Below are positions 1-64,000 of a DNA stretch of 64,000 nt, piece by piece. The DNA is from an uncultured delta proteobacterium (GTDB taxonomy: Bacteria > Myxococcota > UBA727 > VGSZ01): the NCBI GenBank assembly GCA_963775425.1, contig CAVZJB010000004.1:256001-320000 (forward strand). Reading direction: 5' to 3'. The translations under genes and the position numbers were made by a program. The notes under the pieces are model-generated. The model worked only from the letters and a program-made list of their open reading frames with translations. It had not been told where the DNA came from and did not search any database. Each line of letters begins with the position of its first letter. Position 1 is the stretch's first letter.

Positions 1-998
1 TTGTGCGCGTAGCTGAAGTCGAGGAGCTCGAAGAAGCGCTGCACGCTCTCGTCGAAGCGGTTCACGAGGTAGTAGGTCCAGGCGAGCTTGTAGAGGCCCT
101 TGTCGTAGAAGTCGCTGTCCTTGAGCGGCACGACGTGGAGGAACGCGGCGGCGGCGTCGTCCCACTTCTCGTCGTCGAAGTACTGATCGCCGATGCGGAA
201 CCACACCTCGGCGTAGAACCGGCTCTTGGGAAAGCGGTTCACGAGCTGCATCCACGTGGCCAGCCCTTCGTCGGTCTGGCCCTGCGCGCGCAGCGTGTAG
301 CCGAGGAGGTAGTAGGCGCCGTCGATGAGGCGGTAGTTGGGGTAGTCCTTGATGAGCCGCTGGTAGAGCGCGACGGTCTTTTCGAAGTGCTTCTGCGGCT
401 CGTTGGGCGGGTCGCCCTTGCTGCCGGCATCCTGCCACTGCTTGTACTGGTCCTTGTATTCCTTGGACGCGAGCTGGTGCTCGTCGTCGTACTTCTCGAA
501 GTAGAGCTCCGCGAGGCGGAAGATGGCGTCGGGCGTGAACTCGTCGTCGTGGGGGTGGCGCTCGAGGAACGCCTCGAACGCGGCGATGGCCTCGATGCGG
601 CGCTCGCGCTCGGCCTTCACGATCGGGTCGATGGCGCGGCGGTAGTTGTCCTCGATCTTGTTGCGCCGCTCCTTGTACTTGCGCTCGGCGATGCGCCGCA
701 CCTCGTCACGCGTCTCCTTGGCCTCGCGCTCGAACGCGCGCACGGCCTCGCGGAGGGACTCGTAGCGCGCCTTGGTGGTGGCGTCGTCGATGGGCGTCCC
801 CGGCGGCGCCTCCGGCTCCACCTTCTTTTTGGGCTTGGGTGCGTCGGCGCTGTCGCCGACGTCGGCCTTGTCCTCGGCCTGCGGTGCCGTGGGCGAGACC
901 CCGGGCGTCACCGGGTCGTCCGCCCGGGCCGCGCCGGCGGCCAGCAGCGCGGCGAGGCCGCACGCACCGATCCCGCAGCGCGCAACACACCGGGTCAC
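1..998 (-). CDS. Secreted TPR-repeat protein, 5' part only (runs off the left edge)
   Basis: Not in the ORF track. GTG at 998 overlaps the upstream TGA (GTGA). Reads MTRCVARCGIGACGLAALLAAGAARA (signal peptide), then TPR-like segments TPDAIFRLAELYFE, GAYYLLGYTL, EVWFRIGDQYFD, GLYKLAWTYY. Confidence 0.85.
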   Translation of the reverse strand, partial: MTRCVARCGIGACGLAALLAAGAARADDPVTPGVSPTAPQAEDKADVGDSADAPKPKKKVEPEAPPGTPIDDATTKARYESLREAVRAFEREAKETRDEVRRIAERKYKERRNKIEDNYRRAIDPIVKAERERRIEAIAAFEAFLERHPHDDEFTPDAIFRLAELYFEKYDDEHQLASKEYKDQYKQWQDAGSKGDPPNEPQKHFEKTVALYQRLIKDYPNYRLIDGAYYLLGYTLRAQGQTDEGLATWMQLVNRFPKSRFYAEVWFRIGDQYFDDEKWDDAAAAFLHVVPLKDSDFYDKGLYKLAWTYYLVNRFDESVQRFFELLDFSYAH

Positions 999-3373
999 GG
1001 GGCCTCGTCCTTGGTCAGGTCGGCGTACGCCTGCGTCAAGTCGGTGAGCTCCGCTGCCCGGGCGCGCTGCAGTTGGCCGATCTTCTCCGTCTCGGCCTGC
1101 TTACGCGCGAACGAGGTGTCCACGATCCCGACATCCGCGCGCAGCACGATGCGGTTGAGGTCGTGTCGCACCTTCTCGAGCGCGATCATGGTGGCCCGGT
1201 CGCGGACCGCCGTGGCCCGCTTGTCGATCTCGTCGAGCGAGCTGACGTACGTGGCCAAGGCGTCCTTTTCGGCCATCAACAACGCCCGCGCCCCCGTGAG
1301 CCGCTCCTCGACGATCCGATCGAGGCGCGTGCGGAAGGCGTCGTTTTCCTGGCTCAGCTCGTCGATGCGCTTCACCGCCGTGTCCAGGCGCGCGTAGACC
1401 GCGCCGTTGGCGGGGTCGCGTGCGCCGGCGAGGAGCGTGCGCTCCTCCTCGAAGGAGCGCGCGTAGGCCTGGCGCAAGAGCTCCTCGCCGCTGCCGCGGC
1501 CGCCGGCGGTGGCGATGCCCTTCTTGATCTCGGCGACCCGCTGCTTGAGCTCGGCCACCCGCTGCTCGAGGCCCTCGACGCGGGCGCGCGCGCCGCGCAG
1601 CTCGTTTTTGCGCAGCTCCGCCTTCACCTGCCCGAGCGCCGCGGCGGCGGGATCGTGGCTCACCATGAAGTCCACCGCGGTGAGCTCCGCGCGGCGCTGC
1701 CGCGTCTCGAGCTCCGCCTGGTGCAGCGCCTGATCGATCTTGACGAGGTGATCGAGCATGCCCTTGCGGCGCGCCGCCAGCGCCTGCTGCGTGCGCGGCA
1801 GTTGCGCGATCTTCTTTTCGAGGTCGGCGCGGCTCGCGCGCAAGCGGGCGAGCTGCTGCTGCAGCTCGGGCGACGGCCGCGCCAGCGTGCGCTCCACGAG
1901 CACGGCGTTCTGCTTGAGCCCGAGGAGCGTGTTCTCGAGCGAGGTCGACCGCTCCACCCCGCTCTGCAGCGGCTTGAACAGCTCGGTGCGATCGGGGTTG
2001 TCCGGCGACAATTCCTTGTCGAGCTCCTCGAGGAGCTTCTGCGTGGCGCTGATGTCGTCGCGGGACCTCTGGATGTCCTTGAAGACGTGCAGCGCCTTGG
2101 CCACCTCGACGTTGTTGGCGGCGCGCCTCGCCGCGAGCGGCGGCAGCTTGCTGTCGACCGTGAGGCCGCCCGACGACATCTGCAGGATGTCCGACAGCAG
2201 CCGCTCGCGGGTGCTGCGCTCGGTCATCAACGCCGACAACTGCGCGTCCGCCGCTTTGTACGTGTCGAGGACCTCGCCGAAGATGCCCTCGGCCTTCACG
2301 AACTCGTTGCGCTGCAAGCGGAGGTTGCCCGCGAGGATGTCGATCTCGGCGGCCTTGTCGCTGTCGGGCTCGAGGGCTTTGAGGTCGTCGAGCTCGTCGA
2401 GCGCCTTTTCGTACTCGACCTTGGCGCGGTCCCGCCGCTGCAGGTCGGTGAGGTTGTCGCCCTTCTTGCCGCGCAGCGCGAGCTGGCCGCGGCGCACGTA
2501 GGTCCACGTGACCTCGTAGAGCATGGTGGTGAGGAGCTTGGAGTCGTAGTTGATGTTCTGGTACGCGTCGATGCTCTCGCCGAGGCGGTCGGTCTCGTAA
2601 AAGAGACGGCCGCGCGCGAGGTGCGCCATCTCCTTCACCTCTTTGTCGTTCTTGTCGATGGGCTTGGCGAAGGCGACCTGGTTGAACATTTCCAGGGCGC
2701 CGTCGAGCTTGCCCTGTCGCACCATGGACGCGCCGATGAGGTAGCGCGAGCGCAGCGCGTACGCGTCCGCCGCCGGCACCTGCCGCAGCTCGTCGATGGC
2801 GGCGTCGTCCTTCTTGGCCAGGAAGAGGGACTTGCCACGGAGGTAGCGCACCTGCCCGGGGACCTCCTTGGCGACCTGGAGGTACTCCGCGTAGTACTTG
2901 TCGACGTCGTCGAAGCGGCCCTGCGCGTCGCCGATCTCCATCAGCCGCAGGATCGCCTGCTCGTGGTGGCCGTGACCCGCCAGCTTCAAGAGCTTCTCGT
3001 AGTAGCCCTGCGCCGCCGCCGTGTTGCCGAGCTGGTAGAGGCTGTCGGCGAGGTAATACAGCGCGTCGGCGTAGTCGGCGCGCTGCTCCACCGGTCTCTT
3101 GTCGTTGTCACGCGGCTCCACCGCGCCGAACAACAGCATGCTGGCGCGCTGGTACTCCTTGGTGAGGTAGTAGATCTCCCCCCACGTGACGCGCTGGCCG
3201 CGATCTTCCGTGGTGAACAGATCCGGCACGGTCTTGTACGAATCTTCGATCCGGCGCATCTCGCCGTCCGCGATCCCGATGTCGCGCTCGATTCGGCTCA
3301 GGTCTGACGCGCCCCCCGCCGGTTGCGCCGCGACGGCGGGCCCGGCGAGGCACGCGAGCACCAAAAGAATCAC
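995..3373 (-). CDS. Secreted TPR-repeat protein with long C-terminal coiled coil
   Basis: 792 aa, signal peptide, TPR motifs (DALYYLADSLYQLG, VRYLRGKSLF, AHLARGRLFYE), heptad-rich C-terminus; 4-nt overlaps with both neighbours. Confidence 0.85.
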   Translation of the reverse strand: MILLVLACLAGPAVAAQPAGGASDLSRIERDIGIADGEMRRIEDSYKTVPDLFTTEDRGQRVTWGEIYYLTKEYQRASMLLFGAVEPRDNDKRPVEQRADYADALYYLADSLYQLGNTAAAQGYYEKLLKLAGHGHHEQAILRLMEIGDAQGRFDDVDKYYAEYLQVAKEVPGQVRYLRGKSLFLAKKDDAAIDELRQVPAADAYALRSRYLIGASMVRQGKLDGALEMFNQVAFAKPIDKNDKEVKEMAHLARGRLFYETDRLGESIDAYQNINYDSKLLTTMLYEVTWTYVRRGQLALRGKKGDNLTDLQRRDRAKVEYEKALDELDDLKALEPDSDKAAEIDILAGNLRLQRNEFVKAEGIFGEVLDTYKAADAQLSALMTERSTRERLLSDILQMSSGGLTVDSKLPPLAARRAANNVEVAKALHVFKDIQRSRDDISATQKLLEELDKELSPDNPDRTELFKPLQSGVERSTSLENTLLGLKQNAVLVERTLARPSPELQQQLARLRASRADLEKKIAQLPRTQQALAARRKGMLDHLVKIDQALHQAELETRQRRAELTAVDFMVSHDPAAAALGQVKAELRKNELRGARARVEGLEQRVAELKQRVAEIKKGIATAGGRGSGEELLRQAYARSFEEERTLLAGARDPANGAVYARLDTAVKRIDELSQENDAFRTRLDRIVEERLTGARALLMAEKDALATYVSSLDEIDKRATAVRDRATMIALEKVRHDLNRIVLRADVGIVDTSFARKQAETEKIGQLQRARAAELTDLTQAYADLTKDEAP

Positions 3374-4191
3374 GGCGTGCTTCCCTGGTCCTTTTTCTCA
3401 ACCCGCGTGTCGTTGGTGATGCTCGTGTCGAAGCGGATGCGCGGGCGTTCCTCGAGCTGCGTGGTGAAGTTGCCCTGCTCGAAGCCCACCGCGTCGATGG
3501 TGACCACCTTCCCCGGCTCCGCCGTGAACGTGATGCTGTCCTTCAGCTTCCACGAATACGCCGAGAGGTAGCGGAAGACGCCCGTGCCGTCGCCCTTGTA
3601 GACGAGGTTCACGGTGAGCGTGTGGCTCCCCTCGACGATGTTGCCGTCCCAGACCGGCAGCTCCTTCTTCGCGGTGAGCTTGGTGCCCGCGGCGTCCACC
3701 TCCTGCCAGAGCGGCTGGCCGTCGAGGTAGTAGTTGGCCTCGACGAGCAGGAAGTTCGGCCCCATCTCGTTTTTGTGCACGATGACGATCTTGGCGCCGG
3801 TGCCGATGCCGCCGGAGACCTGCTCGGCGAGGAGCTGGAGCTTGGCCTTGGAGCGGAAGATCTGCTCCTTCAGCTCGGCGACCATGTCCTCGAGCTCGCG
3901 CATCTTGAGGTCGTACTCTTCGTCGGCCGTCTGTGCGGGCTGCGCATCCGTCGCCGGCGCGGCGGCGTCCGTCGTCGTCGCCGTCGTGGTCGTGGCGCCC
4001 GGCGCCGCCGCGGGCGGGGTCGTCGCCGGGGTCGTCGCCGCCGCCGGGGTCGCCGCCGCCGGGGTCGCCGCCGCCGGGGTCGTCGTCGCCGGCGCAGGCG
4101 GAGCCGCCTCCTCCGCGCCGGCGCGCGCCGCGACGAAGGTCAATCCGAACACGGTCGCAGCGACGAGGACGAGACGATGTCTCATGTGCAT
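3370..4191 (-). CDS. Secreted protein with Pro/Ala/Thr linker, coiled coil and beta-rich domain
   Basis: 273 aa, signal peptide ending ARAGA, PAAAT repeats, coiled coil YDLKMRELEDMVAELKEQIFRSKAKL. Confidence 0.8.
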   Translation of the reverse strand: MHMRHRLVLVAATVFGLTFVAARAGAEEAAPPAPATTTPAAATPAAATPAAATTPATTPPAAAPGATTTTATTTDAAAPATDAQPAQTADEEYDLKMRELEDMVAELKEQIFRSKAKLQLLAEQVSGGIGTGAKIVIVHKNEMGPNFLLVEANYYLDGQPLWQEVDAAGTKLTAKKELPVWDGNIVEGSHTLTVNLVYKGDGTGVFRYLSAYSWKLKDSITFTAEPGKVVTIDAVGFEQGNFTTQLEERPRIRFDTSITNDTRVEKKDQGSTP

Positions 4192-4230
4192 GGCCCCTGG
4201 ATTAGCCGAAAGGCGCGCCGGCGGCCAGCG

Positions 4231-4863
4231 TCAGGACACAGGGCCGCGGCGGGTGGGCACACCGCCGGAGCCGGCCTCCGCGCCCTTGCGCAACTCCTGC
4301 AGCACCAACTTGGCGACGGCCTTCAGCGTGTCGAACACGCCGACGCCCGTGGTGGCGGTGGCCTCGAAGTCCGGCACGCTGCGCGGGTTCAACAGGCGCC
4401 GCAGCTCCTCGACGGTGGCCGCGTTCGGCAGGTCGCGCTTGTTGTACTGGATGACGTAGGGGATCCGATCGAGGTCGTACCCCTGCTCGCTCAGGTTGGT
4501 CCGCAGGTTCTCCACGGACTCGAGGTTGGCTTCCATGCGCTCGATCTGTGAGTCGGCGACGAAGCACACGCCGTCGACGCCCTTCAGGATGAGCTTGCGG
4601 GACGCGTCGTAGAAGACCTGGCCGGGAACCGTGTACAAATGAAAGCGCGTCTTGAACCCGCGAATCTCACCAAGAGAGAGCGGCAGGAAGTCGAAGAACA
4701 AGGTGCGCTCGGTCTCCGTCGCCAACGAGATCATCTTCCCCTTCGCGTCGGGGGAGGTCTTGTTGTAGACGTACTGCAAATTCGTGGTCTTCCCGCACAG
4801 ACCGGGACCGTAGTACACGATTTTGCAGTTAATCTCGCGTGACGAGTAGTTAATAAAAGACAC
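4231..4863 (-). CDS. mglA: Small Ras-like GTPase MglA
   Basis: [43 protein letters not shown] and NKRD are hallmark MglA motifs. Confidence 0.97.
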
Positions 4864-4871
4864 TTGCGTCC

Positions 4872-5348
4872 TCAGCTACTGAACAGCGAATCGATGTCGT
4901 CGTCGGTGATCTCGGCGAAGGGCGAGGCCCCCGGCTGCTCTGCCTTCTGGGCCATGGCGTTGAAGATGGCGCTCAGCTCCTCCGACGCCTTGCGCACGCG
5001 GAGCCGAACCAGGCCGAGGCTCGAGCGCTGGTCGAAGATGACGACGAGGATGACGCGCTGGCCGATGATGGAGATGTGGAGGTTGTCCCGCTCTCCCTCG
5101 TGGAAGATCTGGGAGAACTCCTTCTCGTTGATCAGCTTGGCGATGCCACCGGTGGCGGCGATGTTGCCGGCGGTGAGGCTCGCGAGGCTGGTTGTGTCGA
5201 GGTGGGCGACATCGCCAGCGGACGCGATGGGATTGCCGTTCTTGTCGATGAGAAACACGACCTTCGCGTTGGCCTCGCGCACCAGCCGATCGCAGACCTT
5301 TTTGATCTGCTCGGCCTCCGCCTCGTGCATCACCATCTGGGTGCTCAT
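4872..5348 (-). CDS. mglB: Roadblock/LC7 GTPase-activating protein MglB
   Basis: ATG 5348 gives MSTQMVMHE; [41 protein letters not shown]; directly upstream of mglA. Confidence 0.95.
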
Positions 5349-5415
5349 GCCCTCGTCGATAGCACGAACCCCCGCCCAACCCCAAATCGCCGCCGACCGA
5401 CGGGGCATGCCTCCG

Positions 5416-6015
5416 TCAGAGCTGCCGGCGGGTTGACAGCGCGCGGGCCAGCGTGAGGCGGTCGGTGAACTGGAGCTCGCCGCCGACGGGGACGCCCTGG
5501 GCGATGCGGGACAGGGCGAGGCCGAGGGGCTGAAGCTGGCGGAACAAGTACAGCGCGGTGGCCTCGCCGTCGACCGAGGGCGGGGTGGCGAGGATGATCT
5601 CCTTCACCGCCTGGTCCGTCGACGACAGCCGCGCAAAGAGCTGCTGGATGCGCAGCTCGTCGGGGCCGACGCCGTCCAGGGGCGACAGCGTCCCGTGGAG
5701 GATGTGGTACCGCCCGCGCATCTCGCCGGTGGCCTCGACGGCGGCCTGGTCCTGGATGGTGGCGACGACGCACAGCACGGTGTCGTCGCGGCGGGGGTCG
5801 GCGCAGACGGCGCAGGGGCCCTCCGTGGCGCACAGCAGGCAGCAGCGCGGGCACTCGTGGACGCGCTCCGCGACGTCGACGAGGGCGGAGGCCAACGCGC
5901 GCATCAGCTCGCGATCCTGCCGCAGCAGGTGATGCACCAGGCGAACGGCGGTTCGCTCGCCGATGCCGGGCAGGCGCGAGAGCTGCGACACGAGGGTGCG
6001 GATGGGATCGCTCAC
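5416..6015 (-). CDS. recR: Recombination mediator RecR
   Basis: GTG 6015; HhH LPGIGERTA, C4 zinc finger CPRC...CAVC, Toprim DGEATALY, RIAQGVPVGG. Confidence 0.95.
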   Translation of the reverse strand: MSDPIRTLVSQLSRLPGIGERTAVRLVHHLLRQDRELMRALASALVDVAERVHECPRCCLLCATEGPCAVCADPRRDDTVLCVVATIQDQAAVEATGEMRGRYHILHGTLSPLDGVGPDELRIQQLFARLSSTDQAVKEIILATPPSVDGEATALYLFRQLQPLGLALSRIAQGVPVGGELQFTDRLTLARALSTRRQL

Positions 6016-6026
6016 GCCCCGCGCTT

Positions 6027-7412
6027 CTACGGGCGGCGCGCGAGGACGTCGAGGGCGGCGACGCGGAAGATCTCGGCCATGGTGGGGAAGTTGAAGACGT
6101 GGTCGACGAGGTCGTCGACGCCGAGGCCGCCGATCATCGCGAGCTGCCCCACGTGCACGAGCTCCGGGGCGTCGTCGCCGGCGGCCTGCACGCCGAGGAT
6201 GCGCTCCCCGCGCGGGTCGGCGACGATCTTGAGCAAGCCGTCGGTGTTGCCGCTGATGAGGCCGCGCGCGATCTCGCTCGTGCGCGCGCGGCCGACCACG
6301 ACGGCGCCCATGCGCCGCGCGTCGTCCTCGGACAGACCGACGCTGGCGAGCGCCGGGATGGTGTAGGCGCCGAGCGGCACGAGGTCGAAGCCCGGCCGCG
6401 ACGGCAACCCGAAGGCGTGGCGGACCGCGCGGCGGCCCTGCTCCATCGACGTCGACGCCAGCGCGGGCGGCCCCACGACGTCGCCGGCGGCGTAGATCCC
6501 CTGCGCCGCGCGCAGTTGGGTGTCCACGACGATGTGCCCGTGGGCGTTGAGGGCGACCCCGACGCTGTTGAGGCCGAGCCCCTCCACGGAGGCCGTCCGC
6601 CCGAGCGCCACCAGCGCCTTTTCGGCCGTGAACGGCCCCCGCGACGTCTCCACGGTCACCGCGGTGCCGTCGAAGGACGCCGAGGCGACCTCGGCGCCGG
6701 AGGCCACGGTGCCGCCGTGGCCGACGAGCGCGTCGGCGAAGATGCGCGACAGCTCGCTGTCGAGGAAGGCGAGCGGCCGCGGGCCGCGGTCGACGAGCGT
6801 CACCCGGGCGCCGAGCGCCGCGAACGTCGACGCGTACTCGCACGCGGCGACGCCGCCCCCGAGCACCAGCAGGGAGTCCGGCATGTTCGGGAGCCCGAGG
6901 ATGGAGTCGCTGTCGAGGATGTGCGCGTGGTCCAGGGGGATGCCCGCGGGCGCGAGCGGGCGCGACCCGGTGGCGATGAGCACGACCGGGGCCGACGCCT
7001 CCTGCCGCGCGCCCCCCGGCTCCACGATCTCCACCCGCGCGCCGCCGCCGGCCAGGGGCGCGAGGATGTGCGCGTCACCGCGGATGCGCTCGACGCCGCT
7101 GCGGGTGAGCGACTTGTCCGCGACCGCCGCGTGCGCCGCCGCCACCTGCGCGGCGCGGCGCAGGTGCCCGTGCAGCGGCACCTCCCCGGGCCGGACGCTG
7201 AGGCCCGCGGCCGCGCTCTTGCGTCTGAAGGCCAGCAGGTGCTGCGCCTGCTCCCGCAGGACCTTGGACGGAATGCTGCCGCGCCGCACCGACGCGCCGC
7301 CGGGCCGGGCGGCGCGCTCGATGACGAGGACGCTCTTGCCCGCCTTGGCCGCCTGCACCGCGCCGGTCTGCCCCGCGGGTCCGGCGCCGATGACGATGAG
7401 GTCGACCTCCAT
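6027..7412 (-). CDS. sthA: Soluble (Si-specific) NAD(P)+ transhydrogenase-like flavoprotein
   Basis: GAGPAG FAD motif, GSIPSKVLRE without redox CxxxxC, ILDSDSIL, LASTSMEQGRRA, VFNFPTMAE. Confidence 0.8.
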   Translation of the reverse strand: MEVDLIVIGAGPAGQTGAVQAAKAGKSVLVIERAARPGGASVRRGSIPSKVLREQAQHLLAFRRKSAAAGLSVRPGEVPLHGHLRRAAQVAAAHAAVADKSLTRSGVERIRGDAHILAPLAGGGARVEIVEPGGARQEASAPVVLIATGSRPLAPAGIPLDHAHILDSDSILGLPNMPDSLLVLGGGVAACEYASTFAALGARVTLVDRGPRPLAFLDSELSRIFADALVGHGGTVASGAEVASASFDGTAVTVETSRGPFTAEKALVALGRTASVEGLGLNSVGVALNAHGHIVVDTQLRAAQGIYAAGDVVGPPALASTSMEQGRRAVRHAFGLPSRPGFDLVPLGAYTIPALASVGLSEDDARRMGAVVVGRARTSEIARGLISGNTDGLLKIVADPRGERILGVQAAGDDAPELVHVGQLAMIGGLGVDDLVDHVFNFPTMAEIFRVAALDVLARRP

Positions 7413-7457
7413 AGAGCGGACTACGGCCGGTGCGCGGCCGAACTGAAGGCCGCCGGG

Positions 7458-7766
7458 TTAAAGGCCCGGGATCCCGAGCCCGCCCGCCATCTGCTGGGTG
7501 TGCTCGACGCGGGCCTCCTCGGCGGCGGCGATGGCCTGGCCGACGGCGGCGCGGACGAGATCCTCGAGGAGGGTGGGGTCGGCCGGATCGATGGCGGCCT
7601 TGTCGATCTTGACCGACTTCACCTCCATCATCCCGTTCAGGACGACGCGGACCATCCCGCCGCCGGCCTCCCCGACGACGGTCTTTTGCTGGAGGTCGCG
7701 CTTGAGCTGCTCCTGCATCTCCTGCGCCTTCTGCATCATCTCGGCGAGCTTCTGGGGATCGATCAT
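7458..7766 (-). CDS. ybaB: YbaB/EbfC nucleoid-associated protein
   Basis: AQEMQEQL, GEAGGGMVRV, LLEDLVRAAV, GGLGIPGL. Confidence 0.93.
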   Translation of the reverse strand: MIDPQKLAEMMQKAQEMQEQLKRDLQQKTVVGEAGGGMVRVVLNGMMEVKSVKIDKAAIDPADPTLLEDLVRAAVGQAIAAAEEARVEHTQQMAGGLGIPGL

Positions 7767-7802
7767 GATCCCGGCGCTACCAAGGTGCGATAGACAGAGC
7801 TA

Positions 7803-8603
7803 GTGGCGTCGCCCCCCGTGCTCCTGCGTCCGGTCGGCTTCTGGACGAAGCGTCCCGGAGACGGTTTGCCCGATCCGCGCCGGCTCATGTCGTCGACGTG
7901 GGAGCGGCAGCGGCGCGGCTTCATCGCCGGCTACCTGATGACGGGGCCCATCCTCGAGGAGATGGAGACGCACGCCTGCCTCGTGTGCGGCGCCGACGCC
8001 GGTCACCGCGAGCGAACGGACGGTGTGTGGCGCTGGCCGGAGGGCCTCGCGCACTACGTCACCGTGCACGGCGTGCAACTGCCCGAGGAGCTCGTCGAGC
8101 ACATGGCCAAGCACAGCTTCACGGCGCCGCGCGTCAACGTGCGCGCGCTCCGCGAGCAGCTCCCGAAGACCAACCCCGCGGCCACCAGCCTGATCTCCAA
8201 AAGCGAGGTCGCCGCCGAGCTCGACGACATGCTCTCGTCGTCGGACAGCCGCCGCCCGCGCAAGAGCGGCGATCCCCTCGACGACGACACCGCCGCCATC
8301 CCCGTGAGCCAGGCGTGGAAGGTGCTCGTGCAGGGGGTGCCCACGCAACCGCAGAAGATCGTGTTCGACAGGCCCATCGTCATCGGCCGCGACCGCACCT
8401 GCGACGTCGTCCTCGACCACAAGAGCGTGTCCCGCCGTCACGTCCGCCTCGTGCCGTGGAAGGACCGGGTCATCGTGCAGGACCTCGGCAGCAGCAACGG
8501 CGTCTGGGTGCAGCAAAAGCGCTACGAGGGGCAGATCGAGATCCGCGAAGGCCAGCAGTTCTCCCTCGGACAGGCCACGATCATCGTCGTGCGACGACAC
8601 TAG
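7803..8603 (+). CDS. FHA-domain protein with N-terminal Cys/His domain
   Basis: FHA motifs IGR, SVSRRH, DLGSSNG; N-terminal CLVC...WPEGLAHYVTVH. Confidence 0.85.
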   Translation: MASPPVLLRPVGFWTKRPGDGLPDPRRLMSSTWERQRRGFIAGYLMTGPILEEMETHACLVCGADAGHRERTDGVWRWPEGLAHYVTVHGVQLPEELVEHMAKHSFTAPRVNVRALREQLPKTNPAATSLISKSEVAAELDDMLSSSDSRRPRKSGDPLDDDTAAIPVSQAWKVLVQGVPTQPQKIVFDRPIVIGRDRTCDVVLDHKSVSRRHVRLVPWKDRVIVQDLGSSNGVWVQQKRYEGQIEIREGQQFSLGQATIIVVRRH

Positions 8604-8611
8604 GTTCCTTC

Positions 8612-10594
8612 GTGCACAAGGAGACGCGCGAGGAGCGGCGGGCGAGGTTGGCGGAGCGGGTGAAGACGCTGCCCGCGGAGCCCGGCTGCTACCTGATGAA
8701 GGACAAGCACGGCGAGATCTTCTACGTCGGCAAGGCCGGCAGCCTGCGCGCTCGCGTGAAGAACTACTTCACCGGCAGCGACACCCGGCAATTCGTCGAC
8801 TGGCTCGACGACATCCTCCACGACATCGAGTACGTCGTGGTGCGCAATGAGAAGGAGGCCCTGCTCCTCGAGCGCACCCTGGTGAAGGAGCACCAACCCC
8901 GCTTCAACGTCAAGCTGCGCGACGACAAGAACTTCATCCACCTGCGGCTCGACACGCGGCCCGCCGACGACGAGGCGTCGATGCGGCGGCAGTTCCCGCG
9001 CGTGGAGGTGGTCCGCGGTCCGAGCGCGGGCGGCGCCAGGACCTTCGGCCCGTACCACTCGGCCACCGCCGTGCGCTCCACGCTGCGCGTGCTCAACCGC
9101 CACTTCCAATTGCGCACCTGCCGGGACGCCGTCCTCGAGAACCGCACGCGCCCCTGCCTGCAGCACCAGATCGGCCGCTGCCCGGCCCCGTGCGTCTATC
9201 CCGTGCCCGACTACGCCGAGCGCGTCCACGACGCCGCGCTCTTCCTCGGCGGCAAGTCGAAGGAGCTCGAGCAGCGGCTGCGGGCGCGCATGCTGCAGGC
9301 GGCGGACGCGGAGGAGTTCGAGGTGGCGGCGCGCGTGCGCGACCAGCTCGGCGCGGTGCGCGCGGCCATGGACGAGCAGGTGGTCACCGACGTCGACAAG
9401 CGCCGCGACATCGACGTCATCGCCGCCCACCGCGCGGGGTCCCTGCTCGTCATCGTGCGCGTCGTCGTGCGCGACGGGCGCATGCAGGGCACCGAGACCG
9501 AGACCTTCGACAAGGCGGAGTTCCCCACGGAGGAGCTGGTGTCGAGCGCCCTGTCGCAGTTGTACGCGAGAGAGCCGCCGCCGGACGAGGTGCTCGTCGG
9601 CGTCGACCTCGGCGACGACGCACGCGCCCTCGCCGAGGCCACCGGCGCCGACGTGCGGGTGCCGCAGCGCGGCCACGGGCGGCGCCTGCTGGAGATCGCC
9701 GAGAAGAACGCCGACGCGGCCGCCGCCGACGTCCTGCGCAAGCAGGACGTGCGCGAGCGCGGGCTCGCCGCGTTGCAGAAGCGGCTCGACATGCCGCGGC
9801 TGCCGCGCGTGATCGAGTGCTACGACGTGTCGCTGTTCCAGGGGACGGACGCCGTGGCGTCGCAGGTGGTGTTCGTCGACGGTCAGCCGGACAAGTCGCG
9901 CTACCGCCGCTACAACATCCGCCTGCACGCCGGCATGCAGAACGACGACTTCGGCATGCTGCACGAGGCGCTCGTCCGCCGGCTCAAGAGGGGCGTCGCG
10001 AACGGGGAGCTGCCCGACGTCATCCTCGTCGACGGCGGCAAGGGGCAGCTCAACGTCGCCATCGCCGCGTGCAAGGACGTCCGCGTGCCCGTCGGCGAGG
10101 GCGGCGTGTACCTCGCCGGCGTCGCCAAGGCGCGCTCGTGGTCCGAGGGCGTCGACCGGCGCGCCCGGCCGGGGACGGTGCGCGAGGACCGCGACGACGT
10201 GACCGTGGCGGAGGACCAGCAGGAGAGCGCGCTTCAGATGAGCCCCGAGCGGCTGTTCCTGCCGCACGTGAAGGACCCGGTGGTGCTGCGGCCGCACACC
10301 GCCGACCGCTTCCTCGTCGAGCAGTTGCGCGACGAGGCGCACCGCTTCGCCATCACCGGGCACCGCGGGCGGCGCAAGCGGCGCACGCTGCGCTCCGTCC
10401 TCGACGACATCCCCGGCGTCGGCCCCGCGCGGCGGCGCGCGTTGTTGAAAGCGCTCGGCGGCGTCGACGCCATCGCGCGCGCGCCCGTCGACGACATCGC
10501 CAAGGTCGGCGGCGTCGGCCGCGCCATGGCGCTCAAGATCAAGGCCGCCCTCGGCGACCCCGCCATCGATCCGCCCGCGCCCGAGGATCCCTGA
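8612..10594 (+). CDS. uvrC: Excinuclease ABC subunit C
   Basis: GTG 8612; GIY-YIG PGCYLMK...YVGKA, Cys cluster, IECYDVS, LVDGGKGQ, RDEAHRFA, C-terminal HhH. Confidence 0.96.
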   Translation: MHKETREERRARLAERVKTLPAEPGCYLMKDKHGEIFYVGKAGSLRARVKNYFTGSDTRQFVDWLDDILHDIEYVVVRNEKEALLLERTLVKEHQPRFNVKLRDDKNFIHLRLDTRPADDEASMRRQFPRVEVVRGPSAGGARTFGPYHSATAVRSTLRVLNRHFQLRTCRDAVLENRTRPCLQHQIGRCPAPCVYPVPDYAERVHDAALFLGGKSKELEQRLRARMLQAADAEEFEVAARVRDQLGAVRAAMDEQVVTDVDKRRDIDVIAAHRAGSLLVIVRVVVRDGRMQGTETETFDKAEFPTEELVSSALSQLYAREPPPDEVLVGVDLGDDARALAEATGADVRVPQRGHGRRLLEIAEKNADAAAADVLRKQDVRERGLAALQKRLDMPRLPRVIECYDVSLFQGTDAVASQVVFVDGQPDKSRYRRYNIRLHAGMQNDDFGMLHEALVRRLKRGVANGELPDVILVDGGKGQLNVAIAACKDVRVPVGEGGVYLAGVAKARSWSEGVDRRARPGTVREDRDDVTVAEDQQESALQMSPERLFLPHVKDPVVLRPHTADRFLVEQLRDEAHRFAITGHRGRRKRRTLRSVLDDIPGVGPARRRALLKALGGVDAIARAPVDDIAKVGGVGRAMALKIKAALGDPAIDPPAPEDP

Positions 10595-10685
10595 CGCGCC
10601 CCCGTCGCCGGGAGTGGGACGGAGCGGGGCACCAGCGCGCGGTCGGTTGCCGTCTCATTGGAGGCCGACGTACTTTGCTCGATTG

Positions 10686-12521
10686 GTGGACCGCGTCTCC
10701 GCCCAGGCGACGGCGTTGCTCGAGGAAGGCCGGCCGCTCGAAGCGGCCGAGCTGCTCGCGGGCAACAGCCGTTTCGGCCAGGCGGCGCGCCTGTTGCTCG
10801 GCCACCTCGGGGTCGCCGCCGACGGCGTCGCGTCGCTCCCTCCCGGCAAGCGGCTCCACGTCGAGAAGGCCGCCGCCTACCTCGTGCGGGCGCAGGAGGA
10901 GGGCGAGGCGGCCGCCCTGTACGCGGCCCTCGGCGACGCCGCGCGGGCGGCCGAGCTGCACCGCGCGGCCGAGGTCCGCGCGGCGCAGCCACCGAGCCCG
11001 CAGCTCGCCGAGCGGCTCGAGCGCCAGGGCCGCCTCGAGGACGCCGCGCGCGCGTGGCTGCACCTCGGCGAGCGCGACGCGGTCGCGCGCGTGGCGCGCC
11101 AGCTCCCCCCGCGCACGGGGGCGTTCTATCTCGGCCAGATCGGCCGGTACTTCGAGGCCGCCCGCCTCTGCCTCGACGCCGGCGACAAACAAGCCGCGTA
11201 CGAGTGCCTGGTGCGCGTGCCCTCCACCGATCCCGACTACAACGCCGCCTGCCGCCACGTCGTCGCCCTCGTATGGTCGAAGCGCTTCCTCGACGAGCGC
11301 CTGGCGGCGTTCCTCAGGCCGTGGACCGAGTCCGTGCCGGAGCAGGGAGACTTCGACGCGCTCTGCAAGCTCGCCGTGCTCTTCGGCGAAAACGGCCGCA
11401 TCGACGACGCCCGCGAGGTCTACCGCCGCATCGTGCAGCAGGCGCCCGACCACGGCGAGGCGAAGACCGGCCTCGCCATCCTCTCCGGCGACGGGCTCGA
11501 GCCCGCGGGCGTGAGCGGGAGCGCGGGCGGCCGCGAGGTCACGCAGACCGCGCGGGTGTTCGCGCGCGTCGACAAGACCGGCATGGAGGTGGTGTCCGAG
11601 GAGCACACCCACGGGATCGCGCGCGGCGCGCTCGCCCGCCGCGTGCGCGCCCTGCAGGCCGACGCGCTCGTCGGCGGACGCTACCGGCTCCGCAAGAAGG
11701 TCGGCGGCGGCGGGATGGGGGTGGTCTTCGAGGCGTTCGACGAGGAGCTCGGTGAGCTCGTGGCGCTGAAGTTCCTCCTGCCGCTCGAGGAGGACAACGC
11801 GCTCGCGCGCTTCAAGCGTGAGATCGCGCTCACGCGGCGCTTGTCGCACCCGAACATCGTGCGCGTGTTCGACCTCGGGATCCACGAGGACCTGCGCTAC
11901 GTCACCATGGAGCTTCTGCGCGGCCAAGACCTCGCGCACCGCATGAAGAACGGGGAGCTCGACCTCGCCACCGGGCTCGACGTCCTCGCCCAGGCGTGCC
12001 GTGGCCTCGACGCCGCGCACAAGGAGGGCATCGTTCATCGGGACGTGAAGCCCGCGAACATCTTCGTCACCGAGCGGGGCCCGGTGAAGGTGATGGACTT
12101 CGGCGTCGCCCGCGAGGCGAGCGAAGCCGCCGCGGGCCTCACGCAGGCGGGCGTCATCCTCGGGACACCGCGCTACATGCCCCCGGAGGTGTTCCTCGGC
12201 TCGCGCGCCATTCGGCCGAGCATGGACATCTATGCGCTGGGCGTCTGCGCCTACGAGCTCGCTACCGGCGAGCCCCCCTTCGAGGACGGGCACTCCATGA
12301 CGCTCCTTAAAAAGAAGGTGAACGAGGACCCGGTGCCCCCGCGCACCAAGAACCCCGACGTCCCCGAGGTGCTCGACGCCCTCATCCTCTCGCTCCTCGC
12401 CAAGCTGCCCGAGGGCCGGCCCGCCACCGCCGGCGACGCCGCCGACGCCTTCGAGCGCATCGTCGCGTGGCTCGCGATGAACGCACCGACGCGCACCGAC
12501 GAGCGCGCCAGGCGCGAGTGA
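10686..12521 (+). CDS. Ser/Thr protein kinase with N-terminal TPR-like domain
   Basis: GGGGMG, VALK, HRDVKPAN, DFG, GTPRYMPPE; no transmembrane segment; start uncertain. Confidence 0.88.
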   Translation: MDRVSAQATALLEEGRPLEAAELLAGNSRFGQAARLLLGHLGVAADGVASLPPGKRLHVEKAAAYLVRAQEEGEAAALYAALGDAARAAELHRAAEVRAAQPPSPQLAERLERQGRLEDAARAWLHLGERDAVARVARQLPPRTGAFYLGQIGRYFEAARLCLDAGDKQAAYECLVRVPSTDPDYNAACRHVVALVWSKRFLDERLAAFLRPWTESVPEQGDFDALCKLAVLFGENGRIDDAREVYRRIVQQAPDHGEAKTGLAILSGDGLEPAGVSGSAGGREVTQTARVFARVDKTGMEVVSEEHTHGIARGALARRVRALQADALVGGRYRLRKKVGGGGMGVVFEAFDEELGELVALKFLLPLEEDNALARFKREIALTRRLSHPNIVRVFDLGIHEDLRYVTMELLRGQDLAHRMKNGELDLATGLDVLAQACRGLDAAHKEGIVHRDVKPANIFVTERGPVKVMDFGVAREASEAAAGLTQAGVILGTPRYMPPEVFLGSRAIRPSMDIYALGVCAYELATGEPPFEDGHSMTLLKKKVNEDPVPPRTKNPDVPEVLDALILSLLAKLPEGRPATAGDAADAFERIVAWLAMNAPTRTDERARRE

Positions 12522-12539
12522 GCCGACGCCGCGTGCCCG

Positions 12540-15500
12540 TCAGGGCGATCGGCGGCGGGCGAACACGGACTGGAGCACCGGCATCACCACGAGCACCAGC
12601 GGGACGGCGGTGACGAGGCCGCTGATGATGGCCACGGCGAGCGGCGCCTGCATGCGCGCGCCCTGCCCGATGCCGAGCGCGAGGGGGAAGAGCGCGAGCA
12701 CGGCGATGATGGACGTCATCAAGATGGGCCGCAGGCGCATCTTGCCCGCGCGCACGAGCGCCTCGTGGTCAGGATCGACGTCGTCACCGAGCTCGGCGAA
12801 GAAGAAGATGCACAGCTCGGTGACGATGCCGACGATCATGGTCAGGCCCATCATCGACGAGAGGTTGAGCTCCGTTTTCGTGAGCCACAGCCCCACGAGC
12901 ACGCCCGCCGCCGACAGGAACGTCGTGGCGAGGATAGCGGCGACGATGGCGGCGCGCTCGTAGAGGAACATCAACAGGAGCGCCACGAGCACCACTGCGC
13001 TCGCAAACACGAGGGCGAGGTCCCGCAGCGAGCGCGCCTGCTCCGCGTAGAGCCCTCCGTAGGCCACGCGGAGCCCCGGCGGGAGCGGCGTCTTGGCCAC
13101 CGCTTCCTTGACGTCGCGCATGGCGGACGCGAGGTCGCGGCCCTCCAGGCGCGCGGTGACGGCGACCATCTGCTCCAGGTTCTCGCGCGTCACCTCGGCG
13201 CGCCCCTCGCTGACGCCCACCCGCGCCACCCGCGCGAGCGGGAGCATCTGTCCGTCGCCGCCCTCGAGCCGCAGGCCGGGGACGGACTCGACGCGCGCGC
13301 GCGACGCCGGCGGCCCCCACACGCGAACGCCGAGCGTTTGCTGGCCGCGGCGGAAGTCCGCGGCCACGCGCCCCTCGAGGAGCAGGCCCGCCTGCCCGTC
13401 CACGGCTTCGGGCCGGAGGTGCTCGAGCTGTGCGCGCGCGCGGTCGACGCGGACGACGATGTCGTCGCCGGCGACGGTGACGCCGTCGAAGACCTCGACG
13501 AGCCCGGGGACCTTCTCGAGGGCGGCGGCCACGCGGCGACCGGCCTCCTCGAGCGCGGCCTCGTCGCCGCCGAAGATTTTCACCTCCACGGGCTGCGGCA
13601 CCGCGGTGAGGTCGCCGATGAGGTCCTCCATGAGCTGCGCGGTCTCGATGCGGAGGCCGGGGACGTCGCGCTCCACCTGCCGGCGCAGATCGCTCATGAC
13701 TTCCTCGATGTCGCGCCGGGGCAGCGGCCTCAGGTGGATGAAGTAGTCGCCGGTGTTGACCTCGGTGAGGGCGCCGCCGAGCTGAAGCCCCGTGCGGCGC
13801 GAGTAGTTGTCCACCTCGGGCAGCGCCTGGATGCGCTGCTCGACGATGCGCAGCATGCGATCCGTCTCGCTGAGCGACGTCCCCGGCGGGGCCGTGTAGT
13901 CGAGGATGAAGCCGCCCTCGTCGATGACGGGCATGAAGCCCTGCCCGAGCGCGCGGTACGCGAGGCCGCCGCTGGCGGCGAGCGCGGCGACGATGGGGAC
14001 GACCAGGAGCCGGCGCGCGAGGAGGGCGCGCGTGAGCCGCTCGTAGGCGCGCTGCGCGGCCGCGAGCGCGCGCCCCGCCGCGGGCGGGCGGTGGCGCGGG
14101 TCGAGCACGGCGTGGGCCAGCAGCGGCACGGCGACGAGGGAGAAGGCGTAGCTGAGCGCCAGTGACACCGCGATGGTGAGCGCGAGCGCCTTGAAGAACG
14201 CGCCGGCCACGCCCCCGAGGAACGCCAGCGGCACGAAGACCACGATGGTCGCGAGCGACGACCCCGTCAGCGGCCGCGCCATCTCGAGCCCGCCGCGGAT
14301 GACGTCGGCGGCCTCGGGGTGCCGCGCGGGGGCGCCGGCAGCGTCCGGCGCGGGCGCTTGTCCCCCGGCGGGCGGGCGCTCCGCGGCCATCCGGCGCGCG
14401 ATGTTCTCGATGACGACGACCGCGTCGTCGATGACGAGGCCGACGGCGGCGGCCATGCCGCCCAGGGTCATCACGTTGAGCGTCATCCCGACGCGCTCGA
14501 GCACGAGCACCGTCGCCGCGAGCACCCCGGGGAGCACCACGGCGACCACGAGCGTGACACGCAGGTTCCGCAGGAACGCGAAGAGCACCGCGGCCGCGAA
14601 CAGCGCGCCGAGGAGGATGGCGTCGCGCACGCTGGTGGACGAGGCGCGCACGAGCTCCCCCTGGTCGTACCAGGGCTTGATCACGACGTCGCGCGGCAGC
14701 TCGCTTTCGTGCGCGCGCAGGGCGGCGAACACCGCGTCCTTGATGGCGAGCGTGTTGCCGTCGCGCTGCTGGCGGATGTCGACGAGGACGGCGTCCGTGC
14801 CGCCGGCGGTGACCCGCGTCCACTGCGTGGCGCGCGCGAGCGTCACGTCGGCGACGTCCCCGACGGTGACGACGGCGCCGGCCGCGGACGCCACGGGCGT
14901 CTTCTTGACGTCGTCGACGTCGACGTACCCGGCGTCGTCCACGACGAGGTAGAGGCGGTCGTGGTCCTCGACCCGGCCGATGGCGCTCACCCCGGAGCTC
15001 TGGCCGAGCGCATCGACGACGTCGTCGGTGCCGAGCCCGTGGGCAGCGAGCTTCATCGGGTCGACCACCACCTGCACCTCGGCGACCGCGCCGCCGAGCA
15101 CGTCGACGCTGGCGACGCCGGGGATGCTCGACAGGATGGGGCGCAGCCGCAGCACGGCGAAGTCCCGCAGCGACACGGGATCGCGCGTGGCGGACGTCAA
15201 GCTGAAGCCGAGGACCGGGAAGACCGTGGGATCCATGCGGCGAACGTCGAAGGTGGTCCCCGGGGGCAGCGACGCGCCGAGCTGCGCGAGCACCGCCTGC
15301 GTCTGGAGCGCGGCCTCGGTCATGTCGACGCCCCAGTCGAACGAGAGCGAGACGTCGGCGGCGCCGCGGCTCGACGTGGAGCGCACGGTGCGCACGTGGG
15401 GAACGGCGCGCAGCGCCTCCTCCACCGGGCGCGTGACGTCGGTGACCATGCGATCGATGGGCCGCTCGCCGGCGTCGACGCTGACCACGATGCGCGGGAA

Positions 15501-15632
15501 GTCGATGATGGGAAACAGGCCGACCGGCACGCGGGCGGCGTCGACGACGCCGGCGACTACGACGAGGGCGAACGCCAGGAGCAGCGAGCGCTTGTGCGCC
15601 GACAACCAACGCGCCGCCCCCTCCGCGCTCAC
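12540..15632 (-). CDS. RND efflux permease (AcrB/CusA/CzcA superfamily)
   Basis: GTG 15632; GLVIDDAVVVIENI, RLRPILMT, PLAVAIISGL; about 1030 aa. Confidence 0.93.
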   Translation of the reverse strand: MSAEGAARWLSAHKRSLLLAFALVVVAGVVDAARVPVGLFPIIDFPRIVVSVDAGERPIDRMVTDVTRPVEEALRAVPHVRTVRSTSSRGAADVSLSFDWGVDMTEAALQTQAVLAQLGASLPPGTTFDVRRMDPTVFPVLGFSLTSATRDPVSLRDFAVLRLRPILSSIPGVASVDVLGGAVAEVQVVVDPMKLAAHGLGTDDVVDALGQSSGVSAIGRVEDHDRLYLVVDDAGYVDVDDVKKTPVASAAGAVVTVGDVADVTLARATQWTRVTAGGTDAVLVDIRQQRDGNTLAIKDAVFAALRAHESELPRDVVIKPWYDQGELVRASSTSVRDAILLGALFAAAVLFAFLRNLRVTLVVAVVLPGVLAATVLVLERVGMTLNVMTLGGMAAAVGLVIDDAVVVIENIARRMAAERPPAGGQAPAPDAAGAPARHPEAADVIRGGLEMARPLTGSSLATIVVFVPLAFLGGVAGAFFKALALTIAVSLALSYAFSLVAVPLLAHAVLDPRHRPPAAGRALAAAQRAYERLTRALLARRLLVVPIVAALAASGGLAYRALGQGFMPVIDEGGFILDYTAPPGTSLSETDRMLRIVEQRIQALPEVDNYSRRTGLQLGGALTEVNTGDYFIHLRPLPRRDIEEVMSDLRRQVERDVPGLRIETAQLMEDLIGDLTAVPQPVEVKIFGGDEAALEEAGRRVAAALEKVPGLVEVFDGVTVAGDDIVVRVDRARAQLEHLRPEAVDGQAGLLLEGRVAADFRRGQQTLGVRVWGPPASRARVESVPGLRLEGGDGQMLPLARVARVGVSEGRAEVTRENLEQMVAVTARLEGRDLASAMRDVKEAVAKTPLPPGLRVAYGGLYAEQARSLRDLALVFASAVVLVALLLMFLYERAAIVAAILATTFLSAAGVLVGLWLTKTELNLSSMMGLTMIVGIVTELCIFFFAELGDDVDPDHEALVRAGKMRLRPILMTSIIAVLALFPLALGIGQGARMQAPLAVAIISGLVTAVPLVLVVMPVLQSVFARRRSP

Positions 15633-15660
15633 CGCCGCACCCCGAGGTCGTGGGGCGCGC

Positions 15661-16797
15661 TCATGGGGCGGTGCCCGGGGTCGTGGGGCGCGCCCCGGTG
15701 GCCGCCGTGTGCACCGCGGCGCCGTCGTCGAGCTCGGCGGCGCCGGTGGTGACGACGCGCGCGCCCTCGTGGAGCTCATGGAGCCCGGCGCCCGTCGGGG
15801 CGACGGCGACACGCACACCGTCGTCGACGAGGACCTTCACCTCGACGCGGCGGACCTTGTCGCCGCCCACCACGAACACGGCGCGCGGCGGCGCCGCGCC
15901 GGTGACGCTCCTGCGCGGCACGAGCAGCGCGCCCTCGATGCGCCGGACGACGATCCGCCCGCGCACGGCGGCGCCCTCGACGAACGGCGCGCTCGCGAGC
16001 GCGACGACGACGGCGGCCTGGTGCGTCTCCGGATCCACCTGGGGATGCACCTGCACGATCTTTCCGTCGGCGGCGACGGCGTCGTCGTAGAGCGCGGCGA
16101 GGTGCACGTCGCCGCCTGCGGCGAGCCTGCCGACGTCGCGGGCCTCGACGCCGAGCCGCGCCCGCTGGGCGCCCTCGACGGCGAGGAGCACCAGCGGCGA
16201 GCCCGGCGCGACGACGTCGCCGGGCTTGGCGATGGTGGTGCGCACGAGGCCCGCGGCCGGCGCCCGGACGGTGCGCGTGCGCGTGGAGCCGTCGAACGCC
16301 GCCGCCTCCGCCTTGGCCTTGTCGAGCGCGGACTCGGCCTGCGCGACGTCTGCGTTGGTGGCGAGCCCCTTGTCGCGCTGCCCCCTGAGCCGCTTGACGT
16401 CGCGCGCGGCGTAGTCGACGTCGATGCGGGCCTTCTCGGCGTCGAGGCGTACGCTGCTCGACGGGCGCACCTCGGCGACCACCTCGCCGGCCTTCACGAC
16501 CTGCCCCGCGCGGACCAGGAGGCGCCCCACGCTCGCCTCGAGCGGGAAGCTCACCGGCACGGTGGCGTCCGGCGCGGGCTCGACGTTGCCGTACGCCTCG
16601 AGCGTGTCCTCGATGCTGCCGCGCTCGACGGCCGCCGTCTCCACGAGCGCGGAGGCCTTGACCTCGGCTTCGCCGTCGTCGTCCCCGCCTCCGCTCTTGC
16701 ACCCGCCGGCGAGCGCGAGGGCCACGACGCACGCGGCGAGGCCCGCGCGGCGGGCGACGCCGCGGCGCCCCACGGCGAGAGCGGGGCATGGCGTCAT
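15661..16797 (-). CDS. RND periplasmic adaptor (MFP), lipoprotein
   Basis: ATG 16797 overlaps the TolC stop (ATGA); lipobox-like LAGGC, VRAGQVVKAGE, VRAPAAG, VDPET. Confidence 0.9.
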   Translation of the reverse strand: MTPCPALAVGRRGVARRAGLAACVVALALAGGCKSGGGDDDGEAEVKASALVETAAVERGSIEDTLEAYGNVEPAPDATVPVSFPLEASVGRLLVRAGQVVKAGEVVAEVRPSSSVRLDAEKARIDVDYAARDVKRLRGQRDKGLATNADVAQAESALDKAKAEAAAFDGSTRTRTVRAPAAGLVRTTIAKPGDVVAPGSPLVLLAVEGAQRARLGVEARDVGRLAAGGDVHLAALYDDAVAADGKIVQVHPQVDPETHQAAVVVALASAPFVEGAAVRGRIVVRRIEGALLVPRRSVTGAAPPRAVFVVGGDKVRRVEVKVLVDDGVRVAVAPTGAGLHELHEGARVVTTGAAELDDGAAVHTAATGARPTTPGTAP

Positions 16798-18131
16798 CGG
16801 GGGCTCCCGGCCGGAGGCAGGGGAGCGCCGACGGCGGTCTGCAGCGCGATCCATTGCTCGACCTCGTCTTCGGAGAGCGCCAGCGCACGCAGCCGCGCGT
16901 CGACGAGCGCGGCGCGGACCTCGGCGCGCGTGAACAGCGTGGCGTTGCCGCTCTTCACGGCCTCGTCGAGGGCGGCGTCGGTCTTTTCGAGCAGCGGCAG
17001 GCGCGCCGCGAGCGCGTCCCGCTGCTCGCGCGCGTGCGTTCGCGCGCGCAGCAGCCGGTCGATGTCGGCGCGCACCGCTTGCAAGCGCGCGTGGTACTCG
17101 GCGCGGAGCTGGTCGCGCGTGGCGCGCTCGACGGCGACCGCGCCGCGGTTGCCGTTGAAGATCGGCACCGTGATGGACGCGCCGCCGCCGGCGGTGAAGA
17201 AGCCGCCGGGATCCCGGGCGCCCTCGACGTTGACGGTGAAGCGCGGAAACTCCCCGAGCATCGCCGCGGCCAGCGCCTGCTCCTGCCCGTCGTAGGCGCG
17301 CTCGAGCCCCACGAGGTCCGGCCGCTGGGCGCGCGCCAGCGCGAACAGGCGCGCCGTCCCCCCGGCGGCGGGCGGCGGCGACGCCACCGCGCTCACCTCG
17401 ACCGGCGTGCCGGGCGGCAGGCCCAGCGCCTGCCCGAGCAGGGCGCGCGCCTCGTCGAGGGCGCGGGAGATCTCGAGCGCGCGCGACTCCGCGTCGAGCG
17501 CCGCCACGTGCGCGATGCCGAGCGCCTCGACGGTGACGTCTCCGGTGGCACGCGCCGCGAGCGCCGCGTCGAGCAGGCGCTGGGTCGACGCGCGCGCCTC
17601 GCTGGCGACCTCGAGCTGTTGCGCGAGCGACGCCACCCGCGCCGCCTGCACCCGCGCGTCGCCGGCGACCACGATCTCCTCGTACGCGAGCGCGAGGCGG
17701 GCGGCGTCGGCGGCGAGGAGCGCGGCCTTGCGCGAGGCGCCGGCGGTGACGACGTCGCCGAGGTCCCAATCGACGCCGACGGCGGCGCCGGTGGTCTCCC
17801 CGGTGGTGGACGCCACCGGCTGCGCGACGCCGGCGGTGATGGACGGATCGGGCCACAGCCCCGCGCGCTCCGCCTCCGCGTCCTTCACCGGGAGCGCGGC
17901 GCGCGCGGCCGCGAGCTCGGGGTTGCGGGCGATCGCGAGGCGACCGGCGTCGTCGACGGTGATGCGCCCGGGCACCGGCGGCAGGGGGCCGTTCGCGACG
18001 GGACGATCGACGTCGAGCGCGGCGAGGCCGGCCTCCGCGTCGGCCGTGACGCAGCCTCCCGAGAGCGCGGAGAGCGCGCAGAGCGCGGCGAGCGCGTTGC
18101 GCGCGTTGAGCGCTTTCAGTGCGGTGCTCAT
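16794..18131 (-). CDS. TolC-family outer-membrane factor, lipoprotein
   Basis: ATG 18131; lipobox-like LSGGC, ARNPELAAARA, QRPDL, ITVPIFNGNRG. Confidence 0.88.
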   Translation of the reverse strand: MSTALKALNARNALAALCALSALSGGCVTADAEAGLAALDVDRPVANGPLPPVPGRITVDDAGRLAIARNPELAAARAALPVKDAEAERAGLWPDPSITAGVAQPVASTTGETTGAAVGVDWDLGDVVTAGASRKAALLAADAARLALAYEEIVVAGDARVQAARVASLAQQLEVASEARASTQRLLDAALAARATGDVTVEALGIAHVAALDAESRALEISRALDEARALLGQALGLPPGTPVEVSAVASPPPAAGGTARLFALARAQRPDLVGLERAYDGQEQALAAAMLGEFPRFTVNVEGARDPGGFFTAGGGASITVPIFNGNRGAVAVERATRDQLRAEYHARLQAVRADIDRLLRARTHAREQRDALAARLPLLEKTDAALDEAVKSGNATLFTRAEVRAALVDARLRALALSEDEVEQWIALQTAVGAPLPPAGSPR

Positions 18132-19210
18132 GCCGCCGCCACCGTGAGCGAGAACGTGCAGCCCTCTTCGCGGGGCGCGACGACGAGGTCGCCGCCGAGG
18201 CCGCGCGCGATGTCGCGGGCGAGCGGCAGGCCGAGGCCGAAGCCCGCGGTCGCGCCCCGCGTGTCGCTGCCGCGGTAGAAGCGCTCGAACACGCGGGCGC
18301 GCTCGTCGGCGGCGAGCCCCGGGCCGTCGTCGCTGACGTCGACGCGGACGGCGCCGGCGTCGCAGGCGACGCCGACCACGACGACGCTGCCCTCGGGCGC
18401 GTACTTGCACGCGTTGTCGACGAGGTTGGCCACGGCCCGCGACAGCCACGTCTCGTCGGCGCGTGCCATCGCGCCGCCCGGCGGCGGAGGGGTCAAGGCG
18501 ATGCGCAGGTCGCGCACGGCGGCGACGGCGGCGTAGGCGTCTGCGACGCCCGCGACGACGGCGACGACGTCGACGGGTCTTCGTTCGAGCGCGAGCTGCC
18601 CGCCGTCGGCGCGCGCGAGCGTCAGGAGCGACTCGACGAGGGCCGAGAGCTTGCCGACGTCCTCGAGCGCGCCTCCGATGGTGGCGGCGAGCTCCGCGGG
18701 CTCCCGCGGCCGCCGCAGCGCGAGCTCGAGGTTGCCGCTCAGGATGGACAGCGGCGTGCGCAGCTCGTGCGAGGCGTCGGCCGTGAAGCGGCGCAGCCCC
18801 TCCACGCTCTTTTCGAGCCGTTCGAGCATCGCGTTCAACGCCTGCACGAGCGCGCCGACCTCGCCGCTCACGCCGGGCTCGAGGGCGATGCGGCGCTCGA
18901 GGTCGCGCGCGTCGAGCGACGCGGCGACGTCGATGATTCGTTCGAGCGGCGCAAGCTCGCGCCGAGACAGCGCCCAGCCGCCGCCCACCGCGACCAGGAG
19001 CGCCGCCGGCAGCGCCGCCGCCAGCGACGCCGCCAGGTGCTGCCCCGCGACGTGCGCCTCGGCCTGCTCCTCGGCGTCTGCGCCTTCGAGCGCGTCGGGC
19101 TCGACGACGGCGACGACGTAGACGACGGCGCTGAACGCCACGAGCACGAGGGTGAGCACCGCGCCGTACCAGAGCGCGAGACGACCGCGGAGGGTGCGCG
19201 GCAGCCCCAT
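18128..19210 (-). CDS. Sensor histidine kinase (CusS/CzcS-like)
   Basis: Two TM segments, HAMP, FTADASHELRTP, NLVDNACKY, DDGPG, GFGLGL. Confidence 0.93.
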   Translation of the reverse strand: MGLPRTLRGRLALWYGAVLTLVLVAFSAVVYVVAVVEPDALEGADAEEQAEAHVAGQHLAASLAAALPAALLVAVGGGWALSRRELAPLERIIDVAASLDARDLERRIALEPGVSGEVGALVQALNAMLERLEKSVEGLRRFTADASHELRTPLSILSGNLELALRRPREPAELAATIGGALEDVGKLSALVESLLTLARADGGQLALERRPVDVVAVVAGVADAYAAVAAVRDLRIALTPPPPGGAMARADETWLSRAVANLVDNACKYAPEGSVVVVGVACDAGAVRVDVSDDGPGLAADERARVFERFYRGSDTRGATAGFGLGLPLARDIARGLGGDLVVAPREEGCTFSLTVAAA

Positions 19211-19213
19211 GCG

Positions 19214-19891
19214 TCACCCGCCCGGCGCGCTCAAGCGATACCCGACGCCGCGGACGGTATCGATGAGCGACGCTTCGCCGGGGCGATCGAGCTTCTTGCG
19301 CAGGTGCGCGACGTGGACGTCGACGATGTTGGTGCCGGGATCGAAGCCGTAGCCGAAGACGAGGTCCAGGACCGCGCGGCGGCTGACGACCTCCCCGGGC
19401 CGGCGCATGAGGATCTCGAGCAGCGCGAACTGCTTGGCGGACAGCGCCACGTCCACCCCGGCGCGCTCGACGCGGTGCCGCGCGACGTCGAGCACGAGAT
19501 CCGCGCAGCGAAGCACGCCCTCGTCGCCGTGCCCGCCGCGCCGCACGAGCGCCCGCAGCCGCGCGGTGAGCTCGGCGAAGGCGAAGGGCTTCACGAGGTA
19601 GTCGTCGGCGCCGGCCTCGAGCCCGCGCACGCGATCGGGGACGCCGTCGCGCGCGGTGAGCATGAGGATCGGGATGCGCACGCCGTCGGCCCGCGCGCGC
19701 GAGAGCACGTCGAGGCCGTCGAGCCCCGGCAGGCGTCCGTCGAGGACGCACACGTCGTGCGCCGCCGCCGAGAGGCGCGCGAGGCCGGCCTCGCCGTCGA
19801 CGACCTGCTCGACCGCGAAGCCCTCCTCGACGAGCCCACGCGCGAGCATGTCGCCGAGCCGCGCGTCGTCTTCCACGAGCAGGAGCCGCAT
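19214..19891 (-). CDS. OmpR-family response regulator
   Basis: ATG 19891, MRLLLVEDD, GADDYLVKPF, NIVDVHVAHLRKK, TVRGVGY. Confidence 0.94.
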   Translation of the reverse strand: MRLLLVEDDARLGDMLARGLVEEGFAVEQVVDGEAGLARLSAAAHDVCVLDGRLPGLDGLDVLSRARADGVRIPILMLTARDGVPDRVRGLEAGADDYLVKPFAFAELTARLRALVRRGGHGDEGVLRCADLVLDVARHRVERAGVDVALSAKQFALLEILMRRPGEVVSRRAVLDLVFGYGFDPGTNIVDVHVAHLRKKLDRPGEASLIDTVRGVGYRLSAPGG

Positions 19892-20042
19892 GGGTCGACC
19901 GTAGCCGGTGGACGCGCGCGCGGGCGCTTTGTTCATCGAATCTTCATCCTCGCCGCGCGGTTGTAGCCGCGCTCCGTGGGGGCGACAACCGCGCGGTGCC
20001 CACGACGACGTCCGGGCCGTCGGCGGGCGCGGCGGGGCCGGC

Positions 20043-20417
20043 TCAGGGCACCTCTTCGCAGGCCCGCTGGTCGGCGGGACAGACGCACGCGCAGGCGACG
20101 TGGCAGGACGCCCTCGCGCGACGCTCCTCGTCCTGCTCCCAGGGCAGCGGCGCGGTGCCGCTGCACGACAGCGCCTGCTGGTAGACGCAGCCGTTGGCGG
20201 CGCACGTGGACGCGGCCGTCGCCGCCGTGCCCTCCGGCTCCGCGCAGCACACGTCGGCGCGCACGTGCCAGGTGCGCTCGTCCGGACCGACGAACGTCGT
20301 GGTGCTCGCGCAGGCGACGAAGGCGGCGCCGGCGAAGGTGGCGCCGGCGACGACGGCGACGAGGCCGGCGGCGGCCACGACACCAGGGAGCGTGCCCGCG
20401 CGGGTCAGGCGCGCCAC
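20043..20417 (-). CDS. Small Cys-rich putative lipoprotein
   Basis: GTG 20417; hydrophobic leader ending FVAC followed by 10 more Cys in about 90 aa; fills the gap after the redoxin gene. Confidence 0.6.
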   Translation of the reverse strand: MARLTRAGTLPGVVAAAGLVAVVAGATFAGAAFVACASTTTFVGPDERTWHVRADVCCAEPEGTAATAASTCAANGCVYQQALSCSGTAPLPWEQDEERRARASCHVACACVCPADQRACEEVP

Positions 20418-20953
20418 TTGATGCTGCAGCCGACGGAGGGGTTCTGGGCGCTCGAGGGCGCGTGGCCTGCGAGGAGCGCGTCCACCGCCTCCTTCAGCTC
20501 GCGGCGCGTGACCTTCTCGGGCTCCTTCCAGTTGTCGTCGAGGCGGCCGCGATACCTGAGCGCGCGATCCTTGTCGTACAGGAAGAAGTCCGGCGTGCAC
20601 ACGGCGCCGAACGCGCGCGCCACGTCCTGCGATTCGTCGTGCAGATATGGAAACGGCATCGCCTTTTCGCGCCAGCGCGCCGCGAGCTTGTCGAAGGCGT
20701 CGTCGGGGTAGCTCGCGGCGTCGTTCGAGCACACGGCGACGATCTGGAGCTGTGCCTGCGGGAGCTCGTTCTGCAGGGCGATGATCCGATCTTCCACGGC
20801 GCGCGCGTAGGGACAGTGGTTGCAGGTGAAGACCACCAACAGGCACTCCGGCGCGGCGAAGTCGCTCTTTTGGTACGTGCGCCCGTCGACGGCGGGTAGG
20901 AGGAATTCCGGGCATGGCCCGCCGAGCTCGTGAGGAGGTGATGAGACCGCCAT
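20405..20953 (-). CDS. Thioredoxin-family (AhpC/TSA redoxin) protein
   Basis: FTCNHCPY, AVCTPDFF, YRGRLDD, SVGCSIKW. Confidence 0.92.
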   Translation of the reverse strand: MAVSSPPHELGGPCPEFLLPAVDGRTYQKSDFAAPECLLVVFTCNHCPYARAVEDRIIALQNELPQAQLQIVAVCSNDAASYPDDAFDKLAARWREKAMPFPYLHDESQDVARAFGAVCTPDFFLYDKDRALRYRGRLDDNWKEPEKVTRRELKEAVDALLAGHAPSSAQNPSVGCSIKWRA

Positions 20954-21023
20954 CGCGCGTGGTTAACACACTCGTCGGCGACGCAAACGCCATCAAACGT
21001 TGTTCGAGCGGGCTCCAACCGCT

Positions 21024-24000
21024 ATGCCTCCCATCGTGACGACGAGAACCACCCGACTGACCACCGCCGACGTACGCGACCTCCTCGCGGAGCGCGTCGT
21101 CGTGTTCGACGGCGCCATGGGCACACAGCTCCAGGCCCGCAACCTCACCGCAGCCGACTTCGGCGGAGAGGCGTACGCCGGCTGCAACGAGAACCTCGTG
21201 CTCACGCGGCCCGACGTCGTCGCCGACGTGCACCGCGCCTACTACGAGGCCGGCTGTGACTTCGTCGAGACCGACACGTTCGGCGGCACGCCGCTCGTCC
21301 TCGCCGAGTACGACCTCGCCGACAAAGCGCTCGCGATCAACGAGGGCGCGGCGCGCATCGCGCGCGACGTCGCCGAGGAGCTCCAGGCCAAGGACGGGCG
21401 GACGCGATGGGTGGCCGGCTCCATGGGGCCCACCACGCGCTCCATCTCCGTCACCGGCGGCATCACCTTCGACGAGATGGCCGAGACGTACACCGTGCAG
21501 GCCGAGGGCCTGTTGCGCGGCGGCGCCGACGTGCTCGTTCTCGAGACCAGCCTCGACACCTTGAACGTCAAGGCCGGCATCGTGGGCATCGAGCGCGCCG
21601 AGCAGAAGCTCGGCATCGAGGTGCCGCTGATGCTGTCGTGCACCATCGAGCAGACCGGCACCATGCTCGGCGGTCAGACCGCCGAGGCGTTCCACGTCTC
21701 CGTGGAGCACGCGGCCCGCCGCAACAAGCGCGGCGGCCTGGTCTCCGTCGGGCTCAACTGCGCCACGGGCCCCGATCCCATGGCGGATCACGTGCGCGCG
21801 CTCTCGGCGCTGTCGTCGTTCGCGGTGTCGTGCATGCCCAACGCCGGCCTCCCCGACGAGGACGGGCGCTATGGAGAGACGCCGGAGTCGCTCGCCAGGA
21901 AGGTCGGGCGCTTCCTCGACAACGGCTTCTTGAACGTGATCGGCGGCTGCTGCGGCACCACCCCCGCGCACGTCGTGGCGCTCGCCGCGGCGGCGCGCGC
22001 GCACAAGCCGCGGCCCATCGCGGCCCGGCGGGCGGCGTGGGTCTCGGGCATCGAGGCGGTGGACCTCGACGAGGTCAGGCCCGTCATCGTCGGCGAGCGC
22101 ACCAACGTCATCGGCTCGCGCGCCTTCAAGCGCCTCGTGGTCGAGGGCAAGTGGGACGAGGCCGCCGAGATCGGGCGCAAGCAGGTGCGCGGCGGTGCTC
22201 ACGTCGTCGACGTCTGCCTCGCCAACCCGGACCGCGACGAGCGCAGCGACGTCATCACGTTCATCGAGCAGCTCGCCAAGAAGGTGAAGGCGCCGCTCAT
22301 GATCGACTCCACCGACGCCGACGTCATCGAGGAGGCGCTCAAGCGCAGCCAGGGCAAGGCCATCGTCAACTCCATCAACCTCGAAGACGGCCTCGCGCGC
22401 TTCGAGCGCGTGGTGCCGCTGCTCCGGCGCTACGGCGCCGCCGTCGTGGTCGGCTGCATCGACGAAGATCCCGAGCAGGGCATGGCGGTCACGCGCGAGC
22501 GCAAGGTGGCCGTGGCCGAGCGCTCGCTGCGGATCCTCACCGAGCAGTTCGGCGTCGCGGCCGAGGACATCATCTTCGACCCGCTGGTGTTCCCCATCGG
22601 CACCGGCGACGCGCAGTACATCGGCTCCGCCAAGGAGACCATCGAAGGCGTCCGCGCCATCAAGCAGCGCTTCCCCGCCACCAAGACCATCCTCGGCATC
22701 AGCAACGTGAGCTTCGGCCTCCCCGAGGCGGGGCGCGAGGTGCTCAACACGGTGTTCCTGCACCGCTGCTTCGAGGCCGGCCTCGACATGGCCATCGTCA
22801 ACGCCGAGAAGCTCGAGCGCGTCACGCACCTCGACAAGGCCGAGGTGGCGCTCTCCAACGCCCTCATCGACGCCGACGCCGCCGGCTACAAAGCCGCCCT
22901 CGACGCGTTCGCCACGCACTTCAAGGGCAAGGCCGCCGGTCCCAAGAAGGTGAGCCGCCGCGCCGAGCTCCCGCTCGACGAGCGGCTGGCGCAAAACGTC
23001 GTCGAGGGGTCGCGCGAGGGCCTCGTCGACGACCTCGACATCGCGCTCAAGGACCGCAAGCCCCTCGACATCATCAACGGCCCGCTCATGGCGGGCATGA
23101 GCGAGGTCGGCCGCCTCTTCGGGCTGAACCAGCTCATCGTCGCCGAGGTGCTTCAGTCGGCGGAGGTCATGAAGGCGGCGGTGGCGCACCTCGAGCCGCA
23201 CCTGAAGGCGGACACGTCGGGCGCCAGCGCCACCAAGGCGAAGCTGATCCTCGCCACCGTGCGCGGCGACGTGCACGACATCGGCAAGAACCTCGTCGAC
23301 ATCATCCTGTCCAACAACGGCTTCGACGTCGTCAACCTCGGCATCAAGGTGCCCGCGGCGGAGCTCGTGAAGGCCGTGGAGAAGCACAAGCCGGACTTCA
23401 TCGGCCTGTCGGGGCTCCTCGTGAAGAGCGCGCAGGAGATGGTGGCCACGGCGGACGAGCTGCGCGCGCACGGCATCGATCTGCCCATCTTCGTCGGCGG
23501 CGCCGCGCTCACGGAGAAGTTCACCTACGGCCGCATCGCCGCCGCCTACGGAGGTCCGGTGGTCTATGCGCGCTCCGCGATGACCGGCCTCGACCTCGCC
23601 AACCGCCTCTTCGACGACGGCAAGCGCGACGCGCTCCTCGCCGACCTCCAGGCCAAGCGCGCCGAGGCCAGCGCTCCCGCGGGCGACAAGCCCGCGCCCG
23701 GCGCGGTCGCGCTCCCGAGCGCGGCCGACAAGGGGCCGCTCGTCATCAAGCACGACGAGGAGGCGCCGCGGCCGCCGGACACCGAGGTCCACGTGCTCAA
23801 GCCGCCGCTCGAGGAGATTCTGGTCGTACATCAACCCCATGATGCTCTACGCGCGTCACCTCGGGCTCAAGGGCAACGTCGACGAGCTCATCGCCAAGGG
23901 CGACGGCAAGGCCAAGGAGCTCAAGCAGATCGTGAAGGCGCTCGAGGACGAGGTGCTGGCCAAGGACCTCGTCGAGGCCCGCGCGCTCTACCGCTTCTTC

Positions 24001-24531
24001 CCCGCGCGCTCCGAGGGCGACACCCTCGTCGTCGGCGACGCCCGCTTCACCTTCCCGCGCCAGGCCGCCGGTGAGCGCCGCTGCCTCGCGGACCTCGTGC
24101 CGCCGAGCGGCGGCTTCGTGGGCGCGCTGGTGACCACGTGCCAGGGCAAGCGCGAGCCCGTGCGCGCCATCGCCGCGCGGATGAAGGACCGCGGCGAGCT
24201 CCTGAAGTCGCACGCGTTCGCCGCGCTCGCCATCGAGACGGCCGAGGGCTGCGCCGAGTGGCTGCACGAGAAGATCCGCGCCATGTGGGGCTTCGCCGAT
24301 CCCGCGGGGACGTCCAAGAAGGACCTGTTCTCGGCGCGCTACCGCGGCAAGCGCTACAGCTTCGGCTACCCCGCCTGCCCCAACCTCGAGGACCAGGCCC
24401 CGCTGTGGAAGCTCCTCGAGCCCAACAAGCACGTGGGCGTCGAGCTCACCGACGGGTTCATGATGGACCCCGAGGCAAGCGTGAGCGCGCTCGTGTTCTC
24501 GCACCCGCAGGCGGCCTACTTCTCGGTGTAG
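21024..24531 (+). CDS. metH: B12-dependent methionine synthase, interrupted by a +1 frameshift at about 23818 (sequence error or pseudogene)
   Basis: DGAMGT, GLNCA, GGCCGT, VGERTNV, GDVHDIGKN; the activation domain (RYSFGYPACPNLEDQ, PEASVSA) is in a second frame. Removing one T at 23818-23819 gives EEIWSYINPMMLYARHLG. Confidence 0.92.
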
Positions 24532-24624
24532 GCGGCGGCCGCTTCGCCGCGCGGCGCGCCCGGGTCGGCGCGGGGAGAAACGCCCGCTCTACACGCGGAG
24601 CGCCGCGGCGATCTAGCGTCGGGG

Positions 24625-25977
24625 ATGGCACCCACCGTCGCCCTGTACCGCGGCCGCTTCAATCCTCCGGGCCTGCACCACGTGGAGGGGCTCCGGGCGT
24701 TGCTCGCCCAGTTCGATCGCGTCGTGGTCATGCCCTGGGGGCCGATGTCCGATCGGCCCATCGACGAGAACATCGCCCCCACCTTCCGCGCGCTCCTGAT
24801 CGACGTCGCCTTTCAGCACCTCGACCCGCGCCTCGTCGTGGACCTCACCGACATCGAGCAGGCCACCATCACCGGCCCCGCCGAGGTCGAGCAGGAAAAC
24901 CCCCACCTGCAGGGCGCCGAGGTCTTCCACGTCATCGAGGCCGAGTCGTTCGCGGCGGAGCGCCGGCGCCTTCACCCGGGCGCGCGCTTCGCCGTGCTCG
25001 CGCCCGAGGGCGCGCCGGTGCCGGACGGCGACTTCCCCGTCGTGCGCGTGCACACCGACGTCGCCGGCTCGGTCATGCGCAAGCGCCTGTACGCGGGCCA
25101 ATCCATCGCCGACCTCGTCCCCGCCGGCGTCGCCGCCGCCGTCGCGCGCTACGGGCTCTACCGGGGGATCCCGCGCTCCACCACGCGCCTGCGCATCGCA
25201 GAGCCGCGGCTGTTGCTCGTGGCCGACGAGCGAAACCCGAAGGCCATGATGTGGCGCGAGCGCTTCGCGCGCTTCGCCGTCGACGTCGACCCCAACCTCG
25301 TCGTGGTCTTTGGCGGCGACGGCTCCATGCTGCACGCCATTCAACAGCACTGGCGCAAGCGCGTGCCCTTCTTCGGCGTCAACACCGGGCACCTCGGCTT
25401 CCTGCTGAACGACCCGCAGCTCATCGGCGACGACGAAGACGCCGTCGCCGCGCTCTTCGAGCAACAGCTCCTCGCGCACCACATGCCCATGCTCCACGTC
25501 GAGCTGCTCGCCCGGGGCGACGGCTGGCGCTCGGGGCTGACGTTCAACGACGCCTGGATCGAGCGGGCCACCGGTCAGAGCGCGTGGGTCGAGGTGCACG
25601 TCGACGACCACGTCCGCATGCCCAAGGTCGTCTGCGACGGCGTCCTCGTCTCCACCGCCGCCGGCTCCACGGCCTATGCGCGCTCCATGGGGGCCTCGCC
25701 GCTGCTCGCCGACACACCCGCGTGGCTCCTCGTCGGCAGCAACGTGATGGAGCCCATCCTGTGGAAGAGCTCCCTGTTGTCGACGTCGTCCACGGTGCTC
25801 GTGCGCTCGCTCGACCCCGACAAGCGGCCGCTCAACGGCTTCCTGCACGGCGTGTCGCACGGCGAGGTCATCGAGATGCGCGCCCGCCACAGCCGCGCGG
25901 CCTCGGTGGAGCTCGCGTTCCTCGGCGCGCACGACATGGCCGAGAAGATCGCGAGCATTCAGTTCCCTGTCGGCTGA
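24625..25977 (+). CDS. Fusion of a NadD-like nucleotidyltransferase domain and NAD kinase
   Basis: N-terminal GRFNPPGLHH and SVMRKRLYAGQSIADLVPAGVAAAVARYGLY; C-terminal GGDGSML, GVNTGHLGFL, FND, DGVLVSTAAGSTAY. Confidence 0.85.
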   Translation: MAPTVALYRGRFNPPGLHHVEGLRALLAQFDRVVVMPWGPMSDRPIDENIAPTFRALLIDVAFQHLDPRLVVDLTDIEQATITGPAEVEQENPHLQGAEVFHVIEAESFAAERRRLHPGARFAVLAPEGAPVPDGDFPVVRVHTDVAGSVMRKRLYAGQSIADLVPAGVAAAVARYGLYRGIPRSTTRLRIAEPRLLLVADERNPKAMMWRERFARFAVDVDPNLVVVFGGDGSMLHAIQQHWRKRVPFFGVNTGHLGFLLNDPQLIGDDEDAVAALFEQQLLAHHMPMLHVELLARGDGWRSGLTFNDAWIERATGQSAWVEVHVDDHVRMPKVVCDGVLVSTAAGSTAYARSMGASPLLADTPAWLLVGSNVMEPILWKSSLLSTSSTVLVRSLDPDKRPLNGFLHGVSHGEVIEMRARHSRAASVELAFLGAHDMAEKIASIQFPVG

Positions 25978-26374
25978 AAGGCTGACGAAAAACAAGGCTC
26001 GTAGCAGCACTCGGCGAAGCCGCCCACAAGGTGGCTCGCCGCGCGGAGTACGTGGCGAGGCACGTCGGCGCGCAAGAACCGCTGCAGGTTGTGAGGAAAC
26101 GGCGGGTCCGAGCGGTGTTGTGATCCCGCTATCAGCGCACGTGGCGGGTTCGTGCGGGTCGTGTGCGCGCCGACGTGCCTCGATGCAACGTCGGCGCGGA
26201 CTTCAGGCGGCGACGGCTGCCATCAGGGCGACCGTCGTCACCTTCGCTAGCCCCGTACGTAGAGCGTGTCGAGGCCAAGCTGGGCCTTGAGCACGGCGTT
26301 GGCGTGCTCGGCGAGACCCCTTCCGGGTGGCTCGGATCAACGGGCCAGCCCTCGTCGCCACACGCGTCAGCCTC
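25978..26374 (-). mobile_element. Internally deleted IS remnant/MITE (DDE transposase, IS1182/IS5-like), copy 1
   Basis: Terminal IR AGGCTGACG (25979-25987) and CGTCAGCCT (26365-26373), TGA on both flanks; the minus strand carries frameshifted IRATRKG-LAEHANAVLKAQLGLDTLYVRG-LAKVTTVALMA; second copy at 43.5-44.07 kb. Confidence 0.75.
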
Positions 26375-26389
26375 TGAGCGCGCGAGCGC

Positions 26390-26824
26390 TCAGGCGGCGC
26401 TCGCACCGGCGGGCGGGTCGTCGGCGGGCGGGTCGCCGGCGGGCGGATCGTCGACGCGGGGGGCCCCGCGCGAGAAGGCGCGCGCCGCGTGCATCGCCGC
26501 GCCGGCGACGACGCCGACGGCGACGAAGCTGAACGACAGCGCGTGCCACGCGAGCCACGAGAGGATCACGGCGAACCCGCCGAGGCTGAGCGCGCCGACG
26601 GCGCCGGCGACGGCCGCGCGCTTGCCCATGCTCGGCATGCGCGCCACCACGGTTTCGATGAGCGTCGTGAGCCCGCCGCTCCACGCGGCGAGGACGAGGG
26701 CGGCGACGGCGACGGTGGAGAATCCGGGCCGCGCGTCGGCGGGCCCGCGCATGGCGACGAACGCGAAGATCCCCCCGCCGAACACGAGGTAGATCAAGAA
26801 GTTCAGGGTGAAGCGCGCGAGCAC
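26390..26824 (-). CDS. Small integral membrane protein (about 4 TM)
   Basis: 144 aa with four hydrophobic segments and a DDPPAG-repeat tail. Confidence 0.7.
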   Translation of the reverse strand: MLARFTLNFLIYLVFGGGIFAFVAMRGPADARPGFSTVAVAALVLAAWSGGLTTLIETVVARMPSMGKRAAVAGAVGALSLGGFAVILSWLAWHALSFSFVAVGVVAGAAMHAARAFSRGAPRVDDPPAGDPPADDPPAGASAA

Positions 26825-26833
26825 GGGCTGTGG

Positions 26834-28232
26834 TTACCTCGAGGCAGCGATGCCCGCACACAACGTATCGAGGCACCCGCTCGTCGTCACGCCGTCCTGA
26901 TCCGTGGGCAGCCCGTCGACGCACTGCACACCGCGCGGGCAGTCCGCGTTGGTGGTGCACGGCTTCGCGCAGAACTTGCCGAGGCTCTGCTGCTGCCCGT
27001 TCTGATCGGTGCGTTGAAGCTCGAAGCACGACGAAGGCAGATCGGCGCAGTCGTCGTTGCTCTCGCACGTCCGGCACCATGGGTCGGGCGCGACGAAGCA
27101 CTGTCCCTCGGGGATCCCCGTCGGGCACGTCGAGGGATCGTCGAACACCTCGGTGCCGCAGCAGAACTCGCCGAGGTCGCAGGACAGCTCCTTGCCGCGG
27201 CAGCCCTGCGGGTGGCACTGGCCGTCGGCGCCGCAGATCTCGAAGGAGCCGCAGTCGTCGTCGGAGTTGCAGCCGTCGACGCAGGTGGCGCTGGCGACGT
27301 CGCAGAAGGTGCGGATGAGCGGGCACTCGGCGTCGCTCTGGCAGCCCGAGCGTTGGCAGACGCCGTTCGCGTCGCACTCGGTGCCGGTGGGGCAGCCGGC
27401 AGCGGAGCCCTCCGTCGGGCACGGCGGCGCGAAGTGCCCGTCGGCGTGGCAGACGAGGTCGACGCCGTCCTGGCTCACGTGCTGGCCGAGCGGGCAGCCG
27501 GGCACGCACTGCTGCTGCCGCGGCCCGGGCTCGGTCTCGCAGATGTCGCCGGCGGGGCAGTCGGCGTCGGCGCTGCACAGCGCGAGGCACACGTCGAGGC
27601 CGGTGCAGGTCTGCCCGTCGGGGCACGCGGCGCCGCCCGCGCACGACAAGGCGCCGTCGCACAGCGCGGAGCCGCCGACGGGGACGCAGCCGTGGCCGGC
27701 GCCGACGGCGTCGCAGGAAAAGCCCGCGGGGCACGCGCCGCAGCCGGGGGCGCAGAAGCCGCCGGCGCACACCGAGGGGAGCCCCGTCGACGACTCGGCG
27801 CACTCGACGTCGTCCGTGCACGGGCCGCACGCGCCCTTGGCCCGGCGGCACACGCCCGCGCCCGGCGAGCAGTACGCCGGCGCCGTGCCGAAGCCGCAGT
27901 CGGCGGCGGGGTCGCCGCAGAAGTCGCACAGGGCGCCGTTGTGCGTGCAGTCGAGGCCGGCGACGCAGTCGCCGCTGTCGAGCTCGCAGAATCTCGCCGG
28001 CGCCGCAGTCCTCGTCGGCGGCGCAGCCGACGTCGACGGTGCCGCCGGTGCCGCCGCCGCCGCCGTCCGCGGGGCCGCCGTCGGGCCCGCCGTTTTCGCC
28101 GGGGAGCGGGCAGCCGGCGAGCGCGGTCAACGCGAGGGCGGCCAGCAGGGGGGAGCACACCGTGGCGCGGGGGCTTGCCCGGCGCGGCAGGCGAGCCGCG
28201 GCGCCACGTCGAGGAGCACGGTCAGATGCCAT
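26834..28232 (-). CDS. Cys-rich repeat lipoprotein, interrupted by a +1 frameshift at about 27990
   Basis: Lipobox LAGC, many CxxDxDC repeats; removing one base at 27990-27991 joins AGEI to CELDSGDCVAG and the 339-aa ORF. Confidence 0.8.
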
Positions 28233-28285
28233 GGGGTGGACGCTACGGGCTCGCGTCGAGAGGGCAACGGGGTTATAGGCGGCGC

Positions 28286-29746
28286 ATGAGCCGCGTGGCG
28301 TGCGACGTGGTCGTCATCGGCGGCGAGCTCTGCGGGCTCGCCGCGGCGGCCCTCATCGCCAACCAGTCGGGACGGAGCGCGCGCGTCGTCGTCCTCGACG
28401 ACGGCGACGCCGTCACGGCCATGCCCCTCGGCGATCGCTTCGTCCCGACGGTGCCCACGCTCCTGCGCCTGCCCACGAGCGGCCCGGTGGGCGCGCTCCT
28501 CGACTCGCTCCAGCTCAAGCAGGACGCGCGGCGCGTCCTCGGCGAGCCGGGCGGCCTCGGCGTCATCGACGATCCCGATGTGCGCATGGTGGTCCCCGTC
28601 GAGGGCGAGAGCCGCGCCAAGGAGCTCGCGCGCGTGTTCGGCGCCGACGAGGGCGCGCGCACCGCCGCCCGCCTCCACGACGTCAACGCGGACGCGCGCG
28701 CCGGGCTCTACGCTGAGGCCGGGCTCATCCACGAGGACGGCTTCTTCGAGAAGCGCCGGCAGAAGCGGCGCCTCGAGGCGCTCGCCGCCATGGGGCGCAC
28801 CGAGGACGACGACCCCGCCGCGCTCGCGCTCGCGGCGGTCTCTCTCGGCGTCGCGGGCGAGCAGCTCCTTCCCTTCGTGCAGCACGCGAGCACGGGGAGC
28901 GCGCGCGGCTTCGGCGGGCTCCTCGCCGCGCTCCAGTTGCAGGCCGGCGCGCACGGCTCGAGCAAGGGCGGCCTCGGCCCGCGCGCCGCGCTCGGCGAGA
29001 TGCTCGCCGAGATCGTGCGCCGGCACCGCGGCGAGATCTTCAAGGCGAAGATCGAGGCCGTCGAGGCCGACGGAAAGACCATCACGGCCGTGAAGGCCAC
29101 CGGCGCCAACGACTACGTCGCGCGCGTCGTCATCGACGCCACCAGCGCGCGCGACATCGCCACGCGCCTGCCGGAGGGGCGGCGACGCGACAAGCTCCTC
29201 GAGGCCGAAGGCCATGTCGTCCACGGCGGCGACGCCGTGAGCGTGCGCTGGCTCGTGCCTGCGGCGGCGCTGCCGCGCGGCCTGCCCCCGCTCGCGCTGG
29301 TGCTGCGCCCGCCGCCGGCGTCGGGTGTGCTCGTCGGCGTCTACGCCGGCGCGCCGCTGCGCGAAGGGCACAAGAACGTCGGGGTCGACGACTCGCTCGT
29401 CGCCGTCGTCGGGGCCGCCGTATGCGCCACCGGGGAGGCCGAGAGCGCCGCCGCCGGCGTCGAGGCGGCCCTCGATCAGCTCTTGCCGTTCGCCAAGGAG
29501 CAGACGCGCGCCCGCGAGGTCCTCGCCGGCGGCGCCGCCCGCGCCGCGCTCGCGCCCTGGAAGGTCGTCGACAGCGAGCACGGCCTCGGCGGCCGCCGCC
29601 CGCAGACGCCGTACGCGAACCTCTTGCGCGCGGGCCGCGACCTCGTCCCCGCGCTCGGACCCGAGGGCGAGCTGATGGCCGCCCGCGCCGTCGCCGCCGC
29701 CGCCGAAGAGATGCTCGGCGCCAACAAGCGCGGCGAAGCAGCCTGA
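28286..29746 (+). CDS. FAD-dependent oxidoreductase-like protein (phytoene dehydrogenase fold, divergent)
   Basis: ATG 28286; DVVVIGGELCGLAAAA dinucleotide motif; TPYANLLRAGRDLVPALGPEG C-terminal motif. Confidence 0.7.
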   Translation: MSRVACDVVVIGGELCGLAAAALIANQSGRSARVVVLDDGDAVTAMPLGDRFVPTVPTLLRLPTSGPVGALLDSLQLKQDARRVLGEPGGLGVIDDPDVRMVVPVEGESRAKELARVFGADEGARTAARLHDVNADARAGLYAEAGLIHEDGFFEKRRQKRRLEALAAMGRTEDDDPAALALAAVSLGVAGEQLLPFVQHASTGSARGFGGLLAALQLQAGAHGSSKGGLGPRAALGEMLAEIVRRHRGEIFKAKIEAVEADGKTITAVKATGANDYVARVVIDATSARDIATRLPEGRRRDKLLEAEGHVVHGGDAVSVRWLVPAAALPRGLPPLALVLRPPPASGVLVGVYAGAPLREGHKNVGVDDSLVAVVGAAVCATGEAESAAAGVEAALDQLLPFAKEQTRAREVLAGGAARAALAPWKVVDSEHGLGGRRPQTPYANLLRAGRDLVPALGPEGELMAARAVAAAAEEMLGANKRGEAA

Positions 29747-29883
29747 GCGTCGTCGACGGCGGGGCAAATCGTCGTCGAGGCGGCGAACGTCGTCGTGGGG
29801 TGCGGCGCGGAGAATTTCCGGGCACGTCCGTTCAGTGAGAATTGCGTCGTGGTCGGATCGACGAACGCGTCATAGGGTGACCT

Positions 29884-32172
29884 ATGAAGCTCCGCGCGAC
29901 GCCGGCGATCCGCGTGTACGATTGGATTCGCGGCACGCCGTGGGGCCTCGTCGTCATGGCGCTGATCGTCGGCATCGGCGCGGGGCTCGGCGCCATCGCG
30001 TTCCGCGCGCTCATCGTCGCCTTCACCACGCTGTTCACCGGGCACGGCACGGCCGGCCAGGCCGTGCGAGCGGTTCACCCCTACCTGCCGTTCCTCGGCG
30101 TGTTCTTCGTCGTGCTCGTGCCCATCGTCGGCGGCCTGTTGTACGGCCCGCTGATTCAGCTCTTCGCGCAGGAGGCCCGCGGCCACGGCGTCCCCGAGGT
30201 GATGCTCGCCGTCGCCGAGCGCGGCGGACGCATCCGCGGTCGCGTCGCCGTCATCAAGTCGATCGCGTCCGCGCTGTGCATCGGCGCCGGCGGCTCGGTC
30301 GGCCGCGAGGGCCCCATCGTGCAGATCGGGTCGGCCATGGGCTCGGCGCTCGGCCAGCTCGTCGGCGTCCCCGAGTCACGGCTGCGCCTCCTCGTCGCCT
30401 GCGGCGCCGCGGGCGGCATCTCGGCCACGTTCAACGCGCCCATCGCGGGCGTGATGTTCGGCCTCGAGCTCATCCTGCGCGACTTCGAGGCTGAGTCGTT
30501 CGGCGTCGTCGTCATCTCGTCCGTGGCCGCCGACGCCGTCGGCAGGAGCGCCTTCGGCTCCGAGGCCTTCCTCACGTTGCCGCAGTTCCAGCTCGTCTCC
30601 GTCGGCGAGTTCCCCCTGTACGCCATCCTCGGGCTCCTCGCCGCCTTCGCCGGCGTCGGCTTCATCCGCGGCCTCTACGGCACCGAGGACTTCGTCGACA
30701 AGATCTGGCGCGGGCCCGAGTGGTTGCGCCCGGCCGTCGGCGGCCTCGCGCTCGGCGGTCTCCTGCTCGTGCTGCCGCAACTGTACGGCGTCGGCTACCC
30801 GGGCATCGAAGACGCCATCAACGGCAACTACGGTCTCGTGCTGCTGCTCGCGCTCGTCGTCGGAAAGATCGCCGCCACCAGCGTCACCATCGCCATCGGC
30901 GGATCCGGCGGCGTCTTTGCGCCCTCGATGTTCATGGGCGCGATGCTCGGCACCGCGTACGGCGACGTCGTGCATCGGTTGTTCCCGGGCGCCACCGCGC
31001 CGCCCGGCGCGTACGGCCTCGTCGGCATGGGCGCCGTGTTCGCGGCGGCGGCGCGCGCGCCCATCACGTCGGCGATCATCATCTTCGAGCTCACCGACGA
31101 GTACCGCATCATGCTCCCCATCATGCTCGCGGTCGTCGTCGCCACCGGCGTGAGCAGCGCGCTGTCCAAGGACACCATCTATACGCTCAAGCTGCGCCGC
31201 CGCGGCATCGACGTCCGCCGCGGGCGCGCCGCGAGCTTGATGGAGCTCATCCCCGTCCGCGAGGCGATGCAGGCCGTGCCCAATCCCCTGCCCGCCGACC
31301 TGTCGCTCGCGGAGGCGATGCAGCGGCTCACCCACGAGGACCGCGACGCCCTCCCCGTCGTCGACGGCGCCGGGCGCTACCGCGGCACGGTGAACGCGCG
31401 CAGCCTCGAGGGCGCCGCGCGCGAAAACGCGCTCGACGTACCCGTCTTGCACCTCGCGCTCGACGTGCCGGCCACCCGGGTGAACGCGACGCTCGAGGAC
31501 GCGCTCGGGGCGCTCGTGCGTCACGAGATGCCCGGCATCCCGGTGCTCTCCGAGGACGGCGAGACCATCGCCGGCTGGCTCACGCACAGAGACGTGCTGC
31601 GCGCGTACTACAAGAGGCTCGCCGCGGGCGTCGACCGCGTCGAGGAGAGCGTCGGCGGCGGGCTGCCCGCGGCCGACAGGTTGCGCGGCTACCGCGTCAT
31701 CGAGCTCGCGCTCACGCGCGACCGCTTCCCCGTCGCCAAGGAGCTCGGCGCGCTCGGCTTGCCGACGTCGGCGCTGGTGCTCACGGTCCGGCGCGGAGAC
31801 GACAACATCGATCCCGCCGACAACGTCGTCCTCGAGAAGGGCGACCGCGTCGTCGTCCTCACCCGCGAAGAGACCGCCGCCGCGGTGCAGCGCGCCTTCG
31901 AGCCTCCGACGCCCGCCGCGACGGCGAGCGACGCGACGGCGACCGCCTCGGCGAGCAACACGGCGGCGAGCGACACGGCGGCGAGCGACACCGCGGCGAG
32001 CGACACCGCGGCGGGCGACACGAAGGCGAGCGACACGGCGGCGAGCGACACCGCGGCGAGCGACACCGCGGCGGGCGACACGAAGGCGACCGGCGACACG
32101 CCAGCGCCGCCGCGGCAGCCGGAGGGTGACGCGGCCGAGCCGACGGCGGCGCCGAAGCCCGCCGACGGCTGA
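29884..32172 (+). CDS. ClC chloride channel/antiporter with CBS pair and TrkA_C-like domain
   Basis: GHGVPE, GREGP, TFNAPIAG, GGVFAP; two CBS domains; low-complexity tail. Confidence 0.93.
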   Translation: MKLRATPAIRVYDWIRGTPWGLVVMALIVGIGAGLGAIAFRALIVAFTTLFTGHGTAGQAVRAVHPYLPFLGVFFVVLVPIVGGLLYGPLIQLFAQEARGHGVPEVMLAVAERGGRIRGRVAVIKSIASALCIGAGGSVGREGPIVQIGSAMGSALGQLVGVPESRLRLLVACGAAGGISATFNAPIAGVMFGLELILRDFEAESFGVVVISSVAADAVGRSAFGSEAFLTLPQFQLVSVGEFPLYAILGLLAAFAGVGFIRGLYGTEDFVDKIWRGPEWLRPAVGGLALGGLLLVLPQLYGVGYPGIEDAINGNYGLVLLLALVVGKIAATSVTIAIGGSGGVFAPSMFMGAMLGTAYGDVVHRLFPGATAPPGAYGLVGMGAVFAAAARAPITSAIIIFELTDEYRIMLPIMLAVVVATGVSSALSKDTIYTLKLRRRGIDVRRGRAASLMELIPVREAMQAVPNPLPADLSLAEAMQRLTHEDRDALPVVDGAGRYRGTVNARSLEGAARENALDVPVLHLALDVPATRVNATLEDALGALVRHEMPGIPVLSEDGETIAGWLTHRDVLRAYYKRLAAGVDRVEESVGGGLPAADRLRGYRVIELALTRDRFPVAKELGALGLPTSALVLTVRRGDDNIDPADNVVLEKGDRVVVLTREETAAAVQRAFEPPTPAATASDATATASASNTAASDTAASDTAASDTAAGDTKASDTAASDTAASDTAAGDTKATGDTPAPPRQPEGDAAEPTAAPKPADG
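31951..32085 (+). repeat. Coding 15-nt tandem repeat (ASDTA) with a 60-nt higher-order duplication
   Basis: Nine 15-nt units; 31966-32025 is identical to 32026-32085. Confidence 0.9.
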
Positions 32173-32346
32173 CTCAGCGACCGGAGGGAGCGGCCGCGCT
32201 GACTCAGCGACCGGAGGGAGCGGCCGCGCTGACTCAGCGGCCGAGACGACGGCGGCGCTGACTCAGCGACCGGAGGGAGCGGCCGCGCTGACTCAGCGAC
32301 CGGAGGGAGCGGCCGCGCTGACTCAGCGACCGGAGGGAGCGGCCGC
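32168..32346. repeat. Intergenic tandem array of six ~30-nt units with palindromic core GCTGACTCAGC
   Basis: GCTGACTCAGCGACCGGAGGGAGCGGCCGC five times plus a 29-nt variant as the third unit; lies between convergent genes. Confidence 0.95.
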
Positions 32347-32357
32347 GCGCACCAGGG

Positions 32358-33452
32358 TCAGCGCGCGGTTGCGGTGGAAAACGGCCGGGTCGTCAATTCG
32401 GCGAGCAGCGCTTCCGCGTCGCGATCGCCGGGGACGAGGGCGAGGTAGCCGCGCACCGCCTGCAGCGCGTGCTTTCGGTCCTCCATGCCCATCCAGGCGG
32501 CGGCGATCTCGCGGGTGACGACGAGGTCCGTGGGCGCGATGCGCCGCGCGGACTCCAGGTGATGAAGCGCCTCGTCGTGCGCGCCGATGAGGCGGTTGAA
32601 TGTCACGCCGAGCCCGAAGTGTCCCTCGGGCTCCTCCGGCAGCTCGACCGTGAGCGTCCGATACGCGTCCTCCGCGGCCTCGACGTCGGTGGCGTGCTTG
32701 GCCGCGTCCTTCTCCGCCGCCGCCGCCGCCGCGAACAGCTGCGCGTCGACGAGCAGCGCCTCCTTCTTCGACAGCCGCGGCGAGCCCTTGGCCTTCGCCA
32801 ACGCCTCCGGCGTCTTCAACGCGGCGAGGCAAGGCGCGCACGCCGGGTCGAGCGCCACCGCCGCCGCTGCATCTCCGTCGACGAACGCGGCGTACGCCGC
32901 GGCGTTGTCCGTGGGGGGCACGAAGCGCGGCACCGGCCCCGCCGAGAGCCGCTTCGCCACCTGCTCCGCCAGCGCCTGCACACCGTCGGCGTCGAGGCTC
33001 GTGCGCTCGCCGCCGTCGACGAGCTCCGCGTGCCACGCGCCCCCCTCCGCCGACACGCGCACCCACGCGCGCAACGCGATGGCGCCGGCGACGTCGGCTT
33101 CGCTCGCCGGACCGTGGCGCGACAAGATCTTGCGGCGCGCTTGCACCTCCGCCACCGGCGCCACCGTGATGCCCGGCGTGGCCGAGAGCGCGCGGGACAG
33201 CGCGTCGCTCGCAGGCGTCCGCGGGCTCCACTCCGCCCCGCCGTCGACGACGGCGATGCGCGCGCCCGACCCGCGCGGCCCCCGCTGCGTGATCTTCCCG
33301 GCGAGGATCCCGACGAAGCTGCCCACGGCGACCACGAAGGCGACGCCGACGGGCACCGCCCAGTTGCGGCGCTTGACCGCGGGCGACGCCGCGTGCGGGC
33401 TCGCGGCTTGCTCACCGGGCTCAGGGGGCTCAGGGGCGTCGACGACGGCCAT
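32358..33452 (-). CDS. Membrane-anchored TPR protein
   Basis: One N-terminal TM segment; C-terminal TPRs (PEGHFGLGVTF, EALHHLESARRIAP). Confidence 0.75.
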   Translation of the reverse strand: MAVVDAPEPPEPGEQAASPHAASPAVKRRNWAVPVGVAFVVAVGSFVGILAGKITQRGPRGSGARIAVVDGGAEWSPRTPASDALSRALSATPGITVAPVAEVQARRKILSRHGPASEADVAGAIALRAWVRVSAEGGAWHAELVDGGERTSLDADGVQALAEQVAKRLSAGPVPRFVPPTDNAAAYAAFVDGDAAAAVALDPACAPCLAALKTPEALAKAKGSPRLSKKEALLVDAQLFAAAAAAEKDAAKHATDVEAAEDAYRTLTVELPEEPEGHFGLGVTFNRLIGAHDEALHHLESARRIAPTDLVVTREIAAAWMGMEDRKHALQAVRGYLALVPGDRDAEALLAELTTRPFSTATAR

Positions 33453-33455
33453 GGC

Positions 33456-34007
33456 TCACCCTCCCGGCGCGCGCGCCGCGACGAGCTGGTCGACGAGCCA
33501 GGCGGCGAGCGGCGCGGTGGTGTCGCCGTGCTCCTGGAAGTGCCCCCGCGACACGAGCCCGGTGCACACGGCGTCGACGGTGGCGTCGGCGGTGATCTGC
33601 GTGCCCGCGTGCGCCCCGGGGAGCTGCAGCGTCATGTGCGTGCCGAGGCCCTCGTGCGAATAAAGCGGCGTCCAGCGCTCGTCCGCCGACGTCAGCGTCA
33701 TGCGCACCAGGGCGCTGTCGTGCTGCGGCGGGCCGTCGACGAATTTCGCGTGCGGCATGCGCTCTTGCAGCTCCGCCTTGAACGCGTCGCGCAGCCCGCT
33801 CAGGAACGCCTTGTCGCCGCCGTGGACCTGAAACGCCACCGGCGCGTCCTCGGCGAGGTGGCCGCGGGTGCTGATGGCGCGGGTCTTCTCGTCCGACTTG
33901 TCGATGGTGGTCTTGCACGAGGCGACGTGCAGCGGCGTGAACATCTCGACGAGGAACAGGCCCATCACGAGGAGCATGCCGATCTGAAGCGCGCGGCGCG
34001 TGTTCAT
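33456..34007 (-). CDS. Hypothetical exported or membrane protein
   Basis: ATG 34007, hydrophobic N-terminus, tight spacing with both neighbours. Confidence 0.65.
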   Translation of the reverse strand: MNTRRALQIGMLLVMGLFLVEMFTPLHVASCKTTIDKSDEKTRAISTRGHLAEDAPVAFQVHGGDKAFLSGLRDAFKAELQERMPHAKFVDGPPQHDSALVRMTLTSADERWTPLYSHEGLGTHMTLQLPGAHAGTQITADATVDAVCTGLVSRGHFQEHGDTTAPLAAWLVDQLVAARAPGG

Positions 34008-34054
34008 GGTGCCGTCATACTGCGCATCCTCCGGCGATGCACCCACGGCGCTGC

Positions 34055-34987
34055 TCAATCGTCCCCGAAGATGCCCATGAGCGAGGCCTTCTTGTCCGAG
34101 CCTTCCTGCCCCATCTCGGCGAGCACGGCGCAGGCGACCAGGCTCGGCATGAAGCTCTTCGGCACCTTGTCGGGGTCGACGCGGATGTGGAGGCGGTTGG
34201 CGCCGGCGAGGAAAGCGCCGAGGCCGGACCAGCCGCGCTGGATCTCGCCTGCGGGCTCGTCGAACGGGTCGAGGATCTGCAACGTGAACGGGTGCAGCAG
34301 CGGCCACTTCACCGTGAGGCTCGCGCGGTCGAACGTGGACACGACGCGGAACCTGGGCTTCAAGATGCCGAATTTGGTCTCGATGTGCCCGACCTGCCCG
34401 CCGGTGGCGTCGAGGATCGCCACCTGGTCTCCGAAGAAGCGCGGGTCACGCCGGAACGTCAGGCGGCCGCCGCTCGCGTCGACGACGTCGAAGTGCAGCG
34501 TCGGCCGAAAGCCGCCGCTCTTGAATTGCTCGAGCATCTCGTGCTCGCGCTGGACGATCTCGCCGATCTGCTTTCCGTCGGGCGAGCGCAACGTGTAGTT
34601 CCGCCGCACGAGGCTACCCAAAAGCGGCGCGAGGCCCGTCTCCTCGACGATGACCTCGGTGCGCTCCGTCAGCGCCCCCGACGACGGCGTCCCCGACGAC
34701 GGCGACGACCCCAGATCGCGCTCGAAGATGCCCGACGCCACGGAGCCGACCACCACCGGCACGTCGTCGTCATCGCCCGCGGGCCCTGCGCCGAACGATC
34801 GAGCGGCGGCCCGCTCCGCGTCCTCCCGCTCGAGCCGGGCCACGACGAGCTTGCGCACCTGCTCCCATTCGTCGCCGTCGATCACGCCGTTTCCGTCGGT
34901 GTCGAAGCGGGCGCGGACGGCGGCGTCGCTCTGGATGAGCGCGCGCATCTTCTTGAGCTCTTCGCGAAGCCGGGCCTGGTCCACCAT
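34055..34987 (-). CDS. EF-hand plus phospholipid scramblase/LURP-one-like protein
   Basis: Canonical EF loop DTDGNGVIDGDE; repeated beta units (DATGGQVGHIETKFGILKPRF, GEIQRGWSGL) ending in a hydrophobic helix. Confidence 0.7.
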   Translation of the reverse strand: MVDQARLREELKKMRALIQSDAAVRARFDTDGNGVIDGDEWEQVRKLVVARLEREDAERAAARSFGAGPAGDDDDVPVVVGSVASGIFERDLGSSPSSGTPSSGALTERTEVIVEETGLAPLLGSLVRRNYTLRSPDGKQIGEIVQREHEMLEQFKSGGFRPTLHFDVVDASGGRLTFRRDPRFFGDQVAILDATGGQVGHIETKFGILKPRFRVVSTFDRASLTVKWPLLHPFTLQILDPFDEPAGEIQRGWSGLGAFLAGANRLHIRVDPDKVPKSFMPSLVACAVLAEMGQEGSDKKASLMGIFGDD

Positions 34988-35039
34988 GTGTCCTCCGGGC
35001 TCGAGGATAGCGGACGCTCCGGCGCGCTCGACGGGCGCG

Positions 35040-35073
35040 CGCGTTCCAAGAATCGCGCGCCGTTTGGAACGCG
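35040..35073. promoter_or_regulatory. Perfect 10-bp inverted repeat upstream of the scramblase-like gene
   Basis: CGCGTTCCAA-N14-TTGGAACGCG. Confidence 0.4.
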
Positions 35074-35119
35074 GTCGCTGCTCCGGTCGCCACGGAACGG
35101 GCCGCCCTCTCCGTCGCCG

Positions 35120-36931
35120 TCAGAACGCGGCGGCGCCGCGCTGCGTGCGGATCTTCTCCACGAGGCGCGAGATGAAGAGGCGCAGCGCGGGGTCGGGCTC
35201 CTGGCGGCGGTTTCTCTCGAGCGCGGAGAGCATGCGCTCCTGCGCGTTCTGCTCGAGGAGGCCCCGCGTGCGCTCGCCCTGGCCGCCGGCGTTGCTGCGC
35301 ACGACGTCGAGGAGGAACTCGCAGGCCTCGTCGGTGCCGATGGCGGCGATGGACTTCAAGCAGGCCGTTCGCACCTCGGCCTCGTCGTGGGAGTTGAAGA
35401 TGCGGACGAGGCTGTCGAGCGCGGTGTTGAACGTCATGCGCCGCAGGGCGACCACCCCCGCCTCGCGCACGCGTCCGCCGGCGGACAGCGCGCGGTCGAC
35501 GAGGGCGAACGCCTCCTTCTGCTTGAGCGCGCAGCCGCGGTCGACGACGAGCACCTTGGTGTCCTCGTCGCCCTGTTCGAACAGCGCCACCAACGGCCGC
35601 ACCGCTGCCTTGTGCCCGAGCTCGCCGATCTTCTCGATGAGGCCCGGCGGCACGCGCTTGGGATCGCCCCCGGCGGCGACGTGGTCGTCCCACGCGAGCG
35701 CGATGAGCAGCGCCTTCCTGCGCTGCACCTCCCAGACCTCCTTGTGGTCGCCGACGAGGCGCCCGATGGCGTCGGGGATGTCGCTGCCGCTCTCGGCCTC
35801 CAGCAGATCGTCGATCCAGATCTCGCGCATGGGCAGCCGGCGCCGGAAGTACTCGGGGAACGGCGGCGGCGGCTCCCGGTTCCCGCCGGCGATCTTCTTC
35901 AGGTCCTTGGCGAGCTCGCTGTAGCGCGTCTTCTTCTTCTCGATGAGGTCGAGCTCGCCGAGCTGCGCGTAGCACTCGGCGACGTTGACGTCGTCCTGCA
36001 CGCGGTTGAAGCAGCCGACCGCCGCGAGGAGCGCATTTTCGACGAGCTCCGGCGGCTGACCCTTGTCGTGCGCGTTCTTGGCGACGCGCAGCCACGCCTG
36101 CCCCGCCTCCGCGAGGAAGAAGTCGGCGTAGATGAAGCCGACGCGTTTGGCGTACTCGCCGGCCTCGCGGTGCAGCTCGGCGACGGAGTGCAGCTCGCCG
36201 AGCTCCTCGGAGTGCGCGATGAAGTCGTAGTAGTACTGCATGGTGAAGAAGCGATCGTTCTTCGCCTTGAGGATGCGGATGCAGTTCAGGTACCCCTCGG
36301 CGAAGGGCTCGTACGACTTCTCGACCTTCCCGATCTGCACCATGGACAGGTAGCAGCGAAAGGCCGCGTCCCTGTCGCCGGCCTGCTCGCGCTTGTCCCC
36401 CTCCTCCTCGAGGAGCCGCGTGGCCAGCGAGAGCTGCGCCCGCGCCCGCTCCTCCTGGTTGAGCTTGGTGGCCAGGCGCCCCGCGTTGAGCGCCGCGAGG
36501 CCGGCGAGGTACGGCTCGCCCGTGGCCTCCTTGGTGCGCCCGAGCTGCTCGTAGAGGTTCAGGGCCTCGGCGCCGGCGCCGGCCTCTTCGGCGGCGCGGG
36601 CGGCGTGGGCGAACAGCGAAGCCTCGCGGTAGCGCTGCGACGCCTCGCCCAGGCGGCGGCCGAAGCGCAGGACGCGGCCGCGGTCGCGGGCGGTGCCGTG
36701 CTCCTTGTAGAGCTGGAGCGCCGGGTCGATGTTCAGGAGGTACTCGTGCACCCGCGCGGCCGAGAGCTGCCGGCCGAGGCGGGCGTACAGGTAGGCGAGC
36801 TCGCGGGCCCAGTCCGAGTAGTCGGCCTCGTCGACGTGCGTCTGGCCCAACAGATCCCGCCACGCCGCCGCCGCCTCGGGCGACTGACCGAGGTGCCTCG
36901 CGCGCTGGACGGCCTCTGCGATGTAGCTCAT
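35120..36931 (-). CDS. Alpha-helical repeat protein (TPR/SNAP-like N-terminus, HEAT-like C-terminus)
   Basis: ATG 36931; 603 aa all-helical; HEAT-like VRPLVALF, EVRTACLKSIAAIG. Confidence 0.8.
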   Translation of the reverse strand: MSYIAEAVQRARHLGQSPEAAAAWRDLLGQTHVDEADYSDWARELAYLYARLGRQLSAARVHEYLLNIDPALQLYKEHGTARDRGRVLRFGRRLGEASQRYREASLFAHAARAAEEAGAGAEALNLYEQLGRTKEATGEPYLAGLAALNAGRLATKLNQEERARAQLSLATRLLEEEGDKREQAGDRDAAFRCYLSMVQIGKVEKSYEPFAEGYLNCIRILKAKNDRFFTMQYYYDFIAHSEELGELHSVAELHREAGEYAKRVGFIYADFFLAEAGQAWLRVAKNAHDKGQPPELVENALLAAVGCFNRVQDDVNVAECYAQLGELDLIEKKKTRYSELAKDLKKIAGGNREPPPPFPEYFRRRLPMREIWIDDLLEAESGSDIPDAIGRLVGDHKEVWEVQRRKALLIALAWDDHVAAGGDPKRVPPGLIEKIGELGHKAAVRPLVALFEQGDEDTKVLVVDRGCALKQKEAFALVDRALSAGGRVREAGVVALRRMTFNTALDSLVRIFNSHDEAEVRTACLKSIAAIGTDEACEFLLDVVRSNAGGQGERTRGLLEQNAQERMLSALERNRRQEPDPALRLFISRLVEKIRTQRGAAAF

Positions 36932-36985
36932 GCGATGTAGGACATCCCTGTGGCCGGAGCCGTTGTGGCGAGCTAAACGTGTAGC

Positions 36986-37912
36986 ATGCGCCTCCCCCTC
37001 GTGTTCCTCCTTGTGGCAACGGCCGTCGGCGGATGCCAGTGCCACATCGACAACAACAACCTCAACCAGATCACTGACGCCGGGACCCCACCGCACGACG
37101 CGGGCCCGCCGCCGCCCACGTTCCCGTTGAAGGTCGGCGACAGCCTCATCTATCCCGTGCTCGGCGGGCGCACGCAGGACAACTGCGACGGCCACAGCAC
37201 GCCGGGTGACTGCCAGCGGAACATCAAGGCGCAGTACGACGTCAAGGCCGTCAAGTTCGACACGGCCAGCAACCGTTGGACCATCACCGCCGACGCCACC
37301 TACCAGGGCAGCGAGGGTGACCTCATCACCGCCGCCACCCTCGCGCCGCTGGTCCTCGAAAACGGCGCGCCGTTTTCCACCACGAGCTTCGACTCGCCCA
37401 CGCAGGCGCCCAACTCGGACTTCACCACCGACGCGCCGGCCACGGACCAGCTCACGCCCAACGGCTTCCCCTTCTTCCAGTTCGACAGCGGCGACGCGCA
37501 GGTCTTCGAGACTGCCGGCGGCACGTTCTGCGACCGCTACCGCACGCTCGACGCCGACGCCAACTGCAAGGTGCAGGCGGCGGATCAAAAGCAGGAGGTC
37601 TTCTACAAGGACGACCAGGCCGGCGGCGCCGCCGAGCTGCACCACGTGCGCGTCGAGTACCACGAGATGGGCATGGTCTGCGGGTGGGACGAGGCGCTCA
37701 TCCCGTTCACCGACGGCATCGCGAGAGACCAGAGCTCGTTCGGCCCCGCCGACACGCCGGACATCGCCGCGAGCTTCTTCCAGCCGAGCCTCGTGCGCGA
37801 CGGCGTCACCTACCAGTGCTCATGCTTCACGCAGCTCTGCTCGTCGGGGAACGGCGCCGACAAGAAGTGCCTGACCACGGATCCCGACGCCGCCCCGGGC
37901 CCCTGCCCGTGA
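36986..37912 (+). CDS. Putative lipoprotein, Cys-containing
   Basis: Leader ending VGGCQC followed by a DAGTPP linker. Confidence 0.75.
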   Translation: MRLPLVFLLVATAVGGCQCHIDNNNLNQITDAGTPPHDAGPPPPTFPLKVGDSLIYPVLGGRTQDNCDGHSTPGDCQRNIKAQYDVKAVKFDTASNRWTITADATYQGSEGDLITAATLAPLVLENGAPFSTTSFDSPTQAPNSDFTTDAPATDQLTPNGFPFFQFDSGDAQVFETAGGTFCDRYRTLDADANCKVQAADQKQEVFYKDDQAGGAAELHHVRVEYHEMGMVCGWDEALIPFTDGIARDQSSFGPADTPDIAASFFQPSLVRDGVTYQCSCFTQLCSSGNGADKKCLTTDPDAAPGPCP

Positions 37913-37916
37913 CCCC

Positions 37917-38573
37917 GTGAGGTGCATCGTCGCCTTCGACCTCGACGGCACGCTGGTCGACTCGGTCGGTGACATCGCCCGGGCGCTCAACGGCGCGCTC
38001 GCCGAGCTCGACCTCGCGCCCGTCGACGTCGACGTCGTGCGCGGCTTCGTCGGCAACGGCTCGCGCATGCTGATGCAGCGCGCGCTCCACAGCCGCACGG
38101 GCCGGGCGCCGGCCCCCGCGGCGGTGGACGACGCCCTGGCGCGGTTTCGCGCCCACTACGAGCGCGCGCTCGTCGGGGAGACGCGGCCCTTCGAGGGGAT
38201 CCCGGCGGCGCTGGCGGCGCTCAAGGATCGCGCGCTGTTGGCGGTGGCGACCAACAAGCCCGCGGCCTTCGCGCGGCCCATCGTCGAGGCGCTGATGCCG
38301 GGCGTGTTCTCCCTCGTCGTCGGGCCCGAGGACGCCGGCGGCGCGCTCAAGCCCGATCCGGCGATGCTGCGCCACATCGAGCGCACCCTCGAGGGAGAGC
38401 TCGCCGCGTTCGTGGGGGACTCCGGCGTCGACGTCGCCACCGCCAAGAACGCGGGCGTCCCCGTCATCGGCGTCGCCTGGGGCCTGCGCCCTGACGAGCT
38501 TGCCGGCGCCGACGCCGTCGCGCCCGAGCCCGCCGCGCTGCCGTCGGTGCTCGCCCGCGTCCTCGCCGGCTGA
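37917..38573 (+). CDS. gph: HAD-family phosphatase, phosphoglycolate phosphatase-like
   Basis: FDLDGTLVDS, ATNKP, KPDP, VGDSGVD. Confidence 0.85.
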   Translation: MRCIVAFDLDGTLVDSVGDIARALNGALAELDLAPVDVDVVRGFVGNGSRMLMQRALHSRTGRAPAPAAVDDALARFRAHYERALVGETRPFEGIPAALAALKDRALLAVATNKPAAFARPIVEALMPGVFSLVVGPEDAGGALKPDPAMLRHIERTLEGELAAFVGDSGVDVATAKNAGVPVIGVAWGLRPDELAGADAVAPEPAALPSVLARVLAG

Positions 38574-38582
38574 CCCCGCATC

Positions 38583-38813
38583 GGACAACGCCCGTCGGGG
38601 ACAACGCCCGTCGGGCGGGTGCGCGTCCCCGCGTCGGGGACAACGCCCGTCGGGCGGGTGCGCGTCCCCGCGTCGGGGACAACGCCCGTCGGGCGGGTGC
38701 GCGTCCCCGCGTCGGGGACAACGCCCGTCGGGCGGGTGCGCGTCCCCGCGTCGGGGACAACGCCCGTCGGGCGGGGGACAACGGTCGTAGGGCGGGGGCT
38801 TGTCCCCCGCGTC
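38583..38813. repeat. Intergenic 39-nt tandem hairpin array
   Basis: GTCGGGGACAACGCCCGTCGGGCGGGTGCGCGTCCCCGC four times (38594-38749) with partial or degenerate flanking copies. Confidence 0.95.
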
Positions 38814-38846
38814 GGAAGCGTCGAGAGTGCGGGCCACGGAGGTCCC

Positions 38847-40076
38847 ATGCCGGCAGAGGGCGGAGCGCAGAACGAGGCCTGGATCGCACGGGGACAAAAG
38901 GTGCTGCTCGGAAACTACCGGCCCCTGCCGGTGGTCATCACCGGCGGCGAAGGCGCGCGGGTCAAGGACGCCGACGGCAACGCCTACATCGACTTCGCCG
39001 GCGGCATCGCCGTCACGTCGCTCGGTCACAACCACCCGCTGCTCGTCGCCGCCCTCAGGGAGCAGGCGGGCAAGGTCCTGCACACGTCGAACATCGTGTG
39101 GAACGAGCCCGCCATCGCCCTCGCCGAGAAGCTCGTGAAGAGCTCGTTCGGCGAGCGCGTGTTCTTCTGCAACTCGGGCGCGGAGGCCGTCGAGGCGATG
39201 ATCAAGCTCGCGCGCCGCGTGTTCCACGAGCGCGGCGAGGGCCGCTTCGAGATCGTCAGCTTCGAAAAGAGCTTCCACGGCCGCACCATGGGCGCGCTCA
39301 CCGCCACGGGGCAGGAGAAGTACCGCGTGGGCTTCGAGCCGCTCCTGCCCGGCGTGAGGAGCGTCCCCTACGGCGACATCAGCGCGCTCGAGGCGGCGAT
39401 GACGGAGCGCACCGCCGCGGTGCTCCTCGAGCCCATCCAGGGCGAGGGCGGCGTCGTCGTTCCGCCCCCGGGCTTCGTGAAGGCCGTCCGCGAGATCACG
39501 CAGCGCCACGGCTGCCTCATGCTCCTCGACGAGGTGCAGTCGGGCGTCGGCCGCACCGGCACGCTGTGGGCCTACGAGCAGGAGGGCGTCGCGCCCGACG
39601 CCATGAGCGTCGCCAAGGGCGTCGGCGGCGGCGTCCCCCTCGGCGCGATGATCACCACCGACGACCTCGGGCAGCACCTCCCGCCCGGCTCCCACGGCTC
39701 CACCTTCGGCGGCAACCCGCTCGCGTGCACCGCCGGCAACATCGTCCTCGACGTCGTCGGCGACCCGGCGTTCCTCGGCCGCGTGAAGACCCTCGGCGCG
39801 GACCTGCTGAGCCGGCTGCAGCAGATGATGAAGCAGCACAGGAAGGTCGTCGTCGACGTGCGCGGCCGCGGGCTGTGGGCCGGCATGGAGCTCAACGTCG
39901 ACGCGAGCGCGCTCCCGCGCCGCGCGCTGCAGCGCGGGCTCCTGTTGAACACCATCGGTGGCAAGGTCATCCGCTTCGCGCCGCCGCTGGTCATCGACAA
40001 GGCCACGCTCGACCAGGGGCTCGCCGTCGTCGACGAGCTGTTGAGCGAGCTCACCGTCGAGCCCACGCGCGCATGA
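38847..40076 (+). CDS. argD: Acetylornithine aminotransferase
   Basis: ATG 38847 after GGAGG; NSGAEA, SFHGRT, EPIQGEGG, DEVQSG, HGSTFGGNP. Confidence 0.92.
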   Translation: MPAEGGAQNEAWIARGQKVLLGNYRPLPVVITGGEGARVKDADGNAYIDFAGGIAVTSLGHNHPLLVAALREQAGKVLHTSNIVWNEPAIALAEKLVKSSFGERVFFCNSGAEAVEAMIKLARRVFHERGEGRFEIVSFEKSFHGRTMGALTATGQEKYRVGFEPLLPGVRSVPYGDISALEAAMTERTAAVLLEPIQGEGGVVVPPPGFVKAVREITQRHGCLMLLDEVQSGVGRTGTLWAYEQEGVAPDAMSVAKGVGGGVPLGAMITTDDLGQHLPPGSHGSTFGGNPLACTAGNIVLDVVGDPAFLGRVKTLGADLLSRLQQMMKQHRKVVVDVRGRGLWAGMELNVDASALPRRALQRGLLLNTIGGKVIRFAPPLVIDKATLDQGLAVVDELLSELTVEPTRA

Positions 40077-41398
40077 CCGGCGGCGCCCCCGCCGAGATCG
40101 ACGCCGCCGTCGACGCCGCCGTCGGCGCGCTCCTGCTCGACCACGACGTCACCGAGATCCTCGCGCTCGAGGGCGGCTTCCTCGAAGTGCTCCGGCGCGG
40201 CCGGCGCGAGCGCCTCGACGTCGTCCTCGAGGGGCCGCTGTTCGCGCTCTTGCGGGAGGCCGGCGCCGAGCACGCGCTGGTGCGCCTCAAGCTGCGCGGC
40301 GGACAGCAGCTCGTGAGCGGCCCTCTCGTCGACGGGCGCACCGCGCTGCGCATCGAGAAGGGCGCGCCCCTCGACGCCACGCTCGACGCGCTCGCCCAGG
40401 AGGGCATGCTGCCGGCCGGCGTCGGCGCGGAGCTCGTCGCGGCCGTCCTCGAGGGCGCGGGACTCCTCGTGCTCGGGCCTTCGCGCACGGCGCGCCAACG
40501 CTGTGTCGCCGCCGTCGTGCGCGCGCTCCAGGGCAGCGTCGCCTGGCTCGGCTGCACGGACGCGCTCGCGCCGCTCGTCCCGGTTCCCCTCGAGCGCGAC
40601 GCCGCCGTCGTCGACAAGGCGCGCGCCGCCGTCTCCCTCGGCGCCGACGCCGTCTGCGGCCTCGAGCTGCACGCCGCCGACGTCGCCGACGTCGCCCGCG
40701 CGTCGTTGGGGCTGCCGCTCGTGTGCTCGGTGCAGGCGTCGTCGATGGAGGCGCTGGCGGCCGCGCTCGGCATGCCCGTGGGCGCCGCCGCCGGCACCAG
40801 CGCCGTCATCGGGCTCGGCCCCGACGGCCGGCCGCGGCTCGTCGAGCTCCACGGGCCTGCGCGCGCCGCCGACCACGACGACGAGGCCCCGACGCCCGGC
40901 GCGGCGGCGACGGCTGCCCCCCCCCTCGGCGCCACGGTCGCACCCGCCGTCAGCGCCGTCGTGACCGCTGCGGGCCGCGGCATCCCCGGCGCGTTCTCGG
41001 GCGCCCCGGCGCCCGCCGAGGTCAGCGGCCTGCGCCAGCGCCCGCCCGGCGGCGACGTCGTCGATGAGCCGCTGCCGCCGCTCGGCGAGCTCCCCCACGG
41101 CTGGGCCAGCGACGCGCCCGACGACGACCCGGGCTGGGAGCTCGGCGACACCGGCGCCCCGCCGCCCGCGGGCTCGTTCGACGCCGCGCTGCAGTCGACC
41201 AAGAGCCGCCCCTCGTTCGCGCCGAGGCCGCCGCCGGCGCACCCGCAGGCGCGCGCCCTGCGCGCCGACGCCGCCGGGGAGCGCGCGGGGGCCGTCGCGG
41301 ATCCCTTCGGCGGGCTCACCTTCGAGCCGCCGCCGGGCGGCCCCGCCGACGGCGACGAGCTCGGCGAGGGCGACGAGCTCGACGAAGGTGACGAGTGA
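40073..41398 (+). CDS. Degenerate CpaF/TadA/VirB11-like ATPase with Pro/acidic tail
   Basis: ATGA overlap with argD; LLLDHDVTEI, GPLVDG, LRIEK...TLDALAQEGML resemble CpaF; the Walker A position reads GPSRTAR. Confidence 0.6.
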   Translation: MTGGAPAEIDAAVDAAVGALLLDHDVTEILALEGGFLEVLRRGRRERLDVVLEGPLFALLREAGAEHALVRLKLRGGQQLVSGPLVDGRTALRIEKGAPLDATLDALAQEGMLPAGVGAELVAAVLEGAGLLVLGPSRTARQRCVAAVVRALQGSVAWLGCTDALAPLVPVPLERDAAVVDKARAAVSLGADAVCGLELHAADVADVARASLGLPLVCSVQASSMEALAAALGMPVGAAAGTSAVIGLGPDGRPRLVELHGPARAADHDDEAPTPGAAATAAPPLGATVAPAVSAVVTAAGRGIPGAFSGAPAPAEVSGLRQRPPGGDVVDEPLPPLGELPHGWASDAPDDDPGWELGDTGAPPPAGSFDAALQSTKSRPSFAPRPPPAHPQARALRADAAGERAGAVADPFGGLTFEPPPGGPADGDELGEGDELDEGDE

Positions 41399-42219
41399 GC
41401 TCGGTGTCCGAGGGGCCGCCCACCACGGTGACGGCGCCGCCGTCGTCGTCGACGGTGGCCACGGCGGACCAGCCCTACATCTCGTTTCGGGACGTGTCGA
41501 AGTCGTTCGGCCGCCAGGTCATCTACGACGGCCTCGATCTCGAGGTGAGGCGCGGCGAGACCCTGTGCGTCATCGGTGCGTCGGGCGTGGGCAAGAGCGT
41601 GATGCTCAAGATGCTCATCGGCCTCTTGCCCGTCGACGCCGGCGAGATCACGTTCGACGGGCAGTGCGTCAGCGACCTCGACGACGACGTCGCCTTCCTG
41701 CCGGTGCGCCGCCGCATCGCCATGGTGTTTCAGGGCGCGGCGCTCTTCGATTCGCTCACGGTCTACGAAAACGTCGCCTATCCGCTGCGCGAGCAGTTCA
41801 ACCTCGAGGAAGACGACATCGCGCGGCGCGTGGCCGAGAAGCTCGAGTGGGTGGGGCTGCCCGGCATCGAGCAGAAGAAGCCGGCCGAGCTCTCGGGCGG
41901 CATGAAGAAGCGCGTCGGCCTCGCGCGCAGCATCGCCACCGACCCCGAGGTCATCCTCTACGACGAGCCCACCACGGGCCTCGATCCGGTGAACACCAAG
42001 CGCATCGGCAACCTCATCCTGTCGTTGAGCGAGCGCTTGAAGTGCACGAGCCTCGTCGTCACGCACGACATGACCACCGTCTTTCAGGTGGCCGACCGCA
42101 TCGCCTTCATCTACGGCCGCCGCATCCGCGCCGTGGGCTCGCCCGATGAGATGCGCACCCATCGCGACCGGCGCGTGAGCGGCTTCATCGAAGGCGATCC
42201 CGACGCCTTCGACGAGTGA
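41395..42219 (+). CDS. ABC transporter ATPase, MlaF/Mkl type
   Basis: GASGVGKS, FQGAALFDSLTV, LSGGMKKRVGLAR, YDEPTTGLDP. Confidence 0.9.
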   Translation: MSSVSEGPPTTVTAPPSSSTVATADQPYISFRDVSKSFGRQVIYDGLDLEVRRGETLCVIGASGVGKSVMLKMLIGLLPVDAGEITFDGQCVSDLDDDVAFLPVRRRIAMVFQGAALFDSLTVYENVAYPLREQFNLEEDDIARRVAEKLEWVGLPGIEQKKPAELSGGMKKRVGLARSIATDPEVILYDEPTTGLDPVNTKRIGNLILSLSERLKCTSLVVTHDMTTVFQVADRIAFIYGRRIRAVGSPDEMRTHRDRRVSGFIEGDPDAFDE

Positions 42220-43448
42220 CGAGCATCATGTTGCTCGCCGCCGCCGTCGTCACCGCGCTCACCGCACTCGCCCCCGCGCTCGAGCCCGTGGCGGACTTCG
42301 GCGACAACCCCGGCAACCTCTCGATGCTCGAGCACGTGCCCGCGGGCGCGTCGGGTCCCCTGCCCCTCGTGCTCGTGCTGCACGGCTGCAGTCAGGACGC
42401 CTCGTACGCCGACGCCGTCGGGCTCGTGACGCTCGCCGACGAGGTCGGCGCCGCGCTCGTCGTGGCCGAGCAGAAGAGCGCCAACAACCAGCAGCGCTGC
42501 TTCAACTGGTTCGAGGAGGGCGACATCACGCGCGACCAGGGCGAGGCCGCGTCGCTCGCGAGCATGGTGTCGTCGATGAAGGCGCGGCACGACATCGACG
42601 ACGCGCGCGTGTTCGTGACCGGGGTGTCGGCGGGGGGCGCGATGAGCGCGGTGATGCTCGCCGACTACCCCGACGTCTTCGCCGCCGGCGCGGTGCTCGC
42701 CGGCGTCCCCTACCGCTGCGGCACCGGGCTCACGGCGGCGTTCACCTGCATGTCGAGCCCGCCGTCGCGCACGGCGGACGCGTGGGCGCAGCTCGTGCGC
42801 GACGCGGCCCCGCCTGGGTCGAGCTCGTTCCCGCGCGTCGCGGTCTGGGCCGGCACCAACGACCACACCGTGAGCCCCACCGACGCCAACGACCTGGTCC
42901 TTCAGTGGACCGGCGTGCACGGGCTGGACGCGGCGGCGCCGTCGACGACGCGCGCGCTCGGCAGCGCCGTCGTCGAGGACTTCGGCGCGGACGGCGACGG
43001 GCCGCCGCTCGTCGAGAGCGTGCGCATCCCGGGCATGGACCACGGCACGCCGGTGGACCCCTCCGCGGGCTGCGGCACCGCCGGGGACTTCATCCTCGAC
43101 GTCGGCATTTGCTCGAGCCGCGCCATCTTCCATTTCTTCGGTCTCGTCGACGACGGCGCCCCCGGCGACGCGGGCATCGACGCGGACGCGGGCATCGACG
43201 CGGACGCGGGCATCGACGCGGACGCGGGCATCAACGCGGACGCGGGCATCAACGCGGACGCGGGGACCGGCGCGGACGCGGGCACCGGCGCGGGCACCGG
43301 CGACGCCGGCATCGGCGACGCGGACATCGGCGACGCCGGGCCCGGCGACGGCGTCGCCCGCGGCTGCGCCTCCAGCCCCGACGCGGCCCTGCCGATGGCG
43401 TTGCTGCTGCTCGCCGCGCACGTGCGCCGACGGTCGCGAACGCGCTGA
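42216..43448 (+). CDS. Secreted PHB depolymerase-family esterase with MYXO-CTERM-like tail
   Basis: LHGCSQ, CFNWF, GVSAGG, GMDHG; DAGIDA linker; GCASS-hydrophobic-RRRSR tail. Confidence 0.88.
   Translation: MTSIMLLAAAVVTALTALAPALEPVADFGDNPGNLSMLEHVPAGASGPLPLVLVLHGCSQDASYADAVGLVTLADEVGAALVVAEQKSANNQQRCFNWFEEGDITRDQGEAASLASMVSSMKARHDIDDARVFVTGVSAGGAMSAVMLADYPDVFAAGAVLAGVPYRCGTGLTAAFTCMSSPPSRTADAWAQLVRDAAPPGSSSFPRVAVWAGTNDHTVSPTDANDLVLQWTGVHGLDAAAPSTTRALGSAVVEDFGADGDGPPLVESVRIPGMDHGTPVDPSAGCGTAGDFILDVGICSSRAIFHFFGLVDDGAPGDAGIDADAGIDADAGIDADAGINADAGINADAGTGADAGTGAGTGDAGIGDADIGDAGPGDGVARGCASSPDAALPMALLLLAAHVRRRSRTR
43167..43274 (+). repeat. Coding 18-nt tandem repeat (DAGI[D/N]A)
   Basis: Five near-identical units followed by degenerate ones. 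Confidence 0.9.
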
Positions 43449-43493
43449 TGGGAGGAGCCGCACCGTCGATGCGGCGCGTTCGCGCCCGGCGCG

Positions 43494-44075
43494 GAGGTGT
43501 CGACGCGTGCGACGACGACGACGCCGGCCGTCGCCCCGATGCGAGAAAGGCGCCGAAGGCGGCGTAGACCGTGATCCATCGATCCGAGCCACCCGGAAGG
43601 GGACGGTGCTACGGCCACACGGCGGAGCGGAAAGGAGCTCCGAGCTCGGCGACGAAGACGCGCGCCGAGTTGAGCGCCGGGGCGCCGAGCTCTCCGCTCC
43701 TTTCCGCTCCGGCGGTGGCGACGTTGTCTAGCCTTCGCTGATCCGAGCGCCCAAGCACTCGCAACTCACCGAGATTTGCGCGCCAAAAGTGCGGCTCGAG
43801 CTGACGACCCAGGCCGTGGAAGGTGACGACGGTCGCCCTGATGGCCTTCAACCTGCTGCAGAACCTCGCGAAGCTCACCGCCTGAAGTCCGCGCCGACGT
43901 CGCATCGAGGCACGTCGGCGCGCACACGACCCGCACGAACCCTGTACGACGTTCGCGGGCTGATGAGCGATCGTCAGCTCCGGCCCGACGTGCCTCGCCA
44001 CGTACTCCGCGCGGCGAGCCACCTTGTGGGCGGCTTCGCCGAGTGCTGCTACGAGCCTTGTTTTTCGTCAGCCTC
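43494..44075 (+). mobile_element. IS remnant/MITE copy 2, inverted relative to copy 1; left end approximate
   Basis: Shares four blocks with 25978-26374, including 90/90 and 64/65 nt; encodes KVTTVALMAFNLLQNLAKLTA-stop; ends TTTTTCGTCAGCCTC then TCA. Confidence 0.72.
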
Positions 44076-44165
44076 TCATCAGTCATCCGGAGGATGAGGT
44101 GGGCGTCGCTCCCATAGCGCAGAGGGCCGACGTTCGACCGCGCGCCCGGCGCCGATACCTCCACC

Positions 44166-44666
44166 ATGCTCGACGCGTTCCGCTCAGACCCCGCCCACGC
44201 CGCCGGCCGCATCCTCGGCCGCGTCATCTTCAGCCTCGCCTACGGCGGCCGCGGCGCCGCCGCCCCCGCGGGCCGCGAGGAGGAGATCGTGGACGAGGTC
44301 GCCGGCGCCTTGAACGCGTGCCTCGAGCGCTTCTTCTCGCCTGCGGTGCTCTTCGATCCCTTGACCAGGCGCGCCGTCGTCGACGCGGACACCCAGCTCA
44401 CGCTCACGCCGGTGGACGTGAAGGCGCTCGACGGCGACCTCGACAGCATCCGGGCCCGCCTGCACCTGCTCGAGAAGCGGGGGCTCGACCACCTGCCCGA
44501 GTACGCCTACCTCAGCGCCAGGTGCGAGGAGCTCACGCAGAGGTGGCGCGAGAGCTGCCACGCCCAGGGAGAGCCGACGTCCATGCGGCCGGTCCCGACG
44601 CCGGAGGACGCGGAGCCCGACCCGACGCCGCCGGAGCTGTCGGCCTTGAGCTCGATGTACCGCTGA
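44166..44666 (+). CDS. Hypothetical protein
   Basis: 166-aa ORF with normal amino-acid composition, convergent on the MFS gene. Confidence 0.65.
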   Translation: MLDAFRSDPAHAAGRILGRVIFSLAYGGRGAAAPAGREEEIVDEVAGALNACLERFFSPAVLFDPLTRRAVVDADTQLTLTPVDVKALDGDLDSIRARLHLLEKRGLDHLPEYAYLSARCEELTQRWRESCHAQGEPTSMRPVPTPEDAEPDPTPPELSALSSMYR

Positions 44667-44669
44667 GCG

Positions 44670-46205
44670 TCACGCGCCGAATTGCGGCGGCGCCCCTGCC
44701 TCGTCGATGTGCGGGACCCACAGCGTGAGCACCATGCCGGGCACGGTGACCACGAAGGTGAGCCCGAAGTACAGCGCGTAGCCGAGCCAGTCGGCGAGGA
44801 AGCCCGAGAACACGCCTGCCACCGTGAAGCTGAGGCTCATGAGCGACGTCAGGAGCGCCATGTGCGCGGCCTTGTGCTCGGGGAGGCAGCAGCGGATGAG
44901 GTAGACGAGGAACACCGCGGTGCCGAGACCTGCGCCGAGGTTCTCGATGATGATGACGACGGTGGCGATGGTGAGGCGCACGTCGACGCCGGGCATCACC
45001 GGGGCCGTCGCCGCGCGGATCTCGGGCGACCACACGGCGGCCGCGCAAAACGCGAGGTGCAGCCCGTTCATGGCGAAGAGGAACGGCCAGATGCAGCGTT
45101 TGAGGCCGTAGCGCGCGATGAGCATGCCGCCCGCGAGCGGCGCCGCCAGGGCGGCGACGGTGCCGAGCGTGCCCTGCGCGACGCCGTACTCGGACTGCGA
45201 GAGACCGAGCTGGGTCTTCACGAACGCGTAGCGCATGGTCTGAAGGAAGCTCTCGCCGACGCGAAACAGGATGACATACGCGAGGATGCGCCCCGCGTGC
45301 GGCTGCGCGAGGAACGCCACGAAGGAGCGCGCGTAGTCCGACGACGACCCCTCGATGCGCTTCTTGATGCGCGGGAGCATCGCCAACAGGACGGCGAGCA
45401 CGACGATGAGCAAGAGGCCGATCCAGTCGGACGGACCGAGCCTCTGGAGCCTCGGCGCGATGACGGGCGCGGCCCGGCGGAACATCACGCCGAGGGCCCA
45501 CCACGCCGCGCCGTTCACCACGGTGCGGACGCCGGCCACGACCACGGCGAAGGCGCAGGCGCCGAGGAGGAAGCGCGGGTTCACCATGCGGCGCGCGAGC
45601 ACGAGGAGCGGCTGCTTCTCCGTCTCCGTGCGCGGCAAGAAGAAGAGGTGGAAGACGAAGAGGGCGATCATGATCGCCGCCATGATCACGAAGCCCGCCG
45701 CCCAGCCCGCCTTGTCGCAGATGATGGCCATAGGCCCGGTGACGACGAGCATGGCCACGCGCCACGCGGGCGCGCGCAGGCCGACGAGCTTCTCCTGGTT
45801 CTTCTTGTCGATGGCCTCGAGGTAGAGGCCGTCGATGGCGATGTCGTGGGTGGCGGAGAGCACCGCGACGAGGAGAAACATGGCGCTCGCGAGCGCGAGC
45901 ACGTCTTTCAGCGCCGCGACGAAAGAAAACGCCACCAGCGCCGCCGACAGCAACAGCTCGATGCCGACCAGCCAGCGGCGCTTGGTGCCGTACGCGTCGA
46001 GGAACGGGCCCACGAACGCCTTGAGGTTCCACGGCAGGTGGAAGAGCGACGTGAGCCCCACCGCCTCCAGCGACGCCTTCTGCGCCACGAAGTAGAGGTT
46101 CGCGAGGTTGACGACGATGGAGTAGGGGTAGCCCTCGGCGAAGTACGTCGTGATGGTCCACAGCCACGCGGGCGCGGTCGGGCGGCGTCTGGGCGGCGGA
46201 TCCAT
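44670..46205 (-). CDS. AmpG-like MFS transporter
   Basis: ATG 46205; TYFAEGYPY, LPWNLK, SATHDIAIDG; many TM segments. Confidence 0.85.
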   Translation of the reverse strand: MDPPPRRRPTAPAWLWTITTYFAEGYPYSIVVNLANLYFVAQKASLEAVGLTSLFHLPWNLKAFVGPFLDAYGTKRRWLVGIELLLSAALVAFSFVAALKDVLALASAMFLLVAVLSATHDIAIDGLYLEAIDKKNQEKLVGLRAPAWRVAMLVVTGPMAIICDKAGWAAGFVIMAAIMIALFVFHLFFLPRTETEKQPLLVLARRMVNPRFLLGACAFAVVVAGVRTVVNGAAWWALGVMFRRAAPVIAPRLQRLGPSDWIGLLLIVVLAVLLAMLPRIKKRIEGSSSDYARSFVAFLAQPHAGRILAYVILFRVGESFLQTMRYAFVKTQLGLSQSEYGVAQGTLGTVAALAAPLAGGMLIARYGLKRCIWPFLFAMNGLHLAFCAAAVWSPEIRAATAPVMPGVDVRLTIATVVIIIENLGAGLGTAVFLVYLIRCCLPEHKAAHMALLTSLMSLSFTVAGVFSGFLADWLGYALYFGLTFVVTVPGMVLTLWVPHIDEAGAPPQFGA

Positions 46206-46225
46206 GGGGTGCACCCTATCGCCTC

Positions 46226-46291
46226 TTGACAGGCGGAAATCGGCATCCGATAGGAAACAAGCCCGTTTCCACTTTCGCGATCGGGCTTTCC
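46226..46291 (+). promoter_or_regulatory. Candidate divergent promoter/operator region
   Basis: TTGACA at 46226; nested inverted repeats GGAAAC...GTTTCC and GGAAACAAGCCCG...CGGGCTTTCC in an AT-richer intergenic stretch. Confidence 0.35.
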
Positions 46292-46416
46292 TTTGGGGTG
46301 CGGCCGTGGTGCAATCGCTCTTGACCGAAAGAAACGCCGGGGCGCTCGGGGGCCTGCTGTCCCCGGTCGAAAACGAGATCGAAGCGCTGGCGCTGTCCAG
46401 GGCCGCGGGAGACAGG

Positions 46417-47085
46417 ATGACGAAGGCCGCCAACGACAAGCGCAAGCCCGACGACGACGTCGCCGGCGCAGAGGGCGCGGAAGAACAGGTCAAGCTCGGC
46501 GACACCGTGAAGCGGCTGCGCGAGCAGGCGGGCTGGTCCATCCAGCGCCTCGCGCGTGAGGCAGCCGTTTCCTCGGCGACGATCTTCAAGATCGAGAAGG
46601 ACCGCATGGTCCCGTCGGTGACGGTGCTGTTGAAGCTGGCCAAGGCCCTCAAGCAGCCGATCGCGACGCTCCTCGAGAACCAGGCGCCCCGCGAGCGCGC
46701 CGGCTACGCGGTGTCGCGCAAGGACGATCGCCAGGAGTTCCGCTTCGCGGAGCTGCCGCTGGTCATCCAACGCACCGTCGGCGGCTGGGCCGATCGCCAG
46801 CTCGAGGCCGGCTTCTACATCGTCGACCAGGGAGGCACGCCCACGCGCGCGCCGCTGTCGCACCCCGGCGAGAAGCTCTACTTCATCCTCGACGGCCGCG
46901 TGCGCTTCGAGGTCGACGGCGAGCACGTGCTCCTCGAGCCCGGCGACGTCCTGCACCTCAAGGCCACCGTGCCGCACCGCTGGGAGAACGCCGCCGAGGG
47001 CCCCTCGCGCATGTTCTTCGTCGTGACGCCGGTGCCGTCGTTCGCGAAGCAGAAGGCGCCGGCGTTCGACGGCCCCACGGCCTGA
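46417..47085 (+). CDS. XRE-family HTH plus cupin transcriptional regulator
   Basis: ATG 46417; LREQAGWSIQRLA...IFKIEKDRMVPSV; cupin HPGE...VPHRW. Confidence 0.9.
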   Translation: MTKAANDKRKPDDDVAGAEGAEEQVKLGDTVKRLREQAGWSIQRLAREAAVSSATIFKIEKDRMVPSVTVLLKLAKALKQPIATLLENQAPRERAGYAVSRKDDRQEFRFAELPLVIQRTVGGWADRQLEAGFYIVDQGGTPTRAPLSHPGEKLYFILDGRVRFEVDGEHVLLEPGDVLHLKATVPHRWENAAEGPSRMFFVVTPVPSFAKQKAPAFDGPTA

Positions 47086-47194
47086 CCGGCGGGGCTCGAC
47101 CGCGCTCCCGGTGGCTGATCAAGCGCGGCGCGGCCGCCGCGAAGGAAACGCTCTTGTTTCTCATTGGCGCCCTCGCGGGCGTGAGAGGTGTTCG

Positions 47195-48316
47195 ATGCAT
47201 CTGAAGCTCGATGACGAGCGCGCGCTCCTGCGGGACACGGTGCGCGCCTTCGCCAAGGAGGAGGTCCGCCCGCACGCGCGCGGCTGGGAGGAGGCCGGCG
47301 CCGTCGCCGACGACGTCCTCGACGCCGCGTGGCAGCTCGGCTTCGCGCTCATGGGCGCCGGCCCCACGTACGGCGGCGCGGCCGACGACGACGACGCGGT
47401 GCCGTCCGCGCTCACGAACGCCATCGTGCTCGAGGAGCTCGCGCACGCGGACCTCGGCTTCGCGCTCGCCGCGACGTCGCCGCTGCACGCCGTGGTGCCG
47501 CTCCTCGCCTGCGGTCACGAGGGGCTCAAGCGCGAGCTGCTCCCCGGCCTGCTTTCATCGCAGACGCTGCCGAAGGCGACGGGCGCGTGGGTCGAGCCCG
47601 CGCGCAGCTACGACCTGCGCGCCCTCGCCACGCGCGCGGAGACCACCGTGCAGGGCCCCGTGCTCTCCGGCAAGAAGACCCTGGTGCCGCGGGCCGGCGA
47701 CAGCGAGGTCACAGTCGTCATGGCCCGCGCCCGCGGCGGCCACGACGCGGCTTCGTTCGAGCCCTATCTCCTCCTCGGCAAGAACGTGTCGGGCATGACG
47801 CGCGGCGCCCGTTGCGACGTCATCGGCCCCTGCGCCACGGCGCTCGTCGACGTCACCCTCGACGAAGCCGCCGCACGGACGCTGGCCGCCCGCCCCGGCG
47901 TCGCCCACGCGCGCCTCGAGGAGCGCGCGCTCGTCGGCTCCGCCGCCGCCGCCGTCGGCGTCGCCCGCGCCGCCTGCGAGTACGCCGTCGACTACGCCCG
48001 CGACCGCCGCGCCTTCGGCCGCGCCATCGCGCAGAACCAGTCCATCGCGTTCATGCTCGCGGAGGCGGCCATGGACGTCGAGGCCGCGCGCTGGCTCACG
48101 TGGAAGGCCGCGTGGCGCATCGATCGCACCGAAGGCGAAAGCGCGTTGGTCGAGGCCGGGCGCGCCTGGCGCTTCGCCGCGGACCTCGCGTTCAAGACGG
48201 CGGACAACTGCGTGCAGATCCTCGGCGGCCACGGCGTCATCCGCGATCACCTCGCGGAGCTGTTCTTCAGAAACTCCCGCACCCTCGCCCGGACCCCCGG
48301 CTGGTTCATGGTGTGA
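47195..48316 (+). CDS. Acyl-CoA dehydrogenase family protein, probably the non-catalytic partner
   Basis: YARDRRAFGRAIAQNQSIAF, VQILGGHG; lacks the C-terminal xxEGT motif. Confidence 0.85.
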   Translation: MHLKLDDERALLRDTVRAFAKEEVRPHARGWEEAGAVADDVLDAAWQLGFALMGAGPTYGGAADDDDAVPSALTNAIVLEELAHADLGFALAATSPLHAVVPLLACGHEGLKRELLPGLLSSQTLPKATGAWVEPARSYDLRALATRAETTVQGPVLSGKKTLVPRAGDSEVTVVMARARGGHDAASFEPYLLLGKNVSGMTRGARCDVIGPCATALVDVTLDEAAARTLAARPGVAHARLEERALVGSAAAAVGVARAACEYAVDYARDRRAFGRAIAQNQSIAFMLAEAAMDVEAARWLTWKAAWRIDRTEGESALVEAGRAWRFAADLAFKTADNCVQILGGHGVIRDHLAELFFRNSRTLARTPGWFMV

Positions 48317-48318
48317 AC

Positions 48319-49584
48319 ATGAGCGACCCACTCGACTTCGACCTCAGCGACGCGGAAGAGAACATCCGCGCTTTCCTTCACACCTTCGCTCGCGACGCGC
48401 TCCGGCCGGCGAGCATCATCGCCGACGCCAACGAGCACGAAAGGCCGATGGCCGCCATCGAGGCGCTGCACGTGCTGCAGTCGAGCGCGAGCGGCGGACG
48501 CGGCGGCGCGGGGCCCGCCCGCGGCGTCGACCGGGCGCCCGGGGTGGCGATGCAGTCCATCGTGCGTGCCGAGGAGCTGTCGTGGGGCGCCGCGAGCGTG
48601 TTGCTGTCGCGCCCGGGGCCGGGGCTCGGGGGTGCCGCCATCCAGGCGTCGGGGACGCCGGCGCAGAGGGAGCAGTGGCTCGAGCGCTACGACGACGGGA
48701 CCATCCGCTTCGGCGCCATGGCGCTCACCGAGGCCAACGCCGGCAGCGACGTGAGCGGCATCGAGACCACCGCGGTGCTCGAGCGCGGTGACGACGGCGT
48801 CGAGCGCTGGGTGCTGAACGGCACCAAGATCTTCTGCACCAACGGCGCCTGCGCCGACGTCGTCGTCGTCTGGGCCACCGTCGACAAGAAGAAGGGCAAG
48901 GACGGCATCCGCGCGTTCATCGTCGAAAAGGGCACCCCCGGCTTCAAGATCGGCCGCCTGGAGAAGAAGATGGGCATCCGCGCGTCGGAGACGGCGGAGC
49001 TGGTCTTCGAGGACTGCCGCATCCCCAGGGAGAACCTGCTCGGCGACGCGCCCTCCGAGGGTGCGAGCACGCCGGCGGCCGGCAAGAAGGCCGGGTTCAA
49101 GGGCGCCATGGCCACCTTCGACATGACGAGGCCGAGCGTCGCGGCGATGGCCATCGGCATCGCGCGCGCCGCGCTCGATTACACCGTCGCCGTCCTCGAC
49201 GAGGAGAGCGCGTCCGGCGCGTTCGAGCCGGGCTGGGGGCGGGCGCGCGCGCACCTGTCGGCGCTGCAGGACGAGGTCCAGGAGATGGACACCCAGATCG
49301 AGGCCGCCCGGCTGCTCACGCGGCGCGCGGCGTTCCTCCTCGACCAGAAGCTGCCGAACGCGCTCGAGGCATCGATGGCCAAGGCCAAGGCGGGCCGCGT
49401 CGTCGTCGACGTCTGCGCGCGGTGCGTCGAGATCCTCGGCCCGGCGGCGCTCACCCGCGCGCACCCGCTCGAGATGTGGCTGCGCGACAGCAAGGTCTTC
49501 GACATCTTCGAGGGGACAGGCCAGGTGCAGCGCCTGGTGATCGCGCGCAAGATCCTCGGCTACACGTCGAAAGAGCTCTCGTAG
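48319..49584 (+). CDS. Acyl-CoA dehydrogenase
   Basis: ALTEANAGSD, LNGTKIFCTNG, KMGIRAS, DIFEGTGQVQ. Confidence 0.92.
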   Translation: MSDPLDFDLSDAEENIRAFLHTFARDALRPASIIADANEHERPMAAIEALHVLQSSASGGRGGAGPARGVDRAPGVAMQSIVRAEELSWGAASVLLSRPGPGLGGAAIQASGTPAQREQWLERYDDGTIRFGAMALTEANAGSDVSGIETTAVLERGDDGVERWVLNGTKIFCTNGACADVVVVWATVDKKKGKDGIRAFIVEKGTPGFKIGRLEKKMGIRASETAELVFEDCRIPRENLLGDAPSEGASTPAAGKKAGFKGAMATFDMTRPSVAAMAIGIARAALDYTVAVLDEESASGAFEPGWGRARAHLSALQDEVQEMDTQIEAARLLTRRAAFLLDQKLPNALEASMAKAKAGRVVVDVCARCVEILGPAALTRAHPLEMWLRDSKVFDIFEGTGQVQRLVIARKILGYTSKELS

Positions 49585-49660
49585 GCCTCGTCACGCCGTC
49601 ATCGTTGTGCGCGGCCGGAAGCGCGCGCGAGCGGCGTCGCCTCGCTGTATCATCGCGCCG

Positions 49661-51082
49661 ATGCCGACGCTCCACGCGATCGACGCGCGCGAGGCGCTGC
49701 CCGAGGCCCACACGGCCAAGGCGGCCGTGGACGAGGCGTGCGTGCGCGCGCGCAAGGCGCAGCAGGCGTACGCGCCCACGTCGCTCGCCGATCGTGCCCA
49801 CTTGCTGCGCCGGATGCGCGCGGCCCTGGTGCGCAACGCCGAGGAGCTCATCGCGGTCGTGCGCGACGAGAGCGGCAAGGTGCGCTTCGAGGCCATCACC
49901 CTCGAGATCGTGCCCGCGGCGCTCGCCCTCACGTTCAACGCCTACGTCGTCGAGCGCGCCCTCCGCCCGGAGCGCGTGCGCCCCTTCCTCCCGCTGCCGC
50001 GCCGCGCGCGACGCACGTTCTCCCCGCGCGGCGTCGTCGGGCTCATCTCCCCCTACAACTACACGCTGGCCATCCCCATGAGCACGCTGGCCCCGGCCCT
50101 CGCGGCCGGCAATGCCGTGGTGTGGAAGCCGGCGCCCACGGGAATTCGCGCGGCCCACGCCCTCGTGCGCACCTTCGAGGACGCCGGCGTGCCGCGCGAC
50201 CTCGTCGTCGTCGTCGAGGGCGGCCCCGCCGCCGGCGGCGCGCTCGTCGAAGGGCCCATCGACCACCTCACCTTCGTCGGCAGCACCGCCGCCGGCCGCA
50301 AGGTCGCCGCGCGCTGCGGCGAGCGCTTGCTCCCGTGCGTGCTCGAGCTCGGCGGGAACGCCGCCGCCGTCGTCACGGCCGGCGCCGACATCGAACGCGC
50401 CAGCCGCGCCATCGTCTACGGCGGCCTCGCCAACGCGGGACAGAGCTGCGTCGCCGTGGAGCGCGTCTTCGCGGTGCCCGAGGTCTTCGACGCGTTGCTC
50501 GAGCGCACCGCCGACCTGGCCTCGCGCATCCGCATAGGCGAAGACGTGGCGCGCATCGACGAGCGCCAGCGGAAGAAGGTGGAGGCGTGGCGGCAGCAGG
50601 CGCTCGAGCACGGCGCCGTCTTTTACGGCGACGTCGTCGTCGACGTCACCGCCGCGCGCATGCCGGTGCTCGGCGGCGAGATCTTCGGGCCGGTGTTGCC
50701 GTTCTTCCGCGTCGCCAACGTCGACGAGGCCGTGCAGCGTGCCAACGTGGCGCAGCAGCAGCTCTGCGCGTACGCGTTCTGCGCGCCCGCGGAAGGTCGC
50801 GCGCTCGCCAAGAGGCTCAAGGCGCCCCACGTCGCCGTCAACGACACCATGATCACCTACGCCATGATGGAGCTGCCGTTCGGCGGCGACGGCGCATCGG
50901 GCTTCGGGCGGGTCCACGGCGTCGAAGGGCTGCGCGCGCTCGCGCGAGAGCAGATCGTCGTGGACGGAAAGCTGCCGCTCGACAAGGAGCCGTGGTGGTT
51001 GCCGTACAACGACGGCGTCGGCGAGCTCGTCCTGCGCGGCCTCGAGCACGCGCTCGCCGTGCGGGAGAAGTTGCCATGGTGA
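49661..51082 (+). CDS. Aldehyde dehydrogenase
   Basis: ISPYNY, FVGST, LELGG, NAGQSC, EIFGP. Confidence 0.92.
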   Translation: MPTLHAIDAREALPEAHTAKAAVDEACVRARKAQQAYAPTSLADRAHLLRRMRAALVRNAEELIAVVRDESGKVRFEAITLEIVPAALALTFNAYVVERALRPERVRPFLPLPRRARRTFSPRGVVGLISPYNYTLAIPMSTLAPALAAGNAVVWKPAPTGIRAAHALVRTFEDAGVPRDLVVVVEGGPAAGGALVEGPIDHLTFVGSTAAGRKVAARCGERLLPCVLELGGNAAAVVTAGADIERASRAIVYGGLANAGQSCVAVERVFAVPEVFDALLERTADLASRIRIGEDVARIDERQRKKVEAWRQQALEHGAVFYGDVVVDVTAARMPVLGGEIFGPVLPFFRVANVDEAVQRANVAQQQLCAYAFCAPAEGRALAKRLKAPHVAVNDTMITYAMMELPFGGDGASGFGRVHGVEGLRALAREQIVVDGKLPLDKEPWWLPYNDGVGELVLRGLEHALAVREKLPW

Positions 51083-51104
51083 ATCTGACAGACATGGGGG
51101 CGCG

Positions 51105-51557
51105 ATGAAGTCACACGAGGTCATCAAGGCAACCGTCGACAAGCTCGGCGCCAAGAAGGTCTCCAGCGAGATCGGCGTGTCGCTCTCGCTCCTGTACAAG
51201 TGGAGCGAATCCGCCGAGGAGAGCGGTGCCGCCAACCCGCTCGATCGCGTCGCGCAGATCTGCAAGGTCACCGACGACACCCGCCCCGTCGCCTGGCTCG
51301 CAGCGCAGATGGACGGCGTCTACGTGAAGAACCCGGTGAGCACCGGCGAGCAGGTCGACGTCCTCCAGCAGACGCAGCGGCTGGTCACCGCCTTCTCCGA
51401 CATGCTGCAGGCGGTCTCCAAGGGCTGGGAAGACGCCGAGCTCACCGTCGCCGAGGCCGAGAAGATCCGCGCCGAGTGGGACGAGCTGAAGAGCGTCGCC
51501 GAGACCTTCGTCATCGGATGCGAGCAGCACGCGCAGAAGAAGAGCCCGCGCCGCTGA
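51105..51557 (+). CDS. Phage regulatory CII-like HTH protein
   Basis: GAKKVSSEIGVSLSLLYKW...NPLDRV...LTVAEAEKIRAEWDELK pattern. Confidence 0.65.
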   Translation: MKSHEVIKATVDKLGAKKVSSEIGVSLSLLYKWSESAEESGAANPLDRVAQICKVTDDTRPVAWLAAQMDGVYVKNPVSTGEQVDVLQQTQRLVTAFSDMLQAVSKGWEDAELTVAEAEKIRAEWDELKSVAETFVIGCEQHAQKKSPRR

Positions 51558-51590
51558 CCGGCGCGAGGACTCGTCGCGCCGCAGACGCGG

Positions 51591-52715
51591 TCACGCCGGT
51601 GAGTTGCTGTCGAGGATGAAGTGGGCGACGTCGGTCCACAGCGCGTCGAACTGCGCGCGCTTGAAGCCTGTGCCCGTCAAGAGCCAGTCGATGTGCGGCG
51701 GATCGGTGTCGGGGTCGTCGAAGTGGCCGATGACGTCGTGGTGATCGGCCTTGACCGCGCGCAGCAACGGGCCGTGGAACTGCGAGAGCGTGGGGACGAT
51801 GCCGTCGTTGTCGGCGGGCTCCGGCATATCACCGAGCGCGGCGACGAGCGCCGGGCCCGCTTCGAGGGCCTCCGGCGGCGTAGCCGTCGCCGCCGGCGAG
51901 AGCGCCGCGAGCCGATAGAGCGCGTGATAGATGGCGTGGCTCGCCTGCGCATACGGCGACAGCCCCGTCTCGATCGTGGAGCGCATGCCGGGCCGCCGCG
52001 CCTCGGTGACGATGCAGGTGTAGCGCACGCCGGGCCGATCGTGGGTCTGCGCGTCGAAGTGCTGCGCGAGCTCCGGCGTGAGCTCGTCGAGGAGCGCCTG
52101 GTCCTTGGCGACGTCCTCGAACAGTTGGTGCAGCGCGATGCGGCGGTCCGCCGTGAGATCGGCGAGCAGCTCCTGCGTGAGCTGGTCGACGAAGTCGGGC
52201 TTGGCGCCCACGGCGGTGTCGAGCGCCGCGAGCACGCCGGCGAGCGCCGTGACCGCGGCGACGGGGAGCGGGCCGAGCTTGAGCGTGCGGATGGTCATCA
52301 ACGCGAGCAGTTGGAGGATCTGCTTTCCGAACGCGGTGCGAAACGCCGACGCGAGCGGCGTCCCGCGGTGCGCGCCCGCGACGGACACGACGCTCTTTGT
52401 CCGCGCGAGGAGCGGGTCGTCGGGGTGGCGCTCCGGATCGAGCAGCAAGCGCGCGTCGAGCGCGCCGGTGGAGTGACCGACGATATGGATGGCGCCTTCA
52501 TCGCCCGCGGTCTCCTGGATGATCTCCCGGAGCTTCTGCGCGCGGCGCGCGATGGCCGCGGTGGGCAGCGTGTCTACGCGGTGGACTTGCACGTCTTCGC
52601 CGAGGCGGCGAAAGCCGTCGTCGAGCGCCTCCTTCACGTGCTGGAAGTACTTCATCTCTCCGAGGGCGGCGAAGCCGAAGAAGCCCGGGACGAGGTAGAC
52701 GCGCGTAACGGTCAA
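51591..52715 (-). CDS. Alpha/beta hydrolase, triacylglycerol lipase-like
   Basis: LVPGFFGF, GHSTG, HRGTPLA, NDGIVP, DHHDVIG; start (TTG 52715) uncertain. Confidence 0.85.
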   Translation of the reverse strand: MTVTRVYLVPGFFGFAALGEMKYFQHVKEALDDGFRRLGEDVQVHRVDTLPTAAIARRAQKLREIIQETAGDEGAIHIVGHSTGALDARLLLDPERHPDDPLLARTKSVVSVAGAHRGTPLASAFRTAFGKQILQLLALMTIRTLKLGPLPVAAVTALAGVLAALDTAVGAKPDFVDQLTQELLADLTADRRIALHQLFEDVAKDQALLDELTPELAQHFDAQTHDRPGVRYTCIVTEARRPGMRSTIETGLSPYAQASHAIYHALYRLAALSPAATATPPEALEAGPALVAALGDMPEPADNDGIVPTLSQFHGPLLRAVKADHHDVIGHFDDPDTDPPHIDWLLTGTGFKRAQFDALWTDVAHFILDSNSPA

Positions 52716-52725
52716 AGCGGGCCCT

Positions 52726-53880
52726 TCAGTGACGACAACAGCAGCGGCGCGCGCGCTCGTCGAGTGAGCTCTCCGCGAACGACATGGCCGCCTTGATGTC
52801 GAACGTGATCTTTGCAACCGCGCGCGCGATCTGCCCGGCGGCCTCGTCGAGGCAACGCTTGGCGACGGTGGACTCGCAGCGAAAGACCCGCTTCTCCTCC
52901 TGCGCCTCGCCCGAAGCGGTCTTGATGGAGAGCGGGACCTCGAACCGGTTGTTGAGAGAGGCCTCGCCGCCGCCGCAGTGAGCCGTGCCGATGCCGCGGA
53001 GGCCCGACGGGATCACGGAGGCGGGCAGCTCCGCCACGAGCGCCCCTGCGTGCAGCTCGATCATCGCTCCGCCCGGGTGATCGCCGGTGATGATGCCGCT
53101 CACCACACGCACGGAGGGATCGCTGCTGCGCCACTCGATGCGCTCACCGGGCACGACCACCCCGTGCGAGAGCGCCTCTCCCTCGAGCCTGACGTCGTCT
53201 CCTTCGAGGACCTCGCAGGAGCGTTCGCTCGCAGGCGCGGTCGCGCCCTTCTTGGCCACCACGACGAGCGGCGGCCACGGGCAAGTCAAGCGGAGCTCGT
53301 CGATGGCGGGGCGCACCTCGAGCTTCACCTCGGTGGCCTTCTTGCCGCAGCGGGCGGTGATGGCGACGGTGCCCGCGGCGACACCGGTGACGTAGCCCTG
53401 TGCGTCCACCTTGGCCGTCTCCGGCGCCGACGAGCTCCACTCGATGGTCTCCGTGACCTTCTCGCCGAGCCCCGACGCCACCGCCTCCAACGCGATGTTC
53501 TCGCCGGCGTGGAGCCCGCACGGCTCGGGACAGATGACGTGCACGTCGTCGACGACGCTCACGTGGACCGGCAGCTCGGCCTTGGGCAGGCCCTCGGCGG
53601 TGGCCACCACCTTGGCGTCGCCGTTCTTGGCGGGGAGGATCTTGCCGTTATCCAGCGTGAGGGCGCCCGGCGGATCGACGGAGAGCGTGAAGCGCGGCGT
53701 CTTCTTCAGGGGCTTGCCGTCCTTGTCGAGCGCCACCACTCTCGGCACCGGCACCGCGTGGTCTTCGTCGATGCTGAGCGGTGTCTTCGGCTCGAACGCG
53801 AGCGCCGCCGGGCGGTTGCACCCCGTCGCCGCCAGGGCGAGGAGCGCGGCCGCCGCCAGGGCTGGCGCGCGCACGGTCAC
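52726..53880 (-). CDS. Ig-like (Big_2) domain lipoprotein
   Basis: GTGA overlap with prfC; lipobox-like ATGC; WSSSAPETAKVDAQGYVTGVAAGTVAITA. Confidence 0.8.
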   Translation of the reverse strand: MTVRAPALAAAALLALAATGCNRPAALAFEPKTPLSIDEDHAVPVPRVVALDKDGKPLKKTPRFTLSVDPPGALTLDNGKILPAKNGDAKVVATAEGLPKAELPVHVSVVDDVHVICPEPCGLHAGENIALEAVASGLGEKVTETIEWSSSAPETAKVDAQGYVTGVAAGTVAITARCGKKATEVKLEVRPAIDELRLTCPWPPLVVVAKKGATAPASERSCEVLEGDDVRLEGEALSHGVVVPGERIEWRSSDPSVRVVSGIITGDHPGGAMIELHAGALVAELPASVIPSGLRGIGTAHCGGGEASLNNRFEVPLSIKTASGEAQEEKRVFRCESTVAKRCLDEAAGQIARAVAKITFDIKAAMSFAESSLDERARRCCCRH

Positions 53881-55493
53881 GCCTTCGCCCGCCCCGGCTG
53901 CACCGCGGCCACGAACGTCAGCTCCGCGTGCTTGTCCTCGAAGCGCCGCCGCATCCAATCGCTCTCGAACAGAAAGAGAGGGCGATCCTCGACGTCGAAG
54001 AAGCACTCCACGCTCGACTGCCGCACAAGCGTAGCGACGTCGACGGCGGCGCCGTCGGCCGCGAACACCCAGCGCGCCTGCGTGAACGGCAGCCGCTCGA
54101 GCTTGGCGTCCACCGAGTACTCCGCCTTCAACCGGTGCTGCAGCACCTCGAACTGCAACCAGCCCACCGCGCCGAGCACGGGATCGACGAACGCCTCGTC
54201 GCGCTCGCGGAAGAGCTGCACGGCGCCTTCGTCGGCGAGCTGCGAGAGGCCCTTTTGGAGCTGCTTGCGCTTGAGCGGGTCCGCGAGGCGCACGCGCACG
54301 AAGTGCTCCGGAGAAAACGACGGCATCCCCGAAAACGCGGGCATGTCTCCCTTGGCCGCCAGGGTGTCGCCGATGCGCAGGTTGCCGGGGTCCCACAGCC
54401 CGAGGATGTCGCCGGAGAACGCCTCGTCGACGACGGTGCGCTCCTGCGCCAGGAACATGAGCGGCCGATCGAGCGACAGGGTCTTCCCGGTGCGCAACAG
54501 CTTGGCGTCCATGCCCCGGTCGAACCGCCCCGAGCAGATGCGCACGAACGCGATGCGGTCGCGGTGCTTGGGATCCATGTTCGCCTGGATCTTGAAGACG
54601 AACCCGGAGAACGCCGGGTTGGCAGGGTCGACGAGGGTGTCGCCGGCGGCGCGCGGCAGCGGCGCCGGGCAGAGGTCGACGAAGCGGTCGAGGAACGGCT
54701 CCACGCCGAAGTTGTTCATCGCGGACCCGAAGAACACCGGCGTCACCTGGCCCTCCATGAAGGCCTCGTGGGAGAACGCGTTGCCGGCATCGTCGAGCAG
54801 GGCGATCTCGTCGCGCAGCTTGGCCGTGCTCGTCTCGCCGAGCGTCTCGCTGAGCTCGTCGAGCGAGCCGACCGCCATGGACGCGCGCTTGCCGCGCTCT
54901 TCGCGTTCAAAGGTGAGGAAGCGCCGGGTCTCGCGCTCGAACACCCCCTGGAAGTCGCGGCCCATGCCGACGGGCCACGTGAGCGGCGACGTCGGGATGC
55001 CCAGCACCTGCTCGATCTCGTCGAGGAGCTCGAGCGGCGGCTTGCCCTCACGGTCCATCTTGTTCACGAACGTGACGATGGGGATCTTCCTCAGCCGGCA
55101 GACCTGGAACAGCTTGATGGTCTGCGGCTCCACGCCCTTGGCGACGTCGACGAGCATGACGGCGCAGTCGGCGGCGGCGAGGGTGCGGTAGGTGTCCTCG
55201 GAGAAGTCGTTGTGTCCCGGCGTGTCGAGCAGGTTGAACCGCCTGCCCATGTGCTCGAACTGCATGACGCTCGTGGCCACCGAGATGCCGCGCTCCTTCT
55301 CGATGGCCATCCAGTCGCTGGTGGCGTGACGCGCGGCGCGGCGCGCCTTGACGCTGCCGGCGAGGTGGATGGCGCCGCCGTAGAGCAGGAGCTTCTCGGT
55401 GAGCGTGGTCTTTCCCGCATCCGGGTGCGAGATGATGGCGAACGTGCGACGTCGCTTGACCTCGCGCTCGAGCGCCTCCTGTTCTACGGCCAT
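53877..55493 (-). CDS. prfC: Peptide chain release factor 3
   Basis: RRTFAIISHPDAGKTT, DTPGH, FKIQANMDPKHRDR. Confidence 0.96.
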   Translation of the reverse strand: MAVEQEALEREVKRRRTFAIISHPDAGKTTLTEKLLLYGGAIHLAGSVKARRAARHATSDWMAIEKERGISVATSVMQFEHMGRRFNLLDTPGHNDFSEDTYRTLAAADCAVMLVDVAKGVEPQTIKLFQVCRLRKIPIVTFVNKMDREGKPPLELLDEIEQVLGIPTSPLTWPVGMGRDFQGVFERETRRFLTFEREERGKRASMAVGSLDELSETLGETSTAKLRDEIALLDDAGNAFSHEAFMEGQVTPVFFGSAMNNFGVEPFLDRFVDLCPAPLPRAAGDTLVDPANPAFSGFVFKIQANMDPKHRDRIAFVRICSGRFDRGMDAKLLRTGKTLSLDRPLMFLAQERTVVDEAFSGDILGLWDPGNLRIGDTLAAKGDMPAFSGMPSFSPEHFVRVRLADPLKRKQLQKGLSQLADEGAVQLFRERDEAFVDPVLGAVGWLQFEVLQHRLKAEYSVDAKLERLPFTQARWVFAADGAAVDVATLVRQSSVECFFDVEDRPLFLFESDWMRRRFEDKHAELTFVAAVQPGRAKA

Positions 55494-55843
55494 AGCGCAC
55501 ACGATACCGTCTGGGTCGTGGGACGAAAGCCCCTTCGCGCGGCCGTCACGCGGACGTGTCACGGGTGGATCGAGGCTGCCCGCCGCCGCCGCGACGACGT
55601 CGAGGGCGGCGCGGCCTGCGGCGACGCCTCGAGACGGACGGTGGCCTCGCGGTAGAGCCGTGGGTCGAAGCGCGCCTCGAAGCGCAAGGTCGCGACGGGT
55701 GGCGTCGCGTCGACGCGCTCGACTGTGAAGCGCCGCGAGCCGAGCTCGCGCGTCTTCACCAGCACCCGCGGCGGCCAGCCAAAGTGGAGGCACAGCGGAG
55801 GGACCGATCAGGTTATGCGTGTACTTATGTAACCGCTGCCGGC

Positions 55844-56884
55844 TCAGAAGAGGCTGAGCTGCGGCCCCTTCTTCGCCGGGCGCGAAAACGTCGTCGCCGG
55901 CGCGTGCGAGCCGTCGTGGGCGCGGCGCTCCCACAGGCCGAAGCGCTTGGCGGACGAGGTGAAGACCTGCGCGATGGTCTCCGCGTAGCGCCCCTCGCCC
56001 ACCTGTCGCTTGCCGAAGCGCGGATCGTACAGCTCCCCGTGCCGTGTCTCGCGCAGGCGATGGAGGATCTTGTCCGCGCGCAGGGGGAACGCCGCGCGCA
56101 CGCGCTCCTCGAACACCGCCTTCACGGAGCCCGGCAGGCGCAGCAGCACGTAGCCCGCGTGGCCGGCGCCGGCGGCGGCGGCGGCTTCGAGGATGCGGGG
56201 GATGTCCTCGTCGTTGAGCCCGGGGATGACCGGCGCGAGCATCACGCCGACCGGGATGCCGGCCTTGGCGAGCGCCTCCACCGCCTGCAGCCGGCGGCGC
56301 GGCGACGGCACCCACGGCTCGATCTTTCGCGCGTTGTCCTCGTCGAAGAACGGGACGCTGATGCTGACGTTGACGCGCGCCTCGCGATGAAGCTGCTGCA
56401 GCACGTCGATGTCACGCTCGACGAGGGCGGACTTTGTGATGATGCCCGTCGGGTTCTTGTATTCGGCGAGCACCTCGAGGCAGGCGCGGGTGAGCCCGTA
56501 GCTGGCCTCGAGCGGCTGGTAGCAGTCCGTGACGCCGGAAAAGACGATGGTCTCGCCCTGCCATGACCTCTTGTCGAGCGCGGCGCGCAGGAGCTCGGGT
56601 GCCTTGCGCTTGACGCCGATGCGCGTGTCGAAGTCCGTGCCGGCGCCCAGGGACAGGTACTCGTGCGTGGGCCGCGCGTAGCAGTAGGCGCACGCGTGCT
56701 GGCAGCCGCGGTACGGGTTCACGCTCCAGCGAAAGCCGAGATTGGGGCTGTCGTTGTGCGCGAGGATCTCCCGCGTGTGGTCCTCCCAGACCTCGGGGAG
56801 CGCGCCGGGGTCGCAGCCCTCGAGGTACTCGCGCGACGACGACGCAAAGGGGTTCGGCGGGTTGGAGATGGGGCGGCGATCCAC
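55844..56884 (-). CDS. Radical SAM protein, PA0069/Rv2578c (spore photoproduct lyase-like) family
   Basis: NPYRGCQHACAYCYARPTH, TDCYQP, ITKS, APVIPGLND, QLSLF tail. Confidence 0.92.
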   Translation of the reverse strand: MDRRPISNPPNPFASSSREYLEGCDPGALPEVWEDHTREILAHNDSPNLGFRWSVNPYRGCQHACAYCYARPTHEYLSLGAGTDFDTRIGVKRKAPELLRAALDKRSWQGETIVFSGVTDCYQPLEASYGLTRACLEVLAEYKNPTGIITKSALVERDIDVLQQLHREARVNVSISVPFFDEDNARKIEPWVPSPRRRLQAVEALAKAGIPVGVMLAPVIPGLNDEDIPRILEAAAAAGAGHAGYVLLRLPGSVKAVFEERVRAAFPLRADKILHRLRETRHGELYDPRFGKRQVGEGRYAETIAQVFTSSAKRFGLWERRAHDGSHAPATTFSRPAKKGPQLSLF

Positions 56885-56899
56885 CCGCGCACGGTAGCG

Positions 56900-56916
56900 C
56901 TGAACATGCGTTCAGG
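56900..56916. promoter_or_regulatory. LexA (SOS) box, Myxococcus type
   Basis: CTGAACATGCGTTCAGG fits CTRHAMRYBYGTTCAGS at all 17 positions, 15 nt upstream of the radical SAM start. Confidence 0.8.
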
Positions 56917-56993
56917 CAACGCCGGTCGCGTTGTGGCCCCGGCCGGGCGTACCCGCTTGACCTCGGTCGCGGGCACGCGAGCCTGCCGTCGAC

Positions 56994-58199
56994 GTGCGGC
57001 ACATCCATCTCGATCCGCTCGGCGGCGTCGCCGGCGACATGTTTGCGGCGGCGCTCCTCGACGCGTGGCCAGCGCTCGGCGACGACCTCTTGACGGACCT
57101 GCGCCGCGCCGGCCTCGCCGACGACGTCGCCGTCCGCGTCGAGCGCGTGACCGGCGAGGTCCTCGCCGGCGCGCGCTTCGTCGTCGACGACCCCCGTGAG
57201 CGGAGCGCGCCGCGCCCGCCGCACCACGCCGTGCTCACGCACGAGGCCGGGCACGCGCACGTGCCCTTCCCCGAGATCCGCGCGCGCATCGCCGCCAGCG
57301 GCCTCGACCCGGGCGTCGTCGCGCGGGCGCAGGACATCTTCCTCCTGCTCGCGCAGGCGGAGGCGGCGGTGCACGGCTTCGCCGACGTCGACGCCGTCGT
57401 ATTCCACGAGGTCGGCGCCATGGACTCCGTCGCCGACGTCGTCACCGCCGCGCTGCTCATCGAGCGCTCGGGCGCGTCATCGTGGTCCTGCGGCCCGGTG
57501 CCCCTCGGCAGCGGCACCGTGCAGACGGCGCACGGCGTGCTCCCGGTGCCGGCGCCGGCCACGCGCGCGCTCCTCGAGGGTCTGCCCGTCTTCGACGACG
57601 GCCGCGGCGGCGAGCGCGTGACCCCGACGGGCGCGGCCATCCTCAAGCACCTCGCGCCGGCGCGCGCGCGCCCCGCGGGCGTGCTGGGCGCGTGCGGCAC
57701 GGGCTGGGGGACCAAGCGCTTCCCCGGGCTGCCCAACGTGCTGCGCGCGTACGCCGTCGAGACCCACGCTGCGGCGACGTCCGTCCGGCGTGAGCTCGTC
57801 TGCGCGGTGAGCTTCGAGGTCGACGACCAGTCCGGCGAAGACCTCGCCGCCGGCCTCGACAGGATCCGCGACGTCGCCGGCGTCCTCGACGTCACGCAGG
57901 CCCCCGTGCTCGGCAAGAAGGGGCGGCTCGCGTCGTCGGTGCGCGTGCTCGCGCGCGCCGACGCCGAGGACGCCGCCGTGCGCGCGTGCCTCACCGAGAC
58001 CACGACGCTCGGCGTGCGCATCGAGCGCGTCGAGCGCGCGGTGCTCGCGCGCGAAGAGGTCGTCGTCGACGGCGTGCGCACCAAGCGCGCGCGGCGGCCC
58101 GACGGCAGCGTGAGCGTGAAGGCCGAAGCCGACGACCTCGCCGGCACCGCCGGCGCCGCGGCGCGCGCGACGAAGCGGCGCCGCGCGGAGCAGCCGTGA
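56994..58199 (+). CDS. larC: Nickel pincer cofactor nickel insertase LarC
   Basis: GVAGDM, His-rich patch, FHEVGAMDS, HGVLPVPAPAT, TPTGAAIL, ETTTLGVR. Confidence 0.92.
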   Translation: MRHIHLDPLGGVAGDMFAAALLDAWPALGDDLLTDLRRAGLADDVAVRVERVTGEVLAGARFVVDDPRERSAPRPPHHAVLTHEAGHAHVPFPEIRARIAASGLDPGVVARAQDIFLLLAQAEAAVHGFADVDAVVFHEVGAMDSVADVVTAALLIERSGASSWSCGPVPLGSGTVQTAHGVLPVPAPATRALLEGLPVFDDGRGGERVTPTGAAILKHLAPARARPAGVLGACGTGWGTKRFPGLPNVLRAYAVETHAAATSVRRELVCAVSFEVDDQSGEDLAAGLDRIRDVAGVLDVTQAPVLGKKGRLASSVRVLARADAEDAAVRACLTETTTLGVRIERVERAVLAREEVVVDGVRTKRARRPDGSVSVKAEADDLAGTAGAAARATKRRRAEQP

Positions 58200-59077
58200 A
58201 GCGCCACACCGCGGCCCGCCTCGCGGGCGTCCTCGACGACATCGGCCCCGCCGCCGTCGCGGTCTCCGGCGGCGTCGACTCGCTGACCCTCATGGCGTTC
58301 GCCCACCGCGCAGCGCTCGAGGCGCCGACGCGGGCGGGCCGTGAGCGGGGCGGCAGCCAGGCGATCGAGCCAAGCGGCTCGCTGCCGTCGCAGATCGGCG
58401 ACGGCGTACCCCACGCGTTCCACGCCGTGTCGGCCGCCGTGCCGCCGGCGGCGACGGCGCGGGTGAGGGACCTCGCGGCGCAGTTCGGTTGGCGGCTCGA
58501 CGTCATCGACGCCGGGGAGACGCAGGACCCCGAGTACCTCGCGAACCGCGTCGACCGCTGCCGCGTGTGCAAGTCCCACCTCTACGACACCGTCTCGGCG
58601 GCGACCGACCGGATCGTCGTGAGCGGGACCAACGTCGACGACCTCGACGACTACCGCCCCGGCCTCGTCGCCGCCGCCGCCCGCGGCGTTCGGCACCCCT
58701 TCGTCGAAGCGGGGCTCGACAAGGCAGACGTGCGCGCGCTGGCGGAGAGCCTCGGGCTCCCCTCGGTGGCGGCGCTGCCGGCGCAGCCGTGTCTGTCGTC
58801 GCGCATCGAGACCGGCGTGCGCATCGAGCCCGCGTTGCTCGCGCTGGTGAACGACGTCGAGGAGGCGGCCCGCGCGAAGCTCGGCGCCGGCAACACCGTG
58901 CGCTGCCGCGTGCGCAAGAGCGGCGTGGTCCTCGAGCTCGACGCCGCCGTGCTCGCGGCGCTCGACGAGGAGGCGCGACGCGCGCTCGTCGCCGCCGCCG
59001 CCGCCCGCGCAGGCCGCGACGTCACCCTCGCCCCCTACCGCATGGGCGGCGCCTTCCTCCGCGTCCTCGACACCTGA
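58196..59077 (+). CDS. larE: LarE-like PP-loop sulfur transferase
   Basis: GTGA overlap; SGGVDS, RCRVCK, GTNVDDLDDYRPG, PCLSSRI. Confidence 0.88.
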   Translation: MKRHTAARLAGVLDDIGPAAVAVSGGVDSLTLMAFAHRAALEAPTRAGRERGGSQAIEPSGSLPSQIGDGVPHAFHAVSAAVPPAATARVRDLAAQFGWRLDVIDAGETQDPEYLANRVDRCRVCKSHLYDTVSAATDRIVVSGTNVDDLDDYRPGLVAAAARGVRHPFVEAGLDKADVRALAESLGLPSVAALPAQPCLSSRIETGVRIEPALLALVNDVEEAARAKLGAGNTVRCRVRKSGVVLELDAAVLAALDEEARRALVAAAAARAGRDVTLAPYRMGGAFLRVLDT

Positions 59078-59087
59078 CCCGCGAGAG

Positions 59088-60359
59088 TCAGTGCCGGGCG
59101 ACGACGCCGCCGGTGCGGGCGTCTTCGGGGTGCAGGTTGAAGTAGCGCTTGAGCGTGAGCTTGGCGATGTCGAGCGCGCGCGCGTACCACTCCCACTCGT
59201 CGTTCACCATGGCGACGGCGATCGCGATCTTGGGATCGTGCGCCGGCGCGGTGCCGACGAACCAGGTGTAGTCGAGGCCGCCGGTGCCGGGGCGGCCCCG
59301 GTGGTCGGTCAACGTGCCGGTCTTTCCGGCGACGGCGACGGTGGTGAACGGCCGATAGCCGCGCTCCGTCGTAGAGAACGCGCGCGCGGCGGTGCCGTGG
59401 TCCACGGTGGCCGTCATCATCTCCTGCAGCGCGGTGGCCGTGTCCTCGTCGACGACGCGCACGGCCTCGATGCGATCGGGCGCCTCCTCGCCCTCCACCG
59501 AGGCGATGAGGTGCGGCGGCACGAGCACGCCGCCGTTGCCGGCGATGGCGGCGAGCACCGCTCCGTGAAGCGCCGAGAGCTTCACATCGCCGAAGCCCGC
59601 GGCGGTCTTGGCGAAGGCGAACTCGTCGCCGGTGGGGATGTCCGCGTGCGACGGCACCACCTCGAAGTCGACCGGCAGCGCGCGGTCGAAGAAGAAGCGC
59701 GTGGCCTCCGCGCGCAGCAGCTCGGGCGTCAGGTGGCGCGCGGCCAGCTTGGCCATGGCGACGTTGCGCGAGTACGGGAGCACGTCGGCGAACTTCAGGC
59801 AGCGGCCGCCGCCCGAGTGGAGGTTCTCCGGCTTGAGCCGCGTCTTGCCTCCTGCGCCGCAGACCTCCTCCGAGAGCGAGACGCCTTGTCGCAACAGCGC
59901 CGCCGCCGAGATGATCTTGAAGACGCTCGCCGCCTTGGCGAGCGGGCGGGTGCCTTCGCCCGCCATGCCGGGCTCGCGCTCGGAGTGCTCCGCGAGGGCG
60001 ATGATGGCGCCCGTCTTGATGTCGAACACCACGCTCGCGCCCCACTGCGGCCGGGTCAGGCGGAGGTCGTTTTCCAGCGGCTCCTGCAGCGCCGGCTCCA
60101 GCGTCAACGTCGCCGTGCCGTTGCCGAACGGCGCCTTGTAGACGTGCGCCGCGTCGTCGAGGCGGAACGCGCCGAGCGTGGGCGGGAGCGGGACGGCGAG
60201 CGCGTACGCGCCCGGCGCGCGATACGCGCCGAAGCCCGCAGGCAGCGAGGGCTCCGCCTGGGGCGCGCACCCGCCGACGAGCGCCCCCGCGAGGACGGTG
60301 CCCGCGAGCACGTGCGCGACCAGGGATGTGCGGGAGAGGCGGTCCACGTCGAGCATCAT
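59088..60359 (-). CDS. Stand-alone penicillin-binding transpeptidase-domain protein, putative lipoprotein
   Basis: SVFK, SRN and KTG motifs; leader ending VGGC; no obvious pedestal or glycosyltransferase domain. Confidence 0.85.
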   Translation of the reverse strand: MMLDVDRLSRTSLVAHVLAGTVLAGALVGGCAPQAEPSLPAGFGAYRAPGAYALAVPLPPTLGAFRLDDAAHVYKAPFGNGTATLTLEPALQEPLENDLRLTRPQWGASVVFDIKTGAIIALAEHSEREPGMAGEGTRPLAKAASVFKIISAAALLRQGVSLSEEVCGAGGKTRLKPENLHSGGGRCLKFADVLPYSRNVAMAKLAARHLTPELLRAEATRFFFDRALPVDFEVVPSHADIPTGDEFAFAKTAAGFGDVKLSALHGAVLAAIAGNGGVLVPPHLIASVEGEEAPDRIEAVRVVDEDTATALQEMMTATVDHGTAARAFSTTERGYRPFTTVAVAGKTGTLTDHRGRPGTGGLDYTWFVGTAPAHDPKIAIAVAMVNDEWEWYARALDIAKLTLKRYFNLHPEDARTGGVVARH

Positions 60360-60455
60360 GCCGAATGGGCGCCCGCCGCGCCATCCCGTCCCGGCGGGCG
60401 CACCGCCGTCCGACGGGCGAGACGGCACGCTCGATTCCGTGGGAGTGTCGCGCGC

Positions 60456-62606
60456 ATGGTGAAGTGTCTCGCCACCCTCCTCCTCGTCGCCGGTGCCGCC
60501 GGCCCCACCTCGACGTCCCCGACGCGCGGCGTCGCCCGCAGCACGTGGGCGGCGGCCGAGCGCGCAACTTGCAGTGAGAGGCCCGCGCCGGCGCCCGTGC
60601 TCGTGGAGAAACCCGTGGATCCCAAGCCCGTCATCGCCGCGCTCGTGGAGAAATTCGGTGCCTCCCAGCGAGCGCGGATCACGCGCGGGGTGACGCAGGT
60701 GGCGTCGCTGTGGCGGGCGAGCGACGGCGACATGCAGGCCTTCTGCCTCGAGCAGTTCATCGCGGACGCCCAGACGCTCGACGCCACCTTCGACCGCTTC
60801 GAGAGCACCTTCGAGCAGATCGACGGACACTTCCTCGAGATCGGACGGGCATCGCGCTGGGCGCAGGACGTCGACGTCGGGCCCCTGTTGCCGGTGGACG
60901 AGCGCTTCGCCGCCTGGGACGCGAGCGCCCACGTCCTCGACGACATGTTCGACACCCGGATCGCGTTCATCGCCCTGTTGAACTTCCCGCTCAGCACGCT
61001 CGACGAGCGGATCAAGGACGGCGCAACGTGGACGCGGCGGCAGTGGGCGGAGGCGCGCCTCACCAACCGCTTCGCGCGCAGGGTCCCGGCCGAGGTGAAC
61101 AAGAAGGCGGCGGAGACGGCGCAGGCGGCCGACAAGTACATCAACACCTACTACCTGTGGCTGCACCACGTGCTCGACGCCGACGGGCACCGCGTCTTCC
61201 CCAAGGGGAAGCACATGATCTCGCATTGGAACCTGCGTGACGAGCTCAAGGCGCAGTATGCCAACGGCGCCGACGGCGCCAATCGTCAGCGCGTCATCGT
61301 CAAGCTGATGGAGCGCATCGTCACGCAGACCATCCCGGCCGACGTCGTGAACAACCCCCGCCTCGACTACAACCCGTTCACGGGCTCGGTCACGCCGTCG
61401 CCGCCCGGGGAGATTGAGACGGAGGCGCGGCCGCCCGAGCGCGCGCACGTCGAGGGGCGCGAGCCCGATACGCGTTACGCCGAGCTGCTCGCGCAGTTCG
61501 AAGCGTACAAGGCCGCGGACCCGTACTCGCCCACCATGCCCACCGCCATCCAGCGCGCGTTCGAGCTCGGGCGTGAGATGCCCGAGGCGCGCGTGAAGAA
61601 GCTCCTCGAGGACGTGCTGTCGTCGCCGCTGGTGCCCAAGGTCGCCGCGGAGATCAAGCGGCGCCTCGGGCGGCCGCTCGAGCCGCAGGACCTCTGGTAC
61701 GACGGCTTCAAGGCGCGCTCGTCCATCTCCGAGGACAAGCTCGACGCCATCACCAAGAAGCGCTACCCGAACGCCGAAGCGTACCGAAAGGACATGCCGC
61801 GCATCTTCGAGAAGCTCGGCTTCACGCGGCACAAGGCCAAGGAGCTGGCGGCGCACATCCTCGTCGACCCCGCGCGCGGCCCCGGCCACGCGATGCAGGC
61901 CGCGCGGCGCGGCGACCTCCCGCACCTGCGCACGCGCATCGAGCCGAGCGGCATGACGTACAAGGGCTTCAACATCGCGGTCCACGAGATGGGCCACAAC
62001 GTCGAGCAATATTTCTCACTGTACGAGGTGGACCACACGCTGCTCGCGGGCGTCCCCAACAACGCGTTCACCGAGGCCATCGCCTTCGTGTTCCAGGCGC
62101 GCGACCTGGAGCTCCTCGGCATCAAGGACAAGGACGCCGCCGTCACGCAGCGCGAGAAGACCCTCTCCGACTTCTGGTCGACGTACGAGATCGCCGGCGT
62201 CGCGCTCGTCGACGTCGCCGTATGGCATTGGATGTACGAGCACCCGAAGGCCACGCCGGCCGAGCTGCGCGACGCCGTCAACAGCATCGCCGTCGACACC
62301 TGGCGCAAGTACTACGCGCCGGTGCTCGGCGGCGGCGACTCGCCGCTGCTCGGCATCTACTCGCACATGATCGCGTACCCGCTCTATCTCGCCGACTATC
62401 CGCTCGGGTACCTCATCGCGTTTCAGATCGGCGAACAGATCGACACCGCGCGCAAGCACGGCAAGCGCTTCGGCGACGAGATCGAGCGCATCGCCAGGTT
62501 CGGCAACGTCGCCCCCGACCTGTGGATGGAGCACGCTTCGGGCAAGCCGGTCACGGCGGAGCCGATGCTCCACGCGGTGGAGCGGGCGCTCGCGTCGCTG
62601 CACTGA
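60456..62606 (+). CDS. Secreted zincin metallopeptidase-like protein (M3-like)
   Basis: Signal peptide; HEMGH plus downstream FTEAIA; GPGHA; YLADYPLG. Confidence 0.78.
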   Translation: MVKCLATLLLVAGAAGPTSTSPTRGVARSTWAAAERATCSERPAPAPVLVEKPVDPKPVIAALVEKFGASQRARITRGVTQVASLWRASDGDMQAFCLEQFIADAQTLDATFDRFESTFEQIDGHFLEIGRASRWAQDVDVGPLLPVDERFAAWDASAHVLDDMFDTRIAFIALLNFPLSTLDERIKDGATWTRRQWAEARLTNRFARRVPAEVNKKAAETAQAADKYINTYYLWLHHVLDADGHRVFPKGKHMISHWNLRDELKAQYANGADGANRQRVIVKLMERIVTQTIPADVVNNPRLDYNPFTGSVTPSPPGEIETEARPPERAHVEGREPDTRYAELLAQFEAYKAADPYSPTMPTAIQRAFELGREMPEARVKKLLEDVLSSPLVPKVAAEIKRRLGRPLEPQDLWYDGFKARSSISEDKLDAITKKRYPNAEAYRKDMPRIFEKLGFTRHKAKELAAHILVDPARGPGHAMQAARRGDLPHLRTRIEPSGMTYKGFNIAVHEMGHNVEQYFSLYEVDHTLLAGVPNNAFTEAIAFVFQARDLELLGIKDKDAAVTQREKTLSDFWSTYEIAGVALVDVAVWHWMYEHPKATPAELRDAVNSIAVDTWRKYYAPVLGGGDSPLLGIYSHMIAYPLYLADYPLGYLIAFQIGEQIDTARKHGKRFGDEIERIARFGNVAPDLWMEHASGKPVTAEPMLHAVERALASLH

Positions 62607-62662
62607 AGACACGCGTCGGCGACGGAGGGAGCGGCGCGCCCGTCAGGGATGGCAGCGCTGAC

Positions 62663-63805
62663 TCAGCGCCGGGCTTCGAGGCGCTGGAGCATCTTGGCGT
62701 AGGACAAGAGCGCCTCCGACGGGGTCAGCGGATGATCGTCGATGGTGTCCTCGACGAGCGGCAGCGGCGCCGCCGCCGGCTCCTCCGGCTCCACCTCTTC
62801 GAGCAACAGCGGCGCGTCGGCGACGGTGCAGGCGACGTCGGCGACGCCGGTGGTCTGCAGGCGGGCCTCTTCGCCGAAGATCGCGACGGCGCGCGCCATC
62901 AGGCTCTTTTCGTCGACGCCCACGCCGTCGGATGGCGGGCCGACGGCCTTGGCGACGGCGGTGGCGGCGAGGGCGTCCACCTCGGCGGCGGGCGCGATTT
63001 GCTTTTCGAGCATCGCGAACAGCGCGGCGGCGTCGCGCGCGCGGCGCGGGCGCTCGTCGGGGCGGAGCCGCAGGAGCTGTGCGATGGCGCGCTGCATACG
63101 GCCGTCGACGATCTCGCCGACCTCGAGCAGCATCGCCTTGCCGGAGATGATGGCGTGGATGGCGGCGGCGGCCGCGCCCTTGAGCGCCTCTCTGCCGCGA
63201 AGCCCCTCCCACAACACGATGCCGAGCGACCACAGGTCGGTCTGCGCCGAGTGCTCACCGTCGCCGAACAGCTCCGGCGCGAGGTAGCGCAGCGTGCCGC
63301 GCACGCTGCCCGTGTCGGTGCGCTCGGCGCGCGACTCGCGCGAGCGCGCGATGCCGAGATCGATGAGGCGCGCCTTGCCATCGTGGCCGAGCATCACGTT
63401 GCTGGCGGTGACGTCGCGATGGAGCATGAAGAGCGGGCGCCCGTGCTCGTCGGTGGCGTGGTGGATGGCGTCGAGCGCCTCGGCGATCTGGCGGCCGACG
63501 CGACAGACCACGCCGGGCGGCAGGGGCCCGCTCTTGCGCAGGTCGAAGAGCGACGCGCCGGAGACGTACGCGGTCACCAGCGCCGGCCGGCCGGCGACGT
63601 CGATGAGATCGAGCGTCTCGACGATGTGCGGGTGCAGCAGCCGCATTCCGACGCGCGCTTCGTCGCGCAGCCGCTCGTCGTCCTCGCGCGCGTGCGCCTG
63701 CTTGATGACGACGAGCTGGCCAGCCAAAGAACGCGCGAGCGTCAAGCGGCCCATGCCGCCGGACGAGAGATCGCCGATCACATCGTATTTGCCCGCGATC
63801 CGCAT
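62663..63805 (-). CDS. Ser/Thr protein kinase
   Basis: SGGMG, VIK, HRDVTASN, DLG, GTLRYLAPE. Confidence 0.9.
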   Translation of the reverse strand: MRIAGKYDVIGDLSSGGMGRLTLARSLAGQLVVIKQAHAREDDERLRDEARVGMRLLHPHIVETLDLIDVAGRPALVTAYVSGASLFDLRKSGPLPPGVVCRVGRQIAEALDAIHHATDEHGRPLFMLHRDVTASNVMLGHDGKARLIDLGIARSRESRAERTDTGSVRGTLRYLAPELFGDGEHSAQTDLWSLGIVLWEGLRGREALKGAAAAAIHAIISGKAMLLEVGEIVDGRMQRAIAQLLRLRPDERPRRARDAAALFAMLEKQIAPAAEVDALAATAVAKAVGPPSDGVGVDEKSLMARAVAIFGEEARLQTTGVADVACTVADAPLLLEEVEPEEPAAAPLPLVEDTIDDHPLTPSEALLSYAKMLQRLEARR

Positions 63806-63956
63806 CTTGTTGAACGCTAACGGTCCGCGCGCGACCTTGCTCCTCGCGAGACACCTCTTCCGTCACAATTGCGACCGGAGCGAGCCGCCTCGGTCGAATT
63901 GACGATCGCGTGAGACACCCGCGCACATCCGCGTAGGCCTCCGCGGCGGCGGTGGC

Positions 63957-64000
63957 TCAGCCGCGGAGCCGCGCGATGTCGACGACGATGAACAGGCCCG
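63957..64000 (-). CDS. 3' end of a gene entering from the right edge
   Basis: Minus strand reads GLFIVVDIARLRG-stop; too short to assign. Confidence 0.35.
   Translation of the reverse strand, partial: GLFIVVDIARLRG

Follow-up and report, generated by a model that had tools for sequence, protein, structure and literature searches.

Internally deleted copies of a putative IS1182/IS5-type insertion sequence lie mostly at TGA stop codons in an uncultured delta proteobacterium

Described systems and the element in the window

Subgroups of the IS5 family share a TNA target consensus. Internally deleted, non-autonomous DNA transposons of the Ac/Ds and P-element type are known in eukaryotes, and guide RNAs are borne by other insertion sequences, namely the bridge or seek RNAs of IS110/IS1111 and the omega RNAs of IS200/IS605. 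Within the IS1182 family, ISPse1 of Paracoccus is described as an element of 1,653 bp with 16-bp inverted repeats and a 4-bp duplication (PMC3281130). For the related IS1272/TnSha1 of staphylococci, IS1272 is reported to integrate into terminator hairpins; in that account it makes no duplication, deletes part of the hairpin and inserts in both orientations, and a review cited there states that some IS1182 members target palindromes (PMC4923244). In eukaryotes, PIF/Harbinger transposons are described with a 3-bp duplication (PMC2213677), and the miniaturisation of a Tc1/mariner element into MITEs is attributed to microhomology (PMC3814204).

Here, we followed up two copies of a decayed insertion sequence (IS) in a window of 64,000 nucleotides, the whole stretch of DNA that was analysed. 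A sequence-only reading of the window had described the two copies as inverted, with a conserved non-coding end around a variable core. Both copies are real: 25979-26068 is the reverse complement of 43985-44074 at 90/90 positions, and the second conserved block, 26146-26210, equals 43878-43942 at 64/65. The segments between the blocks also have the claimed lengths, 77 nt (26069-26145) in copy 1 and 42 nt (43943-43984) in copy 2.

Copy 1 (25978-26374, plus strand) is 397 bp long, was found with both termini, and aligns to positions 1-374 and 1623-1680 of the reference copy C17:334184-335915; its transposase sense is the minus strand. The 9-bp terminal inverted repeats at 25979-25987 (plus strand) and 26365-26373 were borne out, as was the TGA present on both sides, at 25975-25977 and 26375-26377. 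The left TGA (plus strand) is the stop codon of a NAD-kinase-like gene (24625-25977) and forms the left copy of the putative 3-bp target duplication. The right one (plus strand) begins a small palindrome, the far end of which is the stop codon of a convergent gene (26390-26824), and the 40 nt from 26375 have a predicted fold of -13.3 kcal/mol. Between the termini lie a transposase remnant (26203-26316, minus strand), which consists of C-terminal codons with internal deletions and a stop codon at 26203-26205, and a right-end remnant (26317-26374, plus strand), which contains the right terminal repeat. The Pfam family DDE_Tnp_1_6 matches the piece of the long copy that is homologous to this transposase remnant. 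From the transposase stop to the terminal repeat runs the non-coding 3′ end of the IS, 225 nt (25978-26202, minus strand), which had earlier been taken for a structured end. Copy 2 (43581-44077, minus strand) has its left end at 44077, lacks the right terminal repeat, and aligns to positions 2-300 and 1420-1644 of the same reference.

A BLAST search of the same genome (18 contigs, 8.26 Mb) with both window copies gave 183 segments, which were merged into 81 loci; the two-copy picture thus stands for the window, but the family is spread over the whole genome. The longest copy, the reference, is 1,732 bp; its transposase, encoded against the left-to-right direction, is frameshifted and spread over three frames, and its fragments match Pfam DUF772 (E=5.7e-9) and DDE_Tnp_1_6 (E=1.5e-8). 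No intact transposase was found in any of the 81 loci. A tblastn search of the 18 contigs with a full-length homologue (P0001, 417 aa) returned fragments only, indicating that no live member of the family remains in the assembled sequence; completeness is 94.55%, and an intact copy could sit in the assembly gaps. Public data held 320 transposase homologues at E<=1e-5, coming largely, by their record titles, from myxobacterial MAGs and isolates. Among the best 120 of the 320, most are 400-420 aa long, and most carry PF05598, PF01609 and PF13751; the closest, P0001 and P0003, matched a 204-aa N-terminal query at 82% identity, with 73% of the query aligned.

The N-terminal DUF772 and C-terminal DDE_Tnp_1_6 domains mark the family as a putative IS1182/IS5-type insertion sequence with a DDE transposase. 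In the ISfinder sense of IS1182, the domain pair, the terminal repeats and the short duplication are all present, and an intact reading frame is missing. Like the members of that family, the element has a single DDE transposase with both domains, a length within the size class, short terminal repeats and a short duplication. It departs from them, ISPse1 included, in its 3-bp duplication of invariably TGA, in the lack of an intact copy, in the long non-coding stretches at both of its ends (about 225 and about 300 nt) and in about 80 heterogeneous deletion derivatives. Judged by these sequence features, the element would be a new IS1182-family member with heterogeneous deletion derivatives. With the results below, we regard it as very probable that the feature in the window belongs to a set of at least 81 broken, non-autonomous copies of a single IS1182/IS5-type IS, that the conserved end is the left end of the IS itself, that the middle differs by two deletions, and that integration occurred by a DDE mechanism into TGA.

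When the left end was searched by DNA in 40 related genomes, it was absent apart from one 36-nt match in a single genome (G006, E=4e-4). In four metagenome runs of one study, parts of the element were joined to other flanks, so the family or a close strain is present in those samples; no contig bridging an empty site was found in these runs. One contig from these runs (X1-X4, compared with window positions 25700-26700) keeps a 31-nt stretch that was lost from copy 1.

Several other repeats were observed along the way. The truncated right side of copy 2 is joined to the tail of a second, unrelated family of small hairpin-forming repeats, here called REP2 (about 43450-43580, minus strand, an approximate extent read against other REP2 copies). 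REP2 units are about 100-170 nt long, occupy at least 60 BLAST loci and have no Rfam match; further examples lie at C12:260085, C2:13153 and near 67,700 on the minus strand of C17 in the same genome (G000). They often begin 0-9 nt past the TGA stop of a gene, directly follow the right end of about 11 of 24 IS copies, and can also be arrayed in tandem as gene-TGA-unit-TGA-unit. An end that resembles the right end of the IS precedes some units. Upstream of several units, only two bases separate the stop codon from a second TGA (C5:699290, C7:294786 and, on the minus strand of C9, 234104), and this arrangement of triplet, two bases and triplet may resemble the footprints of cut-and-paste excision. 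The window further contains a tandem array in which a 30-nt unit with a small palindrome recurs about seven to eight times (32138-32392), another of five copies of a 39-nt unit (38554-38787), and an 18-nt tandem repeat (43131-43370) in the 3′ part of a PHB-depolymerase-like gene (42216-43448), where it encodes a run of Asp-Ala-Gly-Ile-type hexapeptides.

Deletion pattern and the left end

The earlier remark that the transposase remnant is deleted differently in each copy holds across the genome, with 81 architectures in the 81 loci. These architectures contain 102 deletion junctions, 78 of them distinct. The BLAST segments on the two sides overlap by 1-20 nt at 62 of the 102 junctions (by 1-11 nt at 56), which we read as microhomology; there is no overlap at 6 junctions and 1-91 nt of unaligned filler at the remaining 34, some of these filler values arising because the reference copy itself lacks the segments concerned. 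Among the recurring junctions, 1519/1583, which falls within a long leader hairpin, is the most frequent (12 loci), ahead of 491/1384 (4 loci) and of 286/1087 and 500/1203 (3 loci each). Such sharing suggests either that some derivatives transposed once already deleted or that one slip happened more than once. The copies are short and non-coding as in MITEs, yet they have 81 architectures and sizes from 38 to 1,732 bp; a uniform MITE family was ruled out, since few junctions are common to several copies (12, 4, 3 and 3 loci, and six seen twice). As with the deleted transposons of eukaryotes, many copies keep both tips and differ in their internal losses, with short overlaps at most junctions; here, in contrast, the host is bacterial, and a few junctions are common to 2-12 copies. 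Our non-exhaustive literature search did not meet a bacterial family with about 80 copies and about 80 different internal deletions.

The leader hairpin, upstream of the transposase start, is very long and near-perfect and lies at about positions 1468-1583 of the reference copy (L001) and at about 43620-43720 in window copy 2; 12 copies share the loss of its inner part. In the relative L102, the closest metagenome relative with readable DNA (76% protein identity), an equally long leader hairpin of unrelated sequence occupies the same place (L102:216-318), the structure being kept and the sequence replaced.

We then considered the left end itself. The long-range pairing reported for it was borne out, as an 18-bp perfect inverted repeat in copy 1 (arm A, 26057-26074, plus strand; arm B, 26164-26181) and as 12 bp in copy 2. 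In both the sequence and the predicted folds, this pairing competes with a local 10-bp hairpin (26167-26176 with 26188-26197, plus strand), which lies just downstream of the transposase stop in the transposase sense and whose 5′ arm is common with arm B. The perfect repeat and the post-stop hairpin are too good for chance, and we infer that the inverted repeats, in which this end is rich, may have a role for the IS, either by forming a hairpin at the 3′ end of the transposase mRNA or by binding protein.

The pairing also lends itself to another reading, in which the left end is a structured RNA module under selection and domesticated by the host, either a 3′ UTR stabiliser or terminator read through from the upstream gene or a small RNA. 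Such a module would account for the retention of copies at gene ends, always in the same orientation. Besides the long-range helix and its competing hairpin, this reading could draw on the single-sequence fold z-scores of the non-coding end, which are modest (-2.1 for the plus and -2.8 for the minus strand), and on the relative L102, where a similar hairpin directly follows the transposase stop; the L102 contig ends 58 nt past that stop, so that the rest of its 3′ end lies beyond view. When the ends were compared by blastn and nhmmer with 160 loci of transposase relatives, short L102 matches at the post-stop hairpin were the only ones. The tips are also unequally kept, the left one in 61 of the 81 loci and the right one in 14 (by BLAST) to 24 (by motif). 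This asymmetry is equally well accounted for by the purging of deletions that run into the gene, and the fixed orientation, seen in all 61 copies that keep the left tip, follows from the asymmetry of TGA.

The distribution of the deletions argues against a specially kept end. Internal deletions enter it in about half of the copies, contrary to the claim that it is near-invariant; the number of copies in successive 50-nt bins from the left tip falls from 62 through 60, 46, 38, 32 and 22 to 12, and the share of the 81 loci that cover the long copy drops smoothly from both tips, with no plateau or step where the non-coding stretch ends. The region of the long-range helix survives in only about half of the copies, and small deletions take out one or the other of its arms in several. 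A consensus fold of 19 copies of the majority form contained 78 predicted pairs, none of which was compensatory (covariation term +0.52), a test of low power because the copies are 95-99% alike; the few changes in the alignment affect one side of a pair or disrupt it. Arm A of the 18-bp repeat was paired in both the centroid and the MFE structure and was invariant in the 19 copies apart from one broken pair. Rfam gave no match on the element at E<=10 and nothing at the gathering score for three loci, the only match with E<=10 being a 15-bit COG2908 hit outside the element, and no promoter-like or terminator-like site was found. Given the smooth decay, the absence of covarying pairs and the lack of an Rfam family, the proposal of a mobile or domesticated RNA scaffold finds no support, and we regard a selected RNA module as unlikely. 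The near-invariant look of the end instead arises because the copies are young throughout (about 90-100% identical), because a locus can be recognised as a copy only when it keeps a tip, and probably because leftward deletions would cost the neighbouring gene its stop codon and 3′ end and would thus be purged. The far more frequent retention of the left tip fits this purging.

Insertion at TGA stop codons

A TGA triplet is found at the junction in all 61 loci that keep the left tip; in 50 of them it is preceded by C, compared with 42% at control stop codons. A junction TGA was scored as an in-frame stop of the upstream gene when the frame had GC3>=0.85, was open for at least 99 codons and gave the best GC3-minus-GC2 of the three frames. 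By this test, 56 of the 61 junction TGAs are in-frame stops; a first pass anchored on a motif had given 45 of 58, plus 10 judged by eye. Across the genome, 6,113 of 145,705 TGA triplets (4.2%) pass the same test, a control that over-calls, as 4,078 of the 10,487 'stop-like' sites it accepted were TAG. The five misses are C12:207148, with a frame of 90 codons; C4:2389, with an in-frame TGA-TGA pair; C5:323497, with a stop codon 5 nt upstream; C11:129062, with a non-coding flank; and window copy 2, which faces the 5′ side of a gene at 44166 and is thus among the few copies off a stop codon. The orientation to the upstream gene is the same in all 61 copies, and in those on a stop codon the transposase gene is convergent with that gene.

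The same association could arise with no targeting of stop codons, if the element landed in the last codons of genes and brought its own TGA, only slightly truncated genes surviving. The right-hand TGA is indeed intact in only 12 of 21 two-ended copies, against 61/61 on the left, and for two of four upstream genes examined the orthologues are one codon longer. However, a landing blind to frame predicts an in-frame TGA at the tip in about a third of the copies, not in 56 of 61. For the four upstream genes, orthologues were compared in other genera of the family, and 12 of 14 matches terminate there or no more than 1-2 codons away. One of these genes has its last residue in common with 4 of 5 matches; in the NAD-kinase-like gene, 3 of 4 matching genomes end within 1-2 residues, and the match in G007 is 4 codons longer; and for a gene on C16, one orthologue match in G001 continues for 6 codons to a TAA. 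This agreement of the orthologue ends indicates that the element sits on the native stop codon, and no remainder of a gene was seen by eye to the right of the elements inspected.

Relatives of the IS speak against an own TGA as well. Five of them, at about 50% protein identity (L027, L028, L029, L031 and L036), have homologous tips and a matching TGA, TCA or TAA on both sides, which indicates a 3-bp duplication of a TNA target. Two of them, the Archangium-type L028 and L029, again have the in-frame TGA stop of a convergent gene as their duplicated triplet, a different gene in each, and no coding signal was found at the triplet in L027 and L031. An eight-copy family of a lower-GC MAG (L054-L061) was given no weight in the stop-codon test, its flanks being conserved past the assigned ends, which were thus misplaced. 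With the reading frames, the orthologues and the relatives considered, a self-supplied TGA is quite unlikely.

We further looked at hairpins at the target. The 40 nt from the right TGA fold at a mean of -9.4 kcal/mol, compared with -7.3 kcal/mol in 2,000 control stop contexts (n=8, one-sided p=0.027), a weak trend, and a crude, uncontrolled stem search of reconstructed sites gave stems of 3-9 bp. The element resembles IS1272, as that IS is described, in belonging to the same family and in its strong association with DNA just downstream of genes; it differs from that description in that TGA is duplicated, the stop is preserved, and only one orientation occurs. With IS5-type elements and PIF/Harbinger transposons, as far as these are described, it has in common the 3-bp T-N-A duplication, given the TGA, TCA and TAA of its relatives. 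In contrast to both, this genome uses only TGA, in one orientation, and nearly always at the stop of a gene.

Integration would proceed as follows, the chemistry, the duplication and the target choice all being read from sequence alone in a genome with no intact autonomous copy. The element would integrate by DDE transposition into a TGA triplet and duplicate it. The surviving copies lie nearly always on a native TGA stop with the transposase gene convergent, and the gene thus keeps its stop codon. More tentatively, we propose that a whole IS clade of myxobacteria-like genomes may recognise gene ends, integrating at the TGA stop in one orientation with a 3-bp duplication that regenerates the stop, and that interrupted repair may leave Ds-like internally deleted derivatives; we regard this broader proposal as possible rather than probable. 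In its favour, the bias of 56/61, set beside about 4% of all TGA triplets, seems stronger than the purging of harmful insertions alone would give, and L028 and L029 show the same layout at two different genes. A non-exhaustive search of the open literature found no description of an IS landing on stop codons.

The middle segments and the meaning of the family

The segment between the conserved blocks is less variable than the two window copies had suggested. The 77-nt core 1 (26069-26145, plus strand) is the majority form and is identical over its full length at 28 loci, and the 42-nt core 2 (43943-43984, minus strand) is a minority form found at only 3 loci in the genome. Only two of the 32 copies that retain 200 nt or more of the left end have the 42-nt form, namely window copy 2 and C11:129062. 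Core 2 matches at 42/42 in copy 2 and at C9:78538-78579, and at 31/31 over its last 31 nt at C11:129150. The copy at C9:78356 holds both cores in tandem, in the order 90-nt block, core 1, 14 nt, core 2 and the start of the 65-nt block. Aligned pairwise to this copy, copy 1 shows one gap of 56 nt and copy 2 one gap of 91 nt, with near-identity elsewhere, so the two cores are adjacent parts of one longer stretch. The lineage of copy 1 would have lost 56 nt and that of copy 2 91 nt from a longer ancestral stretch, of which C9:78356 retains both cores. The differences between the cores thus come down to ordinary indels; together with the decay of the copies and the lack of covarying pairs, this is the outcome that the sequence-only reading had itself named as refuting its proposal.

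That reading had also raised, with reserve, the idea of RNA-guided behaviour. When each core was compared with the flanks of its own insertion, the longest matches were 8 nt, a length reached by 161 of 300 shuffled cores, and 9 nt, reached by 31 of 300. The element is like guide-RNA-bearing insertion sequences in having a structured non-coding stretch by the transposase gene inside the element; unlike them, it has a DDE enzyme, no loop that varies from copy to copy, no complementarity to target or donor, and a fixed triplet as its site. A system of the bridge, seek or omega RNA kind was accordingly rejected as a candidate, the core being identical at 28 sites and the domains found being only DUF772 and DDE, with neither an IS110-type DEDD recombinase nor a TnpB nuclease. 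A core that pairs with target DNA and guides DDE transposition, akin to bridge or omega RNAs, is suggested by nothing beyond the layout of the two window copies, in which conserved blocks flank a differing middle, and with one core at many different sites, both cores in tandem in one copy, flanks that match no better than shuffled cores, an insertion site that is always the same triplet and an IS1182/IS5-type DDE transposase, it has next to no chance of being right and is already refuted by the copy census.

The case carries a caution, in that two decayed copies of a mobile element, each lacking a different piece, can give the impression of a variable core within a conserved scaffold, and a genome-wide census of copies resolves at once whether a scaffold or deletions are at hand. 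The interest of the family rests on its association with stop codons and on its Ds-like spectrum of deletions. If true, the persistence of an IS nearly exclusively at stop codons, where it leaves the gene intact, would represent a neat, low-cost choice of target, and the stop-codon habit may amount to a new rule of target recognition for DDE transposases.
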